A stretch of 64,000 nt of DNA from an uncultured Methanoregulaceae archaeon (GTDB lineage Archaea > Halobacteriota > Methanomicrobia > Methanomicrobiales > Methanospirillaceae). The notes beneath the pieces are model-generated. The model was not told where the DNA came from. It worked only from the letters and a program-made list of their open reading frames with translations, and did not search any database. This document shows positions 1 to 64,000 of this stretch, one piece after another. Both the position numbers and the translations under genes were made by a program. The stretch lies in the NCBI GenBank assembly GCA_963717525.1, contig OY970343.1, positions 1,824,001 through 1,888,000 on the forward strand. Direction: 5' to 3'. Every line of letters starts with the position of its first letter. The stretch's first letter is position 1.

Positions 1-78
1 GGCTCCCCGTACCGCGAACACGACTGGCGGTGCTTCACCGCTGACGGCGAACCCTGCGACCTTGCGGTGATCCCATGA
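1..78 (+). CDS. 3' end of upstream gene, possibly Mov34/MPN (JAMM) family
   Basis: Frame 1 reads GSPYREHDWRCFTADGEPCDLAVIP*; stop overlaps ribL start (ATGA). Family assignment rests on recalled synteny only. Confidence 0.45.
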   Translation, partial: GSPYREHDWRCFTADGEPCDLAVIP

Positions 79-521
79 CCCCCCGGCGCGTCGTTGCCAC
101 CGGCACCTTCGACATCCTCCACCCGGGGCACCTCTACTATCTTTCCGAATCAAAGAAACTGGGTGACGAGCTCTTCGTGATCGTGGCCCGGGATGCAAAC
201 GTGAAGCACAAGCCCCATCCGATCCTCCCGGAAGAACAGCGTCGGGCGATGATCGCCGCACTCAAACCTGTGGACCACGCGATCCTCGGCGACCGGACTG
301 ACATGTTCCGCCCTATTGAAGAGATCCGCCCCGATATCATCACGATCGGGTTCAACCAGTACTTCGATGAGGAAAAACTGCGAAGCGAGCTCGCGGAGCG
401 GGGGCTTCATGCCGATGTTATCCGGATAGGAAGATATGCAGACGGGGACCTGGCAAGCTCGCGCCTGATCGTCCAGCGGATCATCGAGGCACGGGGCGGC
501 GGAAATCAGCCCTTGGGATAG
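75..521 (+). CDS. ribL: FAD synthase (archaeal cytidylyltransferase-like)
   Basis: GTFDILHPGH nucleotidyltransferase motif; C-terminal SSRLI; 148 aa. Confidence 0.85.
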   Translation: MTPRRVVATGTFDILHPGHLYYLSESKKLGDELFVIVARDANVKHKPHPILPEEQRRAMIAALKPVDHAILGDRTDMFRPIEEIRPDIITIGFNQYFDEEKLRSELAERGLHADVIRIGRYADGDLASSRLIVQRIIEARGGGNQPLG

Positions 522-1215
522 AAGGGGCAGTCCCGGGTCCGACATTCCTTGTTCATGTCGTAAAACTGGCAGGTCACATTCTGGTTGAGCGGGATCGTCA
601 CCCCCAGGTGTTCCTTTACAAAGGCGACTGCTCCCTGTATTGCAAGAAACGTGTTGCGCTTGCAGCAGCGCGGGCCGCCGTGCAGGGCGATCGTCTCAAG
701 GCTCCGTGCCACCGCAAGGTTTGCCTGCTGCCACTCGCGGTGCGAGAGCGGTGTTGCGCCGGTCACAAGCGAGACAAAAATCCCGGTACCCACCGCCGCC
801 CCGCAGTCTCCCATAAAACCGCAGGCACCACCCCGTATCATACCGGCGCGATCGCGGGCTGTGGCGATCATCTTTGCTTTACGGTCGGGCTGCCCGGTGA
901 CGTTGCAGTACGCCGCAAGAAGCACGGCCGGGACGAGAAAGTGATGCTCGGGACCGTGCATGTTCACGGCCGGGTTCTGCATCAGGGTGATGGCCATCAT
1001 AACAGGATCGGTCTCTTTTGTCTGTGCACAGGTACCTGCTCGATCGCATCATCGGCGCCGAGACTATGGCAGCGGTCGCAGACATAGTGACCATTCTCGC
1101 ACACGGCATTGGTTGTCTGGACCCGGTGGCAGTATGCACACTCGTGCGGTTCGGGCGACTCGAGATACCTGATCGGTTTGCCGCAGACCATGCACCCCGT
1201 GCGGTAGTCAGTCAT
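506..1215 (-). CDS. DUF5714-like Cys-rich protein, split by an apparent +2 frameshift at ~1031-1036
   Basis: N-terminal CxxC/CxxGH ORF 997-1215 and MHGPEHH...GGPRCCKR ORF 506-1000 join as EQYCAQTKETDPVMM if GGTACC is read as GTAC. Confidence 0.75.
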
Positions 1216-1292
1216 GGGAATCCTGTCTTGTCAAAAGAGAGGGCTCCATACAGGAAAACTTTATCGATCCTGGCGGGTATCCTCTGCATGAG

Positions 1293-1946
1293 GTGTCCAT
1301 CGTGGAGGAAATTGCCCGTGAAGTGGAAAAACTGATCAGGCTCGCAGTGGAGCGGGGAGCGCATGCACAGCAGATTGCCACAGGAGATATCGTCGTTGCG
1401 CAGTGGGTGAGATTCAAGTGCCGTTACGGATGCAAAGGCTACGGGAAGCACTTCGGCTGCCCGCCCTACGCCCCGTCACCGGAAGAGACCCGGCGGATGG
1501 TAGGAGAATACACAACGGCGCTGCTGATTCGCTTTGACGGGGTCCCGGGCCACGGGGCATTCGGGCCGGATGATATCCCCGACGATTTCCACCCGTACTT
1601 CCGCGATCTTATCCTCTGGGTGAACGGGACCGTTCATTTCCTTGAAAAGACCGCGTTCTACGACGGGTTCTACAAGGCATTCGGCTTTGGCGGGTATCCC
1701 TGCATCTGGTGCGAACACCAGCACTGCGTCGCGGAGGAGGCAGAGGGTGTGGTGGATGAGAGCCTTCGCCGGAAATGCCGGCACATGGACATGGTCAGGC
1801 CCAGCATGGAGGCGGCAGGGATGGACGTGTTTGCGACGGCAAAAAACGCGGGCTGGGACCTGCATACGATCTCGTGCAAAAACATGGAGTACGGGAAGAT
1901 CGTCAACAGCGATGTGCACTCGGTCGGGCTTGTGCTCATCGAATAA
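1293..1946 (+). CDS. DUF2284-family predicted metal-binding protein
   Basis: KCRYGCKGYG..CPP, CxxC and RPSMEAAGMDVFAT motifs. Confidence 0.8.
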   Translation: MSIVEEIAREVEKLIRLAVERGAHAQQIATGDIVVAQWVRFKCRYGCKGYGKHFGCPPYAPSPEETRRMVGEYTTALLIRFDGVPGHGAFGPDDIPDDFHPYFRDLILWVNGTVHFLEKTAFYDGFYKAFGFGGYPCIWCEHQHCVAEEAEGVVDESLRRKCRHMDMVRPSMEAAGMDVFATAKNAGWDLHTISCKNMEYGKIVNSDVHSVGLVLIE

Positions 1947-1948
1947 CG

Positions 1949-3094
1949 TCAGTGGCCTGCACGGATTCGGTGAGGGGGGGGCCCGTGACGGCGGCCCCTT
2001 CCTGTAAATCCGCGTGAAAGCGAGCCGGAGTATTTCGCAGCAAACGAACCCACAAGGGAAGTCACAATCACCATCACGGCAATGGTGGCAGCAACGGGGG
2101 GAGACCCGTAGAGAGCGGCGAGCGCGATGGAGAACTCACCACGCCCAATCGTGTTTCCCCAGATCTCAAGGCCGGATCTCGCGGATCCATAGAGCGCGAG
2201 GCCGGTCAGCACACCGGAGATCAGCTTGCTTGCGATGGCAAGTACGCAGATGATCGCGATCACACCGAAGCTTACGCTGCCGGACAGGTTGATGGTGATC
2301 CCGAAAAAGACAAAGAAGATCACCATGAAGACATCCTTGAACGGCCGGGCATGCTGCTCAAATGCATCCGGGTCGGTAGTCGCAAACGCAGCCCCAAGGG
2401 CGATCACCATCAGGGTGTCAGGGACACCGAGGAAGAGGGCGAAGCCCGCTGTCGCAACCACCGCCACGAACGTGAAAAGAACCGGCAGCTCATCATCGCG
2501 TTCGAGGATCGAGACCAGGAATTCCTTGCCATAATGGGCGAGCGCGTACATGATCCCAAGGCCGGCGAGGATCTCCACCGCAAAGAGGAGAAGGTTCTCG
2601 TTACCGGCCGAAAGAATTGCAAGGATGACGATCAGCACAAGGTCTTCAAAGACCATAAGCCAGATGATGGTCCCCGACTCCCGGATCATCAGTTTCCTGT
2701 TCTCGATTAACGAAGTGACCGTCATCGCGGTGCTGGAGCTATAGAATGCAGCCGCGACAATGAGAGCCTCAATAAGCGAAAAGCCGAGGAGGTAGGCAGC
2801 AACAAAGCCGATGAACATATTGACGTTGAGATCGATGATCCCGCTCGTGAGCACCTCCGACTGGTTCTCGGAGATCTTATCAATTTTAAGGCCAAGGCCA
2901 ACAAAAAAGAGTAAGAAGATCAGCCCCATGTCGGAGAAGAAACTGCTGATCTGGTCGGACGCTACGATCCCAAGACCGGCCTGGCCGAGGACGACCCCGG
3001 CGATGATGTAGAACGGGATCGCCGGGATGGTCAGGTACTTGCTGACCAGCGCGAGCACGAGACAGACAAAAAGGGCGATTATGAGGCCTTCCAT
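1949..3094 (-). CDS. Cation:proton antiporter (CPA2, KhtU/YhaU-like)
   Basis: Many hydrophobic helices; LMVFED and RGEFS motifs; coupled to a TrkA-C gene. Confidence 0.85.
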   Translation of the reverse strand: MEGLIIALFVCLVLALVSKYLTIPAIPFYIIAGVVLGQAGLGIVASDQISSFFSDMGLIFLLFFVGLGLKIDKISENQSEVLTSGIIDLNVNMFIGFVAAYLLGFSLIEALIVAAAFYSSSTAMTVTSLIENRKLMIRESGTIIWLMVFEDLVLIVILAILSAGNENLLLFAVEILAGLGIMYALAHYGKEFLVSILERDDELPVLFTFVAVVATAGFALFLGVPDTLMVIALGAAFATTDPDAFEQHARPFKDVFMVIFFVFFGITINLSGSVSFGVIAIICVLAIASKLISGVLTGLALYGSARSGLEIWGNTIGRGEFSIALAALYGSPPVAATIAVMVIVTSLVGSFAAKYSGSLSRGFTGRGRRHGPPPHRIRAGH

Positions 3095-3579
3095 CAATCC
3101 ACCATGATCTCGCGTTCAAACAGTCTGAGCTGGTCTGACTCACCAATTACCAGTACGGCATCGCCGGCCTCGAACACGAACGATGGCGGAGGGTTGATGA
3201 TATTCTTATCATTCCTAGAGACCGCGATTACAGTCGTCCCGGTCTTCGCCCGGATCCCGAGGTCTTCGATCGTTTTCCCTGCAATGGCCCGGGGGATGAT
3301 GTACGAGTGGATAGTGACCCGGAGATCGGCAAGTGCCGAGAACGCGATCTCCACGCTTTCCTGATCGGCCTCGATAATCGCTCCGGTGAGGATATTTCCC
3401 AGCCTCCGCGCTTCTACCGGTGTCATCTCAGCCGCGCTTGGTGTGTGGCATCCCTTCTGGAGAGTGTACATCTGGATAGTGCCGGTTTTTGTAAAAAAGA
3501 TCGCGACCGTATCGCCCTTATCAGTCTCAAATTCGTATTTAGTACCGACACCGGGGAGGTTGAGGGATCGAAGAGCCAT
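3094..3579 (-). CDS. K+/H+ antiporter regulatory subunit (KhtT/YhaT-like, TrkA-C domain)
   Basis: LPGVGTKY N-terminus; C-terminal RCK_C (GKTIEDLGIRAKTG..NPPP..GD). Confidence 0.85.
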   Translation of the reverse strand: MALRSLNLPGVGTKYEFETDKGDTVAIFFTKTGTIQMYTLQKGCHTPSAAEMTPVEARRLGNILTGAIIEADQESVEIAFSALADLRVTIHSYIIPRAIAGKTIEDLGIRAKTGTTVIAVSRNDKNIINPPPSFVFEAGDAVLVIGESDQLRLFEREIMVD

Positions 3580-4020
3580 AGGAGAGATTAGAGAAGGGAT
3601 CCTAAAATATATTATGATATCTGCGGCTTTCCCGGGGTTATGCGAACATACCTAAAAAGGCATAAAATGAAAAGGGTGCGGGTGCATGGAAGGGTAAGAG
3701 GGTCCCGCTCATGCATCAGACTCAGATCTCTTTCAAGGTTTTTGGTATGAGAGGCCGGGAGGACCAGAATTCGTGCCGGACTGGTGCCAGGCGCGGACTC
3801 GCTTTTTCAGGGGTTTGTCCTCCCCATACCAGATGTTGAAAGAACCGGTGTTTAAACCCCAGACCGGGCAGGGTGAAAGTGATCTTCAGGGGGCTACCGG
3901 GAAACAACCAGCAACCGGCAAAACAGATCATTTTTTGTCTATCTTGATGATAAATAATGATAGATCCGCGATCGTTTTTCGCGCTCATCCGTTCATTCTG
4001 ACAACAGATTTTGTGAGGAG

Positions 4021-4908
4021 TTGGTGATCATCGCTGAAATCCCAAAAGAGGAGTACATAAAAAAATGTACGTCCGCATGCGCCGGGTGCAGTTCGTCCCT
4101 GACGCTGCGTTATGTGCTGAAAGCTGCCGGGCCGGATACCGTTCTGGTCGTGCCCGCGTGCTGCACGAGTGTCATCCAGGGGATCTACCCCAACACCGCG
4201 ATGAACGTGCCCGTGTATAATGTCGCGTTTGCTGCGGCTGCCGCGTGTGCATCGGGCATGTCCGAGGCGTTTTCAGGCATGGGCAGAAAGACCCATGTGA
4301 TCGTGTACGCGGGTGACGGCGGGACACTCGATATCGGGATCCAGTCCATGTCGGGCGCCTTTGAGCGGGGCACCGATTTCCTGTATATCTGCTACGACAA
4401 CGAGGCCTACGGGAATACCGGTATGCAGCGCTCGGGCGCGACCCCGCTTGGCGCAAAGACCACAACCACTCCGACCGGAAAAACCGTGGAGAAGAAAGAT
4501 ATCGACGCGATTGCAGCCGCCCACCATCTTGAATACATGGCGACCGCATGCAGCGCATACCCGCTGGATATCTACAAAAAAGTTGCAAAGGCGCTCACGT
4601 TCCGGGGCCCGACGTTCATCCATATCCTTGCCCCCTGCCCGCCCGGCTGGCGGTACCCGACCGAGAAGACGATCGAGATAGGAAAACTTGCGGTCAAATC
4701 CGGGATGTGGGTACTCTACGAGCGCGAGCACGGGAAACTGACCATCAGCCCCCCCTCTAAGGCAGCGATGAAAAAACCGATCCCGCTCGAAGAATACCTC
4801 ACCCCGCAGGGCCGGTTTGCGGGCATTGATCCCAAATCGCTTGAGACCCTCAAACAGCATCTTACTGCAAACCTCAAAAAACTGGCCATTGAGGAGGCAG
4901 AACCATGA
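4021..4908 (+). CDS. porB: Pyruvate/2-oxoacid:ferredoxin oxidoreductase beta subunit
   Basis: ACAGC, TPP motif GDGG...YDNEAYGNTG, PCPPGW. Confidence 0.85.
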   Translation: MVIIAEIPKEEYIKKCTSACAGCSSSLTLRYVLKAAGPDTVLVVPACCTSVIQGIYPNTAMNVPVYNVAFAAAAACASGMSEAFSGMGRKTHVIVYAGDGGTLDIGIQSMSGAFERGTDFLYICYDNEAYGNTGMQRSGATPLGAKTTTTPTGKTVEKKDIDAIAAAHHLEYMATACSAYPLDIYKKVAKALTFRGPTFIHILAPCPPGWRYPTEKTIEIGKLAVKSGMWVLYEREHGKLTISPPSKAAMKKPIPLEEYLTPQGRFAGIDPKSLETLKQHLTANLKKLAIEEAEP

Positions 4909-6017
4909 AGAAGATCGCAACGGGCAACAAGGCGATCGCCGAAGCGGTCAAACAGGCGCTGCCCAACGTGGTCGCGGCCTACCCGATCACTCCCCAGACC
5001 GAGATCGTCGAGACCATTGCGGATTACGTGACCAGCGGCCAGATGAAGAGCCGGTATATTCCTGTCGAGAGCGAGCACTCAGCGATGGCGGCCTGCATCG
5101 GCGCAAGCATCACGGGTGTGCGGACCTTTACCGCGACGAGTGCCCATGGCCTGCTCTATATGCACGAGATGACCAACTGGGCCGCGGGAGCGCGCCTGCC
5201 GATCGTGATGGCAAACGTGAACCGCTCGCTCGGGCCCGGCTGGAACATCTGGGCCGAGCACACCGATGCCATGCAGGAACGCGACACCGGCTGGCTCCAG
5301 GTGTATGTCTCGACCGTCCAGGAGGCGTACGATACTACCCTGATGGCATTCCGCATCGCGGAGCACAATGATGTCCTGTTGCCGGTGATGGTCAACCTCG
5401 ACGGGTTTTCCCTCTCCCATATCATGCAGCCGCTGGACACGGTAGAGCCCGGGGACTTCATCCCGCCGATCCACCTACCCCATGCCATCGATACGAAAAA
5501 TCCGACAGGATATGGCGGGCTCACCGGGCCCGACCAGCACTTCCGGTTCCGGTGGGAGATCGAACACTCGATGCGCGACGCTGTAAAAGTGATCAAAGCA
5601 TCCGAGAAGGATTTTGCAGGCCGGTTCGGGCGCAGCTACGGCCCGACCGAAAATTACCGGTGCGAGGATGCCGATGTTGTCCTCATCGCCATGGGCACGT
5701 TCGGTAAAGAGGCCGAGGTGGCCATCGATATCCTGCGAAAGGAGGGCATAAAGGCCGGCTCGATGCGCCTGCGCTGGTTCCGGCCGTTCCCGAAACTCGA
5801 CCTCGCCGGAAAGGAAGTCGTGGTTATCGACCGGGACTACTCGTTTGGCTATGGCGGTATTGTTGCCCACGAGATCATAGCAAAGAACCAGTGCGAGGTC
5901 TACAGCGTGATTGCCGGTCTTGGCGGACAGGAAGTGACCTACGACGACATGGCGGAGTTTGTCCGGACGCGTCGCATGGGAGAAGAGTTCTGGTTTGGGG
6001 TGAGCGGGCATGTTTGA
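4905..6017 (+). CDS. porA: Pyruvate/2-oxoacid:ferredoxin oxidoreductase alpha subunit
   Basis: YPITPQT, ESEHSA, TATSAHG motifs. Confidence 0.88.
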   Translation: MKKIATGNKAIAEAVKQALPNVVAAYPITPQTEIVETIADYVTSGQMKSRYIPVESEHSAMAACIGASITGVRTFTATSAHGLLYMHEMTNWAAGARLPIVMANVNRSLGPGWNIWAEHTDAMQERDTGWLQVYVSTVQEAYDTTLMAFRIAEHNDVLLPVMVNLDGFSLSHIMQPLDTVEPGDFIPPIHLPHAIDTKNPTGYGGLTGPDQHFRFRWEIEHSMRDAVKVIKASEKDFAGRFGRSYGPTENYRCEDADVVLIAMGTFGKEAEVAIDILRKEGIKAGSMRLRWFRPFPKLDLAGKEVVVIDRDYSFGYGGIVAHEIIAKNQCEVYSVIAGLGGQEVTYDDMAEFVRTRRMGEEFWFGVSGHV

Positions 6018-6537
6018 GGTCAGGATCCATTCCCGCGGCGGGCAGGGTGGGGTAACGGCGGCCCGGCTCCTTGCAACAGCGGCACTCCATGACGGAAAGT
6101 ACGCGACGGCCTGTCCCTTCTACGGTGCGGAGCGCCGCGGTGCGCCGGTCGTCTCGTTTGTAAGGATCGACGACCACCCGATCAAGGTGTACAGCCAGAT
6201 CCGGGACCCGGATCTCGTGGTGGTCCTCGACGCAAGTGTTATGGAAACGGTCGATGTCCTGAATGGTTTAAAAAAGGGTGGCCGGGTTTTGATCAACAGC
6301 GCACATATGCCGGAATTTCCCGGGTACGCTACCTTCAGCGTCGACCTGACCGGGATCGCCCTCAGGGAAAAACTCGTGGTCGCGGGAAGCCCGATCCTCA
6401 ATACGCCGGTGCTTGGCGCGCTCGCAAAAATGGGGATCATCTCGGCTGAGGCGGCAAAGGCAGCAATCCGGGGGATGTTTACCGATGAGCGCAATGTCAA
6501 GGCTGCCGAAGCGGCCTATAAGGAGATGAGCGCATGA
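6010..6537 (+). CDS. porC: Pyruvate/2-oxoacid:ferredoxin oxidoreductase gamma subunit
   Basis: HSRGGQG and YGAERRGAP motifs. Confidence 0.88.
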   Translation: MFEVRIHSRGGQGGVTAARLLATAALHDGKYATACPFYGAERRGAPVVSFVRIDDHPIKVYSQIRDPDLVVVLDASVMETVDVLNGLKKGGRVLINSAHMPEFPGYATFSVDLTGIALREKLVVAGSPILNTPVLGALAKMGIISAEAAKAAIRGMFTDERNVKAAEAAYKEMSA

Positions 6538-6794
6538 GCAGCAGTGCAAAACATGACCGGCTCGCTGTGAGCAGGCCGACAGAGGGCGCAGCAGGTCAGA
6601 CCGGTTCGTGGCGGGTTTTTAAACCCGTGGTCGACAAGGAAAAATGTAACGGCTGCGGCCTTTGTTCGATGTATTGCCCTGACGGCGCAATCGATGACGA
6701 CCTCCTTGTGGATCTCAGGTTCTGCAAGGGTTGTGGTATCTGCGCGAACGAATGCCCAAAAAAAGCCATTACCATGGTGCGGGAAGAAAAATAA
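6534..6794 (+). CDS. porD: Pyruvate/2-oxoacid:ferredoxin oxidoreductase delta subunit (2x[4Fe-4S])
   Basis: TGSWR..KP; two CxxCxxCxxxCP motifs. Confidence 0.88.
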   Translation: MSSSAKHDRLAVSRPTEGAAGQTGSWRVFKPVVDKEKCNGCGLCSMYCPDGAIDDDLLVDLRFCKGCGICANECPKKAITMVREEK

Positions 6795-6965
6795 CCCCTT
6801 ATACAGGATTTCTTTTTAGTGAATTGTTTGACCGGATGCATACCTGAGAATTATTGCGGTAGAGAAAGGCCCGCTTTGGGGGAATAAACGGATCCTTCGA
6901 CGGAAGATGCAATTCGCAATCTTTTTTATACTTCCCATTAATATACCGCTTCAGGGTGCAGATCT

Positions 6966-7688
6966 GTGAGCGGCAGGTGTTTCGGGGATACCCGTGATCT
7001 CTTCAAATTCGATTTGGTACGGCATATGATGAAATCGCTGCCCGATCTTGCAGGCTTTACTTTCGTCCCGATGCTGACCGGAACTGAAGCAAACGGGCAC
7101 CGGAAAAATGGTGCAAAAAAAGATCTGGAGCAGGCGTATCGCACCGGAAAAGCCGGCAGCCAGAACCAGAAACTCCGGGAACATCTCGCAAGGCTCCAGG
7201 AAATCGATAACGATCTTGAGTATATCAACGGGATCAGCACATATTTCGATAAAGAGATGATCCTGATTGACATCTCCGGCGGGCAGCGGTTCACGAACAA
7301 TGAACGCATCTCCTATTTCCGGTCTGTGTTTGGCAAATTCCCCAAAAATTCCCTGATATTCATTGACCCGGATACCGGCCTTAAAGATGAGAGCCCGGAC
7401 TGCAAACATCTGCTCTATTCCGAAATAAAAATGGTCTGCGACCGGATGGACACCGGCTCGATCCTGATGCTCTACCAGCATTTTCCGCGGGGAAAATATG
7501 AGGACGCAATCAGGGAGACATCCACCCGGCTGGAACAATGCACTGGTTTAAACACGGCCGTCGTTACCGATAACGAAACGGCCTTTTTCATACTCACAAA
7601 AAACCAGAAACTTGAAGATCGCCTTAACAACAGCCTTGAATGCTATGCAGATACCTACCCGGCCCTCCAGTGCATGAACTGCGCGTAA
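6966..7688 (+). CDS. Conserved hypothetical protein
   Basis: 240-aa ORF with FGDxxDxFK and LIFIDPD motifs; function unknown. Confidence 0.65.
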   Translation: MSGRCFGDTRDLFKFDLVRHMMKSLPDLAGFTFVPMLTGTEANGHRKNGAKKDLEQAYRTGKAGSQNQKLREHLARLQEIDNDLEYINGISTYFDKEMILIDISGGQRFTNNERISYFRSVFGKFPKNSLIFIDPDTGLKDESPDCKHLLYSEIKMVCDRMDTGSILMLYQHFPRGKYEDAIRETSTRLEQCTGLNTAVVTDNETAFFILTKNQKLEDRLNNSLECYADTYPALQCMNCA

Positions 7689-7715
7689 AGAATACAGATT
7701 TTTTGTCTTGCGTCG

Positions 7716-8117
7716 TTATGGGCAGGTTGCATGGCCGGAGACTACGCCAGCCGTTTTGCCACCGGAGGTATCCTCAGCCATATATTCGAGATTGAACCGG
7801 TACACGTGAGTGAAACGGCAGTTCCGGCACCGGACCGTGATATTGCGGCAGCTGACCGTCAGGTCGTGAAGCCCGTCAACACCACAGTTCCGGCACGTAG
7901 CCGGCACCGCAAGAGACCAGACCGGCCAGCGCCCGGGGTTTGCAAACATCCCGGCTTCGTCCACGTCCTCCAGGAGAGGTACGAAAACCCGGGTTGCGTT
8001 GCAGTTTTCACAGGTGACGTCGGCCCGGTTAGGCATAACATGGATATGCTGGTCTGCCAGCTGCCGGCAGTGATAACAATCGGTGTGGTAATTCGTGCTG
8101 ATGAACCGGTCGCTCAT
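7716..8117 (-). CDS. Double zinc-ribbon hypothetical protein
   Basis: Four CxxC pairs (CYHC, CENC, CRNC, CRNC); start placed at MSDRF. Confidence 0.7.
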   Translation of the reverse strand: MSDRFISTNYHTDCYHCRQLADQHIHVMPNRADVTCENCNATRVFVPLLEDVDEAGMFANPGRWPVWSLAVPATCRNCGVDGLHDLTVSCRNITVRCRNCRFTHVYRFNLEYMAEDTSGGKTAGVVSGHATCP

Positions 8118-8317
8118 GGAGGAGTGTTGTGCATCCGGGGTATCATTAACCTGTCGCAGCGGGTACATCATGGAATGGGCGATATCGGGGAGACCGCTGG
8201 TTTACGCGGTTGTTGTTACGCATGCACCACAATTCAGGTTTTATTTTTGGATTTGCACAGGATTCGGCCGCGAAAAGGTAAATTTATTTAATTATGGAAA
8301 ATTCATGTGTACTCCAT

Positions 8318-8878
8318 ATGAAACTGCTCATGGGATTTATCATCATTCTTGTTGCACTGGTGGCAGTCACCGGGTGCACTCAGACCGCATCGCCTTCTGC
8401 ACAGACCACTACGGAAACAACTGCCCCGGTCACTGAAGTCACAACGGCAGCAACCACTGCTACCACCGTGGCACCGAGCATGACGGAGACGATGGTGACA
8501 AATGTGACGGCACCGGCAGAAAATGTGACCTCCACAGCAGTAATGACAACTGCGGCACCCGCAAATGTCACGCCCACGGTCACACCGGCATCCATGGTCA
8601 CGACCATCCACTTCACGAGTGCCGGTTTCACCCCCCAGACCGATATCGTCCTCCCGGGCACCGGTGTATCCTTTGTGAACAATGACATTGTGTCTCACTC
8701 CGTCATGACGATCGGTAATAACACCGGCGTGTTCAACTCAGGTGCAATTATGCCGAACGGGGCATTCCAGTATACCTTTGACGAAAATTCAGGCACGTAC
8801 AATTATGCGTTGGCAGATAACACGTCTGTCACGGGAACCATTATCGTCCAGGCATCGCCCTACGCAAATCACAGTTAA
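8318..8878 (+). CDS. Lipoprotein with Thr-rich linker and cupredoxin-like C-terminal domain
   Basis: Signal peptide ending VTGC; T/A/P-rich linker; FTP..V.F.N.D...HSV...FNSG...F.YTF...G.Y.Y...GTIIV pattern. Confidence 0.75.
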   Translation: MKLLMGFIIILVALVAVTGCTQTASPSAQTTTETTAPVTEVTTAATTATTVAPSMTETMVTNVTAPAENVTSTAVMTTAAPANVTPTVTPASMVTTIHFTSAGFTPQTDIVLPGTGVSFVNNDIVSHSVMTIGNNTGVFNSGAIMPNGAFQYTFDENSGTYNYALADNTSVTGTIIVQASPYANHS

Positions 8879-9242
8879 GTGCGAACCCCTTATTTTCTCT
8901 CTTTTTTAGGATTTTTCACAAAGGCAATCGCCTTATTCGTGATTCCCACAGGCAAGCCCGGGCGCTTTGCCTGGCGGGAGGGTACCGAATAGTCCGGGGA
9001 TGAAACTTGCGCACAGTGCACCCCATTCGACAAAATCCGGCCTGAATAGCAACGATAGCACCACTCCCGGTTAATTTTGTTACCTAAGATCCGCCCTGCC
9101 CTTGAAAATGACACAGTGGAGAATGTGGTTCCGTACGGAGAATCCCGGTTTGCTAAAACCCTGAAAAAGTATTTCCGGCAACTGAAATGATTGCTGTAAG
9201 GATTCTGTTAAAAAAAGCTGGGAAAGATTGTTAAGGAGTGAC

Positions 9243-10898
9243 TTAATAGTCGCCCATGCCGGGCATTCCACCCATGCCACCCATGCCGGGGGGCATGCCA
9301 CCGGCACCAGGTGCCGGGCCGGGTGACTTCGAGGAAGCGATCACATCATCAATGCGGAGGATCATAATCGCAGCTTCTGCAGCCGATGAGATTGCCTGGG
9401 TCTTGACACGGAGCGGCTCCACGACGCCGGCTGCCTTCATATCGACGGCTTTTCCTTCGAACACGTTGAGACCGTAGTTCTTCTTGCCCTTCTCATGGGT
9501 TGCGCGGATCTCGACCAGCATGTCAATGGGATCGAGACCGGCGTTCTCTGCAAGGGTCCGCGGGATGATCTCGAGTGCTACAGCAAAGGCCTCGATGGCG
9601 AGCTGTTCCTTGCCACCGACCGTTGCCGCGTACTCGCGGAGCCGGAGCGAGAGCTCGGTCTCGGGTGCGCCGCCACCGGCGACAACCTTCTTGTCCTCGA
9701 CAACGACACCGACAACACGGAGTGCGTCATGGATGGCGCGCTCGAGCTCGTCGACGACGTGCTCAGTGCCACCCTTGACGATGATGGAGACCGCCTTCGG
9801 GTTCTTGCACTGCTCGACAAAGGTCATCTCCTCTCCGGAAACCTTGCGCTCCTCGACAAGGCCGGCATGGCCGAGTTCTTCCTTGCTGATCGCGTCGATG
9901 CTGGAGACGAGGCTGCCACCGGTTGCCCGGGCAAGCTTCTCCATGTCGCTCTTCTTGACACGGCGGACGGCGAATATACCGGCCTTTGCAAGGTAGTGCT
10001 GTGCGATATCGTCGATGCCCTTCTGGCAGAACACTACGTTCGCGCCGCTCGCGACAATCTTTTCGACGATATTCTTGACCATGCGCTCCTCTTCATCGAG
10101 GAATGCCTGTAACTGCTCGGGGTGGGTGATGTTGATCTCAGCGTCAACCTCGGTCTTCTTGAACTCGACCGCTGCGTTGAGGAGAAGGATCTTTGCGTTG
10201 GTGACCTTCTTTGGCATGGCCGGGTGCACGCGCTCCTTGTCAACGAGAACTCCTTCAACAATCTCGGAGTCCTCGATGCTGCCGCCGGTCTTCTTTTCGA
10301 CCTTGATGTTATCGATGTCGACGGTCCCGTCAGCGTCGGTAACCATGGTGACAGCCCTGACAACGAGGTCGCAGAGCTTGTCCTTGCTCGCCTCAGCGCC
10401 CTTGCCGGTCATCGCGGTGCCGGCGATGTTCTTCAAGAGCGCCTTGTCGGTTGATTTGACATCGAACGCGATGTCCTTGAGGAGCGCCTGCGCCTTCTCT
10501 GCTGCCATTCGGTAGCCGTGGGCGATAACCGTCGGGTGGACGTCCTGTTCGAGAAGTGACTCGGCCTTCTTTAAAAGTTCCCCGCCAATGACGACTGCGG
10601 TTGTGGTCCCGTCGCCGACCTCATCGTCCTGGGTCTTTGCGACTTCGACCATCATCTTTGCGGCCGGGTGCTCGATGTCCATTTCCTTTAAGATGGTGAC
10701 ACCATCGTTTGTGATCACGACATCGCCAATGGTATCGACAAGCATCTTGTCCATACCCTTGGGGCCGAGCGTGGTTCTGACTGCACTGGCAACAGCCATT
10801 GCAGCGGTGATGTTCATACCCTGGGCATCACGGCCGCGGGTGCGGTTGGTGCCTTCCTTAAGAATGAGAATTGGTTGTCCTCCAAGTTGTTGCGACAT
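9243..10898 (-). CDS. thsA: Thermosome (group II chaperonin) subunit
   Basis: [19 protein letters not shown]-repeat tail. Confidence 0.97.
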
Positions 10899-10940
10899 AA
10901 AATTATCACCACTTTTAGCACTAAAATTGGTTTGTGGTTC

Positions 10941-10953
10941 TATATAAATATTC
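10941..10953 (-). promoter_or_regulatory. TATA box (TTTATATA) and BRE region of the thermosome gene
   Basis: Minus strand reads GAATATTTATATA ~45 nt upstream of the ATG at 10898. Confidence 0.6.
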
Positions 10954-11005
10954 TCTTAAAAGGTTCTGATAGGATGAAGGGACTTTTACCAAAAACCAAA
11001 CCTCC

Positions 11006-11025
11006 GATAGATCGCGGGACTTTTT
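11006..11025. repeat. Left subterminal 20-bp inverted repeat of the transposon
   Basis: GATAGATCGCGGGACTTTTT is the perfect reverse complement of 14861-14880; both lie 44 bp inside their element end. Confidence 0.92.
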
Positions 11026-11078
11026 GGAAGAAAGATAAAAGACCCGGAATAAACAAGAGAGCATATAGTGAAAAACCT

Positions 11079-11990
11079 ATGACTGTTTGTATTGCAGCAA
11101 TATGTGATTCGATATCTCCATCGCCAAAAATTGTATTTGCATCAGATCGATTAGTTTCTGCCGGTGTAAGTTTTGAAAGCGGGGTTTCAAAAAGTCAGTA
11201 TTTAACCCCCAATGCATGGATTATGTCATCTTCGAACGATGCATTGGCAAGTGATGGTATCATATTAAAAATTCAAAAAATACTTGCGGACTCACCAGAC
11301 GCAGGTAAACAAATCCCAATAGAACAAATCGCAAATATGATCTCCCAAGAATGTAAAAACAAAATACGTTTAGAGAGGGAAAACCAAGTATTTTCGCAAT
11401 TTGGAATAAACGAAAGTGATTTTGCCGAAAAATCAATTAAAATATCCACTTTGGTTGTTGCGGATATTTTAAATCGATTGCGCGAATTTAAATATCAATT
11501 TGAGGTTGAGTTTTTAGTTATCGGGTTTGATTTTATACCAGCAAAGAATCTATACATGCCTCATATTTATTCGATAAACGAACTTGGAGATATTCTCCCC
11601 ACGGATCATTTAGGATTTGCTACAAGCGGGAGTGGGAAGTATTTGGCGTTTCCAGAAATTACTAAGTATGCATATCAACCGAACACTCCACTAAGCGAAG
11701 CGGTTTTAAGAGTGTACTGGTCTAAAAAAATTGCCGAACGAGTTGGCGGGGTCGGGAAAGAGACAGATTTGTTAATACTTCATGCAATAAAGGATGGAGT
11801 TAAATTATGGATTGCCCCGCCAGAAACCAAAAAAATGTTGGATGATAAACTCGAAGCCGTTCGGAAAGATGAAATAAAAATCTCTCTTGAGGTTATAACA
11901 GAATTGAATAATACTGTTTTCAATCCGGTAAATCAGCAGAATATACAACAAGAGGTAAAAGAGACAAAGACGATTTCGGAAAAATCTTAA
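11079..11990 (+). CDS. Proteasome beta/Ntn-hydrolase-like protein (transposon passenger)
   Basis: M-T-VCIAA start, FASDR, downstream Lys, FATSGSG, GGVG; 303 aa from ATG 11079. Confidence 0.72.
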   Translation: MTVCIAAICDSISPSPKIVFASDRLVSAGVSFESGVSKSQYLTPNAWIMSSSNDALASDGIILKIQKILADSPDAGKQIPIEQIANMISQECKNKIRLERENQVFSQFGINESDFAEKSIKISTLVVADILNRLREFKYQFEVEFLVIGFDFIPAKNLYMPHIYSINELGDILPTDHLGFATSGSGKYLAFPEITKYAYQPNTPLSEAVLRVYWSKKIAERVGGVGKETDLLILHAIKDGVKLWIAPPETKKMLDDKLEAVRKDEIKISLEVITELNNTVFNPVNQQNIQQEVKETKTISEKS

Positions 11991-11993
11991 TTA

Positions 11994-12170
11994 TTATTCT
12001 TTTTTCATCTCAATTACTAATCTATCACCCTCTATTTTCCATTGGAACTTATCTCCGGGTTTAAGATTCATTTGATCCATAATAAACGCCGGTACTGTCG
12101 TCCTTAATGAACGCCTTTTCGATGTAGCAAGATTAAGAATTGATTCATCGGTTCTTGGATTTTTCGACAT
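11994..12170 (-). CDS. AbrB/MazE/SpoVT-family DNA-binding protein (58 aa, not in ORF track)
   Basis: Translated by hand: MSKNPRTDESILNLATSKRRSLRTTVPAFIMDQMNLKPGDKFQWKIEGDRLVIEMKKE; T-V-P...L-x-x-G-D swapped-hairpin signature. Confidence 0.82.
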   Translation of the reverse strand: MSKNPRTDESILNLATSKRRSLRTTVPAFIMDQMNLKPGDKFQWKIEGDRLVIEMKKE

Positions 12171-12283
12171 AGTTTACCCTTATGTTCACCCACATATTTA
12201 TTCTTTTGTATGCCAATTTGTTTACCCACAAATTATAAATACTTATAAGGAGATTATTATGTAGGTAAACAAGTAGGTGAACA
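12171..12283. promoter_or_regulatory. Divergent promoter with five 12-bp WGTTYACCYWYA repeats
   Basis: Copies at 12171, 12183 and 12219 (forward) and 12260 and 12272 (inverted) around TTATAAA at 12233-12239. Confidence 0.7.
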
Positions 12284-13473
12284 TGATGCAACAACTAACT
12301 AACCCAAGAGAATTAAGAGGCCTTGCGATTCTCTCGCAGCCGAACACGATCATCCAGACTGGCAAGAACGAGTGGGATGTCCGATCACAGAGCAAGGATG
12401 CATACTATCAAGTTACACGGAAGTTCCAGGATCGCCACGCCCAAATGCGCGGTCAGGCAATGTGGACATGCTCATGCCCCGATTTCCAGACGAGAAACAT
12501 GCCCTGTAAACACATTTTTTCTGTCCAATTCTCGTTAAAACTTGGCGGAGATGTGGAGAAAGAAAGCGCGGCACAACACATCGAAACGGCAGAGCCAAAG
12601 ATCCTTTGCCCCGCTTGCAAGAGTGAGAGTGTTGTAAAACGCGGCATCCGTAAAACACAGTTTGGAGAGGTTCAGAGATTCGGATGCACTGACTGCGGCC
12701 ATAGATTTGTTGTCGATAAGGGATTCTGCCGGATGAAGTTTAACCCAAAGATCGTCACGCAGACGCTTGATCTTTACTTCAAGGGGCTTTCACAGAGAAA
12801 GATCGCGGACCACTTAAAGCAGTTTGAAAGTGTTAGCGTAGCCCAACCCACGATCCTGAGCTGGATCAAGAAATACCTGAAACTTCTTGCAAAGTATTCC
12901 GAGAAATACAAAGCAGAAGTCGGCAAGATTTGGCACTCTGATGAAACGACGGTGTTCATCAAGAAAGAGGGGGAGAAAAAGTATTACCAATGGATCTGGA
13001 ATGTCATGGATGCAAAGACACGCTATCTCCTTGCCTGTCAGATTACCGAGACGCGATTTGTTAAGGATGCGCGCATCCCGCTAAAGAAGGCAAAAAGTGT
13101 CACCAATGTTAGACCAGACGCAATTGTTACCGACGGACTACAAGCATACAAGGAAGCCGTTAAAACCGAGTTCTTTGACCACGAGGCATTCATCCAGAAC
13201 CCCCATATTCGCCTGAAAGACTTTGAGACCAAACCTAACAACAATATCCTTGAACGGTTAAACGGAACATTCCGTGAGAGAACAAAAGTTGTACGGAGTT
13301 TTGACAGTGGACTTGGTGCAGCAGAATTTGCAGCGGGAATGCAGACGTATTATAATTATATCAGACCTCATCAAGGCATTGGTGGGATGGTGCCGGCTCA
13401 GATGGCAAACATCCCGATCAATCTGATGGGGAATAGATGGGAAACGATGATTGAGTTGGCAATTAGAACCTGA
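12283..13473 (+). CDS. IS6-family DDE transposase with N-terminal SWIM and Zn-ribbon domains
   Basis: CSC...CKH (SWIM); CPAC...CTDC; HTH GLSQRKIA; WHSDET, IVTDG, NNILERLN catalytic motifs. Confidence 0.92.
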   Translation: MMQQLTNPRELRGLAILSQPNTIIQTGKNEWDVRSQSKDAYYQVTRKFQDRHAQMRGQAMWTCSCPDFQTRNMPCKHIFSVQFSLKLGGDVEKESAAQHIETAEPKILCPACKSESVVKRGIRKTQFGEVQRFGCTDCGHRFVVDKGFCRMKFNPKIVTQTLDLYFKGLSQRKIADHLKQFESVSVAQPTILSWIKKYLKLLAKYSEKYKAEVGKIWHSDETTVFIKKEGEKKYYQWIWNVMDAKTRYLLACQITETRFVKDARIPLKKAKSVTNVRPDAIVTDGLQAYKEAVKTEFFDHEAFIQNPHIRLKDFETKPNNNILERLNGTFRERTKVVRSFDSGLGAAEFAAGMQTYYNYIRPHQGIGGMVPAQMANIPINLMGNRWETMIELAIRT

Positions 13474-13646
13474 TCCTCAGATACAATACTATTTTAAATA
13501 GATTTGTGACCCTATTATAAACTCCAAAAATTGTTATTTACCAAAAAGTTAATGAAGTCACAGGGGCACACTCAGTACATTATTGTTAAGCCAAATGGCT
13601 ATTGCACAAATTACCTAGACTGTGACAGGGGGCGTTATAAAAAATT

Positions 13647-13793
13647 ATGATGAGGAAAGGGGAACCATTAGGGATGCTAAATTGGAAAACTGATAAAATC
13701 CATCTTATGACCTCAACAGATAAAAAAACATTCGACGAATTTCGGAAGAAAATTGAAGGGGAACCCCACATTCCAGAATTTTTAATAAAATAA
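13647..13793 (+). CDS. Possible small protein (48 aa) inside the transposon
   Basis: MMRKGEPLGMLNWKTDKIHLMTSTDKKTFDEFRKKIEGEPHIPEFLIK*; stop abuts the convergent gene; no recognisable motif. Confidence 0.3.
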   Translation: MMRKGEPLGMLNWKTDKIHLMTSTDKKTFDEFRKKIEGEPHIPEFLIK

Positions 13794-13794
13794 A

Positions 13795-14748
13795 CTAAAA
13801 CACTCCTTTTAACAAAAGAATTTGTAATATTGCAACGAGTGAAATGGTATAACTTATAATAAATAGTTGCCTATGCGGAATTTCATATTCGTCTCTTAAT
13901 AATGAGTAATAAAAATAAGCAAACCCCATTAAAACTATTAAAAATTCAACCCCAAAAGTACAATCAAAAGCAAGAGTATCTTGACCTAAAAAAGATAACA
14001 ATCCATTATGCAAAATAAAAAGTGAAAATATGAGAAATATCAGGGGGATTAAGGAAATTGCTGCAATTGCGGGAGTAACTTCTGCGTAATAAGTAAACCA
14101 CATTTTGGGGTCTTTCAAAGAATCCCAAGTTTGGGTTAAATAATCAAAATCTTTAGAATCAATCAAAAAATTATATGTTAATCTTCCTTCATTTCCTTTT
14201 ACAAATGGTTTCCCGCAATCGATTTGCTTAACAATTTCTTTATTGTCGATTAAGTACGAACCATACCCCATTTCGTATAATTTCCTTTGTTCTGGAAAAT
14301 AGAACGGGGTCTCCAACGCATTGTCCCAACACAATTTCCATCCTTTGGGGAAAGTGAGATAAAATTCCGGTTGAAGTTTACCCCCAATTTCTATAATTGA
14401 AGTTTTTTTAGGAATAAAAAAATCAGATAACTTGTCGATAGGATCTCCATTCTCGATAGCCGGATCAATCAAAGTGTACTCAACGCTTATTTTGACATGC
14501 TTGAACGAGGTTGTATTGGGAGCATCTGGGAAATCATCTAATGGATCTAAATTTAACAAAATATCAAAATAGTTCCCGTTTGTGTATTCTAAAAACCCAA
14601 TCTCTTTAGGCGTTCCGTTCCTCGTAATGACTTTTAATCCAATAAAATTTAAATTTTTTAATCCTGCGAGCATTGTAGGGTCATTTGCGTAAATATCCAT
14701 TACCTGTCGAATTTTTCTCAGCTGCGGTGGGGAAATATACCTCTTCAA
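13795..14748 (-). CDS. Hypothetical protein with ~3 C-terminal TM helices (transposon passenger)
   Basis: 317-aa ORF in AT-rich DNA; GGTGG RBS before TTG; hydrophobic C-terminus. Confidence 0.75.
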   Translation of the reverse strand: MKRYISPPQLRKIRQVMDIYANDPTMLAGLKNLNFIGLKVITRNGTPKEIGFLEYTNGNYFDILLNLDPLDDFPDAPNTTSFKHVKISVEYTLIDPAIENGDPIDKLSDFFIPKKTSIIEIGGKLQPEFYLTFPKGWKLCWDNALETPFYFPEQRKLYEMGYGSYLIDNKEIVKQIDCGKPFVKGNEGRLTYNFLIDSKDFDYLTQTWDSLKDPKMWFTYYAEVTPAIAAISLIPLIFLIFSLFILHNGLLSFLGQDTLAFDCTFGVEFLIVLMGFAYFYYSLLRDEYEIPHRQLFIISYTISLVAILQILLLKGVF

Positions 14749-14860
14749 TATGCCACCAAGTTTGTTGTATCTCTATAGACACAATAACTTAGACGATAAT
14801 GTTTATCATAAGAGTTTCGTTTTTATTATAATCCCAATATGTGCAAATCCCAGTCTCTCT

Positions 14861-14880
14861 AAAAAGTCCCGCGATCTATC
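14861..14880. repeat. Right subterminal 20-bp inverted repeat of the transposon
   Basis: AAAAAGTCCCGCGATCTATC; partner of 11006-11025. Confidence 0.92.
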
Positions 14881-14999
14881 ACCTCTTTCCAAAAGTCCCG
14901 AAGTCCCTTAAACCTATCAGAACCTCTTAAAAGGTTCTGTTGCGTTGTCGGGAGATCCGTGCTTTTGGATCTCGCTGGTGCGTTGCGGGAGATGAGAGA

Positions 15000-15320
15000 T
15001 CAAGAGATCGAGATACCAACCGCTCCCATCAGCAATCCCAATCCCAGAACAACCAATGCAACAAGTAACAACCCCAGCAACGGGTTTATCTGCATAAGGT
15101 ACTCCATACCCCACACCATAGTAAGAAGCGGTATGATGAAGAGCAAAAGTCCCGCTATGACGAGTTTTATGATTAAGGGCTTTGTGCTCTCTTTTTTTTC
15201 AGGCGATATAACCGGGGGCTTTTCTTTGACAGGTTTGGGGGCCGGGTTTAAGAGGGCTCCGCATCTTCCGCAAAATTTGTTTGGATCCGGGTTACTATAT
15301 CCACATTTTGGACAGAGCAT
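15000..15320 (-). CDS. Zinc-ribbon membrane protein
   Basis: CPKCG...FCGRCG followed by two TM segments. Confidence 0.75.
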   Translation of the reverse strand: MLCPKCGYSNPDPNKFCGRCGALLNPAPKPVKEKPPVISPEKKESTKPLIIKLVIAGLLLFIIPLLTMVWGMEYLMQINPLLGLLLVALVVLGLGLLMGAVGISIS

Positions 15321-15448
15321 AAATGATTTCTCTCTCGATCCTTTAGGTAATATAGATTTTGATTCAGGGTTCTGACAGGTTCGCGGTTGGTAAAGAGCGT
15401 AGCATATTTCACGCTTTGCTTACCAAATCCGGAACAAACCTCTAAAAA

Positions 15449-16373
15449 TCAGTCGCCCAGCATGTCGAGGAGTTCAAAGCCGTCCGCGATATGGTGGAAG
15501 CGATCCTCACCGATCACAAGCGTCCGCCCGATCTTTTTTTCGTGATGGTAATCAGTGATGATGCACATCGCATGCTTCTTTGCGATCTTCGAGAGATTGC
15601 TGATAAGGGCGGCACGCTTGACCACCTTCTGCGCCGGGCCGTAACCAGTGAGGATCGTGTGCTTGTCAAACGTGAGAAGGGCTTGGAACGGTGCGCCCCG
15701 GAGTGTCTGGAGCTGTATCCCGAGCTGCTCAAAAAAATCGATGGGGATGCCCGGACCCTGCCTTTTCTTTGGTTCCTCCTGCCCGGATTCTGCAGGTTTG
15801 CGACGGACAATATCGATGGACTCAACCACTCCCGTATTGAAGTACTCCTCGATACGGATCGCGACATCGAGCGTCAGTACCCATGCCGCTTTCGTATTTG
15901 CTGATCGTGCGCCGGGAGACCCCGAGCACCTGCCCCATGTCACCAAGCGACATGCTCCGCCGTTCGCGGAGCTCCCGGAGGGCGTTGCCATTGATGTTCA
16001 CGTACAGTCCGCCGGGAGAGGCGTACACGAGCGGTGGGATCTTCTCCACAAAGTAATCGTACAGCGTTGCGATGCTGATCGCGTAGATGCCATACCGGAC
16101 ATAGACCGCCCCCCGCTCGAGCTCGGCCTCGCGGGCACGTTCGCCCACGATGAGGGGCACACCACCCAGGTGCTGGGAGATCACGTCAAGATCGAACGCC
16201 GCTTCCTCGCTCACCGAATCGATGTGCGTAACGACTTTGATAACAAGCAGCGTCCCGTTATTGCGTGCGATGAGGTCGAAACTCCTCGGGCGGAGGGTAA
16301 ACTTCTCGGATACCTCAAATCCCGCCGATATCATCACGCTGGTGACCAGCTGGAGCTGGCGATCCTGGGACAT
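15449..16373 (-). CDS. Archaeal Cro/C1-HTH transcriptional regulator (COG1395-like), apparent +1 frameshift at ~15876
   Basis: RPRSFDLIAR, PPLVYASPGGLYV and HTH VSRRTISKYESG continue as TLDVAIRIEEYF in the next frame; span is 3n+1. Confidence 0.82.
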
Positions 16374-16416
16374 GCAGTTACAAATGGATAGAGCGTGCCC
16401 ATATATTAATATAGAC

Positions 16417-17698
16417 ATGCTGATCGGTATTGATGACACGGATTCACCGGCGGGGATGTGTACCACCTATCTCGGCGCGGTGCTCGCCCGGAGGCTGATC
16501 CATGAGCATATGCGGGTCCGCGAGGCCCGCCTCGTCCGGCTCAACCCGAACGTGACGTTCAAGACCCGGGGGAACGCAGCGATTGCTCTCGATGTTGAGG
16601 GAGACCCGGACCGGGCATTCTCGCTTGCGTGCGCCATCGTGGAGGAGCTTGCCGATTTCTCCTGCGAGAAGACCAATCCCGGGGTCGTGGTTGCAGAAAC
16701 GCGTCCCGACCCGGCCTTTTACCGTAAGGCGGTGACGGACTTCTGCGAGATCGAAGAGGCCGTGAATCTCCTTGAGGCGGCGGGCGCCCGGTACCGGGGC
16801 TGGAAGAACCGGCGTGGGCTTATTGGCGCAACCGCGGCTGTTTCAGGCATCTTTCCCGATACAACGTACGAGATTCTCGCGTACCGCGATCCTTCGAGAT
16901 GGGGTACACCCCGGGAGGTGGACAGGGAGAGCCTCTTTGCCGCGGAGGAGGCGACATTCCCACACACGTGGGACACGGTGGATCCTGTAAACCGGGTCGT
17001 GGTCTGCGTACCGCATACTCCGGACCCGGTCCTCTTTGGGATCCGGGGCGAGAGCCCGGCCTGGGTGATGATGGCCCGGTCGCTCATCCAGTCAGAAAAA
17101 CCGGCTGTTGAACAGATCTGGGTGACCAACCAGGGGACCGATGCCCACCTCCTTGCCGGGACGTGCAGCTCCCTGCGCGAAGGGCTCTCGTACCGGGTAC
17201 GTGGCACGGTAACCGGCCGCCCGGAAACCGGACCCGGGGGCCACGTCTCCTTTTCGATCCGGGACAGCGGTGCGGAAGTCCGCTGCATGGCATACGAACC
17301 CACGAAGAACTTCCGGGAGATCATAAGGGCGCTCGTGCCGGGCGATACGATCATTGCAGTCGGGAGTTACAAAAAAGGAAGTATTAACTTAGAGAAGATC
17401 TGCCTTGTCGTTCCGGCCCGGGACATCCGGACTCAGCCCCCGCTCTGCACTGCATGCAACAAACGCATGACGAGCGCCGGCAAAGACAAAGGTTACAAGT
17501 GCCGTAAATGCGGGGCGCACGAAAAAGATCCCGAGGTACAGGAAAGCCCCCGGACGCTCAGTGCCCGGGTGGTACGAAGTGCCGCCGACCGCCCGCAGAC
17601 ATCTCGCAAAACCGCTGTGCCGGGGGGTACCGGAACACCCCTTACCGGGAAGGGTACTGGAAGAATGCCGCCTTCAGGATGGTAATACCCCTCCGTAA
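16417..17698 (+). CDS. tiaS: tRNA(Ile2) agmatinylcytidine synthetase, apparent +1 frameshift near the C-terminus
   Basis: IGIDDTDS..GMCTT, KTRGN, TNQGTD, Zn ribbon; the conserved GWYEVPPTARRHLAKPL tail is in the next frame, ending TAA 17698. Confidence 0.9.
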
Positions 17699-17964
17699 GG
17701 AAGAGGGGGAGGGGAACTGAAGTCAAATAAGCCCGATACGGGCTCCGTTTGCCAAACGGACGATCCTCATTTCCGGCTGGAGTGGAAATGGTGTCCACAC
17801 CTGTACAAAATCCTGATTAAACAAGCGCTTTTTTAAAAAAGGAACACATTTGCGGTTTTTCAACCTGCAATACAGAAGCGTTTTAGCGGCCCTGTTTTCC
17901 GGGATATTCTTCAGGTCATTTTCCGGGAAAATGGCCGTCCGGAGGGCCTTTTCGGGTATCTTTT

Positions 17965-18068
17965 TTACGAGGGGGATTTTATCGTCGTAAGGGCTTCTTC
18001 CACGACGGCGATCTCATCGACGGTCAAACCATAGATCCCGTACGCGAGCGAATCGATCTGCTTGTCGG
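17965..18068 (-). pseudogene. Orphan 3'-end remnant of a type IIG R-M gene
   Basis: Encodes DKQIDSLAYGIYGLTVDEIAVVEEALTTIKSPS*; 17995-18068 matches 19433-19506 at 63/74 nt. Confidence 0.88.
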
Positions 18069-18087
18069 GTCCTATCCGCAAAAACAA

Positions 18088-18852
18088 TTATGCTACCAGT
18101 TCGGCAACATATTTTTCCCGCTTACTCCACATAAGCGGGAAAACACCATAATTTTCCAGAGCAGTAGGTACTTCTTCCGGGATCCGGCGCTCCTTATCAT
18201 TAAGAATTGCGTATGCTTTCGAATCCGGAGCACGGACATCTTTGGTATCAATCCATGAAAATGATAACATTTCAGCCTGTGCCCGGTTGGGATTGTTGAT
18301 GGTCTGGAGAATTCTTTCAGGCTCCTGCCGGGATTTCGGGATGACAAAATCAAAAAGATGATCATAACCGGATTTACCGGTGAATTTTATTTTCGGAGTG
18401 TACCTTATTTCCGTCTCATCGAGCCAGGCGACAACATCTTCAAAGAATAAACTGGCGACAACAGGTTCTGAGAGATAGAACAGGTCGTTGACTGCGAGCA
18501 TAGCCTGTAAGAGATTGTGCTTTTTCTGCGGGAACGACTTGTCGGTTGTTTTGATGGTCAGGACCCCCCGGTCGTTCTGGACGCCAAAACCTTTGAGTGT
18601 CGTGGACAAAAGCGCCAGACGTTTATCGGTGTCGATCCTGCATCCTGACATCTTCAGATCTTCTAAAATATACCCGTCATCCGTAAGGACATAGCCGCCA
18701 TTACTTTTTTTGACGTAGATCTGCAGGAAATCGTTATGCCGGTCAAGGAACGGCGTTGTTATCTCCACCCATTCGTCAACCTGGCGCAGGCTGATCGATT
18801 CATTGAGCCAGTGGAGATAATCCTGCAACAGCCGCTCGACGTCAGTGATCAT
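18088..18852 (-). CDS. DUF1828/DUF1829-like protein (possible PD-(D/E)XK fold)
   Basis: ITTPFLDRHND, LTDDG and GKSG..H.FDF motifs. Confidence 0.8.
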   Translation of the reverse strand: MITDVERLLQDYLHWLNESISLRQVDEWVEITTPFLDRHNDFLQIYVKKSNGGYVLTDDGYILEDLKMSGCRIDTDKRLALLSTTLKGFGVQNDRGVLTIKTTDKSFPQKKHNLLQAMLAVNDLFYLSEPVVASLFFEDVVAWLDETEIRYTPKIKFTGKSGYDHLFDFVIPKSRQEPERILQTINNPNRAQAEMLSFSWIDTKDVRAPDSKAYAILNDKERRIPEEVPTALENYGVFPLMWSKREKYVAELVA

Positions 18853-19298
18853 TATTCAATTCCTGCAATAATGTTTGGCTCTTTTACAATATTACAATAC
18901 GTCATGAAGTCTTTCAATGTCTGCCACAAATCCGTAAGATCTGAAAACGAATCGGATGCTACAGGATATGCCCATTTGTCTGCATATCCTTCCCGATAGA
19001 GATGAATGTGTGGCCCGCTGATGAATTCATCATCAGGATTTTTGTGGGGTTTGCCGGTAAGATCCAGCCTGACCAGAATTATCATCTGGTGCGCCCGATT
19101 CTGATAGGTTATTTTATTCAGTTCCAGCCTGCTTCTCCATAAATCCAGCACAAAATTATTTCGTTTGTCTTCTGACAGCAACGGGATATTTATAGATGTG
19201 CCGCGACCGGGGAAGTGCCATGTGTCGTCATTGAGCCGGTATTTCGGCATCTGGATCAACGCGTCGGCTTCTTCCTGAGAAATTTCAATGTCAACCAT
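18852..19298 (-). CDS. DUF6978-like protein
   Basis: LVRLD...PHKNPD....GPHIHLYREGY...WAYP; stop overlaps the start of the DUF1828 gene. Confidence 0.75.
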   Translation of the reverse strand: MVDIEISQEEADALIQMPKYRLNDDTWHFPGRGTSINIPLLSEDKRNNFVLDLWRSRLELNKITYQNRAHQMIILVRLDLTGKPHKNPDDEFISGPHIHLYREGYADKWAYPVASDSFSDLTDLWQTLKDFMTYCNIVKEPNIIAGIE

Positions 19299-19420
19299 GG
19301 CCCTGCCCGGTATTGTTACTTTATCTGATATGAATTATATTTGTTCCTTTCATCGTGAAGGGGGCAATGAGCAATCGCATTTTAGTAAATATAATAAAGT
19401 CGCCATGGGGGGTGAATGTG

Positions 19421-22400
19421 TTATTTCGTCGTTTCCTCCACGACGGCAATCTCATCCACTGTAAGCCCGTAGATCCCGTACACAAGCGAGTCGATCTGCT
19501 TGTCGGTGGAGTCGATCTCCTGCTGGATCAGCCGCTTTTCCTGATCGGTCTTTGCATGGCTCAGGTGTTTGTGCAGATCCAGCATACCGGTCACGAGCGC
19601 AACCATCCGGTCGTGCCGGGCTTTATCATCCGGGTTGTCGAAGTCGATAGTGTAGATGGGGAAATTTTTCAGCACAACGTACGCCGGCATGAAAAAGCCT
19701 GCCTGAAGTTTGGGCAAATTCGTTTCAAATAAGAAGTACGTCAATTTGCTGTTTAAAACACCTAATAAATATTTGTCAGCCTTTGGAATTATGAAACATT
19801 TGTTATTAGCATAGAATTTTGACTCATCCAGCGTAAATTCGGGTTTTTGACAAATCTCAGGATAGATTATTTTTGGTTTTTCAAATTCTTCATAATAATC
19901 AATTGTATCCTGAATTTCATACCATTCGTACAATCCCGGTTTTCGCCCTTTCCAATCCTCCCCTTTCCAATCTTTTGGTCGAGGAGTTAATTTTATTTTA
20001 AATTGCTTAAGATAATTCACGATTGCTGGATATTTTTTTATTTCAACTCCATGTTTGGTGAAAATTAAAAATTTCCCGTCATTTGTTAAGGGTCTGTACC
20101 GTTTAATATCTCTTCCAACTAAGTATGGTTTAATTAAATCTGCAGAGTTTGGATCTTCACTAATCAATTTCTGTTTAATTTTTTCATCAATAACAAATGC
20201 CTCGTTACAACCAGTGACAATTCCCCGGTAAACTTCTCCCATCACATACTCTTCGAGTGGCGTCCCCGCGCTCTTCAGTTTCTTCAGCAGACTCTCCGTC
20301 CGTTTGTCCCCGAGTGTCCAGCCGCCGTCCGTGAGTGTTGCCTGCTCAATCGGGTGGCGGTGCGCCTGCACGTATCCCGCAAGATCCGGGAAGTCAAGCG
20401 TTTCCACCTTGGATATGCAGAATTCTTTTGCCGGCGTGTTGTTCGAGACCCGGATGATGCACGGGTATGTTGTCGCAGCCTTGAAGACCGGCAGGTCGCC
20501 GAAGTCCACGATCTCCTCAATCTGTTTTGACAGGAGGAACTTCCGGAGCGGCTTCCCGTAATTCGCCCGCATCCACTTGTTCGCCACGATGTACGAGAAA
20601 ATGCCACCGGGGCGCAGGAGCGAGATGCCTTTCTCGATGAAATACGCGTACAGGTCAGCGGTTCCCTGGTAGACCGCATAGCGCGACTGGTAGTACTCTT
20701 TCTGATCTTTGATCGATTCCTGCCTGACGTAGGGGGGGTTGCCGATCACTGCATCGAAACCGCCTGCCTTCATCACGAGCGGAAATTCTGCCTGCCAGTC
20801 AAACGCATTGACCCGTTTGCGCTCCTCCATGTTGAACGGGTGCGCCTGCCTGAGATCGAAGTAATCCGGTGCAACGAGCGAGTTGCCGCACCTGATGTTA
20901 TGGTGCAGGGAGGGCAGCGCCCGCTCCGCAAAGAGCTTCAGTTGCTTCGAGACATTCTCCTCGCTCTCTTCCTCAAGTACTTTCAGGAGAAGCGAGAGTT
21001 TCGTCACTTCGACTGCCTGTGGATCGATATCCACGCCGTAGATATTGTGCAGGAGGATGCGCTTGCGTTCCGCTGTGGTCAGCCGCCAGTCGCTCCGCAT
21101 CTTCGAGGGGTCGCTTGTCCCGACCTTATAGATCGGCAATTCGTATGCGCCCTCTTTTTTTGCTTTGCCGGAGGCGACCGGATCCGGCAGGAGCGCCTGA
21201 ACTTCCGGAGCGGCAGCCGTCCGGCCCTTGAGCACCGGCACGAGATGCTCGATATACCAGTCGCGGTGCCGGTCGAGCAGGAACTGGTAGGCACCGAGCA
21301 GGAACGAACCGGATCCGCACGCGGGATCCACGATGGTGAGCTTTGCCACTTCCCGGGGGGTCTTCCCTTTCACCAGTTCGCCCACGGTCTTTTTGACAAT
21401 ATAGTCCACGATATACGCAGGCGTGTAGTAGACACCGCCGGCCTTGCGCACCGCCGGCTTGTCCTCCACATCGGCCCGGTGGGATGCAGAGAGTCTGATC
21501 ACCTTCCCGAGGAACTGCTCGTATACCTGCCCGAGGATCTCGGCTGGGATCACCGAGAACTCGTACGGGCTCGGATAATAGAGCCGGTTGATGATCGCCT
21601 TTAAGACCGAATCGTCGATGACAAGGGATGGCGTGAGCGTATCGGGAATCTCGTCACGCCCGGCCTCCTCTGCAAAATGGAAAAGCCCGGAGTTATACTT
21701 GTCATCAGCGAGCCGGAACAGGTCACAGACCCGGGCATACACCGCTTCAGTATGGGACAGGGCATGCAGGGTCTCGTAATGCTCGATCCCCCGGTCCTCG
21801 CAGATACGCAAAAAAATGATCCGGTCTATAATCAGCTGGACGGCAGTGTTCACCTCTTCCTGCGAAAGCCCGATATTGCGCAATGCGATGTTACGGGCAA
21901 GCAGCAGCCTCCAGTTCTCGATATCCTCCAGGAATTTTTCATCGACGCCGGCAGTCCCGTGTTTCTCACCATTCGTTGCAACGTATTTGTCAAACGAACC
22001 TTTCTGGATACCTTCCGGGGAAAAAACCGCAGCGATCCGATCCCATCGTTTCTCGTATTCCGTGTAGGGGAAATAGGCAATCCGTGCTGTTGCAGCCGTA
22101 TCCTCTTTTCGGAGGGGAACATTGCAGTCATAGACTGCGAACTCCTCGAAGTTTGTCAGGATGGAAAGTTTCAACCCGGCATTCCATGCGTAGCGACGCA
22201 GCTGGAGCGCCGCATCCAGATCATCTTTAAGGGCAACGGCAGGCTTTTTTGCCTCGCAGATGAACTTCCGGGCCCCGCCAACCCGGAACGAGTAATCGAT
22301 ATGTTTCGTCTGCCCACGGATGCGGATGGGATCTTCATGGGCCACCTCTTTGTAGGCTTCCGACCAGCTCTTGTTATTATCTACGTCCCAGCCAAGAGCA

Positions 22401-22522
22401 CGGAAGAAAGGATCGAGGAATTCACGCCGCAATTCAGTCTCGTTCTTCTGTCCCTTGTGATAGACCGGACGGTTGAACTCATACCGCTGGACAAGATCAA
22501 GAACCGCCTGTGGTGCCGGCAT
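19421..22522 (-). CDS. Type IIG (Eco57I/TaqI-C-like) restriction-modification enzyme
   Basis: N-terminal nuclease ID...EAKK; MTase motifs GVYYTP, DPACGSG, GNPPY; C-terminal specificity domain. Confidence 0.92.
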   Translation of the reverse strand: MPAPQAVLDLVQRYEFNRPVYHKGQKNETELRREFLDPFFRALGWDVDNNKSWSEAYKEVAHEDPIRIRGQTKHIDYSFRVGGARKFICEAKKPAVALKDDLDAALQLRRYAWNAGLKLSILTNFEEFAVYDCNVPLRKEDTAATARIAYFPYTEYEKRWDRIAAVFSPEGIQKGSFDKYVATNGEKHGTAGVDEKFLEDIENWRLLLARNIALRNIGLSQEEVNTAVQLIIDRIIFLRICEDRGIEHYETLHALSHTEAVYARVCDLFRLADDKYNSGLFHFAEEAGRDEIPDTLTPSLVIDDSVLKAIINRLYYPSPYEFSVIPAEILGQVYEQFLGKVIRLSASHRADVEDKPAVRKAGGVYYTPAYIVDYIVKKTVGELVKGKTPREVAKLTIVDPACGSGSFLLGAYQFLLDRHRDWYIEHLVPVLKGRTAAAPEVQALLPDPVASGKAKKEGAYELPIYKVGTSDPSKMRSDWRLTTAERKRILLHNIYGVDIDPQAVEVTKLSLLLKVLEEESEENVSKQLKLFAERALPSLHHNIRCGNSLVAPDYFDLRQAHPFNMEERKRVNAFDWQAEFPLVMKAGGFDAVIGNPPYVRQESIKDQKEYYQSRYAVYQGTADLYAYFIEKGISLLRPGGIFSYIVANKWMRANYGKPLRKFLLSKQIEEIVDFGDLPVFKAATTYPCIIRVSNNTPAKEFCISKVETLDFPDLAGYVQAHRHPIEQATLTDGGWTLGDKRTESLLKKLKSAGTPLEEYVMGEVYRGIVTGCNEAFVIDEKIKQKLISEDPNSADLIKPYLVGRDIKRYRPLTNDGKFLIFTKHGVEIKKYPAIVNYLKQFKIKLTPRPKDWKGEDWKGRKPGLYEWYEIQDTIDYYEEFEKPKIIYPEICQKPEFTLDESKFYANNKCFIIPKADKYLLGVLNSKLTYFLFETNLPKLQAGFFMPAYVVLKNFPIYTIDFDNPDDKARHDRMVALVTGMLDLHKHLSHAKTDQEKRLIQQEIDSTDKQIDSLVYGIYGLTVDEIAVVEETTK

Positions 22523-22672
22523 TACAAAAGACGCCTCACGTAGAGTAGAATAAGCAGGCGTATCAGCATCTAGTTTTCGATGACAGAAACATGGTCACTT
22601 TTGATCAATCCTACAGGTTTATTGCCAGCGATGGGCATTCACTCTTAAGTGAGATGTGCACGGGTGCTCCTG

Positions 22673-25318
22673 ATGATATCTGTCCTCTACGTCGATGATG
22701 AACCCGGACTGCTGGAGATTGGCAGGATCTTTCTTGAACGGGGCGGGCAGTTTTCCGTCGACATTGTTACCTCTGCCCCGGCCGCACTTACCCTGCTCAC
22801 AACTAAGAACTACGATGCCATTGTCTCTGACTACCAGATGCCGGGCATGGACGGAATAGAATTTTTGAAGAATGTCAGGAACTCGGGAAATACCATCCCA
22901 TTTATTCTTTTCACCGGGCGGGGACGTGAAGAGATTGTCATACAGGCCATAAACTCGGGTGCTGACTTCTACCTCCAGAAAGGTGGGGAACCGGTGGCAC
23001 AGTTTGCAGAACTTACTCATAAAATAAAAATTGCCGTCGAGCGGAAACGTGCCGATAACGCGCTGAAACAGAACGAGTACCGGCTTAAGACACTCGTATC
23101 TTTTTACCAGATGACCTCTGGTCCGTTAAAAGACATGATGATCTTTGCCGTAGAACAGGCGGTGGAAATCACTGCAAGCTCGATAGGGTATCTCGCATTT
23201 GTGTCTGATGATGAGTCCCTTCTTACCATGTACGCCTGGTCTTCACTGGCGATGAAGGAATGTTACATCTGCGAAAAACCCATAGAATACCCCCTTAACA
23301 CAACCGGGTTATGGGGAGAAGCAGTCCGGCAGCGCCGCCCCATAATTACCAACGATTATGCCGCAGAAAACCCGCTTAAAAAAGGATACCCCAAAGGACA
23401 TGTTCCCATCATACGGCACATGAATATCCCGGTTTTTGACGGTACCCGTATCGTCATGGTTGCCGGTGTAGGAAACAAAACTTCAGACTATGATGACGTG
23501 GATGTACATGAACTCTCCGTCCTGATGAACGGTCTGTGGAATGTCATTAAAGAACGGAGGGCAGAAGAGGAACTCGTTAAGAGAAACGAGGAACTCCGGG
23601 TTGCTTATGTGCAGATCGCCGCGAGCGAGGAGGAACTCCGTTCACAGTATGAACAGCTTGCACAGAGTGAACGGCAAATCAGGGAGAGCGAGGGAAAATA
23701 CCGCACTCTTGTGGAAAATGTCATTGACATCATTTATCGGGCAGATAGTGAAGGTACAATAATCTTTGTGACTCCCTCCATCCTTCCTTTGATAGGTTAC
23801 GATAATATTGACGAGATAATTGGTCATCCTATTACCTCATTCTGGGCCGACCCGGAAAAGCGTGATGACCTGATTGCCAGAATGAAAGAAAAAGGTTTTG
23901 TGAAAGATTATGAAGTTATCATCCTGAAGCGGGATGGTACCGGGATTCCCGTCTCAATAAGCAGCCATTTCTATTATGATGATACCGGGCGCATTGTTGG
24001 GGTAGAAGGGATTATCCACGATATCACTGACCGTAAAAAGGCGGAGGAGGAGCTGCGCAAGAGCGAGGAACGGTACAGGAACGTGGTTGAGGATCAGTCC
24101 GAATTCATCTCCCGGTTCTTGCCGGATGGCACCCATGTCTTTGTCAATGAAGCATATTGCCGTTATTTCGGTTTGAAACGCGAAGAGATCCTCGGGCACC
24201 GGTTCCGGCCAAAGATCCCTACCGACGACCAGGAGCGCTTGAAACAGTTTTTTGCATCCTTAACCCCGGATCACCCTGTCGATAACATCGAGCACCGGAT
24301 AATTATGCCGGATGGCAACATACGATGGCAGCGATGGAGTGACCGTGCGATATTCGCACCTTCCGGAACAATTGCCGAATATCAGTCAGTAGGTCAGGAC
24401 ATTACCGAACGCAAGCTGGCTGAGAACCAGATCCGGTCGGCTTTTGAACAGCTGACCGCTTCGGAGGAGGAACTCAAAAGACAGTACGATGCCCTGACCG
24501 AGAGCGAACGGGCACTCCGATTAAGTGAGAACCGGCTGCTGATGGCACAGGATATCGGTCATATCGGCTACTGGGAATATTCCTTTGAGACCGGCAAAAT
24601 CTGGGGTTCCGCGGAGTCGCTCCATATCTACGGGTTTCCTTCCGTTTCCGGGTCTTACCCCATCGCTGATATCGAAGCATGTGTCGAGGATCGCGAACGG
24701 GTTCAGCAGGCATTTGCTGACTTCATTACCGGCAGGAAGGAGTACGATATTAAGATTACTGTCAACCCCCATGATGGATCTTCCCAAAGAGTTGTCCATT
24801 CCATCGCACGACTCGAAAAAGATGCAAAAGGTAACCCGTTCAGGGTCGTTGGTGTAATCCAGGATATCACCGAACGCAAACAGATGGAAATCGCAGCCCG
24901 GGAGAGTGAGGAGAAATACCGGTCAAGCATTGATGCTTTTCCCGATGTCATCAGTGTCGTAGACAGGGAGTTTAAGGTAATCCTTGCCAATACCAGCCTC
25001 CTTACGTGGCTCCGTCGTCTGGGACAGAGTGACGATATTATCGGAAAACCGATCCTAGAGGCATTCCCCTTCCTCTCACCCTCCGTTCTCGATGAATATC
25101 GCACCGTCTTTTTGAAAGGGACAATCATGGTCACCGAAGAATCTTCACCAGTAGGCGATGCGGAGATCGTAACAGAGACCCGGAAGATCCCAATCAAGGC
25201 GCATGGCGACGTTGTTGCCGTTATCGCCGTAATCAGGGATATAACAGAGCACAAGCAGGGAGAGGAGTTCACACAAAAAACGCCACACCAGCTCAGCACC
25301 CTGCCATCGAAGAGATGA
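22673..25318 (+). CDS. Receiver-GAF-multi-PAS signalling protein lacking a kinase domain
   Basis: VDDEP..SDYQMP..FTG..QKG receiver; GAF; four PAS/PAC units ending DIT(D/E)xK; no HisKA/HATPase. Confidence 0.88.
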   Translation: MISVLYVDDEPGLLEIGRIFLERGGQFSVDIVTSAPAALTLLTTKNYDAIVSDYQMPGMDGIEFLKNVRNSGNTIPFILFTGRGREEIVIQAINSGADFYLQKGGEPVAQFAELTHKIKIAVERKRADNALKQNEYRLKTLVSFYQMTSGPLKDMMIFAVEQAVEITASSIGYLAFVSDDESLLTMYAWSSLAMKECYICEKPIEYPLNTTGLWGEAVRQRRPIITNDYAAENPLKKGYPKGHVPIIRHMNIPVFDGTRIVMVAGVGNKTSDYDDVDVHELSVLMNGLWNVIKERRAEEELVKRNEELRVAYVQIAASEEELRSQYEQLAQSERQIRESEGKYRTLVENVIDIIYRADSEGTIIFVTPSILPLIGYDNIDEIIGHPITSFWADPEKRDDLIARMKEKGFVKDYEVIILKRDGTGIPVSISSHFYYDDTGRIVGVEGIIHDITDRKKAEEELRKSEERYRNVVEDQSEFISRFLPDGTHVFVNEAYCRYFGLKREEILGHRFRPKIPTDDQERLKQFFASLTPDHPVDNIEHRIIMPDGNIRWQRWSDRAIFAPSGTIAEYQSVGQDITERKLAENQIRSAFEQLTASEEELKRQYDALTESERALRLSENRLLMAQDIGHIGYWEYSFETGKIWGSAESLHIYGFPSVSGSYPIADIEACVEDRERVQQAFADFITGRKEYDIKITVNPHDGSSQRVVHSIARLEKDAKGNPFRVVGVIQDITERKQMEIAARESEEKYRSSIDAFPDVISVVDREFKVILANTSLLTWLRRLGQSDDIIGKPILEAFPFLSPSVLDEYRTVFLKGTIMVTEESSPVGDAEIVTETRKIPIKAHGDVVAVIAVIRDITEHKQGEEFTQKTPHQLSTLPSKR

Positions 25319-25607
25319 CCGGCGTTCAGGCAGCGGAGATGCTGGGAACACGGGATCACGTGTACACAATCCCGGTCTTAGAAAAACGGCACTCGATCCT
25401 GATCTACCTGATCCTCCAGCCTGATATGGACATTACCGGACGATATCCACATATCTCCCACGAATGTGAAATCCTGATCGCCAAGACGATCTTACTCCGC
25501 CGGAATGGAGCTCAGGTTACGATCAGGAGAGGGCGGGACCGCTTTACAACCGGTACGGCGGGATTGACGGTGCGATCGAATCAATCCGGGATATCACGGA
25601 ACGCTGA
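25303..25607 (+). pseudogene. Degenerate PAS-domain remnant
   Basis: AIEEMTGVQAAEMLG... then, in another frame, PLYNRYGGIDGAIESIRDITER*. Confidence 0.65.
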
Positions 25608-25687
25608 CGGGCGGCAGGTCTGCCCGCTACCGCCAACAATACCTTCCCTCAGTGCGGTCAAATACGTATTTGCTAAAAAGAGGGAAA

Positions 25688-26350
25688 CTATGCGCCCTTG
25701 ATCCCTTTTCCTTTCTTCATCCCACGGAGGATTTTGGCAAAGACCGAGACCAGCGCCAGCAGCGAGACCCCGATGATCGCGTACGTGATGAGTGCAAAGT
25801 TCGCCTGGACGATCGGGAGGTTGCCCACGAAATAGCCGGCGAGCAGGAACAGGGACGCCCAGAGGATCCCGCCAAGGACATTATACCCGATAAACCACGT
25901 GTACCGCATCTTCCCGACCCCGGCCAAAAACGGGGCAAAGGTCCTTATAACGGGCATGAACCGCGCGATGACGATGGTGAAACCGCCGTACTTTTCAAAA
26001 TACTGGTGGGTCTCGTCGAGGTGCTCTTTTTTTACAAAAGAGTATTTCCATTCGAGCACCTTCATCTCGAAGGTATAGCCGATCCAGTAATTGAGCGTGT
26101 CGCCAAGCACGCACGCGAGGATCAGGGTCGCTAAAAGGATGCGGATATCCAGCATCCCGGCACCCGCGAGCGCTCCTGCAACAAAGAGCATGGAATCGCC
26201 CGGCAGGAACGCTGTGAGCACAATACCGCATTCGCAGAAGAGGATCAAAAAGAGGATCACGTACGTCCACAGCCCGTACTGCTGGAGAATTACCGGCAGG
26301 TACTTGTCAAAATGGAGTACCAGGTCGAGAATATTGAACGGGAGAACCAT
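25688..26350 (-). CDS. DedA/VTT-family membrane protein
   Basis: FLPGDSMLF, LGD..NY..G and ARFMPVIRTFAPF motifs. Confidence 0.92.
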   Translation of the reverse strand: MVLPFNILDLVLHFDKYLPVILQQYGLWTYVILFLILFCECGIVLTAFLPGDSMLFVAGALAGAGMLDIRILLATLILACVLGDTLNYWIGYTFEMKVLEWKYSFVKKEHLDETHQYFEKYGGFTIVIARFMPVIRTFAPFLAGVGKMRYTWFIGYNVLGGILWASLFLLAGYFVGNLPIVQANFALITYAIIGVSLLALVSVFAKILRGMKKGKGIKGA

Positions 26351-26573
26351 CGTACCGGATCATTGAACCGGGTCCGATAAATGGCTTGGGGAAAGCACCG
26401 TAATTTCATATCGAAAAAAGCCACCCAGGTATCGTCACCGTGGAGAAACGCCCCTTTTTGCTGTCCGCATGTCCGGGCAGGCATCCAATGATGAAAATCC
26501 TTCGGCCATACTGAAACACAGTTATCAGCCCGGAGCGCCAATACCTTAGCAGCAAAAAGTAAGGAAATAAGCG

Positions 26574-27513
26574 ATGAAACACCAGTGCGATGAACCGGTC
26601 ACCCAGATGCACCTGAAACCGGCCATGACGGTCGGCGAACTGGTTGCTGCCATGGGAAAAGCCGGGGCATACAACGGCGGCTCGCTCTGCCATGCGGCAG
26701 AGATCTACGAGCAGATGCTGCGGGATGCGGACGCGACAAAATTCTTCGGGCTTGCCGGTGCGATGGTGCCGGCCGGCATGGGCGGGATCGTCTCCGATCT
26801 CATCAAAGACGGCCATATCGATATCCTCGTCTCGACCGGCGCAAACCTCACGCACGATATCATCGAGGCTATTGGCTGCCACCACTTCCACGGCACCGCC
26901 TTCTGCAACGACATCGAACTCCGCCACGATGAGATCAACCGGATCTACGATGTCTACCTCCCCAACGAAGCCTTCGAGCACTTCGAGGAGTTCATGCAGG
27001 GCGTGTTTGGCGAACTGAAAGCGGGCAGCACCATCTCAATCTCCGGCCTGCTGCAGCACATCGGTTCGCACCTGAAAACCGGCATCCTTGCCACCGCCGC
27101 ACAAAAGGGGATCCCGGTCTACTGCCCGGCCGTGCAGGACTCGATGGTCGGCCTCCAGGTACTGGCTCTTTTCGCAGACAAACACGGTGACCGTGGACGC
27201 GTTTGCCGACATGCCGGTACTCCTTGACACCTGCTTTGCAACCAAAAAAGCCGGCGCCTTACTCGTGGGCGGGGGCGTACCGAAAAATTTCATCCTCCAG
27301 AGCATGCTGATGACCCCGAACGGATTCAATTACGCAGTCCAACTGACCGGCGACCGCCCGGACCTTGGTGGCCTCTCGGGTGCAACTCTTGATGAAGCCC
27401 GGTCATGGGGCAAGATCACCGAGGAGGCGCGGGCCGTGACTGTATATGGCGATGCCACGATCACGCTGCCGATCCTTGTTGCGGCCGTGATGGAGCGGTT
27501 GTCCCATGCCTGA
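26574..27513 (+). CDS. dys: Deoxyhypusine synthase, apparent +1 frameshift at ~27159
   Basis: STGANLTHD and CPAVQDS in ORF1; GGGVPKN and GGLSGATLDEARSWGK in ORF2. Confidence 0.9.
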
Positions 27514-28153
27514 ACTTATCCTTGCCCTTGACGTGACGGAAAAGAAGAGGGCACTTGAGATCGCTCATGCCTGCACCCCGCACCTCGATGCGATCAAGGT
27601 CGGTTACCCGCTCGTACTCTCTGCCGGCCTCTCCATCGCGGGAGACCTTAAAAAAGCCGGCCTTCCGCTCATCGCCGACTTCAAGGTTGCTGATATCCCC
27701 AACACCAACCAGCTCATCTGCGACCAGGTCTTTGCTGCCGGCTTCTCCGCGATCATCTGCCACGGCTTTCCCGGCATGGACTCGGTGAAGGCCTGTGTCG
27801 CCTCCGCCCGGGCGCACAAGGGACAGTGCTACGTGGTTGCCGAGATGAGCCACCCGGGAGGAAAGGAGTTCTTCTCACAGGGGACGGCAGAGCAGATCGC
27901 AGCAAACGCCGTAATCGCGGGCGCTGATGGCATCATCGCGCCGGCTACCCGGCCGGACCGTGTACAGGTCCTCCGCGGGTTTGTCGGCCACAAAAAGATC
28001 CTCTCCCCGGGGGTCGGGGCGCAGGGAGGGGATGCAGACGCGATCGCCGCACTCGTGGACGGTATTATCGTGGGCCGGTCCATCTACGAAGCCCCTGACC
28101 CGGCGGCAGCAGCGCAGTCCTATGCCCGGGTCCGCAGAGTGCAGAAACGGTAA
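27506..28153 (+). CDS. pyrF: Orotidine-5'-phosphate decarboxylase
   Basis: LALD, DFKVADIPNT, SPGVGAQGG, VGRSIY. Confidence 0.95.
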   Translation: MPELILALDVTEKKRALEIAHACTPHLDAIKVGYPLVLSAGLSIAGDLKKAGLPLIADFKVADIPNTNQLICDQVFAAGFSAIICHGFPGMDSVKACVASARAHKGQCYVVAEMSHPGGKEFFSQGTAEQIAANAVIAGADGIIAPATRPDRVQVLRGFVGHKKILSPGVGAQGGDADAIAALVDGIIVGRSIYEAPDPAAAAQSYARVRRVQKR

Positions 28154-28268
28154 ACAGCCCTTTTTTACGACCCGATCTCTTTTTTGCGCCCCCGTACGTA
28201 CCGCGAATGCAATATTACCTTCAGGGCATGGCCTAAAAGTTTTTTAAGGACTTGTGCGATGTAGTAGT

Positions 28269-28632
28269 ATGGATTGGAGCACAGACCAGAGGAAAATTGC
28301 GGAAAAATACACGAAACTCGAAGATATCCCTGAATCTGAGCGGAAATACAAGTGCCATACCTGCCATCTCATCGTGGACCAGAACCCATGCCCGAACTGC
28401 GGGGAGACCAAGCTCGAGATCATGTGCCCGCTTGACAACTGTCACTGCGCCCACGAGATGATCTCCGGGATAGAGGTACTGCCCGCTCTGCGGCAAGCCT
28501 GTCTGTCCCGAATGCGGCTCACATGACGTTGTCCAGATCAGCCGGGTGACCGGGTACCTGCAGGACGTTTCCGGCTGGAATGCCGGCAAGCAGCAGGAGC
28601 TCAAGGACCGTATGCGGTACTCGGTTGCATAA
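28269..28632 (+). CDS. Small Cys-rich protein with NrdD-type glycyl-radical C-terminus, apparent +1 frameshift at ~28475
   Basis: Corrected frame gives ...[54 protein letters not shown]; 120 aa. Confidence 0.8.
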
Positions 28633-28717
28633 CAAACCCTGTTTTTCCGGATTTTTATCTTTAAGGCACGATCCGTTGAAATAACCTGCCAGATCCATCT
28701 GATAAAAGAGAGCGGAG

Positions 28718-29059
28718 TTAAATGCTGCATAACAGCGTGGATAACCCCGTACTAAATGGTGCTTCCTCGTAGTACCTGATCTTTTTCTCGATCATCGCCC
28801 GCTTGAATTGTGCTTCCGTATGCTCCGGGTTGAGTTCCAGGACTTTCTCATATTTTTTTATCGCCTCATCATACCGGCCCATTTCATCCAGACAGTTTCC
28901 CATCGCGTTGTGCGCGTCGCAGAAATGGGGTGCAACGCAGACCGCCATTTTTAAGTACTTCAGTGCGTCCTCTTTCTTTCCGTTTTCCTTAAAATGCAAT
29001 CCCTGCCGGTAGAGATACTGTGCTTCGAGCGTAATACCCGTTGATCCAGATTGTGCCAT
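28718..29059 (-). CDS. TPR-repeat protein
   Basis: DAHNAMGNCLDEMGRYDEAIKKYEKVLELNP TPR consensus. Confidence 0.85.
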   Translation of the reverse strand: MAQSGSTGITLEAQYLYRQGLHFKENGKKEDALKYLKMAVCVAPHFCDAHNAMGNCLDEMGRYDEAIKKYEKVLELNPEHTEAQFKRAMIEKKIRYYEEAPFSTGLSTLLCSI

Positions 29060-29387
29060 TTCTGACTCCTCCCATGAAAAATCTCCACAAGGAAGCATCC
29101 CGGTGGATGATCCCTGCTCTGGATGGGGGGGTCATTAAGAATTTGCACTCGGGTATTGCCATGCATATATGGATCCCAGTGTGCCGGGCAAAACGACAGG
29201 TGAGTTAATCAGGAGACGAAAAATTATTCGTCAATTCTCCAGGATTGTACACCTGTCTCATGGCAGGCATAGGACAGGAGAACCAAAACCTGACGACAGG
29301 ATTTTTTTCTGCCCGGCAGGGAGATTGAGGCATTTATCCCCGCGATGAATAATTTTAATACCTTCGTCTGCCGTTCAACTAACTAGT

Positions 29388-30788
29388 ATGGCAGTGATCG
29401 ATCAAGAGAGGGTCAACCGGATCAAACAGGTTCTCAAATGGAACCCACGAGGCATGACCATCTCGGATCTCACCAAGAAGCTGCAGATTAACCGGAACCT
29501 TATCGCAAAAAACCTGGACATGCTGGTCATCTCCGGCCAGGTGGAGATGCAGCCCGTCGGTGCAGCAAAAGTGTACTTCCTGTCGCAGAGAGTGCCGGTC
29601 TCGTCAATGCTTGAGTTTTCATCCGATCTGGTGATCATGATCGATCGGGATCAGAAGATCATATTTGTCAACGAGCAGGTACCTGCCCTCCTTGACATGC
29701 ACCGGGAAGCACTCGTCGGGAACCGGATCGACGAGATCAACAACCAGTTCCTCCGGGATCTCTACCGGAGCGTACCGGACGAGGACCCCAAAGAGCGGCC
29801 CGGTAAAGAACAGGTTGCGGAGATGACCAGCCTTATAAAGGACGTACACAGGTATTTCCGCATAAAAAAAGTGCCTACAGCTTTTGAGGACGGGAGCCAG
29901 GGAGTCACGTTTATCATCGAAGACATCACCCCACAAAAAATGTACCACCAGATGCTTGAGATCAGCGAGGCGCGATACCGTGGCCTCATCATGTCATCCG
30001 GCGAGGCTATCATCGGGAGTGACCCCGACGGCCTGATCACCAGCTGGAATCCTGCAGCCACCCGGCTTTTAGGATATGAAGAGGCCGGGATCCTCCAGCA
30101 TCCCTTCAGCAAGCTTGTGCCGAAGAAGACCTATGGGGACCTTGAACGGCTTTTAGACGATATCCGACATGGCGAATGCATCCAGCGGCGCGAGCTGCAG
30201 ATGAAGCGCCACGACGATAAAGTGATCGATGCCCTGCTCACGATCTGCCCCATTAAGGACGAGAACGGGATCATCACGGGCACATCGTCGATTGTCCGGG
30301 ATATTACCTATGAGAATCGGGACAAACGTGCACGGGAGTATGAAGACCGGTACCGTACCCTTTTCGAGGATATGAGTGTGGGGGTGTACCGGAGTACAGG
30401 CGACCCCCGGGGCAGGTTTGTCTGGGGGAATCCCGCGCTCCTCCAGATACTGGGGTACGGATCGATGGAGGATCTTCGGGGGATTGATGTGACCGATGTC
30501 TTCTCTGAACCGGACGGACGGAGGCTGCTGCTCGATGAATTACACCGGAAGGGGTTTGTCAAAAACCGGATCCTCTCCCTGAAACGTACAGACAATACAC
30601 CGGTCACGGTCAGCGTCACGGCCCTCGCGGAATTTGACAAGGAGAATAACCTGGAGTTCATCAATGGGATCGTCCAGGATATCTCGGGGGTGGTGAACCC
30701 GGGGGCCGGCCAGACGAGTTTGTCTGGCGGAACCGGGGAGCTGCGTTCGGGCGGACCGGTGCTCATACCGCCGGAAGGACACACCTGA
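29388..30788 (+). CDS. wHTH + multi-PAS regulatory protein
   Basis: N-terminal PRGMTISDL..INRNL HTH; three PAS domains. Confidence 0.85.
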   Translation: MAVIDQERVNRIKQVLKWNPRGMTISDLTKKLQINRNLIAKNLDMLVISGQVEMQPVGAAKVYFLSQRVPVSSMLEFSSDLVIMIDRDQKIIFVNEQVPALLDMHREALVGNRIDEINNQFLRDLYRSVPDEDPKERPGKEQVAEMTSLIKDVHRYFRIKKVPTAFEDGSQGVTFIIEDITPQKMYHQMLEISEARYRGLIMSSGEAIIGSDPDGLITSWNPAATRLLGYEEAGILQHPFSKLVPKKTYGDLERLLDDIRHGECIQRRELQMKRHDDKVIDALLTICPIKDENGIITGTSSIVRDITYENRDKRAREYEDRYRTLFEDMSVGVYRSTGDPRGRFVWGNPALLQILGYGSMEDLRGIDVTDVFSEPDGRRLLLDELHRKGFVKNRILSLKRTDNTPVTVSVTALAEFDKENNLEFINGIVQDISGVVNPGAGQTSLSGGTGELRSGGPVLIPPEGHT

Positions 30789-30861
30789 TATCCCGTTGCA
30801 CACCTATCAAAATCTTACTATCGGATGTAAGCGAATAGCAGAATGAAAAGGCGGTTATCGC

Positions 30862-31752
30862 ATGCGCTATTATCTCGATACTACGACGCTTTTTGTCCGT
30901 GGCGCATTCCGCGCCGCAAGCACCGGGTTCGCCGGCGGCATCCGGAACGTCACCACCCTTTTTAATCACACGGTTCCCGCCGACTGGAACCATGCCGGCC
31001 CGGAAAAAGAGATTGCGCTGGTCACGGCGGCTGCCGGCACCGGGCCGGACGTGCTGGGGTTATTGACCGCAGTCCCAATCCGGCACCTCTGCGTGCTCCA
31101 GTACGATTTTGTCACGGTCTTTGTGACTGCCGGCATCAGTCAGAAGCAGTCAGAAGGTCCCGGCACCATCAACATCATCGCGTACAGCAGCGAGGGGATG
31201 GAAGATTCCGCGCTGCTCGAAACGATCATGGTCGCGAGCGAGGCCAAAGCCGAGGCCATGCTTGCTTTTGGGCGGGGCTCCGGTACCCCCACCGATGCCG
31301 TGATCGCCGCGTGCGAAGGGGAGGTAAAACACCGGTACTCCGGGCGGATCACGGAGCCGGGCCACCGGGTACGGGATGCGGTACTCAGGGGGGTGCCTGA
31401 AGCCCTCCGCCGTTTCGAAAGCGGGGCGACACACACGGAGCCTGCCTTTTTCATCTACAGCCGGTTCGAAGGCGGACACTGGGTGGAGTGGTCGCCGGTC
31501 AACTGCCCCTACTATCCCTGCCATTTCCCGAGGCAGTCCTGCGACTTCTGCTACTGCCCGTTCTACCCGTGCAAGGACGAATCACTCGGCGAATGGTCAA
31601 CAGGCACCACAAACGGCCGGGTCTGGAACTGTTCACGCTGTACCCTGCTGCACGAACCGGCAGTCGCGGACTACCTGAAATGTTATCCTGATGCCCCGCT
31701 CGAAGAGCTGGTTCGCTACAGAAAGAAACAAAAAAAGGAAGTTATTCCTTGA
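30862..31752 (+). CDS. cbiZ: Adenosylcobinamide amidohydrolase-like protein fused to a Cys-rich small domain
   Basis: GTINII, EAKA, SGTPTDA; C-terminal CPYYPCH...CDFCYCPFYPC...WNCSRC..H. Confidence 0.8.
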   Translation: MRYYLDTTTLFVRGAFRAASTGFAGGIRNVTTLFNHTVPADWNHAGPEKEIALVTAAAGTGPDVLGLLTAVPIRHLCVLQYDFVTVFVTAGISQKQSEGPGTINIIAYSSEGMEDSALLETIMVASEAKAEAMLAFGRGSGTPTDAVIAACEGEVKHRYSGRITEPGHRVRDAVLRGVPEALRRFESGATHTEPAFFIYSRFEGGHWVEWSPVNCPYYPCHFPRQSCDFCYCPFYPCKDESLGEWSTGTTNGRVWNCSRCTLLHEPAVADYLKCYPDAPLEELVRYRKKQKKEVIP

Positions 31753-31936
31753 TCCCGAGAGCCTTCAGGAGCTCGGGGAGAGGGATGCCATGTGCCTCGG
31801 CGGCCTCACGAATGGTCTCGCCGCGGGCGATGGCGCATCCGACACATCCCATTCCGAACTTGAAGAGGGCCTCGGTGGATTCCGGTTTTGCCTGGAGAAG
31901 ATCGTAGATCGTAGAGTCTGCGGTTAATTCAGCCAT
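31742..31936 (-). CDS. DUF1858-family small protein
   Basis: FGMGCVGC....ETI.EAA..HGI. Confidence 0.85.
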   Translation of the reverse strand: MAELTADSTIYDLLQAKPESTEALFKFGMGCVGCAIARGETIREAAEAHGIPLPELLKALGIKE

Positions 31937-32071
31937 ACTACACTTAGTTCCCGTGCGGGGACATAAACCTCACCATCGCGGCGACAGATGCGTAAACATG
32001 ATTACTTTCACAGCGCACGGTACCTGCTATATACCAGATATGGAATCCGATGTACCCTTGGAGATGTAAGA

Positions 32072-33319
32072 ATGGATTATTCCGAAGCTACTGAGAGAAT
32101 CTCCCGAAAGTTCAAAAAAAGCGGAAACGAGATCGACCGTCAGAAGGTTGAGGGTAAGCTGCGCCGGCTCATCGAGGAGTTCGGCGTCCAGCCTTCCGAG
32201 GCGGAACGCAGCGTCTCAAACGAACTGGCAAAAGAATTCAACATCCAGCCCGCAGGCCCTCAGGGGTCGCCCGGAGCGGGCGGCGCAACCGGGGAAAAAG
32301 TGATCGCAGAGGCCCGTCCCGGGGACTGGGTGACACTTGTTGGGAAAGTAGTCTCCCTTGCCACGCCCGCTTCGCCGGCGATTGCCCAGAGCGGGATTCT
32401 GGCCGACGAATCGGGCGCGATCCGGTTTGTGGTCTGGACCAAGTCCAATGCGCCGAAAATGATGGATGGCGCATGGTACCGGATCGAATCGGCCGTGGTC
32501 GATGAATACAAGAACGTCCCCAACCTGAAAGTGCACTCGGGGACCACGATCACGGAGATCGACAAGACCGATCCGTTGATCCCGGCACCGTCACCGGTCA
32601 AGGATCTCCGGCCCGGGATCGGGAGCGTCCGTGCAAAGGTGATCCAGGAATGGGACGCCACGCACGACCGGATGCTCCAGTCAGGCCTCCTAGGCGACGA
32701 GACCGGCACGGTCAAATTCGTGATCTGGAAGGAGCAGGGAAAAGAGAAGCTCGTCGTGGGCTCGGTCTACTCAATTTTCTATGCGCAGGTGGACGAGTTC
32801 AACGAACGGCTCTCGCTCAACATCACGGGCGCAACGATTATGCAGGAAGAGGGTGACATCGCAACCGCAACCGGCGGTGATGCGGAGATCCGTGGCGCCA
32901 TCGTGCATGTCGCGCCCGGATCAGGGATCATCAAGCGCTGCCCGGTCGAAGGCTGCAACCGAGCCCTCTCCCGACAGAACTACTGCCCGATCCACGAGAT
33001 CCAGCCAAAGTTCGTCTACGACTTGCGGATCAAGGGCTGGCTGGACGATGGCGAAAAAACGCACAACCTCCTCCTGAAGCGCGATGTCGTGGAAGCATTG
33101 ACCGGCATCAACCTCGACCAGGCAAAGGAGATCGCGGAGAACAACCCGCTCGGGATGGACGAGGTCTTTTTGCAGATGCGGGAGAAGGTGCTGGGCCGGT
33201 ACGTGACCTGTAAGGGCCGCGAGATCGAGAACCGGCTACTCGTGAACACCTGCGAGCGGATGCACTTTGAGAGCGGGGAACATGCGAAGCTCCTCAACCG
33301 GGCCGGGGGTGTACCATGA
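32072..33319 (+). CDS. rpa: Replication protein A (multi-OB-fold ssDNA-binding protein)
   Basis: Repeated G.L.DE(S/T)G...F..W OB folds; CPxxxC...CPxH Zn finger. Confidence 0.88.
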   Translation: MDYSEATERISRKFKKSGNEIDRQKVEGKLRRLIEEFGVQPSEAERSVSNELAKEFNIQPAGPQGSPGAGGATGEKVIAEARPGDWVTLVGKVVSLATPASPAIAQSGILADESGAIRFVVWTKSNAPKMMDGAWYRIESAVVDEYKNVPNLKVHSGTTITEIDKTDPLIPAPSPVKDLRPGIGSVRAKVIQEWDATHDRMLQSGLLGDETGTVKFVIWKEQGKEKLVVGSVYSIFYAQVDEFNERLSLNITGATIMQEEGDIATATGGDAEIRGAIVHVAPGSGIIKRCPVEGCNRALSRQNYCPIHEIQPKFVYDLRIKGWLDDGEKTHNLLLKRDVVEALTGINLDQAKEIAENNPLGMDEVFLQMREKVLGRYVTCKGREIENRLLVNTCERMHFESGEHAKLLNRAGGVP

Positions 33320-33915
33320 GCACCGCGGCACCGGAGATGGGCCGGCGCGACGGCAGTTTCGAGCGCGAGCCGGCACGCCGGGTCTTTGCAAGCGAACTCC
33401 GGGAGTGCAGGTACCAGTTCAAGGTCGGCGAAGACGAGAAGAGCCCCACGTTCGTGCTCCTGCCCACCGGAGAGCGTAGCAACCGGATCTTCGTTGCCGG
33501 CACGCTGACCGAGAAGTCCCGGCAGGGCGAGCAAAACATATTCTACCGGGGCCGGGTGATCGACCCGACCGGCACGTTCTTTATCATGGCGGGGAGTTAC
33601 CAGCCCGAAGCGATGCAGCAGTTGGCAAAGATCGAGACGCCTGCGTTTGTTGCGGTGACAGGAAAGCCGAACCTGTACCAGAAGCCGGATGGGTCATACC
33701 TCGTCTCGGTCAGGGTTGAATCGATAACAGTTGTGGACAAGGAGACCCGGGATATCTGGGTGCTGGACACCGCAGCCCGAACACTCGACCGGCTCGACGC
33801 GCTCGCCACCGGCACGAGCCCGGATATCGTCAAGGCAAAAGAGCAGTACCCCGCGCTCGACCCGTCAGTGTACCGGAAGATTGTCTACGATGCGCTGGCG
33901 CAGATCAAGATGTAA
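33316..33915 (+). CDS. RPA-associated OB-fold protein
   Basis: REPARRVFASEL, PTGERSNRIFVAG, DPTGTF; coupled to rpa. Confidence 0.85.
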   Translation: MSTAAPEMGRRDGSFEREPARRVFASELRECRYQFKVGEDEKSPTFVLLPTGERSNRIFVAGTLTEKSRQGEQNIFYRGRVIDPTGTFFIMAGSYQPEAMQQLAKIETPAFVAVTGKPNLYQKPDGSYLVSVRVESITVVDKETRDIWVLDTAARTLDRLDALATGTSPDIVKAKEQYPALDPSVYRKIVYDALAQIKM

Positions 33916-33925
33916 TTTTTTTTTT
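33914..33925 (+). terminator. Oligo-T archaeal terminator
   Basis: Long T run immediately after the stop of the RPA-associated gene. Confidence 0.5.
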
Positions 33926-34044
33926 GAATGGCACCTGAATTGCTTTATGATGGGATAAGAGGTGGATATTACCCTACGCCATACCATTCCCTATCCGATA
34001 AACAATGTCACATAATTGCTGAATTAATGGCTTCTTTTAATCAG

Positions 34045-34455
34045 GGTAATTGCGATTCCTGCCGCCGCCCCCGACGGGGCGCCCCCGCGGCGGCTCACAA
34101 TTGAGAATGCCGGTACACCTCCCTCGCCCAGCGAGGCCCCGACGAGGCGGCCGAGCGACCCCGAAGGGGTGGGAAACTCTCGCATTGGTTCTGTTGCAAT
34201 ACATCCTTCGTCGGCCCACACAATGTACACCGCCCGACCCCCTCCCATGATCCTACCTCTCCATTAACCTATTAACGACGTAAATTATTGGATATTTTGC
34301 CAAAAACTGCAGATATGATGGAGGGGGTCGGGCCACTATTTTCAGTCGCGACCCGTGCAAAAGAGAATATATTCAGGAACATTTACGGCAGCACTTTTTA
34401 GGACCGTTTCGGAGTGCGAAATGAAGAGTACACCATCAGACCCCCTCTCCACGTT
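34045..34455. repeat. GC-rich multi-hairpin intergenic element (REP/MITE-like or ncRNA)
   Basis: Stems 34061-68/34087-94, 34122-27/34131-36 and 34158-62/34166-70; perfect 14-bp IR 34232-45/34320-33. Confidence 0.5.
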
Positions 34456-34581
34456 GAAGGGCTTGCAGGTAAAACCTCAAAAAAATTGAGCCACATCCGC
34501 TGCACAAACGAAAAACCGGGAGGCGTTTCCCTTTAAGGGCGTGTGAAATCGAAAAATTCAGGGAAAATGGTAAAATGTTCA

Positions 34582-35094
34582 TTAGAGATTTGCATTCTGG
34601 TAGACGACTGCCTCGGCGCCATTCGCAAAATTCGCGGTGACGAGGACGTTGTTCGTACCTGAAGAACCGGTGAATGTTCCGCCAGCCCCCGGGTTTGTGC
34701 CCAGTGTCCCGGCCTGAGCCCCGTTGATTAATACCTTAAGTCCGGTGATCTCGCCGGCGTTGCAGGTTGTGGTCATGAGCTCAAGCCGTATGGAAGAGGG
34801 CGGGACTTTGCTTCCGGTTATCCCAATTGTGCATGTCGGTTGTGACGGGAGAGATTCATCCGCACTCATCGGTTGGACGGTAAGTACCGGTGCTACCGGC
34901 GTCACCGGGCCCGGTCCTGCAACCGGGCTCATCAGGACTACCGCGACCACGATAACAACAACGACAATGAGCACGATAATAATAAGGTACGGCGTCAGGG
35001 CACTCTTTTTCTTCAGGACAGCCCGGCAGTTCGGGCAGGAGTTCTGGCCGGGTTCTACAGATGCGCCACAGCGGGGGCAGGTCTTCAACGCCAT
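34582..35094 (-). CDS. Zinc-ribbon, single-TM protein with extracellular beta domain
   Basis: CPRCG...CPNC, TM helix, Pro/Thr linker. Confidence 0.75.
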   Translation of the reverse strand: MALKTCPRCGASVEPGQNSCPNCRAVLKKKSALTPYLIIIVLIVVVVIVVAVVLMSPVAGPGPVTPVAPVLTVQPMSADESLPSQPTCTIGITGSKVPPSSIRLELMTTTCNAGEITGLKVLINGAQAGTLGTNPGAGGTFTGSSGTNNVLVTANFANGAEAVVYQNANL

Positions 35095-35152
35095 ATACAC
35101 TGGCGTTTGCCGGGATAATTAATAGCAGTATCCATAAAAATGGGAAAAAATG

Positions 35153-35863
35153 TTACATCCCTCCGAGCGCCCGAAGACTCTTCATAACACCATCGAAACT
35201 TTTTACTTCAATAACTGCGGTTGCATGCTCCCGCCGCATGGCAGCCATTACCGGAGGAAAAGCGATGTCCCCTTCTCCCACGGCGCTATGAGAGTCCTGG
35301 TTCCCGTTATTATCATGAAGGTGCATATGGCAAAACGTCGTGTCAAGAAATTCCGGCAGGCACCGGTTGAGGTTCGCATGCCCCACATCGAGGGTGAACC
35401 GGTGACCTTCGATAAGAGCAAGGTCTTCCGGGGTCCGCAGGTTAAAAAAATTCATGTCCCCCATGTTCTCGAACGAGAACGCGACTGACAGATCGCGTGC
35501 GGCACAGGAAAGCTCGTCAAGGGATTTGACAAACTGTCCCGTGGCCTGCTCGCGCTCCTGCTCCCATGCAAAATAGCCCGGGTGGAGGACAACGGCAGCG
35601 CCAATCTCTGCCGCCCGCGCAAAGCAGTCGGTCATCACCTCGACGCTCGCGCTGCGGACGGCCTCGAAAAGGCAGGCGATGTTCATCCCATGGTACGGTG
35701 CATGGAAGATGAAGTCCCCGGAATAGCTCTCGAAGAGTTCCGGGCTGTCCACAAAATGGGGGCCCTCGTCCATTACCTCGATAAGACCGGTGAGGCCGGA
35801 CAGCCGGTCCAGTGCAACCGGGAGCGGCTCGTCAAGGAGGCAATAGGTCGAGATGCCGATCAT
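35153..35863 (-). CDS. Sugar-phosphate isomerase/epimerase (xylose-isomerase-like TIM barrel)
   Basis: HAP, HPG, ENM, DVGHA, HLHDN..D.H...GEG, IE motifs. Confidence 0.88.
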   Translation of the reverse strand: MIGISTYCLLDEPLPVALDRLSGLTGLIEVMDEGPHFVDSPELFESYSGDFIFHAPYHGMNIACLFEAVRSASVEVMTDCFARAAEIGAAVVLHPGYFAWEQEREQATGQFVKSLDELSCAARDLSVAFSFENMGDMNFFNLRTPEDLALIEGHRFTLDVGHANLNRCLPEFLDTTFCHMHLHDNNGNQDSHSAVGEGDIAFPPVMAAMRREHATAVIEVKSFDGVMKSLRALGGM

Positions 35864-35961
35864 GATGAGCGGTAGCGCATGACGGGATAAATAGATGTGG
35901 ATTAATGGCCCCCTTTGCGTTCAGGAATCTCCCGCCCGGGGGCAGCAACGACCGGAAGCCG

Positions 35962-37146
35962 TCAGTATACCGGCATCAGGCCGCGATGGGTCCCGGTCAG
36001 GGATCGCCCACCCTGCGGCGTCACGACAAAGGTATTCTCGATGCCGACAAGGCCGACTCCCGTTACTCCCTTTTTCGGCTCGACCGCAAAGACCATCCCT
36101 TCCTGCAGCGGTTCATCGAATCCTTTCGCGATCACCGGGCTCTCGTCAATCCACAGACCGATCCCGTGGCCGAGGAACTTCACTGTGTTCTGCCTGTATC
36201 CCATGAACCCGTCCCTGAACTCCGGGGTAAGGCCGTCCATGACCGTGGTGTAGATTTCCGATGGGATCGCACCCGGTTTCAGGAATGCTTCAACCTCGTC
36301 CTGCACCGCGACGCACTGCTCGTGAACCCGGATCGCCTCTTCCGGGATGGATCTCCCGAACATGTACGACTGCGTCTTGTCAGTATGGTATCCCTCAACA
36401 CCACAACCGATATCGATCACGACAAGATCGCCTTTTTCGAGTTTTCTCTCCCGGCTCCCGGACATGGGGACTGCGGGATTCAGGCCTGATATGCCCCCGG
36501 GTGTGTCAACGCACGTGGGAGAGATTGAACTGGTCCCAAACCCGATCTGGCCAAGGAGCATCTCGTTAAACATCCCAAAACGCATGAGCCCCTGGTGCCC
36601 TTCCCGCACCATGACCGAATAGAGATCGGCTGTAAGCGAGATTTCATCGATCCCTTCACGAAGAAGGTCCGGAGCGAGATCCTCAAGCACATGCCGGTGG
36701 ATCGCCCCGGCCTTTTCCATAAGAGCGAGCTGGTACGGGCTTTTGACCGACCGGACTGCCGCAATGTGTGCGTCAAGCGGAAGCGGCGACGTAAAGGCAA
36801 AATGCTTCTGCATGCGCCCGTACTGGGCGAGCGTAACCGAATCGAGTTCGAGATAAACCGGGCCCGTAATCGGGCCGGTCGCCGCTGCCGCGTCCCGGAA
36901 GCTCTTCATCTGCCGTATATCGGCAAAGAGCGATTCGCACTGCGCCCGCTCGTAACTTTTCCTGACCCAGAAAATGGCATCGCCATCCCGAGGCACAAGG
37001 AGCAGGCCGTCCTGGATGGTGCCGGTGAAGTAGTAGAGGTTCACCTTCTCTGATATGACCGCGACCGACCAGCCTGAGCAGCGGCGATCCATCTCTGCAC
37101 GGAACCGGGCCATCCGGGCGGTGAGCTCTGTTGCGGGAACCTGCAT
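35962..37146 (-). CDS. Xaa-Pro (M24) peptidase family protein
   Basis: DIG...YHTD, GHGIGL..DE, AVEPK, GIEN metal ligands. Confidence 0.9.
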   Translation of the reverse strand: MQVPATELTARMARFRAEMDRRCSGWSVAVISEKVNLYYFTGTIQDGLLLVPRDGDAIFWVRKSYERAQCESLFADIRQMKSFRDAAAATGPITGPVYLELDSVTLAQYGRMQKHFAFTSPLPLDAHIAAVRSVKSPYQLALMEKAGAIHRHVLEDLAPDLLREGIDEISLTADLYSVMVREGHQGLMRFGMFNEMLLGQIGFGTSSISPTCVDTPGGISGLNPAVPMSGSRERKLEKGDLVVIDIGCGVEGYHTDKTQSYMFGRSIPEEAIRVHEQCVAVQDEVEAFLKPGAIPSEIYTTVMDGLTPEFRDGFMGYRQNTVKFLGHGIGLWIDESPVIAKGFDEPLQEGMVFAVEPKKGVTGVGLVGIENTFVVTPQGGRSLTGTHRGLMPVY

Positions 37147-37366
37147 GATCTGTCTAGAAATTGTGCTGGATTGCTATTTATCGGTGCTCTAAAAACAGGG
37201 GATGAGGATCCTGGCCCCGGGACTGCACCCACGTACCGGAAAAATCGGAAATCTTTATTTTTGAGTGATCAAAGGAACATTAAAAAAATTGAAAATCGGG
37301 TTTCGAACAAATTTTGAAATGTTCCTGATTTTTCATCCCGATGATTTGGTGGAGATTTATGCCACC

Positions 37367-37900
37367 CTAACTGGTATGTCTCCAGTTGATATTGGCTATC
37401 CTCACATCATACGTTCCGGTTTCTCCCAGCTGGCACCCGTCAATTATGTGAATACTATAGGAGCTTGTGCCTTGCGGATTGATCGTAACGGTATCATCTC
37501 CGGTAATCAGTTCATCTCCATAATTATCGTACCCGGTGCCAGTGATCTCTACGTAAAGCACATGATTGACATTACTCTTGACAGTCCCGGTAATACTTAA
37601 CAAACCTGTGATCTGACATGTCACCATTTTTGTTGTAATTTCTGCAACCGGCATTTCTGCTGGTGCCGGGATCCCGGCATACGCACTTCCGGCAGGAAAG
37701 ACCTCCGGGGCACTTCCGGCGTTTGAATTGCCCTGCCCGCTAAAGCCTGTCTCGCCAAAAATTATCAAAAATACTATAAGAAGAAATACCCCCACAAGGG
37801 CAATTACAACCAGGTGATGCAGGTTATCCTGTTTTTTTATCGGTTCTGCGGACTGCGAACCCGGGGGACGGTCATACGGCCTCCTTATGAATCCTGGCAA
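37367..37900 (-). CDS. Hypothetical single-TM protein
   Basis: TM segment then an Ig-like (FxLYD-like) beta domain; start uncertain. Confidence 0.6.
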   Translation of the reverse strand: MPGFIRRPYDRPPGSQSAEPIKKQDNLHHLVVIALVGVFLLIVFLIIFGETGFSGQGNSNAGSAPEVFPAGSAYAGIPAPAEMPVAEITTKMVTCQITGLLSITGTVKSNVNHVLYVEITGTGYDNYGDELITGDDTVTINPQGTSSYSIHIIDGCQLGETGTYDVRIANINWRHTS

Positions 37901-38526
37901 TCCGGAGAGGGGATCCAGATGAGTACAGCTCCTGCAGCAAAGATAATGCCTGTGCTATCCCAGGCGTTGATCGTTTTGCCGACGCAGAAACAATGAGAAT
38001 ATTTTTTGGCATAAGAATTCCTGGTGCAAACCGGTAAATATACGCAGATTTTTCCCGACCTCTGCATGAAGATCCGGGAAAGGACGTGGTTGACGTTCTC
38101 GTCTTTTGTGCTTTCTTCGTACGATACTGGCATAGCAGCATTCGCAATACAATGTATAGCGCATTTTACATTTTGTTATTTAAACATTAGCAATCTTTAC
38201 AAATTCAGATTCAATGTGGAGTCCGTACGCGATTTTTCCAGATGTTTCTGCAGGCTCTGGTGCATCGGCTCCTCTTTAAAACCAGATAACTATTGATTAT
38301 GATGGGGCACTCTCGCACACCAGTGTGATGCCAGAATACTACACGCCGGAAGGTGCTTCTCCGGAGGCGGTTTGTCGCATTGTTCTTCTTGTGTCTTGTG
38401 ATAAGGTGCCGATCTGCAGCGGGGCGCCCCTTTTTTGGCGGCGCCATTCTTCCATTGTACGGGGTTGGAAGACAGACCTGTGACGATGGACCGGGTAGGG
38501 AAGCTGAATAAGAAAACAAAGAAACG

Positions 38527-39204
38527 TTATTCCCGGTGCTTGTCCGCTTCCCACCGCTCCAGCACCTCGTTTCCTTCGACAAAGACGAGGTTGTGGCGTT
38601 TAGCGTACTTCTTTGCGTCGGCCTTGGAGAGCGCATAGCCGCTCTCGTCGTCCAGCATCTCGCAGATCGTGACCGAGGGGTTAATGCCCGCCATCTCGGC
38701 CATGGCGATCGAGAGCTCGGTCTGGCCGCGCCGGACATCGAGCAGGCCGTCGGCCGCCCGCAGGAGTGCCATGTGACCGGGCGTCCTGAAGATCTCGTGG
38801 AAGTTTTCCCCACCGCCATTGAGTGCCCGCTTTACCTGTTCTGCGATTGCGTTCACGGTGAGCGTGCGGTCGCGGTCGGTGATGCCGGTGAAGGTGTTTC
38901 GGTGGTTCACCCAGAGCGAAAATGAGGAGTGGTTCTTGCGGTCGTACGGGATGTCCCCCTCGCGCTCGGCCACCGCGGTTGCCCGCAGGGCGTCGCTCGC
39001 GAATGGGAGGCCAAGGCGCTGCGCCGCAACGGGATGCATCGCGGTGCAGATCAGGCCGCCACCGTCCTTGCGCATGCGAACGATGTCCCGCGGAGTCACT
39101 GCATCGGAGCGGATAGCAAAGTCAGTCTCACCCTCGCGGTCGTCGAAATCGTAAAGGAGGATAAACTTCCCGTCCCGCAGCGCGGCAAGGGCATCGTCGA
39201 TCAC
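38527..39204 (-). CDS. ribB: 3,4-dihydroxy-2-butanone-4-phosphate synthase
   Basis: REGETD, TGITDRDR, FRTPGH, RRGQTE, CEM. Confidence 0.95.
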   Translation of the reverse strand: MIDDALAALRDGKFILLYDFDDREGETDFAIRSDAVTPRDIVRMRKDGGGLICTAMHPVAAQRLGLPFASDALRATAVAEREGDIPYDRKNHSSFSLWVNHRNTFTGITDRDRTLTVNAIAEQVKRALNGGGENFHEIFRTPGHMALLRAADGLLDVRRGQTELSIAMAEMAGINPSVTICEMLDDESGYALSKADAKKYAKRHNLVFVEGNEVLERWEADKHRE

Positions 39205-39869
39205 GGCCCCACCTCAACGTTGATGCTGTCGTTGTCTTCGACACCGAGCCTGCGGCGGAGGGCAACCGGGGCGATTACTTCGAGGAGGTCATCGGGATAA
39301 TGCGTGCGCCCGGGCACTACGATGCCGCACTTGATTGTCCCAATCCGGCAAGGGATGCAGCGGGCATCGCCGAAGGTCCGGCCGTCTGTGGAGAACCCCT
39401 TGATCCGCGTCCAGTCAAGCGCATCGATCTTTTTACGGATCGCCAGACTCGAGGGAACGAGCCGGATGTTCAGCGTGCCGGGGTAGGGTTCGAACCCGAG
39501 GGCAGCGGTGAACTGCTCTTTGTACGGCCCCAGGCTCATGTAGTACTTGCCCTCACCGATGCCGCTGACCACGGAACCGCTGAGGAGGTAATGGTTTTCG
39601 CCACCTTCCGAAAAGATCCTGCAGTACTCCTGGTACTCCCTTATGAGCACCTCTTCGCCGGCTTTTGTCACGGTCACATGCTGGCCGTCCGCCGCGAGGT
39701 TCCGGGTGATGAGCCCGGCACTCTCGAGGCTTTTGAGCCGGCGCGACGCGGTCTGCTGGCTGATGCCCAACATCTCGCCGATGCTCTGGGTGGAGACAAA
39801 GATGGGACCCCGGCACCCGCCCCTCACTGCAAGGACCTTGAGACACTGGAGATCTTCAGCGGGAATCAT
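39201..39869 (-). CDS. ribK: CTP-dependent riboflavin kinase with N-terminal wHTH
   Basis: SQQTASRRL HTH; SGIGEG, PYPGTLN, P.RTHYP...LE. Confidence 0.93.
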   Translation of the reverse strand: MIPAEDLQCLKVLAVRGGCRGPIFVSTQSIGEMLGISQQTASRRLKSLESAGLITRNLAADGQHVTVTKAGEEVLIREYQEYCRIFSEGGENHYLLSGSVVSGIGEGKYYMSLGPYKEQFTAALGFEPYPGTLNIRLVPSSLAIRKKIDALDWTRIKGFSTDGRTFGDARCIPCRIGTIKCGIVVPGRTHYPDDLLEVIAPVALRRRLGVEDNDSINVEVGP

Positions 39870-39992
39870 AGTTACCAAATTTGAGTTGCTTGCTATTTAT
39901 GAGTTGCTTTGTGGACAGGCCCCGCCGTGGTTCGTTCGTTGTCGAATGCACGTTCGTTAATTATTTAACAGGCCGGGTCAACTTAGCTGAGC

Positions 39993-40703
39993 ATGAAATC
40001 CGGATTGCGCAACCAGCTCGCCGAGAAGATGGCGGGAGAGATTACGCTGTCGGACTCACCGGGGCTTGCGCTCAAAAAATGGCGCCAGAACTTCGAGATC
40101 GCGCCGGGCGTCCTCTCGGACCGCCTGGGCGTCTCCCCTTCCGTGATCAGCGATTACGAGAGCGGCAGGAGAAAAAGCCCCGGAACCGCCGTGGTCGGCA
40201 AGATTGTCGACACTATCCTCTCCATCGATGAGGATACCGACGGTAAACACATCCAGAAATTTTCCTCCATGCTCTTTATTGGCGTCGCTGATGACGTGAT
40301 CCTTGACATCCACGAGAACACGAACCCGATCCCACTCGGTGAACTCACCGATGCGATAGGGTGCACGCTGCTCTGCGGGTCGATGGAACAGACCATCTTT
40401 GGCTATACCGTGATCAACAGCCTGAATGCAATCCTCCAGCTTTCCGCTGAGGAGTTCAACCGCATCTACGGCTGGAGCACGGAACGGGCGCTCATCTTTA
40501 CGAGCGTCTCGACCGGAAAATCGCCGATGGTGGCGATCCGGGTCACGCCGTTTAAGCCGCGCTGCGTGATCCTGCAGGGAATCAACGCGGAGAACGTCCA
40601 CCCGTTTGTTGCGAAGATGGCAGAAAGGGACCACATCACGGTGCTCTGCACGGAGATGGAGATTGATAAAATCGTGAGTACACTGAGGGAGAAAGAATGG
40701 TAG
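39993..40703 (+). CDS. HTH transcriptional regulator (COG1709-like)
   Basis: [33 protein letters not shown]; first gene of the mevalonate operon. Confidence 0.85.
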
Positions 40704-41749
40704 GCATCATTACCTACGGTGCATACATACCGAGATACCGGATCAAGGTCGAGGAGATCACCCGCGTCTGGGGCGCAAACGCCTCCGACATCACGGGGGG
40801 ACTGGGCGTTTTTGAGAAGTCCGTTCCCGATCTTGATGAGGACACCGCGACGATCGCCGTCGAAGCAGCACGAAATGCCCTGAAACGCAGGATCGTCGAC
40901 CCCGAAAAGATTGGCGCCGTGTACGTGGGCAGCGAGTCGCACCCCTACGCGGTCAAGCCGACGGCCTGCACGGTTGGGGAAGCCATCGGAGCGACGCCCC
41001 ACATGACCGCAGCAGACTACGAGTTTGCCTGCAAGGCGGGAACCGCCGCGATCCAGACCTGCATGGGTCTGGTGAAAAGCGGGATGATCGCGTACGGTCT
41101 TGCCATCGGCTCCGATGTCTCGCAGGGTGCGCCGGGCGACGCGCTCGAATACACGGCAGCGGCCGGCGGCGCGGCATACGTGATCGGGAATGACGACCCG
41201 ATTGCAGTCATCAACCACACCTGCTCGTTTACCACGGATACGCCGGATTTCTGGCGCCGCGAAGGGCAGGATTACCCCCGCCACGGCGGCCGGTTCACGG
41301 GAGACCCGGGCTATTTCAAGCACGTGAAGGGCGCAAGCGAGCTGCTCTTCGGGCAGATGCACAAGACCGCGAAAGACTACGATTACGCGGTCTTCCACCA
41401 GCCGAATGCAAAGTTCCCGCAGAAGGTGGCAAAGGACCTCGGCTTCACCTCAGAGCAGATCAAGCCGGGCCTCGTTGTCCCGCACCTCGGAAACACCTAC
41501 TCGGGCGCATCGCCCATCGGGCTTGCCGCGACCCTTGATATCGCAAAGCCGGGCAACCGGATCTTTGTCTGCTCGTTCGGGTCCGGTGCTGGCAGCGACG
41601 CGTTCGACATCACGGTGACCGACGCGATCACGTCCGACGCGTTCCACCGCGATGCAGCTCCTTCGGTGCAGCAACTCTTAAAAGACCCCATCTACCTCGA
41701 CTATGCAAAGTACGCAAAACACAAGGGAAAGATCGTGATGCAATCATGA
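40697..41749 (+). CDS. hmgB: Hydroxymethylglutaryl-CoA synthase
   Basis: [35 protein letters not shown]. Confidence 0.95.
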
Positions 41750-42912
41750 GAGACGTAGCAGTTATCGGGATCGGGTGCACGAAGTTCGGCGAGAAGTGGG
41801 AGAGCTCGTTCCGTGACATTTTTGTCGAGGCAGGGACGCTTGCTCTCAAGGATGCGCAGCTCTCGGGTGAGAAGATCGATGCGATGTATGTCGGGAACAT
41901 GAGCGCAGGCCGGTTCATCGGGCAGGAGCACATCGGTGCCCTGATTGCCGACTACGCCGGCATGGCGACCCGGCACATCCCCTCGACCCGTGTCGAGGCC
42001 GCGTGCGCATCGGGAGGGCTTGCATTCCGGCAGGCTGTTATCGCGGTCGCAAGCGGGATGGAGGATATCGTGGTCGCAGCCGGTGTCGAGAAGATGACCG
42101 ATGTCGGATCGGACGAGAGCACCGACACGCTGACCGGCGCGGCCGACCGCGAGTGGGAGGGCTTCATGGGCGCAACGTTCCCGGGCCTGTACGCGATGAT
42201 CGCAAACGACTACATGCACAAGTACTCGCTGACCCGCGAGCAGCTGGCACAGGTCGCGGTCAAGAACCATTTCAACGGAGCACGGAATCCCATCGCTCAG
42301 TTCCAGAGCGAGATTACGCTTGATACCGTGATGAAATCAACGATGGTCGCAGAGCCGCTCCGGCTCTTTGACTGCTCACCGGTGACTGACGGGGCAGCCG
42401 CGGTGATCGTGGCGCCGCTTGACCGGGCCCGCGAATTCACGGATACGCCGATCAAGGTGCTCGCGAGTGCGCAGGCAAGCGACACGATCGCGCTGCACGA
42501 CCGGCGCGACATCTCGACGCTCGACGCAACGATCGCCGCAGGGCAACGCGCCTTCAAGATGGCACACCTTTCGCATAAGGACATCAACATGGTCGAGGTA
42601 CACGACTGCTTCTCGATTGCGGAGATCTGCGCCATCGAGGATCTCGGCTTCTGCAAGAAGGGTACGGCCGGCAAGTTTACCGCTGACGGCGAGACGGCCC
42701 TTGGCGGGAAGATCCCGGTCAACACGAGCGGCGGGCTCAAAGCCTGCGGTCACCCGGTCGGAGCGACCGGCATCAAGCAGGTCTACGAGATCGTGCAGCA
42801 GCTTCGCGGCGAGGCAGGTAGGCGCCAGATCGAAGGCGCGAAGATCGGCATGACGCACAACGTGGGCGGGACCGGCGCGACAGTAGCGGTCCACATCCTC
42901 GGGAGGGTGTAA
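41746..42912 (+). CDS. acaB: Acetyl-CoA acetyltransferase (archaeal thiolase)
   Basis: [26 protein letters not shown]. Confidence 0.95.
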
Positions 42913-42913
42913 G

Positions 42914-43306
42914 ATGACAGTCGCACGGTTCTGGCGGCACCTGCCCCAGCGATATAACATGGTGGGAACGAAGTGCGAGAAGTGCGGCAGGCATTTCTTC
43001 CCGCCCCGGACCTTCTGCCCGGACTGCCGCAGGGCCGGGAAAATTGTCGAGCACAAGTTCAAAGGAGAGGGCACAGTCGTGACCTTCACCGTGATCCACA
43101 CGGCGGCCGAGCAGTACTCGATGCTCACTCCCTATGTACTCGCGATCGTCAAGCTCGACGAAGGCCCGCAGATCACCACCCAGATCGTCATGGACCCGGC
43201 CAAGGCGAAGATCGGCATGAAGGTGAAAAGCGTGTTCCGCAGGATCGCCACCGACGGCGAGAGTGGCATCATCCACTACGGCACGAAGTTTGTGCCGGTG
43301 GAATAA
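42914..43306 (+). CDS. DUF35 Zn-ribbon/OB-fold scaffold of the thiolase-HMGCS complex
   Basis: CEKCG..FPPR..CPDC; GII.YG.KF.P. Confidence 0.92.
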   Translation: MTVARFWRHLPQRYNMVGTKCEKCGRHFFPPRTFCPDCRRAGKIVEHKFKGEGTVVTFTVIHTAAEQYSMLTPYVLAIVKLDEGPQITTQIVMDPAKAKIGMKVKSVFRRIATDGESGIIHYGTKFVPVE

Positions 43307-44109
43307 AGTCTATTTTTTGTTTTGATTTCTACCCGAGCTCTCAATTCTCCACTCTCCCGGATCGTACAATTATCCGGGGAAATGAGATGGCGAGCGTGTC
43401 CCAGTCCCCGATATTTTAGGGCCCCTATAAAAATGCCCACAAATTACCCGTATTTTTGAATAATACGCAAAAATAGGGGCGATCCCATAGGAGGGCCATA
43501 GAGGCCCTTTCCGCCCGTTTTCTCAGGAAAAATGACCTACAGGTTGTCGAAATGAAAACTCACCCAGATCTTGGGGGTCTTTTCAGGACGGTACTTTTCA
43601 GGACGGTATAATCGGATATTTTCGCAATCCGGGCGATTATATCAGGTATTTTCCGGCACACCAAATCCGGGCGTTTTACGGGCGTTTCCGGGGCAGGTTC
43701 CCGGGAATCGGAGGCCATTTCTGGCCCGGATTTGGGGGTCTTGGGATGAGGTGAGTCTCGGTCCCGGACCGGCAGGGATTACCGGCGTTGTATGCGATCA
43801 GAAAATATCGGAGAGCGAGCCGTCCGGGTTCAGGACAAAGGTCGAGCCGCAGCCGTCAGGGCCGGAGCACATGCAGAAGTGACCGTCAGCACCAAGATCC
43901 TCGTGGATAACGACAGTATCGTCCCGCTGACAGACGGGGCATGCGGGAAGTTTGTGGTGGACCATTCTCTATTCTATGGCGCCGGATCAAAAATAGAGAT
44001 TGCGGTCCGGGCTGGGTTGCCAGGCCGGGCCGCTCGCCGGCATAGCAATCCTTTCGGATCCCTGCCGGGCACTGGAGCGCATGGCGCCCGTCTCCAAACC
44101 CCCGCTCCT

Positions 44110-46495
44110 TCAGGCGTTCTGCGCCGGGACGAAGCTGTTCCCGGTGTGAACCGCCACGGCCCGGGGGAGCTCGAGGCCCAGCGCCTCTTTGAGGACCTCC
44201 TCAACGGTCCCGACCGGGACAAACACGAGTTCTCCCCGGACATCTTCGGGCACGTCCTGGAGATCGCGCTCATTCTCTTTTGGCAGGATCACCTTCTTGA
44301 TCCCCGCCCGGTGTGCCGCGAGCACCTTCTCTTTGATCCCGCCGACCGGGAGAACCGCACCGCTCAGCGTGATCTCGCCGGTCATCGCAAGGTTCGAATC
44401 GACAGTCTTCCCGGTAATCAGCGACGCGAGTGCCGAGAAGATCGTCACGCCGGCCGATGGGCCATCCTTGGGGGTTGCCCCCGAGGGGACGTGGATGTGG
44501 ATGTCACTCGTGATAAAGTTAAACCCGTTCTCCGTGCCCGCGAGCCGGGACCGAATGAGGCTGGATGAGATCGTCGCCGACTCCTTCATCACATCCCCGA
44601 GCTGGCCGGTAAGGGTGAGCTTGCCGGTCCCGGGCATGAACGTCCCCTCGATAAAGAGGATCTCCCCGCCGACCGGTGTCCATGCAAGGCCGGTGACAAC
44701 ACCGGGAACCGGCTCTTTCCGTGCGACCTCCTGACGGATCTGCTCTTTTCCCAAGATCGCTGAAAGATTATCCGGGGTGATCACGAACGGCAGCTCAGCG
44801 GTCCCGGAGACTATCTTCTCGGATACGTGCCGGGCGATCTTCGCGAGCTGCTTCTTGAGCCACCGGACCCCGGCCTCCCGGGTATACTTCTCGATGATCA
44901 GCTTCAGGGCCTCATCCTCGATCCTGAGTTTGTCCGCGTCGAGGCCGTGCTCCTGCAGGACCTCAGGGATCAGGTGGTCCTTTGCGATGGCAAACTTCTC
45001 GTTCTTCGTGTAGCCCGAGATCTCGATCATCTCCATCCGGTCGAGCAACGGCGCAGGAATCGTCGCAAGGGAGTTTGCGGTCGCGATGAAGAGCACATCC
45101 GAGAGGTCATAGGGGACCTCAAGGTAGTGATCCGAGAACGTGCTGTTCTGCTCCGGGTCGAGTACCTCAAGGAGCGCACTTGCCGGGTCACCCGCGTACG
45201 AGGTGGAAAGTTTGTCGATCTCGTCGAGGATGAAGACCGGGTTTTTGGTTCCCGCCTTCTGGATGCCCTGGATGATCCTCCCCGGCAGGGCCCCGACATA
45301 GGTCCTCCGGTGCCCCCGGATCTCGGCCTCGTCCCGTACACCCCCGAGACTGACCCGCACGTACTTCCTGCCCAGCGCCTCCGCGATGCTTTTCCCCAGA
45401 CTCGTCTTCCCGGTGCCGGGCGGGCCGGTAAAGAGGAGGATCGAGCCCTGCTTCTCCTGCCGGAGTTTCATGACCGCGAGGTGCTGGACAATCCGCTCCT
45501 TAACCTTCTCAAGGCCATTGTGATGGCTTTCGAGTACGCGACGAGCCTCGGCGATATCGATGCTCTTCTTCTCCTCGGTCACCCAGGGGAGATCGAGCAT
45601 GAGGTCGAGATAATTCCGGATCACGGAACTTTCGTGGTTCTGGCTGCCGCCGGTCTCAAGTTTCTTTACCTCTGAAAGGGCCTTTTTGCGCACGTCATCC
45701 GGCATCTTCGATTTCTCGACCCGTTCCCGGTAGCCCTCGTCACCGGGCGTGCCTTCGCTCGCGTTGAGTTCTTCCTGGATCACCTTGAGCTGCTCGCGCA
45801 GCATCGCTTCCCGGTTCGATTTGCTCACCCGGTCGGTGACTTTTTCTGCCATCTCGATCCTTATCCTGATGTGCTCCCGGGTTTTGATGAGGAGATCGAG
45901 AAAACCTATGTATCGCTCCTTTACCGAAGGGATTTCAAGGAGGGCCTGCTTCTCGGCAAGGTTCGCCGGCAGAAACGGCATCACGAATCCCATGATCCGG
46001 TCGACCGAGTCCATCCTCTCTATCGGCCGGGTGAACTGCTCGGAGCCGGAGAAACGGCGGCTGATATCGAAGATCGTACTCTTTGACATCGGCAAGAATC
46101 CTCCCTTTCAGGTCGTCTTCGAGATCCTGAACGTCCGGCACCGGCTCGTATGCGGCAACGAAGTGGCGGTCTTTTTCGGTAAGGGAGACGGCTTTTACCC
46201 TCAGTTCAGCCTCTGCGCAGGCCAGGTACCCGTGATCTGCAGGCTGGATGTGCGTGACCCGGAAGAGATTCCCGGTCTTATAGAATGACTCTGTGGTCAC
46301 TTCAGAAAGCCGGGTCCCGCTTTTGAGCGTCAGGCCGAGTGCAAGCACGGTTCCTTTATCCGCCATGGACGCAATCAGGATCGCACCGGTCTCCGGATCG
46401 ACCGGAAATTTTGTCCGGCTCCCGGGATAGGCGACGATCTCATAGAGGGGTATGACCAGTTTTTCAGGTGCGTCTTCGTTTTTCTCAGTCTGCAT
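44110..46495 (-). CDS. lon: ATP-dependent protease La (bacterial-type LonA), apparent +1 frameshift at ~46081
   Basis: N-domain ORF 45935-46495 joins the GPPGTGKT / KDGPSAG / GGIKEK ORF; span is 3n+1. Confidence 0.92.
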
Positions 46496-46510
46496 GGTTG
46501 CTCCGTTTAT

Positions 46511-46533
46511 TTAGTTTGATTTTACCTAACTAA
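46511..46533. promoter_or_regulatory. Palindromic operator upstream of lon
   Basis: TTAGTTTGATTTTACCTAACTAA; 18/23 identical to 46985-47007. Confidence 0.65.
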
Positions 46534-46551
46534 TATCCGGGAGAAAAAAAA

Positions 46552-46971
46552 TTACCGGACTTTCCTCAGGATCCCGACCAAGAGATCCAGTTCGTCTTCA
46601 TCGAGCACATCCGCCATTTGTTCGATCACCTGGCGCAGGGCGGCCTGTTCAGCCTGTGCAATCGTTTTTCCTTTCTCGGTCAGGTGGATGTACATGATCC
46701 GCCCGTCATCGGGGCAGGGTTCGCGGTACACGCATTCCATCCGGACAAACCGGTTGATCATCTCCGTGATCGTGGGCTTTGAGGTGTTGGTGACCTCCGC
46801 GAGCCGCGAGAATGTCACATCCCCCTGTTCATCGATCATCCTGAGGTAGGCAATCTGCCTGACCGTCATATCGGAAAGCCCGCATTCAGAGAAGATCCTG
46901 CAGGAGCATTCATTCCTGATCCTCGCGAGTTTTTCAAACTCTTCGAAGAGCTGCTCCCGCGGGTCCACCAT
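46552..46971 (-). CDS. MarR-family transcriptional regulator
   Basis: SKPTITEMINRF HTH; DGR..YI.LTEKG. Confidence 0.92.
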   Translation of the reverse strand: MVDPREQLFEEFEKLARIRNECSCRIFSECGLSDMTVRQIAYLRMIDEQGDVTFSRLAEVTNTSKPTITEMINRFVRMECVYREPCPDDGRIMYIHLTEKGKTIAQAEQAALRQVIEQMADVLDEDELDLLVGILRKVR

Positions 46972-46984
46972 AGATCGATCCTGA

Positions 46985-47007
46985 TTAGTTAGGATTCACC
47001 TAACTAT
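46985..47007. promoter_or_regulatory. Palindromic operator upstream of marR
   Basis: TAGTTAGG-N5-CCTAACTA perfect IR overlapping a minus-strand TTTATAG box. Confidence 0.72.
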
Positions 47008-47171
47008 AAAGGTACTGGTCGGGTACTGATGCGGTACCGCACAGGGAAGTAGGTAGGGGAGAGCCGGGCAGAGGATGACCACAAGATACTCTCCTGGCAT
47101 CCCAAAGCGGTCGACGGAAATGACGGGGAAAAACGGGAGTGTATATATCAATTGTTTGAGTATATGCTACT

Positions 47172-47600
47172 ATGGACGCCAGTGACATCTTAAAAAAGTA
47201 TGAGAGAATCGTTTATCTTGTCCTTATCATCCTCTTCGCAATCATTGTCACATGCTCAATAGGCGAACTCGTTTATATCGTGTATCTCAATCTTTTTGTC
47301 CAGACACCACTTCTTCTTGAAAACAGTGAACTCCTTGGCATATTCGGGTATTTCCTCCTGGTCCTGATCGGTGTCGAGCTCCTGGCAACAGTGGCGGCAT
47401 ACATCAACGAAAAGGTGATCCATGTAGAGGTCGTGATAATGATTGCGATCATCGCAACTGTACGGGGTGTTATCCTCCTTGATCCCACAAGCACTGACGC
47501 ACCGAGTATGTTTGGGATCGCCGCGATCATCTTCGCGCTCTGCTCCGGTTATTACTTCCTCAAAAAAGGAGGCCTCGCAAGTCAGCAGAAACTGACGTAA
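47172..47600 (+). CDS. PsiE-family membrane protein
   Basis: Four TMs; LLVLIGVELL and IAIIATVR.VI motifs. Confidence 0.85.
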   Translation: MDASDILKKYERIVYLVLIILFAIIVTCSIGELVYIVYLNLFVQTPLLLENSELLGIFGYFLLVLIGVELLATVAAYINEKVIHVEVVIMIAIIATVRGVILLDPTSTDAPSMFGIAAIIFALCSGYYFLKKGGLASQQKLT

Positions 47601-47933
47601 ACCCCGGGACTGCACCCGAATCAGACAACCCCACAAAAGAATGCGAGTATTCCCCGCAACATAATTTTTTTGCCCGGACACACAGGGATGTTATTTTTAT
47701 ATTTTTTCAGGTGCCGGTGTGCCACAGGGTTTTCTTTTCCGGGGCTTGCGGCATCCATTGGACAGGTGGAGTGAGAAACTGGCTCCTTGCCATATCTGAA
47801 TAATGTTTAGGGGAGGCACGATAGTTCCCGCGGAGAGCCGGACCCGTACGGTCATGTACAGGCCTTGTATTCAGGCCGGTGTCCGGCAAAACCTGCCGGA
47901 ATCCCTTGGAACATGTGAAAAAGGAATTACCGG

Positions 47934-48275
47934 TTAAATGTACTGTTTTTTCCTCAGCCAGTCTGTCTGCGGCTTGAGGTACCGGTAAATAATATCACAC
48001 TTTTCATCCTGGAAACTCCAGGGAACGATAAGGACGGTATCGCCTTCCCGGATCCACTGCCGTTTCTTCATCTTTCCCTTGATCCTGCCCATGCGGGAGA
48101 CCCCGTCCATGCATTGGACACGGATGTGATATGCCCCCATCATCGTCTCGGCACGGGCGAACTGCTCATTGTTCCATTTCTTGGGCAGCCGTACTCGGGC
48201 GACGGGAGTACCGTCGGGATTCACCGCATTCAGGTCCACTGCTGCTTCAGTATTTTTCTTATGAAAACCGCTCAT
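47934..48275 (-). CDS. eif1a: Translation initiation factor aIF-1A
   Basis: C.DG..R.GRIKGKMKKR.WIREGD.V...PW..Q..K.DI.YRY. Confidence 0.95.
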   Translation of the reverse strand: MSGFHKKNTEAAVDLNAVNPDGTPVARVRLPKKWNNEQFARAETMMGAYHIRVQCMDGVSRMGRIKGKMKKRQWIREGDTVLIVPWSFQDEKCDIIYRYLKPQTDWLRKKQYI

Positions 48276-48652
48276 TCAACCAACTACGTATGCATTCTAT
48301 ATGGCGGCTGACATGTTGAAGAGATGTGTTGAGGGGGACCAGGACATACCGGTAATGTCACGGCTGCGACCCGTATCCGTGCCATGACAGATACATCTTT
48401 GAACCCACAGGCCAATTCTCACCCATCACAGCAGAGCGATGAACGCGTACGGATCAGCTGTAAAGCTGGTGACGCCCCGCGACTGATCATGACGGGGCAG
48501 CATCATTCCGGATATCATACTTTTCTGTCATGATCGAAACGATCCACGGAGAGGCCGTTGTAATAACCGCGGCATAGCGGGCCCGGGTGTTTTTTTCTCC
48601 ATAACTCCATGGGAGAAACAAGCCAGGGAATACCCATAAGACGAGGAAGAAA

Positions 48653-50293
48653 ATGTCACAACAGCTTGGCGGACAGCCAATTATTATCCTGAGACAGGGA
48701 ACGACACGGAACCGCGGGCAGGAGGCCCAGAACAGCAACATAGCCGCCGCAAAGGCGGTTGCTAACGCGGTCCGTTCAACCCTCGGGCCAAAAGGTATGG
48801 ACAAGATGCTTATCGATGGTATGGGAGATGTAGTCATAACAAACGACGGCGCCACTATCCTCCAGCAGATGGACATCGAGCATCCGGCCGCAAAGATGAT
48901 GGTCGAGATCGCAAAGACCCAGGATGTCGAAGTCGGTGACGGCACGACATCCGCCGTCATCATTGCCGGGGAACTCCTGAAAAACGCTGAAGAACTCCTG
49001 GAATCACACATTCACCCGACTGTCATCGCGGAAGGGTACCAGCAGGCGGCAGTAAAATCGCTGGAGATCCTGTCCGGGATCGCAATCACCGTGAAACCGG
49101 GCGATCATGAAATGCTTAAAAAAATCGCTGAAACGGCGATCAGCGGCAAAGGGGCAGAGGCATACAAGGTCCTGCTCTGCGACCTTGTCGTGCAGGCGAT
49201 CACCAAAGTTACCGATCCTGATGGCACGGTCGATATCAGGCATGTGAACGTGCAAAAGAAGGTCGGTGGCGCTATCGAGGACACCATGCTCGTCGAAGGG
49301 ATGGTCATCGACAAGGAACGGGCGCACCCGGGAATGCCAAAAGAGGTAAAGAACGCAAAAGTCCTGCTCCTCAACGCTGCCCTCGAATACAAAAAGACCG
49401 AGGTCTCCGCAAAGATCAATATCTCCCAACCCGAGCAGGTGCAGGCATTCCTTGACGAGGATGAGCAGATGGTCCACGCTATAGCGGACAAGGTGGTGCG
49501 CACCGGTGCGAATGTTGTGTTTTGCCAGAAAGGTATCGATGATGTTGCCCAGCACTACCTCGCAAAGGCCGGCATTTTTGCTGTCAGAAGGGTAAAAAAG
49601 AGCGACATGGAGAACCTGTCACGGGCTACCGGTGCAACGGTCATGAACAGTATCGATGCCGTCACAGCGGCCGATCTCGGGGCTGCCGGGCTTGTCGAGG
49701 AAAAGAAACTCTCCGGCGATGAGATGATCTTTGTTTCGAAATGCAAAAATCCCCGGGCGGTCTCCCTGATTATCCGGGGCGGATCGGAGCACGTGGTCGA
49801 CGAACTGGACCGTGCCATCCACGATGCGCTCATGGTCACAAGCGTTGTCGTACAGGACAAAAAGATCGTTGCCGGCGGCGGTGCACCCGAGATCGAGATC
49901 TCATTCCAGCTGCACAGGTACGCATCGACCCTCGGCGGCCGGATCCAGCTTGCGATTGAGGCATTCGCAAAGGCGCTTGAGGTCATCCCGCGTGCGCTCG
50001 CTGAGAACGCCGGCCTCGATTCCATCGATATGATCGTTGCAATCCGGGCAGCGCACGAATCGGGGAAGAAGACTTTCGGCCTCGATGTCTACGAGGGAAT
50101 ACCTGTCGATATGCTTAAAGCCGGCGTAGTAGAACCCCTGCGGGTGAAGACACAGGCAGTGACGAGCGCTGCCGAGGCCGCGGTCATGATCCTGCGCATC
50201 GACGATGTCATTGCATCGTCGCAATCCGGTACACCGGGAGGGATGCCCCACGGAGGGATGGGCGGGATGCCTCCGGGAATGGGGGATGAGTAG
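48653..50293 (+). CDS. ths: Thermosome subunit (second paralog)
   Basis: [20 protein letters not shown] tail; clearly homologous to 9243-10898. Confidence 0.95.
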
Positions 50294-50339
50294 GGATGCT
50301 TCTTGCAGGAGAAGGGTCCTGGCCCGGCCGGGGATTCGC

Positions 50340-50633
50340 ATGAGCGTCCTTATAAAATTCAGGCATTCCGGGGTGTTCCATACCGGTGATTCTCTCTCCA
50401 TCGATATCGCCAGAATTTCTGAACTCAGGGTAACACGACAGCGCAATACCTGTGAACTCCTTGCCATCACCCCGGAAAATCACCAGCCGGACAAACCGTA
50501 TTCGATTGCAACACGGGACAGGGAGTACCAGTTACAGGAAATCATGACCGATCTCAGGTTGTTAAAAAAGGAAAAGAGGGACATCACCTACGAGATAACC
50601 GATACCGGGGTCCAGAGGGTAATTAGAGTATAA
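50340..50633 (+). CDS. Hypothetical protein (97 aa)
   Basis: ORF MSVLIKFRH... following ths; followed by a T run. Confidence 0.55.
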   Translation: MSVLIKFRHSGVFHTGDSLSIDIARISELRVTRQRNTCELLAITPENHQPDKPYSIATRDREYQLQEIMTDLRLLKKEKRDITYEITDTGVQRVIRV

Positions 50634-50779
50634 TTTTTTAATCCGGTTTATCCTTTTTCCGGGCATTTTCCCGGAATAACCGGTCCATTTCATCACCACA
50701 CGCGATTTTATGGATAATGCCGATATGCAGGTTGTTGTCTCCGGACAGGCCGCCTTCGGCTAAAAACCGGATATTTCCC

Positions 50780-50938
50780 CTACGCCGTCCAGAAAATCCG
50801 GGTGATGCAGATGCACACGGCCGCAATACCGACCCAGAACCACCACGTCTTCCATACCGGGTGAGATTCGGTAAAATCATACGAGTGCCTGTCCTCCTCG
50901 TTTCTTCCCCTGAACCATTCCATCCAGGTATTTGTCAT
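50780..50938 (-). CDS. Small Trp-rich membrane protein
   Basis: MTNTWMEWF...WKTWWFWVGIAAVCICITRIFWTA; AGGA before ATG. Confidence 0.45.
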   Translation of the reverse strand: MTNTWMEWFRGRNEEDRHSYDFTESHPVWKTWWFWVGIAAVCICITRIFWTA

Positions 50939-51041
50939 GATTAAGTCCTTGATTCTGCCGGTGCCAACCCGAAAGGAAAAAACCGGCTGCCTGATCTTTT
51001 CCCGGGGTTTTTCGCCGCGCCGGTGATGGAACTCTGGATTG

Positions 51042-51350
51042 TCAGAGCATCCCCCGGGCTTCGTCAATAAGCTCTATAGTATACCGGTGGGGATAATCGG
51101 TTTTTTTAAAGGGTGCAGTCCCCATGATGTAAAAACCAAAACGGGTCTCCCGGATTCGGTTGGTATAAAGAAAATCCAGCATGGCACTGATTGACCTTGA
51201 TGATGCCCACGACAGATGATGGAATTGTGCAATGTCCCCGGCAGTTACGACGGCCCGGTTAATATGTTTCGTGAGCAGATAGGCGCAGATCAGGTGAGCA
51301 CAGGTATATCGCCGGTTCGAATCCGTTCGCCTGTGTCCCATTTCCGGCAC
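51042..51350 (-). CDS. Hypothetical protein, possibly wHTH-like
   Basis: ~100-aa ORF with a VTAGDIA...SISAML...RYTI pattern. Confidence 0.5.
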   Translation of the reverse strand: MPEMGHRRTDSNRRYTCAHLICAYLLTKHINRAVVTAGDIAQFHHLSWASSRSISAMLDFLYTNRIRETRFGFYIMGTAPFKKTDYPHRYTIELIDEARGML

Positions 51351-51477
51351 CTGTCCCGCATTTCTTATGACTCATTGGGCCATCACGGGATATAGGTACG
51401 TATTGCCCGCAGATTTTCCAAAAGAACGAGATCCTGCCCGAAAAAGGGGCCCTTATACCTATCACCACATTCCAGTC

Positions 51478-52389
51478 CTATTCCGCCACGATATCGTATA
51501 CGGCGTGCCACTGGCCGGGCGAGTACGACCGCACTACCCGTTCGGTCACCTCAACACCGCCCAGCTCGCGAATACGACCGAGGTGCTCACCTTCTTTTGA
51601 GACCAGGGAATAGAAATGGATCGTGCCCCCGGGCCGGACGAGCCGAAACGCTTCCGGTAAGAATTCTGTCCCGGCAAGCGGGAGGTTCATGACGATCCGG
51701 TCGAACTTCCACGGCAGGATCGCATCAAGCCGCCGGGCATCGGCAAGGAGAGGGAGCACGTTTGTGGCCCGGTTCTTTTTCATGTTTTCAATCAGGAGAA
51801 GGACCGCCCGGGGGTTGAGGTCTGCTGCTACCACGAGCGCTGCCCGCGGGGCAAGCGTGATCGCAAACGGGCCGACCCCGGCAAACATGTCGAGGACCAG
51901 CTCGTGCTCCCGGGTCTTTTCAGCGAGGCGCTGTCGCTCTGTCGAAAGGCGGGCGGAAAAATAGGCGCCGGCAAGATCGACCGCGAACCGGTGGCCATGC
52001 TCCACAACCTCGGTCCGGGTCGTATCGGTCCCGGCGAGCACCACATACTCCCGGGTGCGGAACTCACCCGAGACCTCGCTTGTCGGGAAGAGTACGGTAT
52101 GCAGCGATGGCCGGGAGGCAAGTATCGCGGCCGCTCCCACCGGATCGTCTTCCTGCATGATCGCGATCCCGCCTACCAGTTCGTGGCGGGGGAGCACGGT
52201 ACAGTCCGGCTGTTCTGCAAACGAGTAACGTGAGGTATCCCCACGCTCTGAGAGCACCGGGAAGACAAGTGCGTCCCCGTCATGCAGCACCTTGAGCGTA
52301 AGATCGAGCGCCCCTTCACGGAGGAGCGCCTGCCGTACCTCCTCGCCCTTTCCTGTCGGAACCCGCACACCCCACTGGTCAGTCGTCAT
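51478..52389 (-). CDS. trm5: Trm5/Met-10-family tRNA methyltransferase
   Basis: YFSARLSTER, DMFAGVGPF, DRIVMNLP, IHFY. Confidence 0.88.
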   Translation of the reverse strand: MTTDQWGVRVPTGKGEEVRQALLREGALDLTLKVLHDGDALVFPVLSERGDTSRYSFAEQPDCTVLPRHELVGGIAIMQEDDPVGAAAILASRPSLHTVLFPTSEVSGEFRTREYVVLAGTDTTRTEVVEHGHRFAVDLAGAYFSARLSTERQRLAEKTREHELVLDMFAGVGPFAITLAPRAALVVAADLNPRAVLLLIENMKKNRATNVLPLLADARRLDAILPWKFDRIVMNLPLAGTEFLPEAFRLVRPGGTIHFYSLVSKEGEHLGRIRELGGVEVTERVVRSYSPGQWHAVYDIVAE

Positions 52390-52434
52390 CGATGAACCAC
52401 TGCACTCATAATAGTGTACGTGCAACAGGTATTC

Positions 52435-53721
52435 ATGGCTGGTGATGACGGGCACCGCGATGCGGGAGTCGGCCGGGCAGGGGACGGCCCGGATCACAGG
52501 AAAGAGGCAGAGATACAGGCAAAGCTCAGGGATGGATCCATCAGGCTCTACGAACTTGAAAAACAGCTCCCACCGGTCGATGCTGTCCGGGTGCGCCGGG
52601 AGTTCATTGAGCAAGCAACCGGCGCGAAGCTGGAGGATATCGGCATCTTCTCGATCGATGCCGACCGGGCGGCGACCCGGAACTGCGAGAACATGATCGG
52701 CACGGTGCAGGTGCCGGTCGGTGTGGCCGGACCGCTTGCCATCAACGGCGAGTACGCGAAGGGCTCATTCTGGCTGCCGCTTGCAACCACCGAAGGGGCG
52801 CTCGTCGCATCGGTGAACCGGGGAGCGGGTGCTATCACAAAAGCCGGCGGGGCAGAGGTCAGGATCCTGCACGACGGCATGACCCGGGCGCCGGTCTTTG
52901 CGGCGCACAGCGTCGGGCATGCAAAGGAGATTGCTGACTGGGCAGAGACCCACGAAGATGATCTCGCCGCGATTGCCGCGACAACCACCTCCCACGGGAA
53001 GATGACCGGCCTCGTCACCTTTGTCGCGGGCACGAGCGTCTTTGTCCGGCTCGAGTTCGATACCAAGGACGCAATGGGCATGAACATGGTCACCATCGCG
53101 AGCGCAAAGATCGCTGACGAGATCGCACAGGCCACCGGCGCCCGGCTGATCGCGCTCTCGGGGAACATGTGCACTGACAAGAAGCCGGCCGCGATAAACG
53201 GCATCATGGGCCGGGGGCGCAGTGTTGTCGCAGGCGTCGCGCTCTCCCACGATCTGATCGGGAAGGTCTTGAAGACCGATGCAGCCACGATGATCGAGGT
53301 GAACTACCGGAAGAACCTTGTCGGTTCGGCCCGGGCCGGTGCGATGGGATTCAATGCCCACGCGGCCAACGTGGTCGCCGCGATGTTTATTGCCTGCGGG
53401 CAGGACGCTGCCCATGCAATCGACGGTAGTACGTGTATAACCACCATCGATGCCACGGAGTCCGGGGTCTACGTCGCGGTCACGCTCCCCTCGCTCCCTG
53501 TGGGTACTGTCGGCGGCGGGACCGGCGTCGACACCCAGAACGAGTGTCTCAATATCCTTGGCGTTGCCGGCGGCGGGACACCCCCGGGTGCGAATGCAAA
53601 GAAACTCGCGGAGATCATCGGGGCCGGCGTGCTCGCCGGTGAACTTTCGCTCATAGGAGCATTGGCCGCCCAGCACCTCGCCCGCGCCCACCAGGAACTG
53701 GGAAGGGGAGCGAAGAGGTAA
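52435..53721 (+). CDS. hmgA: HMG-CoA reductase (class I, NADPH)
   Basis: CENMIG, TTEGALVAS, DAMGMNM, GTVGGGT, GELS. Confidence 0.96.
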   Translation: MAGDDGHRDAGVGRAGDGPDHRKEAEIQAKLRDGSIRLYELEKQLPPVDAVRVRREFIEQATGAKLEDIGIFSIDADRAATRNCENMIGTVQVPVGVAGPLAINGEYAKGSFWLPLATTEGALVASVNRGAGAITKAGGAEVRILHDGMTRAPVFAAHSVGHAKEIADWAETHEDDLAAIAATTTSHGKMTGLVTFVAGTSVFVRLEFDTKDAMGMNMVTIASAKIADEIAQATGARLIALSGNMCTDKKPAAINGIMGRGRSVVAGVALSHDLIGKVLKTDAATMIEVNYRKNLVGSARAGAMGFNAHAANVVAAMFIACGQDAAHAIDGSTCITTIDATESGVYVAVTLPSLPVGTVGGGTGVDTQNECLNILGVAGGGTPPGANAKKLAEIIGAGVLAGELSLIGALAAQHLARAHQELGRGAKR

Positions 53722-53924
53722 GGCCGTGCCGGCCAAACCTGTTCTCTTTTTTTGCCCGGATAGAAATTTTTTTTCTGCTCTGGAGAAAACCTCTTTATAA
53801 AAATTATGCGCCCCCTTTACGCCAGCCCTGCCCCCGAGGGGGCGGGGGCGGAGGCTTGCCGTAGACCTAAAAGAGCGTCAGAAAAATCCTGGAGACCAAA
53901 ATAGCGTATTTAACATCCGGTCTG

Positions 53925-54412
53925 TCAGAACCGGAACCACTTCATCATCACGAGCGCGTCCTCACCGTTCGCATAATAGCCGCCGACCTGGAAGACGTTC
54001 TCGTACCCGAGGCGTCGGTAGAATCTCTGCGCAGGGGCATTTGATTCCCGTACCTCGAGCTGGGAGCCGCTCGCGCTCTCCAGCGCAAACTGGTGTTCGA
54101 GCCGGAGCACGAGCTGCCTGCCGATCCCTCTGCGCTGGGATGGTGCACTCACGGCAAAGTTGCAGATATGGCCGTAGATATTTTCCCCGGTGTCCTCGAG
54201 CGCCCCGACAATAAAGCCGGCAACCGTTCCCTCGTACGCCGCAACAAAATAGGTCGTCGGGTAATAGGACAGGGCCTCGGTGAAGATTTCTGCGTCCCAC
54301 GGGTCGGCAAACGCCTCCGTCTCGATTGCAACAATAGCCGGAACATCAGCAGGTAAGGCCCGCCGGATAAACGGGACGGCCGGGATGACAGCCAGGGGGG
54401 GGAACGGATCAT
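53925..54412 (-). CDS. rimI: RimI/Ard1-like N-acetyltransferase; start out of frame by one base at a G8 run (54395-54402)
   Basis: Continuous frame FIRRALPADVPAIVAIE..F..PW...RRGIG..LEVRESN..AQRFY..YY.NGEDA; nearest ATG (54412) needs +1 nt. Confidence 0.85.
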
Positions 54413-54592
54413 GGGTAACGGGTCCTTATGCGTGCAGTAACATCAGTTACCCCGCGGTACAATAAGCATTGCGCCGCAGGCAGGGTCCACGCAGGGCCCG
54501 CGTTACCGCGCGGAGGTCTTTGACTATATATGGGATCTCACCCAAATGTATGAGAAAGAACGCCCTTTTTTTGAGGGGCGCTGGTTGGTGTC

Positions 54593-55858
54593 ATGGTAAA
54601 CGTCTATCGTTTTGCCGCGGTGCGACCCGCACCGGGTGAAGCCCAGTCCATCGCGGCAGTCCCGTACGATGTCGTGACCGCGGACGAGGCGCGGGCGATC
54701 ATTGCAGAGAACCCGGATAGTTTCCTGACGGTCAGCCGGTCCGATGCGGAGCTCCCTGAAGTCCCGCCCTATGACGATCGGGTCTACGAGCGGGCCCGGG
54801 ACAATTTCCATGCGTTCCTTGCAAGCGGCCGGCTCAAAAAGGATGACCTTCCTGCGATGTATGTGTACCGGATCCGGCAGGACAATGATACCTTCCTTGG
54901 CCTCTTCTGCTGCCTTGATACCGAAGATTACCGCACCAACAGGATCCGCCGCCACGAGCTGACCCGGTACGACAAGGAAGAGGACCGGACCCGGCACATC
55001 GACGCAGTCCAGGCCCATGATGGCCCGGTCGTGCTCCTGTACCAGGATCCCGGCACGCTTTTTTCGTTCATCGAGTCTTTGATCGCATATCGCAAAAATC
55101 CTGATGCAGAAGTGCATACCCCTCAGGGTGGCATCCACCAGATCTTTGCCGTCACCGACCCGGCGGCACTCGATACGATAGAACACCGGTTCCGGGACGT
55201 GGCCAGCCTCTATATCGCCGACGGCCACCACCGCGCCAAGGCCGCGGTCAACCTCGCCGACCGGCTGCGTGCCGAGGGCCGGCCGGCCGATGGCGAGATA
55301 GACCGGTTCATGGGCGTACTCTTTGCCCATGACCGGGTGAAAATCCACGGCTACAGCCGGCTTCTTACCGATCTCGGCTCTTTTACCCCGGCAACGTTCC
55401 TCGCCGGCCTCGGGAAGCTGTATACGGTCACACCTTACGGCAATGTGGACGGGAGTGGGTACAACATCCGGCCGCATATTTCGCATCCCGAAAAATACCA
55501 CATTATGCACCTGTATCTCGAAGGAAAATGGTACGAGTGCACCCGGCCGATTGAACCGTCAGCAGGCCCGCTGGACGTGCTCGATGTCGCGGTGCTCCAG
55601 AAGATCGTGCTCGAAGGGATGCTTGACATCACCGATCCCCGGGGCGATGCCCGGCTCCAGTTCCTTGGCGGTGCCCGGCCGGTCGCCGATCTGGAAAAAC
55701 TCGTGGACGACGACACCTACCTGCTCGCGTTTGCGATGCAGCCGGTCCGGGTCGGGACCGTACTTGCAATTGCCGATGCCGGTGGCGTCATGCCCCCCAA
55801 GTCCACGTGGTTTGAGCCCAAGCTTTTAAGCGGGCTCGTCATCCACCCGTTTTCGTAA
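54593..55858 (+). CDS. DUF1015-family protein
   Basis: PYDVV, HELT, YIADGHHR, MPPKSTWFEPKL.SG. Confidence 0.9.
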   Translation: MVNVYRFAAVRPAPGEAQSIAAVPYDVVTADEARAIIAENPDSFLTVSRSDAELPEVPPYDDRVYERARDNFHAFLASGRLKKDDLPAMYVYRIRQDNDTFLGLFCCLDTEDYRTNRIRRHELTRYDKEEDRTRHIDAVQAHDGPVVLLYQDPGTLFSFIESLIAYRKNPDAEVHTPQGGIHQIFAVTDPAALDTIEHRFRDVASLYIADGHHRAKAAVNLADRLRAEGRPADGEIDRFMGVLFAHDRVKIHGYSRLLTDLGSFTPATFLAGLGKLYTVTPYGNVDGSGYNIRPHISHPEKYHIMHLYLEGKWYECTRPIEPSAGPLDVLDVAVLQKIVLEGMLDITDPRGDARLQFLGGARPVADLEKLVDDDTYLLAFAMQPVRVGTVLAIADAGGVMPPKSTWFEPKLLSGLVIHPFS

Positions 55859-55920
55859 AGCCAAAAGGCCGGAACAGAAACCTGAACCTTTATTGTTTTT
55901 GGAGACCGAGGGTGTATGCA

Positions 55921-56793
55921 ATGATCACCCTCGCACTTCCCAAGGGCAGCCTTGAAGCGCAGACGCTCCAGCTCTTCAAGGAGGCCGATCTCGAAGTCAG
56001 GCGCACCGACCGCGACTATAACCCCCTCATCGCCGACAACCGGATCGGCAAGGTAAAGATCCTGCGCCCTCAGGAGATCCCAACCTACGTGGACAAGGGG
56101 TATTTCGACCTCGGCATCTCCGGGCTCGACTGGGTCCGAGAAACCGGCGCGGATGTCGTGGAAGTGGCAGCCCTCTCCTACAGCAAGACAGGGGAAGGGA
56201 ACGTGAAGATCGTGATTGCCGTCCACCGCGATGAACCTATGGAAGACGCCGCGCAGATCCGGCCCGGCAGCCGGGTGACAACGGAATACCCGGAGCTCAC
56301 GAAGAACTACTTCGCTGACCGCAACATCCCTGTCCAGCTCTTCCACTCGTTCGGTGCATCGGAGGCGAAGGTGCCCGATCTCATGGATGTGGTCGTCGAC
56401 CTGACCGAAACAGGGACGACACTGCGGAAAAACGGCCTCAAGATCATCGGCCAGATCATGGAATCGCACACGGTGATCATCGCAAACAAGGTGGCATGGG
56501 CAGACCCGGAAAAAAGGCGCGAGATAGAAGAGATTAAAACCCTGCTCTTTGGGGTTCTCGACGCCCGGCATAGGGTGCTCCTTTCGATGAACGTGCCGAC
56601 CGCGGCGCTCGAAAAGATCGTCTCGGCGCTTCCGGCTATGAAAAAGCCGACGGTCAGCCGGCTCCACGGCATCGACTACTACAGTGTCCAGACTGTTGTG
56701 CAGAAGAGTACGGTCAACAGCCTTATCCCGAAGCTGAAGGCCTGCGGGGCAGAAGATATCCTCGAAATCCCCATCGCAAAGATTGTGCCGTAA
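55921..56793 (+). CDS. hisG: ATP phosphoribosyltransferase (long form)
   Basis: ALPKGSL, RPQEIP, DLTETGTTL, C-terminal regulatory domain. Confidence 0.95.
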   Translation: MITLALPKGSLEAQTLQLFKEADLEVRRTDRDYNPLIADNRIGKVKILRPQEIPTYVDKGYFDLGISGLDWVRETGADVVEVAALSYSKTGEGNVKIVIAVHRDEPMEDAAQIRPGSRVTTEYPELTKNYFADRNIPVQLFHSFGASEAKVPDLMDVVVDLTETGTTLRKNGLKIIGQIMESHTVIIANKVAWADPEKRREIEEIKTLLFGVLDARHRVLLSMNVPTAALEKIVSALPAMKKPTVSRLHGIDYYSVQTVVQKSTVNSLIPKLKACGAEDILEIPIAKIVP

Positions 56794-56939
56794 TCGCAAT
56801 CTTCGTTTTTCACATTGTCATAAAACCTGTGTGCATGCCGGAAGAGCGGGCAACCAGCCGGTATCCCTTCTGGCACCCTCCATGGCAGTATCCGAATAAA
56901 AACAATATTTATATCCCTTCAACCGACTATAGCCCTTTA

Positions 56940-57525
56940 ATGAAAATGATGCGCTTTTCCGGGCTGGCCTGCCTGGCTGCCGGGCTGGTTGTCCTGTTCC
57001 TGTTTTGTGCGGCCTGTACCCTCGGGCCCGTCCGGACAGGCTCCGGCAGCAGGGAACACGACGCCGACCACGGGAGGATTTTCAGCGGTTGTCGGAACCA
57101 CCAGCAGCCAGCATGAGACGTTCACGCTTGAAGAAGCCGAATCCGCCGCGCTTCAGCAGAACCAGTCGTTTTTTTATCTCCGTGGAGAGCACGTAGATAA
57201 CTCAGGGAAGGCGGAACGGTGGATCTTTGGGATCAGAGAGGGGAATGTATCGTCGATGCAAGTCTATGATGCAACGGGAGTTTCCACGCTCGCCCTGCCG
57301 GATGGATTACCCGTTGCAGAAAATATTCCTGCAGGTGTCCTGTCTCTCGCCGATATACTGAAGATCGCCTCTTCTTCGCCCGGTGCCGGTTCGCTGGACC
57401 TGAACGGGGGGATGGCCACTCTGGAACTGACGAATGGGGAATATACAATCACAGGACCCGGGTCTGTCAATCAGGGAATCGTCATCAATGCGACAACAGG
57501 AGAGTTGATTGCAGCCCATGATTGA
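56940..57525 (+). CDS. Putative lipoprotein, apparent +1 frameshift at ~57020
   Basis: Signal peptide ending CAAC joins SGPSGQAP...INATTGELI if one C is removed after GTAC. Confidence 0.7.
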
Positions 57526-58669
57526 TGATGCCGGAAACCTATCCATAGATTTTTTGGCGGGTTTCACCATCTTCATGATTACATTGATCTATGTGGCAAC
57601 CCTGATCCCGACCCTCTTCCTTGGTCTCCAGAGCAGCTCCATCGATTACGATGCCGTCGCCTACCGGACGGGTGTGATCCTTGTGGAGGATCCCGGCATG
57701 CCTTACAATCCCTCGTGGGAGACCCTGCCGAATACCTCAGATAGCCAGATCCTGAGGTTCGGGCTGGCCCTGTCAAAAGATACTCCCAATATATTGTCAC
57801 CCGAAAAAATAAACCGGTTTTTCTGCAGCACCGAATTTGTCTATCCCGATGATTACCAGTCTCGTGCAGTCTTCGGGAATTATCCTTACCTGTTCAATAT
57901 CTCATTCCAGATGGCAGGATCCAATGTGACGCAGTCGGTGGGTGACATCGTCCCGGAGAACTATGGGTACACCCGGCGGGTAGTCAAGGTAAAGGAGCAT
58001 AGCAATGCCACCATGGACTTTTCAGGCTTCAATGTGAATCCGATCACGGGCCAGCCCTCGGAAAATTACACGCAGAATGCAACCACCCAGTCATTTTCGG
58101 TCTATTTTAATTACACGTACCTGCTCGATAACGGGCCCGACAATAACAACCCGGCATACCAGATCAATCCCCTCGCGCCTTCGGGATCAAGTGGGATCAC
58201 AGGGGGAGAGGGGGCACTCATCAACCTCACTGACCTGAACCAGATCCCACAGAACTATGGCGGCATTAATACAACCGTAAACCTGTCAGGTATCATGGTA
58301 TACAGATCAGTTTCACTTGCCCCGCTGGGAACAGGCCAGTCGCCATTTGTAGGTCCGATCTTGAATTCTACGAATCCCATCCAGTTTGAGTTATTCGTCG
58401 ATGGTAATTCCACACCTGTTACAAACTTACCAATACCGGTTAATGATAGCGTATCGCTCTATATTCCCCCGGGCTTACTCAGCTTCTTAGGACAGGGCGA
58501 CTCGAGCACTCTCTTAAACGTCACCATGCAGTTCAATCTGAACCAGCAGGACTGGTACATCAACAGTACCCAGATGCCGCCCTATGGTGCTTTCGACTAT
58601 AACTACACCAACCCCTATATCACCCAGCCACAACTGAAGGACGGTGTTATGGAGGTGGCGGTATGGTAA
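57518..58669 (+). CDS. Class III signal-peptide (pilin-like) protein, DUF7287-like
   Basis: DDAG|NLSIDF + hydrophobic helix; many N-x-S/T sequons. Confidence 0.75.
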   Translation: MIDDAGNLSIDFLAGFTIFMITLIYVATLIPTLFLGLQSSSIDYDAVAYRTGVILVEDPGMPYNPSWETLPNTSDSQILRFGLALSKDTPNILSPEKINRFFCSTEFVYPDDYQSRAVFGNYPYLFNISFQMAGSNVTQSVGDIVPENYGYTRRVVKVKEHSNATMDFSGFNVNPITGQPSENYTQNATTQSFSVYFNYTYLLDNGPDNNNPAYQINPLAPSGSSGITGGEGALINLTDLNQIPQNYGGINTTVNLSGIMVYRSVSLAPLGTGQSPFVGPILNSTNPIQFELFVDGNSTPVTNLPIPVNDSVSLYIPPGLLSFLGQGDSSTLLNVTMQFNLNQQDWYINSTQMPPYGAFDYNYTNPYITQPQLKDGVMEVAVW

Positions 58670-59214
58670 ACGATCATGGCCAGCTTTATACCATCGAGGG
58701 CATCGCCGCCGGAATGATTATGCTTTTTACGACATACCTTGTCCTGGGAGCGACGACGGTTTATACACCGGGCGACAGCCATATCAGCGATATGCAGCTG
58801 GAACAGACTGGAACGGACGCCCTTATGATGATGAACACGCCGGCGAACGGGACAACGGGAAGCCAGCTTCAGGAAATTGTTGACAATTTGCCGGTGGTTA
58901 ATGGAGCTATTGCTGCTGCTGCAAATCCCTACGATCTTACAACGAATCCCTTCAATACAATGTTCCCGAATTATGTGAATAATAAGACGGGAAATGAAAC
59001 GGATAACCTCCACTATATTGCCAGTGTTACGTATTATGATATATCCAATAGAACAACCGGAAGTCTGCTGCTTGCAGCAAATCGCAACCTTAGCGGAGTC
59101 GAACATCCGGTCCGGGTGACGGAATGGATGATTATCGATAAACCGGTTCCGGGGGATGTAATGCTGACCGAACCTCGTGCTGTATTAGTTGAGGTACTCT
59201 TATGGCGGGATTAA
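58663..59214 (+). CDS. Pilin-like protein, DUF7288-like
   Basis: DHG|QLYTIEG + hydrophobic helix; V.VEV.LW C-terminus. Confidence 0.75.
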   Translation: MVNDHGQLYTIEGIAAGMIMLFTTYLVLGATTVYTPGDSHISDMQLEQTGTDALMMMNTPANGTTGSQLQEIVDNLPVVNGAIAAAANPYDLTTNPFNTMFPNYVNNKTGNETDNLHYIASVTYYDISNRTTGSLLLAANRNLSGVEHPVRVTEWMIIDKPVPGDVMLTEPRAVLVEVLLWRD

Positions 59215-59561
59215 GCGATGATGCACAGTGGATCGTGATGATGGGGTTTGTCATAAGCTTCAGTTTTTTCTTCCTCGCGATGATCCTCAACCAGTCTACG
59301 GTGGTCGGCCAGACCACGGCAGAAAGCGTGCTGGATTTTCCTAAAAATGACATCCGCGATGTAAGGAGTGTCATTATCAATTCATCAGAGATCGGGGATC
59401 CGGGTTATGTCCATAATGATATCATCAATATTTCGCTGTTCCGGAAAAAGGCCGTGGTGAATTACATCTGTAACCCAACGGGATGTACGATGCCATACAC
59501 CATCAGCATCCATTACAACAACGGGGTGACTTCATACAATGAAACCTGGGTACCATCGTAA
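59202..59561 (+). CDS. Pilin-like protein
   Basis: DDA|QWIVMMG + hydrophobic helix. Confidence 0.7.
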   Translation: MAGLSDDAQWIVMMGFVISFSFFFLAMILNQSTVVGQTTAESVLDFPKNDIRDVRSVIINSSEIGDPGYVHNDIINISLFRKKAVVNYICNPTGCTMPYTISIHYNNGVTSYNETWVPS

Positions 59562-59994
59562 AAACCACGCAGAGGCCGGGGTGAGTACTCTTATCGAGTA
59601 TGTCATGATAACCACAATTCTTCTGATTCTCTTTGTTGTAGTGCTTCTTTCAGTAAACGCAAACTTCATGCAGGGGCCGGCGGAGACGCTGCAATACAAT
59701 GCATTTACCGATATCGGAAACGGGGTATCGACGCGGATCGTTGATGTGTACGCCATTGCACCGACAACAGGCAACATCACCTCATCCTTCAATCTTCCTG
59801 ACGATGTGGCGGGACAGAACTATTTTGTCGATATCTACACGGGGGCAACAGCAGCAGATCAGGGGGTCATGGTCTACCAGGGTAACATTGTCAGCAATAT
59901 CAGTCTTGCCGGCATCAGCTCAACCCGGAATGTGACCGGGAATACAACAGGTAATGGGATAAACCAGATAAGTTATGATTCGGGAGGGTTCTGA
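59539..59994 (+). CDS. Pilin-like protein, DUF7266-like
   Basis: EAG|VSTLIEY + hydrophobic helix; LPDDVAG..Y motif. Confidence 0.75.
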   Translation: MKPGYHRKNHAEAGVSTLIEYVMITTILLILFVVVLLSVNANFMQGPAETLQYNAFTDIGNGVSTRIVDVYAIAPTTGNITSSFNLPDDVAGQNYFVDIYTGATAADQGVMVYQGNIVSNISLAGISSTRNVTGNTTGNGINQISYDSGGF

Positions 59995-59998
59995 AACG

Positions 59999-60817
59999 AT
60001 GCAACAGAAACGAGGGAAGAAAAACAGAGCGGATCGGGCAATATCAGAAGCGATCGGATTTATTATTATTTTCGGGATTATTATCGCCGGGATCGGACTG
60101 GTGACGATGTATGGGTACCCGATGCTTTTGCAGCAGCAGTCCAGCTCAAATGAGCAGATCATGGAGAAGAACATGATTGTCCTGCAGAATGATCTCAAGA
60201 GTATCGCTTACAAAACAGTACCCTATACAGAAACATCACTGAATGTGGGTGGCGGTGCGCTCACAGTCTATAATATGACGTATGACAATGCTACGGAATC
60301 GAATTTTGCAGTTTATGATGATAATGGGATTATTGCATTCCAAACTAATCCTCTGCTCTTCTTCACCGGGGACCTCCGGTATGAATCGACAAGTGCCCAG
60401 ACCGGCCTGTCGCTTGAGAACGGTGCGGTTGTCAAAAGGATGCTTGCCGAGAGCGGGTCGAGCATGCTTGCAGAACCCCGGTGGTATTATGACAGTCAGA
60501 CCAATACCGCCGTGATCTACCTGATTGGTTTTACTACCCCCACTACAGATATTCTTTCACAGGAAGGAGTCGGCACCGTGAAAATGAATTTGGATCTGAC
60601 CAACTACACTTCGTATAATCTTCCGGCTGGTGACGGACTCTATGTCAGGTATCTTCCCAACAACAACGCGGATTATTCAGCAGCGTGGGACAATTATTTT
60701 ACCGGCACGCTTAACCTGAATTCATTAGGAGGGGGCGTGTATCAATGGCCCCTGAATTCTGCCCAGTCTGCAGAAGTGGTGATCTACCAGTACCAAGTCG
60801 CCATAGAGTCGGTATAA
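59999..60817 (+). CDS. Pilin-like protein, DUF7289-like
   Basis: Basic leader, DRA|ISEAIGFIII; ENGAV motif. Confidence 0.78.
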   Translation: MQQKRGKKNRADRAISEAIGFIIIFGIIIAGIGLVTMYGYPMLLQQQSSSNEQIMEKNMIVLQNDLKSIAYKTVPYTETSLNVGGGALTVYNMTYDNATESNFAVYDDNGIIAFQTNPLLFFTGDLRYESTSAQTGLSLENGAVVKRMLAESGSSMLAEPRWYYDSQTNTAVIYLIGFTTPTTDILSQEGVGTVKMNLDLTNYTSYNLPAGDGLYVRYLPNNNADYSAAWDNYFTGTLNLNSLGGGVYQWPLNSAQSAEVVIYQYQVAIESV

Positions 60818-61097
60818 CGGTCCGGGGAGTACGCAGGAGGCCGGAAAATCCGGCGTATATTTTTGCCCGGATCATTTTGTTGAGGGATTGTGCTTAAACG
60901 AGATACCGGCCTTTTGGAAAACAAAGGGTTCTTCGTAAACCGGTTACAGGATCGGAAAATGTATTCATTATATCACTTTTTATGAGAAAGCGCTCTAATT
61001 AGTGCTTATTTTCCGTATCCGACAGATATCCCAGAGATTAAACAAATAATAATTTTTATATATTCGTCCTGTCAATACCATACACAAGTGACGGGGT

Positions 61098-64000
61098 ATG
61101 CGTGTTCATCTTATTTTGATTGCACTGATTGGACTCCTCCTGCTGGCGGGTGCAGGAAGTGCCGCATTGATACCGGACCAGAATTCGATACTTGTCAGCA
61201 GTAATGACTGGGTCGTGGTAAACCACCAGTCAACTATCAGCGTCTTTGCATATAATTCAACAAGCTTAACCCCGGTTCCCGGTGCCACCGTTACTATGGT
61301 GCTGACCAACTCGACGACGTTCGGATCGCTGACGATGAATAATGGTACCACGGATGGAAACGGGCAGGCGACCGCGACTTTTTCTGCGGGAACCAAAACC
61401 GGCGCGGTCAATATCACGGCAACAATAACCTATAATGACGGCGGAAATATCATCACCGTAACCAATGTTTATACCCAGAAGATCGATCATGACGTTGCAC
61501 AGAATGCAGCGTTTGACTTCCAGAATGAAGTGACTGTAGGGACGGAGACACCCTTCAACATCAGCTTTACCGATCAGTATGGTAACCCCATTGACAACCG
61601 GAACCCCATTGACCCCCACACTATAACGCTCTGGATATCAGGCCCCGGCACCATGGCAGACTTCAATATCAGCGGGAGTTATGTCCAGCAATCGCCGTTC
61701 CTGCTGGATGCAAACGGGAACATCTCGGTCAGTGTACGTACGGATACCATGCCGGGCGAGAACATGGTCCTTCTCTATCCTTTCCAGAATGTCGGCCAGC
61801 CGTTGGGTATTTATCAGTTTATCTATGGTATAAATGATGGTGTTCCGTATTCCATAGCTGAGTCAATTACCCCCTCAACGTTAACCCAGCCGGCGGACAA
61901 CAATCCACTTCACGTGTTTGCTATCACCGACACACTCTACGATAAATACGGAAACCCCACCGAAAACCAAGGCATTTTTGTGCAGTCCAACTGGGCCGGG
62001 GATCCTTCGGCGAACCTGACGACTAACCCCTTTGGCCAAGTGGTCTACACTTATGGCCCGCACAGCGCCTCAGGGTATGTAGTCCTGACGGCGACCGCCA
62101 TTTCAAATACATCGGTCAGCACGTCCAAAACGGTCCAGTTCTACAACACTGCCCCGGTGAATATGATATTCTCGGCAACGCCTCAGGTGATGCCAAGCCT
62201 CGATGCCAAGCCCGGCCAGACAGCTCAGCTTGTCGCAAAAGTCATGGATATGATGGGAAACCCGGTGCCCAACCAGACCGTAACGTTCAGTATGGGAGCA
62301 CCAACGTATACCTACCCAAACAGGCTCGATCAGCGGACCAATGCTCCAGAACACATCGGCGATCACCGATGTGAATGGTACCGCCATCGTTAACTTTGTG
62401 CCCGGAACATTCGACACGAATAAGGGAAACGTCAGTTACGACCCCACGGATACCGGCTATGTCACCGTGGCGGCAACCTGGAACACGATCAACCAGCCAA
62501 TCCAGCTGAGCTGGAAGAACTATCCCTACCTGAGCGAGCAGACCACGATCACTCCCCAGAACGTGAATGTAAACGGGATCTTCTCTGTCACGATAAGCCT
62601 CACGGCGGATGGTTGGAATCTGACCGGGACTCCTGCGGATGTTGTTATTGTTACCGATCTTGCCGGGGGTATCGGTGGGGCGGGACGACTGGCAAACACC
62701 AAAGCCTCGGAGGCCGGATTTATAAAGAATGCAACCGATAATACTTATATCTCTCTCGTGTCCTTCGGGGATAGTCCCACCCCAACCGGTCCCCCCTATG
62801 CCTCGGCTGATACGATTGCCCTCTGGAATCTCCAGCTGGCAAATACCTCTCATAAATTAACGCCATTCAATCCCTATGGCAATGTGTGGGACTTTAATCT
62901 GGTCAATCCTACCAACTGGAATAGCATTGTTAGTACAAGCACAGATTGTTTTGTATACGGTATAGGAAGCGGACATGCCTGCACCAATGCCACAAACCCG
63001 ATGAGCTACCAATATCTGAACCCAGGGTCAGATGCACAGATCGATACAGACCTGATGAACGCAGGACCTACCTATCCTGCGAATCAGGGGGCGCTTACCG
63101 GTATTGTCAATGGATATACAAGTTATATGAATTACGGAGGGACGGATTACGCAGCGGGGATCAATGCAGCGATCAAGGAGCTCAATTCCAAAGGCAACCC
63201 AACCCATAACCAGACCATCATTCTTATGGGGGACGGTATCAACATGATGGCCCCGATAGCTCCCGGGTCCCTCGAATCGTACTGGCCCTCTGACTGGAAT
63301 CCCCGGAACGGGACCGGTACTTCCGAAGGCCCCCAGCTTTGGTGGTTTGATGAGAGCGATATCGGAAAGGCTGCCAGTGTTGATGCAGCGAACCGGGCAA
63401 AGAGTCAGGGGATCACTATCTATGGCATCGGCTTCCCGGATGCTGACCTTTCCGGCCACAACAATATCTCGGATATGGCCTTTTTCGGCAGCATGGTATC
63501 CGCGCCGAGTACCCTTGTATTTCGCCCCTGATCCAACCACAATGACAGGCATATTCCAGATAATCGAGGGCGAGATCCAGAATACGGCGGGTGTGAACAC
63601 CACCATGAATCTGAACATGCAGAATGTCGCCGTGACCTACAACAATGTCACCAATATGACACCGGGTAACCAGACGTTCAATTACATATACGATCCCCTC
63701 GCGTCTACCATTATCACAGACCAGAACGGGAATACATACGTTATCAACCAGACCGATGATTGGATTCAGAACCAGACACTGTCATTCGATATCGGAAAGA
63801 TGACCGTCGGACAAACATGGAGTGCCACATTCGAGCTGCAGCTCCTGCTACCGGGCTCGATGAATCTTCCTGGAAACCAGTCGACCATCTGCTTTAATAC
63901 CGGAGAGTGCATGCAGCCCAATGGGGGCTCTATTAATGGGGTATATAATTACACCAATACCGGTTTTAACATGCCGGCAATCACTATCACCGATCTCCAA
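61098..64000 (+). CDS. Large secreted Ig-like (Big_1) + vWA surface protein, partial; two apparent +1 frameshifts (~62320, ~63513)
   Basis: Sec signal; repeated D.(Y/M)GNP / TD.NG.A Ig motifs; vWA elements GGTDYAAGI, IILMGDG, IYGIGF; continues off the window. Confidence 0.8.

Follow-up and report, generated by a model that had tools for sequence, protein, structure and literature searches.

At attTn7, the Tn7 protein TnsD reads a conserved host sequence, and insertion follows at a fixed distance with a 5-bp target-site duplication (TSD). Tn7 TSDs vary in their letters, each end has several sites for transposase binding, and insertions stack in tandem and carry defence cargo. The DDE transposases of the TnGBS ICEs, ISLre2 and ISKra4 (Mutator-like p-MULT 3 and 4) insert 15 to 17 bp upstream of a core promoter element, the bacterial sigma-A -35 box, mostly in one orientation; contact with the initiation complex has been proposed for these elements, which range from IS to cargo carriers (PMC3942029). 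On archaea, the portion of that paper available to us holds only the suggestion that the AT-rich TSD of ISH6 might favour promoter or intergenic regions (PMC3942029). In Ty3, an LTR retroelement of budding yeast that targets Pol III genes, the intasome contacts TBP, and the TBP/TFIIIB contact is structurally proven (10.1101/2021.07.27.453949). IS6/IS26 transposases have about 213 to 254 aa in elements of about 0.7 to 0.9 kb, with long clades reaching 1.76 kb, and a single transporter IS (tIS), the passenger-carrying ISDsp3, is listed in the available part of the source (PMC7986276). The IS6/IS26 terminal inverted repeat (TIR) has a 14-bp consensus with G10, and Harmer and Hall propose taking the long clostridial ISCpe7-type proteins out of the family (PMC6807381). 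Thaumarchaeal IS families are listed, with no mention of promoters, in the available portion of PMC6563490, and our literature searches found no description of a promoter-anchored insertion habit for archaea. Our analysis shows an archaeal DNA transposon inserting with base precision and anchored to promoters, as streptococcal TnGBS-type elements and yeast Ty3 were already known to do.

The window analysed, 64,000 nucleotides from an uncultured Methanoregulaceae archaeon, contains an element of 3,963 bp (the 4-kb element; Table 1). An earlier note had described an 8-bp TSD, imperfect 24-bp TIRs and perfect 20-bp inner repeats, all of which we recovered, the inner repeats spanning positions 45-64 of both ends. 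The core GGGACTT, said to occur twice on the left and three times on the right, lies at positions 18 and 55 of the left end and 18, 26 and 55 of the right end. The inner repeat is likely a second copy of the putative transposase-binding part of the TIR. Since the end motif, the 8-bp TSD and the inner repeat recur in dozens of relatives, this end structure is not due to chance.

Table 1. Features of the 4-kb element and its surroundings (positions in the window)
Feature	Position	Strand	Remarks
Thermosome (Cpn60/TCP-1) gene	9243..10898	-	promoter is the target; uninterrupted; orthologues score as PF00118
TATA box TTTATATA of thermosome gene	10941..10948	-	begins at base 14 beyond the element's left end; conserved in 29 orthologous loci
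TSD, promoter-side copy TCTTAAAA	10954..10961	.	spans -13 to -6 relative to the TATA box
Left TIR, 24 bp	10962..10985	+	GGTTCTG start; 22/24 to right end
Left inner repeat	11006..11025	+	end position 45; 20/20; same position in most close relatives
Cargo 1, 303 aa	11079..11990	+	predicted proteasome-subunit-like (Ntn-hydrolase) protein
AbrB/MazE-fold protein, 58 aa	11994..12170	-	divergent from transposase; PF04014 25.2 bits, cut-off 24.7
Intergenic control region	12172..12284	.	direct and inverted TTTACCC/GGTAAA-type repeats
Transposase, 395 aa	12286..13473	+	SWIM (about 1-98), Zn ribbon (105-142), HTH (154-205), RNase H/DDE core (D219, D283, E323)
Cargo 2, about 300 aa	13795..14748	-	C-terminal hydrophobic segments; best Atlas score 0.83, a lead only
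Right inner repeat	14861..14880	-	end position 45; 20/20 to left inner repeat
Right TIR, 24 bp	14901..14924	-	22/24 to left end
TSD, second copy TCTTAAAA	14925..14932	.	common to the 4-kb element and the adjacent older element
Older non-autonomous element	14933..15440	+	same family, stacked at same site; left end 14933, internal end 15368, eroded right end
Zinc-ribbon membrane-protein gene, 106 aa	15000-15320	-	inside older element
TSD, third copy TCTAAAAA	15441..15448	.	one base different; equals 8-mer of the fully empty site in L055

The transposase, first read as a SWIM/Zn-ribbon/DDE protein, scored above cut-off for SWIM (22.3 bits, cut-off 19.6), for an IS1/IS1595-type Zn-binding domain (29.7, cut-off 28) and for Pfam DDE_Tnp_IS240 (50.4, cut-off 27; rve_3 likewise exceeded its cut-off), with the catalytic residues all intact and an HTH in addition. 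A structure model with a pLDDT of 87, which replaced an earlier 10-sequence model (pLDDT 55), matched integrase cores and the ISCth4 transposase with Z of 15-15.6; the SWIM domain obtained one row only (ZSWIM8, Z 6.5) and was barely probed, as the DDE core dominated the matches. A PDB sequence search with a 107-sequence profile returned nothing at E<0.01.

The assignment to the IS6 family held in part. The element resembles IS6/IS26 in its GG-starting ends, which agree with the IS6 consensus over its first seven bases, G7 included, in its 8-bp TSD, in DDE_Tnp_IS240 and in the HTH ahead of the DDE core, and it shares a zinc-finger extension with the long clostridial members (ISCpe7 group). G1, G2 and G7 were conserved at 0.99, 0.98 and 0.97 over 150 family ends that had been filtered for a GG/GA start; the empty allele confirmed the TSD length in this element, while the TSDs of relatives were sought at 8 bp. 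However, the NCBIfam IS6 model, the best match, stayed below its cut-off (112.5, cut-off 125), and both transposase and element exceed IS6/IS26 sizes. The best annotated relatives, ISCpe7-type proteins, share 27-30% identity; in plasmids, where all 161 records lie below 60%, the best annotated IS6 matches have 27-30%, less than the ~40% expected among IS6 members. Unlike IS6/IS26 members, this family combines a long transposase that also bears SWIM, bipartite ends of 24 bp with A at position 10 (here and in the family consensus), lengths of 2.2-11 kb, a divergent AbrB-fold gene and fixed-offset promoter targeting. By these sequence characters, the element is IS6-related but outside strict IS6/IS26 membership. 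Mutator-type models scored below cut-off (Transposase_mut 19.3, cut-off 21; IS256 46.2, cut-off 150), and IS6-type models scored far higher.

The empty allele sought for this insertion was found in the X17 and X18 contigs, from two other studies, which join 10952 to 14924 and skip exactly 3,971 bp. Strains ~97% identical in the flanks carry no 4-kb element; its insertion post-dates the split from them, which agrees with the recent insertion proposed earlier. With one transposase and an exact block missing in the empty allele, the 4-kb element is almost certainly a single-transposase unit transposon with cargo. It thereby has the make-up of a tIS, one transposase and passengers moving as a unit within one pair of ends; IS6 offers one such case, whereas cargo is the rule in the archaeal family. 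The flank beginning GGTTCTGTTGCG at 14933, taken by the earlier note for a flank of the empty site, turned out to be the left end of an older same-family element, which occurs without the 4-kb element in the X17 and X18 contigs and in the form of loose ends in X16. One-base assembly errors are likely at 14719 and 15875, where the X1 and X10 contigs are each one base shorter. No back-joint or circle junction of the element was detected in any contig of the 8 runs examined, and no RNA run among the public runs listed carried it.

Seventeen of the 29 orthologous thermosome loci were fully empty, 11 carried an element starting from the same base, with 8 different 8-mers, and 1 was truncated. The 12 complete elements at the thermosome promoter have 12 different TSDs, each self-matching, and thus represent independent insertions. 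Different elements stack there via one shared TSD, unlike IS26 translocatable units, and 28/75 elements of the family abut another element end. Target choice and same-site stacking were absent from the first description of the element.

A de novo search yielded 75 complete elements of 2.2-11 kb, a widespread archaeal family. For the ends, a weight matrix (91 matches versus 2 at score 16) replaced a loose genome-wide regex that was too noisy (313 matches versus 113-142 in shuffles). Cargo, partly of defence type, is highly variable: an ORF of at least 100 aa is present in 71/75 elements, on both sides of the transposase in 50/75, and the 246 cargo proteins form 161 clusters. The alternative cargo looked for was found in another element of this genome (C1:2070743-2077067, TSD CCCTTAGT) and in a further 73 elements. 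Also present in the genome are 43 short end-to-end units of 72-96 bp, which lack a TSD and in many cases flank single genes, and 12/75 elements have internal end-like sites, as expected of an IS26-like composite or an array of short end-bearing cassettes in which the transposase is one passenger among others. Yet internal ends are absent from the 4-kb element, and short end-to-end units from all 75 elements; the empty allele loses the element as one exact block, and each complete element is flanked by an exact TSD of its own. A composite or array, already largely refuted for the 4-kb element, is barely conceivable. Short TSD-less units as cassette boundaries moving in pairs were rejected, as flank matches were at chance apart from real elements (59 left and 61 right ends), and so were integron attC sites, the core orientation being opposite to the attC consensus.

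Counting outward from one end, base 14 is the first base of a TATA box in 42 of the 69 elements that could be tested (25 distinct promoters); the other 27 have no NWTAWA at that base. By a pattern chosen after seeing examples, a TATA-like sequence stands at base 14 in 45/74 elements (beyond the left end in 23, the right in 22) and never at base 13 or 15. Held-out new SWIM-type elements had it in 7/7 cases by NWTAWA and 5/7 by YTTAWA. Where both outer flanks were resolved and sites collapsed to 39 clusters, NWTAWA occupied base 14 in 22 (mean 0.89, maximum 2 at other offsets) and YTTAWA in 12 (mean 0.15, maximum 1), offsets 12 and 16 being excluded from the background because of TATATA repeats. 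In this genome, 3 of 117 end pairs tested were TSD-flanked, and 3/3 had TATA at 14. BRE-like AA occupied bases 10-11 of the target-side flanks (25 and 27 of 39), and TSD sequence was not conserved among elements. The signal was weaker in the distant clade (12/27 clusters versus 10/12), and many of the target sites belong to a single genus and a single promoter. Fixed-offset targeting is very probably real.

Random insertion, followed by survival of only those copies that landed harmlessly upstream of promoters, would suit natural, selected insertions in gene-dense genomes and the lack of the pattern in ~40% of testable elements. It predicts a broad window rather than a single base, however, and does not account for independent insertions at the same base of one promoter. 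A control group of short IS6 elements also lacked the peak: NWTAWA was found in 0/11 at base 14 and in at most 1 at any offset. We therefore regard random insertion as scarcely probable. In a short-IS6 control without SWIM from GC-rich genomes, 83 loci yielded no more than 20 separate elements whose TSD was exact (none from genomes G174 and G194). These elements showed a T-run at about base 18-19 (by a loose pattern, 2, 5, 7, 1 and 2 at bases 17-21 among 17 elements), which weakened the idea of SWIM as a requirement for promoter bias. As some SWIM-less elements thus show a different offset, SWIM is not proven as the aiming part; a SWIM-bearing IS4/IS5-type transposase has an offset similar to that of the 4-kb element.

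The habit resembles that of TnGBS, ISLre2 and ISKra4 in the fixed distance to a core promoter element, here the archaeal TATA box at base 14 instead of a sigma-A box, but the element is IS6-related rather than Mutator-type, targets TATA/BRE and inserts in either orientation. Fixed distance, variable TSD letters, multiple end repeats, stacking and defence cargo in the family recall Tn7; unlike Tn7, it has one transposase gene, many target promoters, an 8-bp TSD and either orientation, and none of the four genes of the 4-kb element encodes TnsC, TnsD or TniQ.

Heat-shock promoters are favoured: among scanned proteins downstream of targets, 15/23 were thermosome, Hsp20, ArsR/PF0610-like, CDC48 or peptidase M48. 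A CTAAC-N5-GTTAG-like (HSR1-like) box occurred in 7/25 distinct target promoters versus 9 of the 1,006 AA+TATA-like sites counted in this genome; the use of targets thus depends on the type of promoter and not on TATA sequence alone. Both counts would fit a tether formed by a heat-shock regulator (HSR1/Phr-like ArsR) or another stress-promoter factor, the offset reflecting fixed operator spacing. But the box is missing from 18/25 target promoters, including the thermosome promoter here, it is located downstream of TATA, which separates it from the insertion, and non-stress targets (EF-1 beta region, DUF2098, membrane proteins) share the offset; such a tether is very unlikely. Alternatively, the transposase itself might read AA-N2-TATA, or its bendable shape, via SWIM/Zn ribbon and, unaided by any host protein, cut at a fixed distance. 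An identical single-base offset, the conserved AA and TATA letters and the similar offset of the SWIM-bearing IS4/IS5-type transposase would all be expected, and no steric overlap with TFB at the BRE would arise. Against it, few of the ~1,006 AA+TATA-like sites, mostly heat-shock promoters, are reused, and the degenerate boxes GATAAATA, TTTATCCT and TTTATTAG are likewise used at exactly base 14. We consider direct reading unlikely.

Probably, then, the fixed distance arises because the transposase docks on TBP or a TBP-TFB complex at the promoter. A complex prediction with SWIM (1-98), host TBP and TFB core (score 0.02, mark 0.32) counts neither way. Bound to the outer and inner repeats of each end, the transposase would cut the two strands with an 8-bp stagger, from -13 to -6; the TSD ends 5 bp before TATA. 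Docking on transcription-start proteins would let the element land without breaking genes, and the host gene would still be transcribed, as the duplication leaves BRE and TATA whole. The promoter-side TSD copy would recreate the target, such that newcomers insert beside the promoter and push older elements outward; in the window, the older element would have come first and the 4-kb element second. Heat-shock promoters are likely favoured because Phr-type repressors keep RNA polymerase off while TBP/TFB stay bound. Simple insertion seems somewhat likelier than IS26-type cointegration. As in Ty3, a DDE/integrase-fold enzyme would be placed base-precisely near a TBP site with harmless insertion, the tether here resting on inference; unlike Ty3, the element is a DNA transposon inserted upstream of TATA. 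The TSD reaches -6, overlaps the upstream BRE edge and may clash with TFB binding.

More tentatively, archaeal DNA transposons may co-opt TBP/TFB as a landing mark, which would make them the prokaryotic equivalent of Ty3. SWIM, as a portable domain on unrelated IS6-like and IS4/IS5-like DDE cores, with an AbrB-fold repressor, would set the offset, and heat-shock promoters would act as self-renewing safe harbours where defence and other cargo piles up chronologically, like a cassette array without integrase. The promoter-anchored insertion habit itself explains the origin of small defence-gene islands in methanogens and ammonia oxidisers and their stacking at conserved genes, and it reduces the biochemical question to three purified proteins (transposase, TBP and TFB). 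If the habit holds, every insertion site marks a real promoter, and the element could deliver several kilobases of DNA in methanogens with a single gene and without disruption.

The 58-aa AbrB/MazE-fold gene is a fourth gene of the element, absent from its first description. Its product is likely an autorepressor that would repress transposase expression, with the adjacent intergenic region as its likely operator. A small ORF diverges from the transposase in 48/75 elements, and 15/21 of those scanned match MazE or DUF2080 at E<=0.001. Neither cargo gene was matched by PADLOC. Cargo 1, also without a family match in Pfam or NCBIfam, had an Atlas score of 0.97 with clusters in which 28-40% of members carry PF00227; it has homologues in 5 other elements, and a homologous cargo (L179) matches PF00227 above cut-off. 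Cargo 2 has one homologue, in element L184, and its start is uncertain because of the likely assembly error at 14719. The AT-rich passengers noted earlier on both sides of the transposase have 36% and 33% GC, versus 59% in the neighbouring thermosome gene.

The 4-kb element beside the promoter of the thermosome gene (9243-10898, minus strand) is a real, intact, cargo-bearing transposon and represents a variant of promoter-targeting transposition in archaea. All the features listed in the earlier note were recovered: the target-site duplication (TSD), the 24-bp terminal inverted repeats (TIRs; 22/24 positions identical between the ends), the inner repeats at end positions 45-64 (20/20 identical), two copies of GGGACTT at the left end and three at the right, and a transposase flanked by cargo. 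That reading had overlooked a 58-aa AbrB/MazE-fold gene, so the element contains four genes, the others encoding a 303-aa cargo protein, the 395-aa transposase, and a second cargo protein. Its GC content is 38% vs 54.5% for the genome. The cargo protein encoded at 11079-11990 resembles a proteasome subunit, starts with Met-Thr, is found in six elements, and is possibly a defence or regulatory protease. Contigs from sequencing runs X1, possibly the source run, and X10, which belong to different studies, contain the element with zero substitutions but have one base fewer than the window at 14719 and at 15875, likely reflecting one-base assembly errors in the window. The X1 and X10 contigs show neither the frameshift in the neighbouring PRK04140 regulator gene, attributable to the likely error at 15875, nor the ambiguity over where cargo 2 starts.

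Contigs from two further studies (X17 and X18) run from 10952 straight on to 14924, leaving out 3,971 bp, corresponding to the element plus one TSD copy; the X18 contig has a shorter side of 253 letters and flanks about 97% identical to the window. The empty allele sought in the earlier note therefore exists, and the exact absence of 3,971 bp supports its proposal of a single unit transposon, an origin by composite assembly being scarcely conceivable. Beyond the TSD, the X17 and X18 strains have, in place of plain chromosome, an older relative of 508 bp (14933-15440), starting with its left end. This relative terminates at a third 8-mer, TCTAAAAA, which differs by one base from the TSD, and a fully empty site with a single copy of TCTAAAAA was found in another locus, L055. 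Together, the X17/X18 allele and the L055 site indicate that the older element inserted first, that one TSD copy then mutated, and that the 4-kb element subsequently inserted beside the promoter.

Coordinates of the elements and of a separate island (bare positions refer to the window)
Feature	Location	Ends and duplications	Content or context
TSD of the 4-kb element, two copies	10954-10961 and 14925-14932	TCTTAAAA	
Second autonomous member	C1:2070743-2077067	TSD CCCTTAGT	Carries an HNH nuclease and a DNA methylase; transposase identity 76-77%
Non-autonomous member	G000:C1:520460-526280	TSD 7/8	Upstream of ClpB-like gene; TATA at base 14
Second cargo transposon family	L003:1668-4708 (G000:C1:287167-290207)	9-bp TSD; GGCTTTGCAC ends; repeated inner sites	3 kb
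Third cargo element type	L046:7046-10522	29-bp perfect TIRs starting TGTGGTG; 6-bp TSD CCTATC	
Separate low-GC island	18088-22522		Downstream of tiaS-like gene; holds two hypothetical genes plus one for a 1,033-aa protein

The second autonomous member provides, in the same genome, the copy with alternative cargo that the earlier note had suggested looking for. By eye, the cargo of the non-autonomous member has the appearance of Ku/ligase repair genes. Relatives numbered 411 in a GTDB scan and at least 549 in a metagenome scan, from which we retained 157 loci (77 and 80, respectively). Transposase relatives at 69-84% identity were mostly in Methanoregula or Methanoregulaceae records, which makes a methanogen of this group the likely host. 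A de novo search for inverted repeats with an exact 8-bp duplication, for which no motif was supplied, repeatedly recovered GGTTCTG-type ends. Our set of 75 elements comprises the 74 of 157 loci that passed the end filter, minus one duplicate, plus two elements from the host genome; the loci outside it were mostly too short or had no end pair. These elements span 2.2-11 kb, and their hosts include Methanoregulaceae, Methanoperedens, Methanocellaceae, Nitrososphaerota, and Bathyarchaeia; 4 of 77 records bear bacterial titles and may be misbinned. A cargo ORF was present in 71/75 elements, on both sides in 50, and the 246 cargo proteins formed 161 clusters, 129 of them singletons. PADLOC defence-system models matched 19 of 137 cargo proteins (one representative for each of 135 clusters, together with the two from the 4-kb element), with restriction-modification as the best match in 8. 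In close relatives the inner repeat lies at +45; in distant ones its position is +35 or +44, a spacing of roughly one helical turn. It reached at least 12/18 matches at both ends in 46/75 elements, a count made without shuffle control.

Members of the family move as units, duplicate 8 bp, insert at a fixed offset, and stack. We compared the 29 orthologous thermosome loci that matched best, out of 106 genomes with a match: an element started at the same base in 11 (with 8 different 8-mers), 17 were empty, and 1 was cut off. The 12 complete elements at this promoter had 12 different TSDs, each matched by its partner copy, which demonstrates separate insertion events. Stacks of two or three elements occurred there, and 28 of the 75 elements abutted another element end through a shared TSD. 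Counted outward from the element end, the 8 bases of the TSD and 5 more are followed by a TATA box beginning at base 14. With a pattern defined after examples had been seen, TATA was found at base 14 in 45/74 elements (left end, 23; right end, 22) and in none at bases 13 and 15. We then counted the TATA consensus patterns YTTAWA and NWTAWA in the 46 elements with both outer flanks resolvable, collapsed into 39 sites: base 14 carried YTTAWA at 12 of them, other offsets averaging 0.15 with no more than 1, and NWTAWA at 22, other offsets averaging 0.89 with no more than 2. When directly adjacent flanks were included, TATA was at base 14 in 42/69 elements, representing 25 distinct promoters, and absent from that position in 27. 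Among the 39 collapsed sites, the signal was weaker in the distant clade (12/27 vs 10/12). In a held-out set of 19 further regions, 12 had an end pair, of which 3 had been seen before and 9 were new. The new elements whose transposase bears the N-terminal SWIM domain had NWTAWA at base 14 in 7/7 cases and YTTAWA in 5/7, three of the seven promoters resembling one another, and the two distant elements without SWIM had no NWTAWA there. Selection alone is a most improbable source of such an offset.

Downstream ORFs were scanned for 23 of 38 cases, those omitted being mostly repeat thermosomes and doubtful frames. Fifteen encode thermosome (4), Hsp20 (3), ArsR/PF0610-like regulator (4), CDC48 (3), or peptidase M48 (1), and the remainder include EF-1 beta and DUF2098. 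A CTAAC-N5-GTTAG-like box follows the TATA in 7/25 target promoters vs 9/1,006 AA+TATA-like sites in the host genome; this motif is listed as the HSR1 site in a review (PMC9133787). A heat-shock regulator acting as the tether is nevertheless very unlikely. The same review states that Phr prevents RNA polymerase binding to the TBP/TFB-promoter complex (PMC9133787), so repressed heat-shock promoters would keep TBP/TFB without polymerase and would be a plausible standing target for the element.

We consider that docking of the transposase on TBP/TFB probably explains the fixed offset. The HTH-bearing transposase would bind the outer and inner repeats and dock on TBP, alone or with TFB; cleavage at -13 to -6 would leave the gene-side BRE and TATA intact, and the TSD would regenerate the target for later insertions. 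Direct readout of the DNA by the transposase could also produce this offset, and we judge it unlikely. The structure model of the transposase has a pLDDT of 87, and its core resembles integrases and ISCth4 (Z 15-15.6, rmsd about 3). The AbrB-fold protein may autorepress through repeats between its gene and the transposase gene. Clean TSDs on unlike neighbours are compatible with a simple insertion pathway, but TSDs are also left by resolved cointegrates, according to PMC7986276. The host genome contains four TBP and two TFB genes (G000:C1:440-441 kb, 502-504 kb, 975 kb, 1293 kb, and 2121 kb), and one TBP-TFB pair adjoins a family end at 504490.

The second cargo transposon family (L003 type), found in 9/301 genomes of the order at E<=1e-40, points to SWIM as the aiming part. 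Its transposase, encoded at C1:287430-288638, fuses SWIM to an IS4/IS5-type DDE core (DDE_Tnp_1), has only the N-terminal 97 residues in common with that of the 4-kb element (35%), whose SWIM domain spans about residues 1-98, and is encoded next to the same AbrB-fold gene. In about 7 of 8 sites examined by eye, a T-rich box began at or beside base 16, the boxes being weaker; one base-16 site belongs to the same thermosome stack. In 17 short IS6 elements without SWIM in GC-rich genomes, bases 15-16 were AA and a run of T lay at about 18-23; another short IS6, in genome G235, gave no offset peak among 11 copies. The short-IS6 offsets imply that promoter bias extends past the SWIM family, so that the role of SWIM is at most to set or sharpen the offset, and suggest that many archaeal IS insert upstream of promoters. 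Ordinary 697-bp IS6 elements of GC-rich genomes (L315-L349 and L258-L261; genomes G209, G257, G230, G223, and G159) appear to insert so that, outside one end, a TATA-like run lies at about base 18-19.

The assignment to the IS6 family held in part: end motif, TSD, and catalytic domain are similar, but size, TIR, and identity depart from that family. The closest annotated relatives of the transposase are ISCpe7-type proteins (27-30%), a group whose separation from IS6/IS26 is proposed in PMC6807381; one passenger-carrying IS6 is listed in PMC7986276. TnGBS/ISLre2/ISKra4 elements place their insertions 15-17 bp ahead of sigma-A promoters (PMC3942029), a promoter-upstream mode like that of the 4-kb element, which is not a member. 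Ty3 works alike, and the element is not a Ty3 member either. In the literature searched, which was mostly non-subscription, we found neither TATA-anchored insertion nor this family described for archaea; the supplements of PMC3942029 and PMC6563490, in which individual elements are listed, could bear on novelty.

The host genome also contains 43 short end-to-end units with the family's ends, vs 0-2 in shuffles, in clusters at G000:C1 137-152, 793-798, 1104-1141, 1277-1307, and 1696-1719 kb. They are mostly 79-80 or 91-93 bp, have a median nearest-neighbour identity of 76%, and often bracket a single AT-rich gene. None had a TSD of 4-12 bp, and their TATA signal at base 14 was weak (6/43 vs up to 3 at other offsets). 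In the third cargo element type, the transposase is integrase-like and is accompanied by a small divergent gene; the insertion site is a G/C-run palindromic region, not a TATA box. By eye, the 1,033-aa protein of the low-GC island has the appearance of a type IIG restriction-modification enzyme.

Follow-up and report, generated by a model that had tools for sequence, protein, structure and literature searches.

The gene at 11079-11990 of the window, i.e., the whole stretch of 64,000 nucleotides that was analyzed, encodes a divergent protein with the predicted alpha-beta-beta-alpha fold of the proteasome-beta-type Ntn hydrolases and is carried by an IS6-like transposon inserted in front of the host thermosome gene (Table 1). 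Judged by the published description alone, the encoded protein very likely belongs to the PHI family. The favored reading, to which a probability of about 45% is given, is that of a stand-alone threonine peptidase of narrow specificity, used in virus or element conflict or in stress, with a short active and a long blocked form. PHI has already been described, as a group of uncharacterized proteasome homologues; the mobile context, the altered second triad, the probable use of two starts and the homing of the carrier to promoters were not found in the open-licence literature.

Table 1. Coordinates of the IS6-like element, its genes and its insertion site in the window.
Feature	Position	Strand	Remarks
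Host thermosome (chaperonin) gene	9243..10898	-	back to back with the protease gene; orthologue L205 matches Cpn60_TCP1
Host thermosome TATA box	10941..10948	-	13 bp from the element tip
Target duplication, left copy	10954..10961	+	8 bp; identical right copy 14925-14932; single at empty sites
Left terminal inverted repeat	10962..11031	+	inner repeats, IS6-type tip; 22/24 first bases match the right end
Open in-frame basic leader	10974..11078	+	35 codons, from ATG in the left end of the element; putatively translated
Span of the conserved A-rich motif and the ribosome-binding-like motif	11035..11071	+	A-rich motif at -44 of the Met-Thr start, probably a TATA-like box (putative promoter)
Ribosome-binding-like motif	11065-11071	+	upstream of the Met-Thr start
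Proteasome-beta-like gene, short form	11079..11990	+	303 aa, PHI architecture; Thr2/Asp23/Lys38 = Thr1/Asp17/Lys33
IS6-like DDE transposase	12283..13473	+	396 aa; DDE_Tnp_IS240 E 3.4e-13; SWIM E 9.4e-5; zinc ribbon
Second passenger, membrane-type	13795..14700	-	hydrophobic C-terminus; no Pfam, PADLOC or Atlas family
Right terminal inverted repeat	14855..14924	-	matches the left end
Likely older non-autonomous element, same site	14933..15440	.	508 bp; age and far boundary putative

The motifs named in the initial annotation are all present in the translation of the ORF from ATG 11079, i.e., the N-terminus M-T-V-C-I-A-A of the short form, S22-D23-R24, K38, T-S-G-S-G and G-G-V-G. The single sequence matched no proteasome model when searched against Pfam, NCBIfam and the PDB sequences. 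PF00227 was matched by 22 of 44 aligned homologues, and a profile of the homologues matched proteasome beta chains (E 3.6e-8). The structure predicted from an alignment of 150 sequences (pLDDT 94.9) was compared, as had been proposed, with proteasome beta, HslV, Anbu, BPH and connectase and has a proteasome-type Ntn fold. The top match was proteasome beta (Foldseek E 1.8e-11; VIA Z 24.6, rmsd 2.1, 188 aligned residues), followed by Anbu (Z 22.6, 215 residues), HslV (18.0), BPH (16.9) and connectase (10.9, 137 residues). Both the helical insertion and the helical C-terminal tail expected from the sequence were recovered in the model, the former as additional helices (residues ~105-136) that follow H2 and precede the next strand, at the pore-loop site, the latter as a long helix at 248-281. 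Helices H1/H2 are present (H55-71, H81-103), strands 25-27 and 31-33 are joined directly without an S3/S4 insertion, and H3 and H4 are linked by 10 residues (H187-194 to H205-219), a region in which the family has no gap in the profile alignment against host beta subunits. For the 338-aa form described below, a single-sequence model made without an alignment reached a pLDDT of 34, too low for any reading of the structure. The host genome has its own, separate proteasome beta gene.

PHI was described by Fuchs, Alva and Lupas in 2021 from 53 sequences, with WP_012956871.1 as its representative (PMC8665760). As far as that description goes, the core fold, Thr1/Asp17/Lys33, the closeness to proteasome subunits, the occurrence in bacteria and archaea, the long insertion after H1/H2, the lack of an H3/H4 insertion and the long C-terminal helix are shared. 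The protein studied here differs in belonging to a family of at least 1,714 clusters, in its carriage by a transposon and in its likely leader-bearing second form. The profile search returned 5,423 clusters at E 0.001, 4,066 at 1e-10 and 1,714 (at 50% identity) at E ≤ 1e-30, and the two weaker tiers may include true proteasome subunits. In the available text of Fuchs et al., no genomic context hinting at function is given for any of the 22 new families, and propeptides are restricted to proteasome beta and HslV (PMC8665760). No paper linking PHI to defence was found in the open-licence literature. PMI-3 and PMI-4 were excluded by the short H3-H4 link without insertion.

The 20S proteasome beta subunit (PF00227, TIGR03634) has the fold, the first triad and the G-x-G motif in common with the protein, which differs by the lack of an adjacent alpha partner or AAA+ gene and of a Gly(-1) propeptide, by the replacement of Asp166 and Ser169 and by the helical insertion at the pore-loop site. 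Anbu (PMC5666114) shares, besides its high Z, the long H5 helix (here H248-281) and the Met-Thr start; Thr1 of Anbu binds inhibitors, yet no standard substrate is cut according to the available part of that study. The insertion, which is unlisted for Anbu in the available text of Fuchs et al. (2021), and the mobility are peculiar to the protein in this comparison. Connectase was excluded. It shares a proteasome-like fold in a methanogen and a Met-Thr start, but it lacks H1/H2 and has a two-helix S3/S4 insertion (PMC7980362), whereas the opposite holds for the protein studied here, and the Z values are 10.9 and 24.6. Thus, of the initial description, a divergent, mobile proteasome-beta homologue with a threonine nucleophile and a usable Met-Thr start stands, but the likeness to connectase does not.

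In databases the gene is called from ATG 10974, which results in a form of 338 aa. The protein had been described as free of a propeptide, and a true start further upstream had been named as an observation that would speak against an exposed Thr. The Met-Thr start is retained, as it has a ribosome site of its own, but use of an upstream in-frame start at ATG 10974 is also likely, and the leader is a trait of the family. In loci picked by N-terminal motifs, nearly all of which start with ATG for this reason, an SD-like word is located at -16..-4 in 48 of 77 cases, compared to 15, 5 and 9 in control windows. ATAAA stands at exactly -44 of the Met-Thr start in 12 of the 15 loci inspected. The leaders of 79 database proteins, a set biased by the gene callers (95 proteins are called without a leader), have a median length of 29 residues, are basic in 65 cases (mean net charge +3.7) and have a Pro two residues before Thr1 in 42. 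Position -1 is occupied by M, V or L without exception, and V or L corresponds to a GTG or TTG codon in 5/5 loci with inspected DNA. A classical propeptide was rejected, since Gly(-1) is missing and residue -1 is always a start codon.

Stop codons at -90..-15 are depleted in frame 0, with 41 in frame versus 117 and 104 out of frame in 65 loci (<85% identity), 32 versus 74 and 69 in 45 loci (50% identity) and 22 versus 44 and 40 in 27 loci (40% identity; p 0.003). At -150..-90 there is no frame bias, and the control starts (transposase, thermosome, 186 genome-wide) have no in-frame stop bias upstream. An open frame arising as a by-product of purine-rich promoter or element-end sequence, with the short form as the only product, is somewhat unlikely, since composition should spare all three frames and only frame 0 is spared, also at <40% identity. 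In the archaeal clade the leader does overlap the purine-rich element end, which is stop-poor by composition, and in the clade of the window it is built from terminal-repeat sequence; the starts of the element's own transposase, however, lack such a bias. Of 11 listed loci that are borne by an element, 10 have the inner repeat in frame, at four different distances, and in L309, which belongs to an unrelated branch, in-frame ATGs are again found in the element tip. Outside of this list, the inner repeat of L109 is out of frame. In L102, a DNA motif that its relatives have upstream of the gene is retained, but not in frame. The conservation of the -44 motif and the ribosome site before Met-Thr would also fit a short form only, as would the existence of leaderless members: the frame is closed by a stop within 10 codons upstream in 15 of 77 loci, and a clade located at dnaJ or hsp20 has no leader.

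The ribosome site of the Met-Thr start, together with the family-wide open leader, makes it likely that a long blocked and a short active form would both be made. Thr1 is unlikely to be freed in the long form, because Gly(-1) is missing. The lambda holin gene is a known case of two starts whose products counteract each other. For proteasome homologues, no paper on a dual start was found in the open-licence literature. In Pyrococcus, archaeal TATA boxes are described to fire in both directions, with starts ~49 bp apart (PMC6640164), and a transcript from backward firing of the thermosome TATA box would, by estimate, start ~7 nt before ATG 10974.

The carriage of the gene as transposon cargo, which had been proposed from the sequence, was confirmed. 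The IS6-like element comprises 3,963 bp between inverted ends at 10962 and 14924, is flanked by a perfect 8-bp duplication, and its site is empty in 19 of 30 loci of the genus. A duplication of 8 bp is the length typical of IS6. The protease gene lies in a low-GC island (GC 0.36 vs. 0.59 for the thermosome gene). The gene content suggests that the host is a methanogen of Methanomicrobiales type. With IS6/IS26, the element shares a GG tip with a CTG motif, terminal inverted repeats, the DDE_IS240 domain and the carriage of passengers, for which one member is named in the available text of the reviews (PMC7986276, PMC6807381). It differs by its transposase of 396 aa with N-terminal SWIM and zinc-ribbon domains (IS6 transposases mostly have 220-250 aa), by long ends with inner repeats, by many passengers and by the insertion at a fixed distance from TATA boxes. 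Archaeal and long members are treated separately in the reviews, so the element, with its 396-aa SWIM and zinc-ribbon transposase, is called IS6-like.

A joint function with the co-carried membrane protein, as initially suggested, could not be supported. The second passenger has 13 database matches including itself and only sub-0.9 matches in the Atlas, and a tblastn search of all other fetched loci gave no match, so it is no fixed partner of the protease gene. In L309, a cassette of 1,116 bp with a perfect duplication, no ORF was called besides the protease gene, and a transposase is absent. With PADLOC, neither the protease nor the membrane protein had a match, nor did the zinc-ribbon membrane ORF 15000-15320, which is located in the 508-bp element; this element has a decayed far end and a duplication with one mismatch at 15441-15448.

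Further observations were made in the window. At 10947-10971, loose contig ends (runs X10, X14) represent other strains or species of the same samples, with different element ends at the promoter. At position 15875 one base is absent in contigs of runs X10 and X11 (contigs of 4 of 17 runs examined), and the HTH ORF 15822-16466 encodes 214 aa compared to an ORF of 336 aa in G025, so that an extra base in the window assembly is likely. A second lower-GC stretch holds a gene pair (18088-19298) and a large restriction-methylase-type ORF (19421-22522); by eye, the pair resembles DUF1828/DUF6978 (PDC-M24) cargo in L284.

The element family inserts 13 bp upstream of heat-shock-type TATA boxes, namely those of the thermosome, cdc48, hsp20 and a heat-shock-type regulator. 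At the thermosome promoter an element end was detected in 11 of 30 loci of the genus (6 with a strict pattern, 11 with a looser one; the window's included and one cut by a contig end), and the remaining 19 were empty. At all 11 occupied sites the distance between element end and TATA box is exactly 13 bp, and the target words in front of the ends differ. An end pattern gave 87 distinct ends, four of them from a locus selected because of its protease gene. The start of a TATA-type word is found 14 nt outside of 16 ends and 16 nt outside of 11 (mostly the same box), any other offset occurring at most twice. An AT-rich box is present there in 29 ends, 15 of which precede the thermosome, hsp20, cdc48 or an ArsR-type regulator, a putative HSR1/Phr orthologue. 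The word CTAA(C/A) follows in 11 of these 29 ends versus 2 of 58 other ends and matches the HSR1 operator of Archaeoglobus (PMC9133787). The distance to the TATA box is fixed and that to the operator varies by 2 nt, which suggests an anchoring on TBP/TFB. Across the own genome, the signal for this spacing was weak with a narrow TATA word list (4 of 36 ends versus 8 of 244 controls), many of the ends stemming from miniature elements of 79-92 bp or being far ends. No paper on a TATA-spaced archaeal transposon was found in the open-licence literature. The fixed-distance insertion resembles the targeting of yeast Ty3 by TFIIIB.

Around 11 elements were seen whole in 20 regions fetched by end position, and three of them contain the protease gene. 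The docked elements with the protease are located at thermosome, cdc48 and hsp20 promoters. The co-cargo of the element family is mostly of defence type and contains type II and IIG restriction-modification systems, HNH, GmrSD with HEPN, Fic, TIR, NYN, Panacea and PDC-M24, with most proteins in the cargo scans (63 and 58 proteins) lacking a match. Several other elements of this family were noted. A second complete one in the same genome (L281:1244-7568, G000:C1:2070743-2077067), with a perfect 8-bp duplication, is located 13 bp from the TATA box of a second thermosome gene; its cargo consists of an HNH nuclease together with a restriction-modification pair of type II. In G451, an element at the thermosome promoter carries a different proteasome-like protein (L289:8607-9416, minus strand; PF00227 E 6.3e-7), which is unmatched by the family profile. 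The miniature two-end elements of 79-92 bp (G000:C1:509280-509371, 1302082-1302160, 1306709-1306800, 1708305-1708396) have no clear duplication or TATA spacing.

For the neighbourhood analysis of homologues, which the initial annotation had called for, the best 80 of 151 relatives were taken in the metagenome scan, and 100 loci with a family match were kept and reduced to 80 at 85% identity. Transposases of three families recur, being located within 1.5 kb of the gene in 23 of the 80 loci (9 window-like, 9 IS1595 and 5 IS1-like). Among the loci with 1.5 kb on both sides the proportion is 12/33, and the 57 loci having no transposase within 1.5 kb include many short contigs. In the Pfam scans of 261 neighbour ORFs, no other neighbour recurred across distant loci, a regular AAA+ partner was missing, and the transglutaminase and ATP-grasp partners of Anbu operons were not seen. 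The family was found in bacteria and archaea, also in phage-type contexts, and accounts for 6 of 43 viral pattern matches; with a distant member as query, collections of plasmid and phage records gave no match. Carriers are 3 of 37 genomes of the genus, 8 of 151 genomes of the family and 19 of 401 genomes of the phylum.

In a quick, unrooted tree of the protease family (84 rows), the gene of the window falls into a clade of 15 rows (support 98) that are mostly located beside this transposase or its ends, and a second branch (L287) was taken up separately by the element family. In total, the protease family was taken up by the same element family in at least three branches. Several side observations concern these relatives. 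One viral contig contains two tandem divergent family members (L006:7815-9935). In one branch (P0035, P0038; L056, L095) the C-terminus is extended considerably; P0035 and P0038 contain an MJ0042-type zinc finger, and several loci of the branch adjoin IS1595 transposases. Split or truncated gene copies (L110:311-1358, L100:1923-2810, L036:12125-12394) are consistent with cargo turnover. In the vicinity of the gene, a small basic protein was encountered repeatedly (L004:10894-11220, L071:3554-3829, L118:2784-3065, L130:1351-1656, L062:1063-1314), three times together with IS1-like transposases and without a Pfam match in those scanned.

Five genomes of another family contain a near-identical gene, which is divergent from dnaJ in three and located right behind hsp20 in two of them; no transposase or element end was seen at these loci. 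This clade, which also lacks the leader, favors a role in proteostasis. In L030, a gene of the protease family follows cdc48. These loci would be explained by an ATP-independent stress protease that clears damaged proteins and that is placed under or near the host heat-shock regulon by the docking of the element, and the bidirectional TATA boxes cited above (PMC6640164) point in the same direction. This explanation is nevertheless unlikely, as the docking is independent of the cargo, with most docked elements carrying restriction- or toxin-type genes, and the dnaJ/hsp20 cases represent a single clade. Six of eight promoter-docked protease genes are located at the promoter-side end and read away from it, an orientation that is not beyond chance. 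Furthermore, the Pfam scans revealed no heat-shock genes next to bacterial members, a proteasome beta of its own is already present in the host, and the second triad is lost.

The protease could also serve the element itself by cutting the transposase, the transposase-DNA adduct, or a repressor or transcription factors at the landing site, and the basic leader would then bring it to the DNA. The recurrent location beside transposases of three related DDE families, often directly adjacent, and the uptake of at least three branches by one element family are in line with such a helper, as is a sample of the family in which element ends were found in 6 of 7 other carriers versus 31 of 143 non-carriers (Fisher p 0.0009, with kin not independent). 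Nevertheless, this function is considered quite improbable, given that the gene is present in only 3 of the ~11 complete elements, that it occurs in phage-type contexts and without any element, and that the L309 cassette carries it without a transposase.

With regard to the active site, Thr1 and Lys33 are conserved in 150/150 and Asp17 in 149/150 rows of the alignment. The second proteasome triad Ser129/Asp166/Ser169 is lost in the family. When the family profile was aligned with 17 beta subunits of host type (97.7%; low local confidence around the second triad), S185, V222 and V225 fell on Ser129, Asp166 and Ser169. The Ser129 column contains S in only 63 of 150 rows, the Asp166 column A in 94, V in 29 and S in 14, and the Ser169 column V in 143. 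Ser129 and Asp166 belong to the second triad of proteasome beta, and Ala at position 166 blocks autolysis and catalysis (Huber et al., 2016, PMC4792962). Two family-specific residues, Lys216 (150/150) and Glu220 (142/150), may be stand-ins for the lost ones. The loss of the second triad argues for a narrow specificity or an unusual chemistry. A sequence-specific, connectase-like transpeptidase or deconjugase that forms a stable amide on Thr1 instead of hydrolyzing is very improbable: although the Thr1 amine would be protonated differently once Asp166 and Ser169 are lost (PMC4792962) and connectase demonstrates that a proteasome-like fold can avoid hydrolysis (PMC7980362), the connectase architecture is absent with proteasome beta and Anbu far closer, no conserved substrate or ubiquitin-like gene was found nearby in the neighbour scans, and Glu220 and Lys216 may replace the lost residues.

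In the favored reading of a stand-alone threonine peptidase, translation from the Met-Thr start and removal of Met, as in Anbu, would free Thr1. Translation from the upstream start would result in a basic leader ending in Pro-Met without Gly(-1), so that Thr1 would stay blocked, and this long form could dampen or localize the active short form. Lacking Asp166 and Ser169, the peptidase would hardly be a processive degrader and would more likely cut or acylate one or a few targets. The gene would spread by benefiting or addicting the host and would not be needed for transposition. The role in defence or quality control considered in the initial annotation may apply, defence being suggested by the association with the other cargo of the element family.

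A further reading, which is quite doubtful, is a self-regulating protease switch made from one gene and wired to the heat-shock response of the host. Here, the transposon would dock in divergent orientation at a heat-shock promoter that is repressed. Transcripts fired backwards from the host TATA box would begin shortly ahead of the ATG in the element tip and give the long, Thr-blocked basic form, and the gene's own promoter would give the short active form. Both forms would co-assemble like alpha and beta subunits, with their ratio setting the protease on or off in stress or infection.

The family matching PHI is far larger than in the 2021 census and moves as transposon cargo among defence genes. 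If true, the production of both a blocked and an active form by a single gene would be reminiscent of the division of the proteasome into alpha and beta subunits. The carrier, a transposon of archaea, keeps a constant distance to the TATA box on insertion and leaves the promoter unbroken, and it may provide a tool for safe-site insertion in methanogens.
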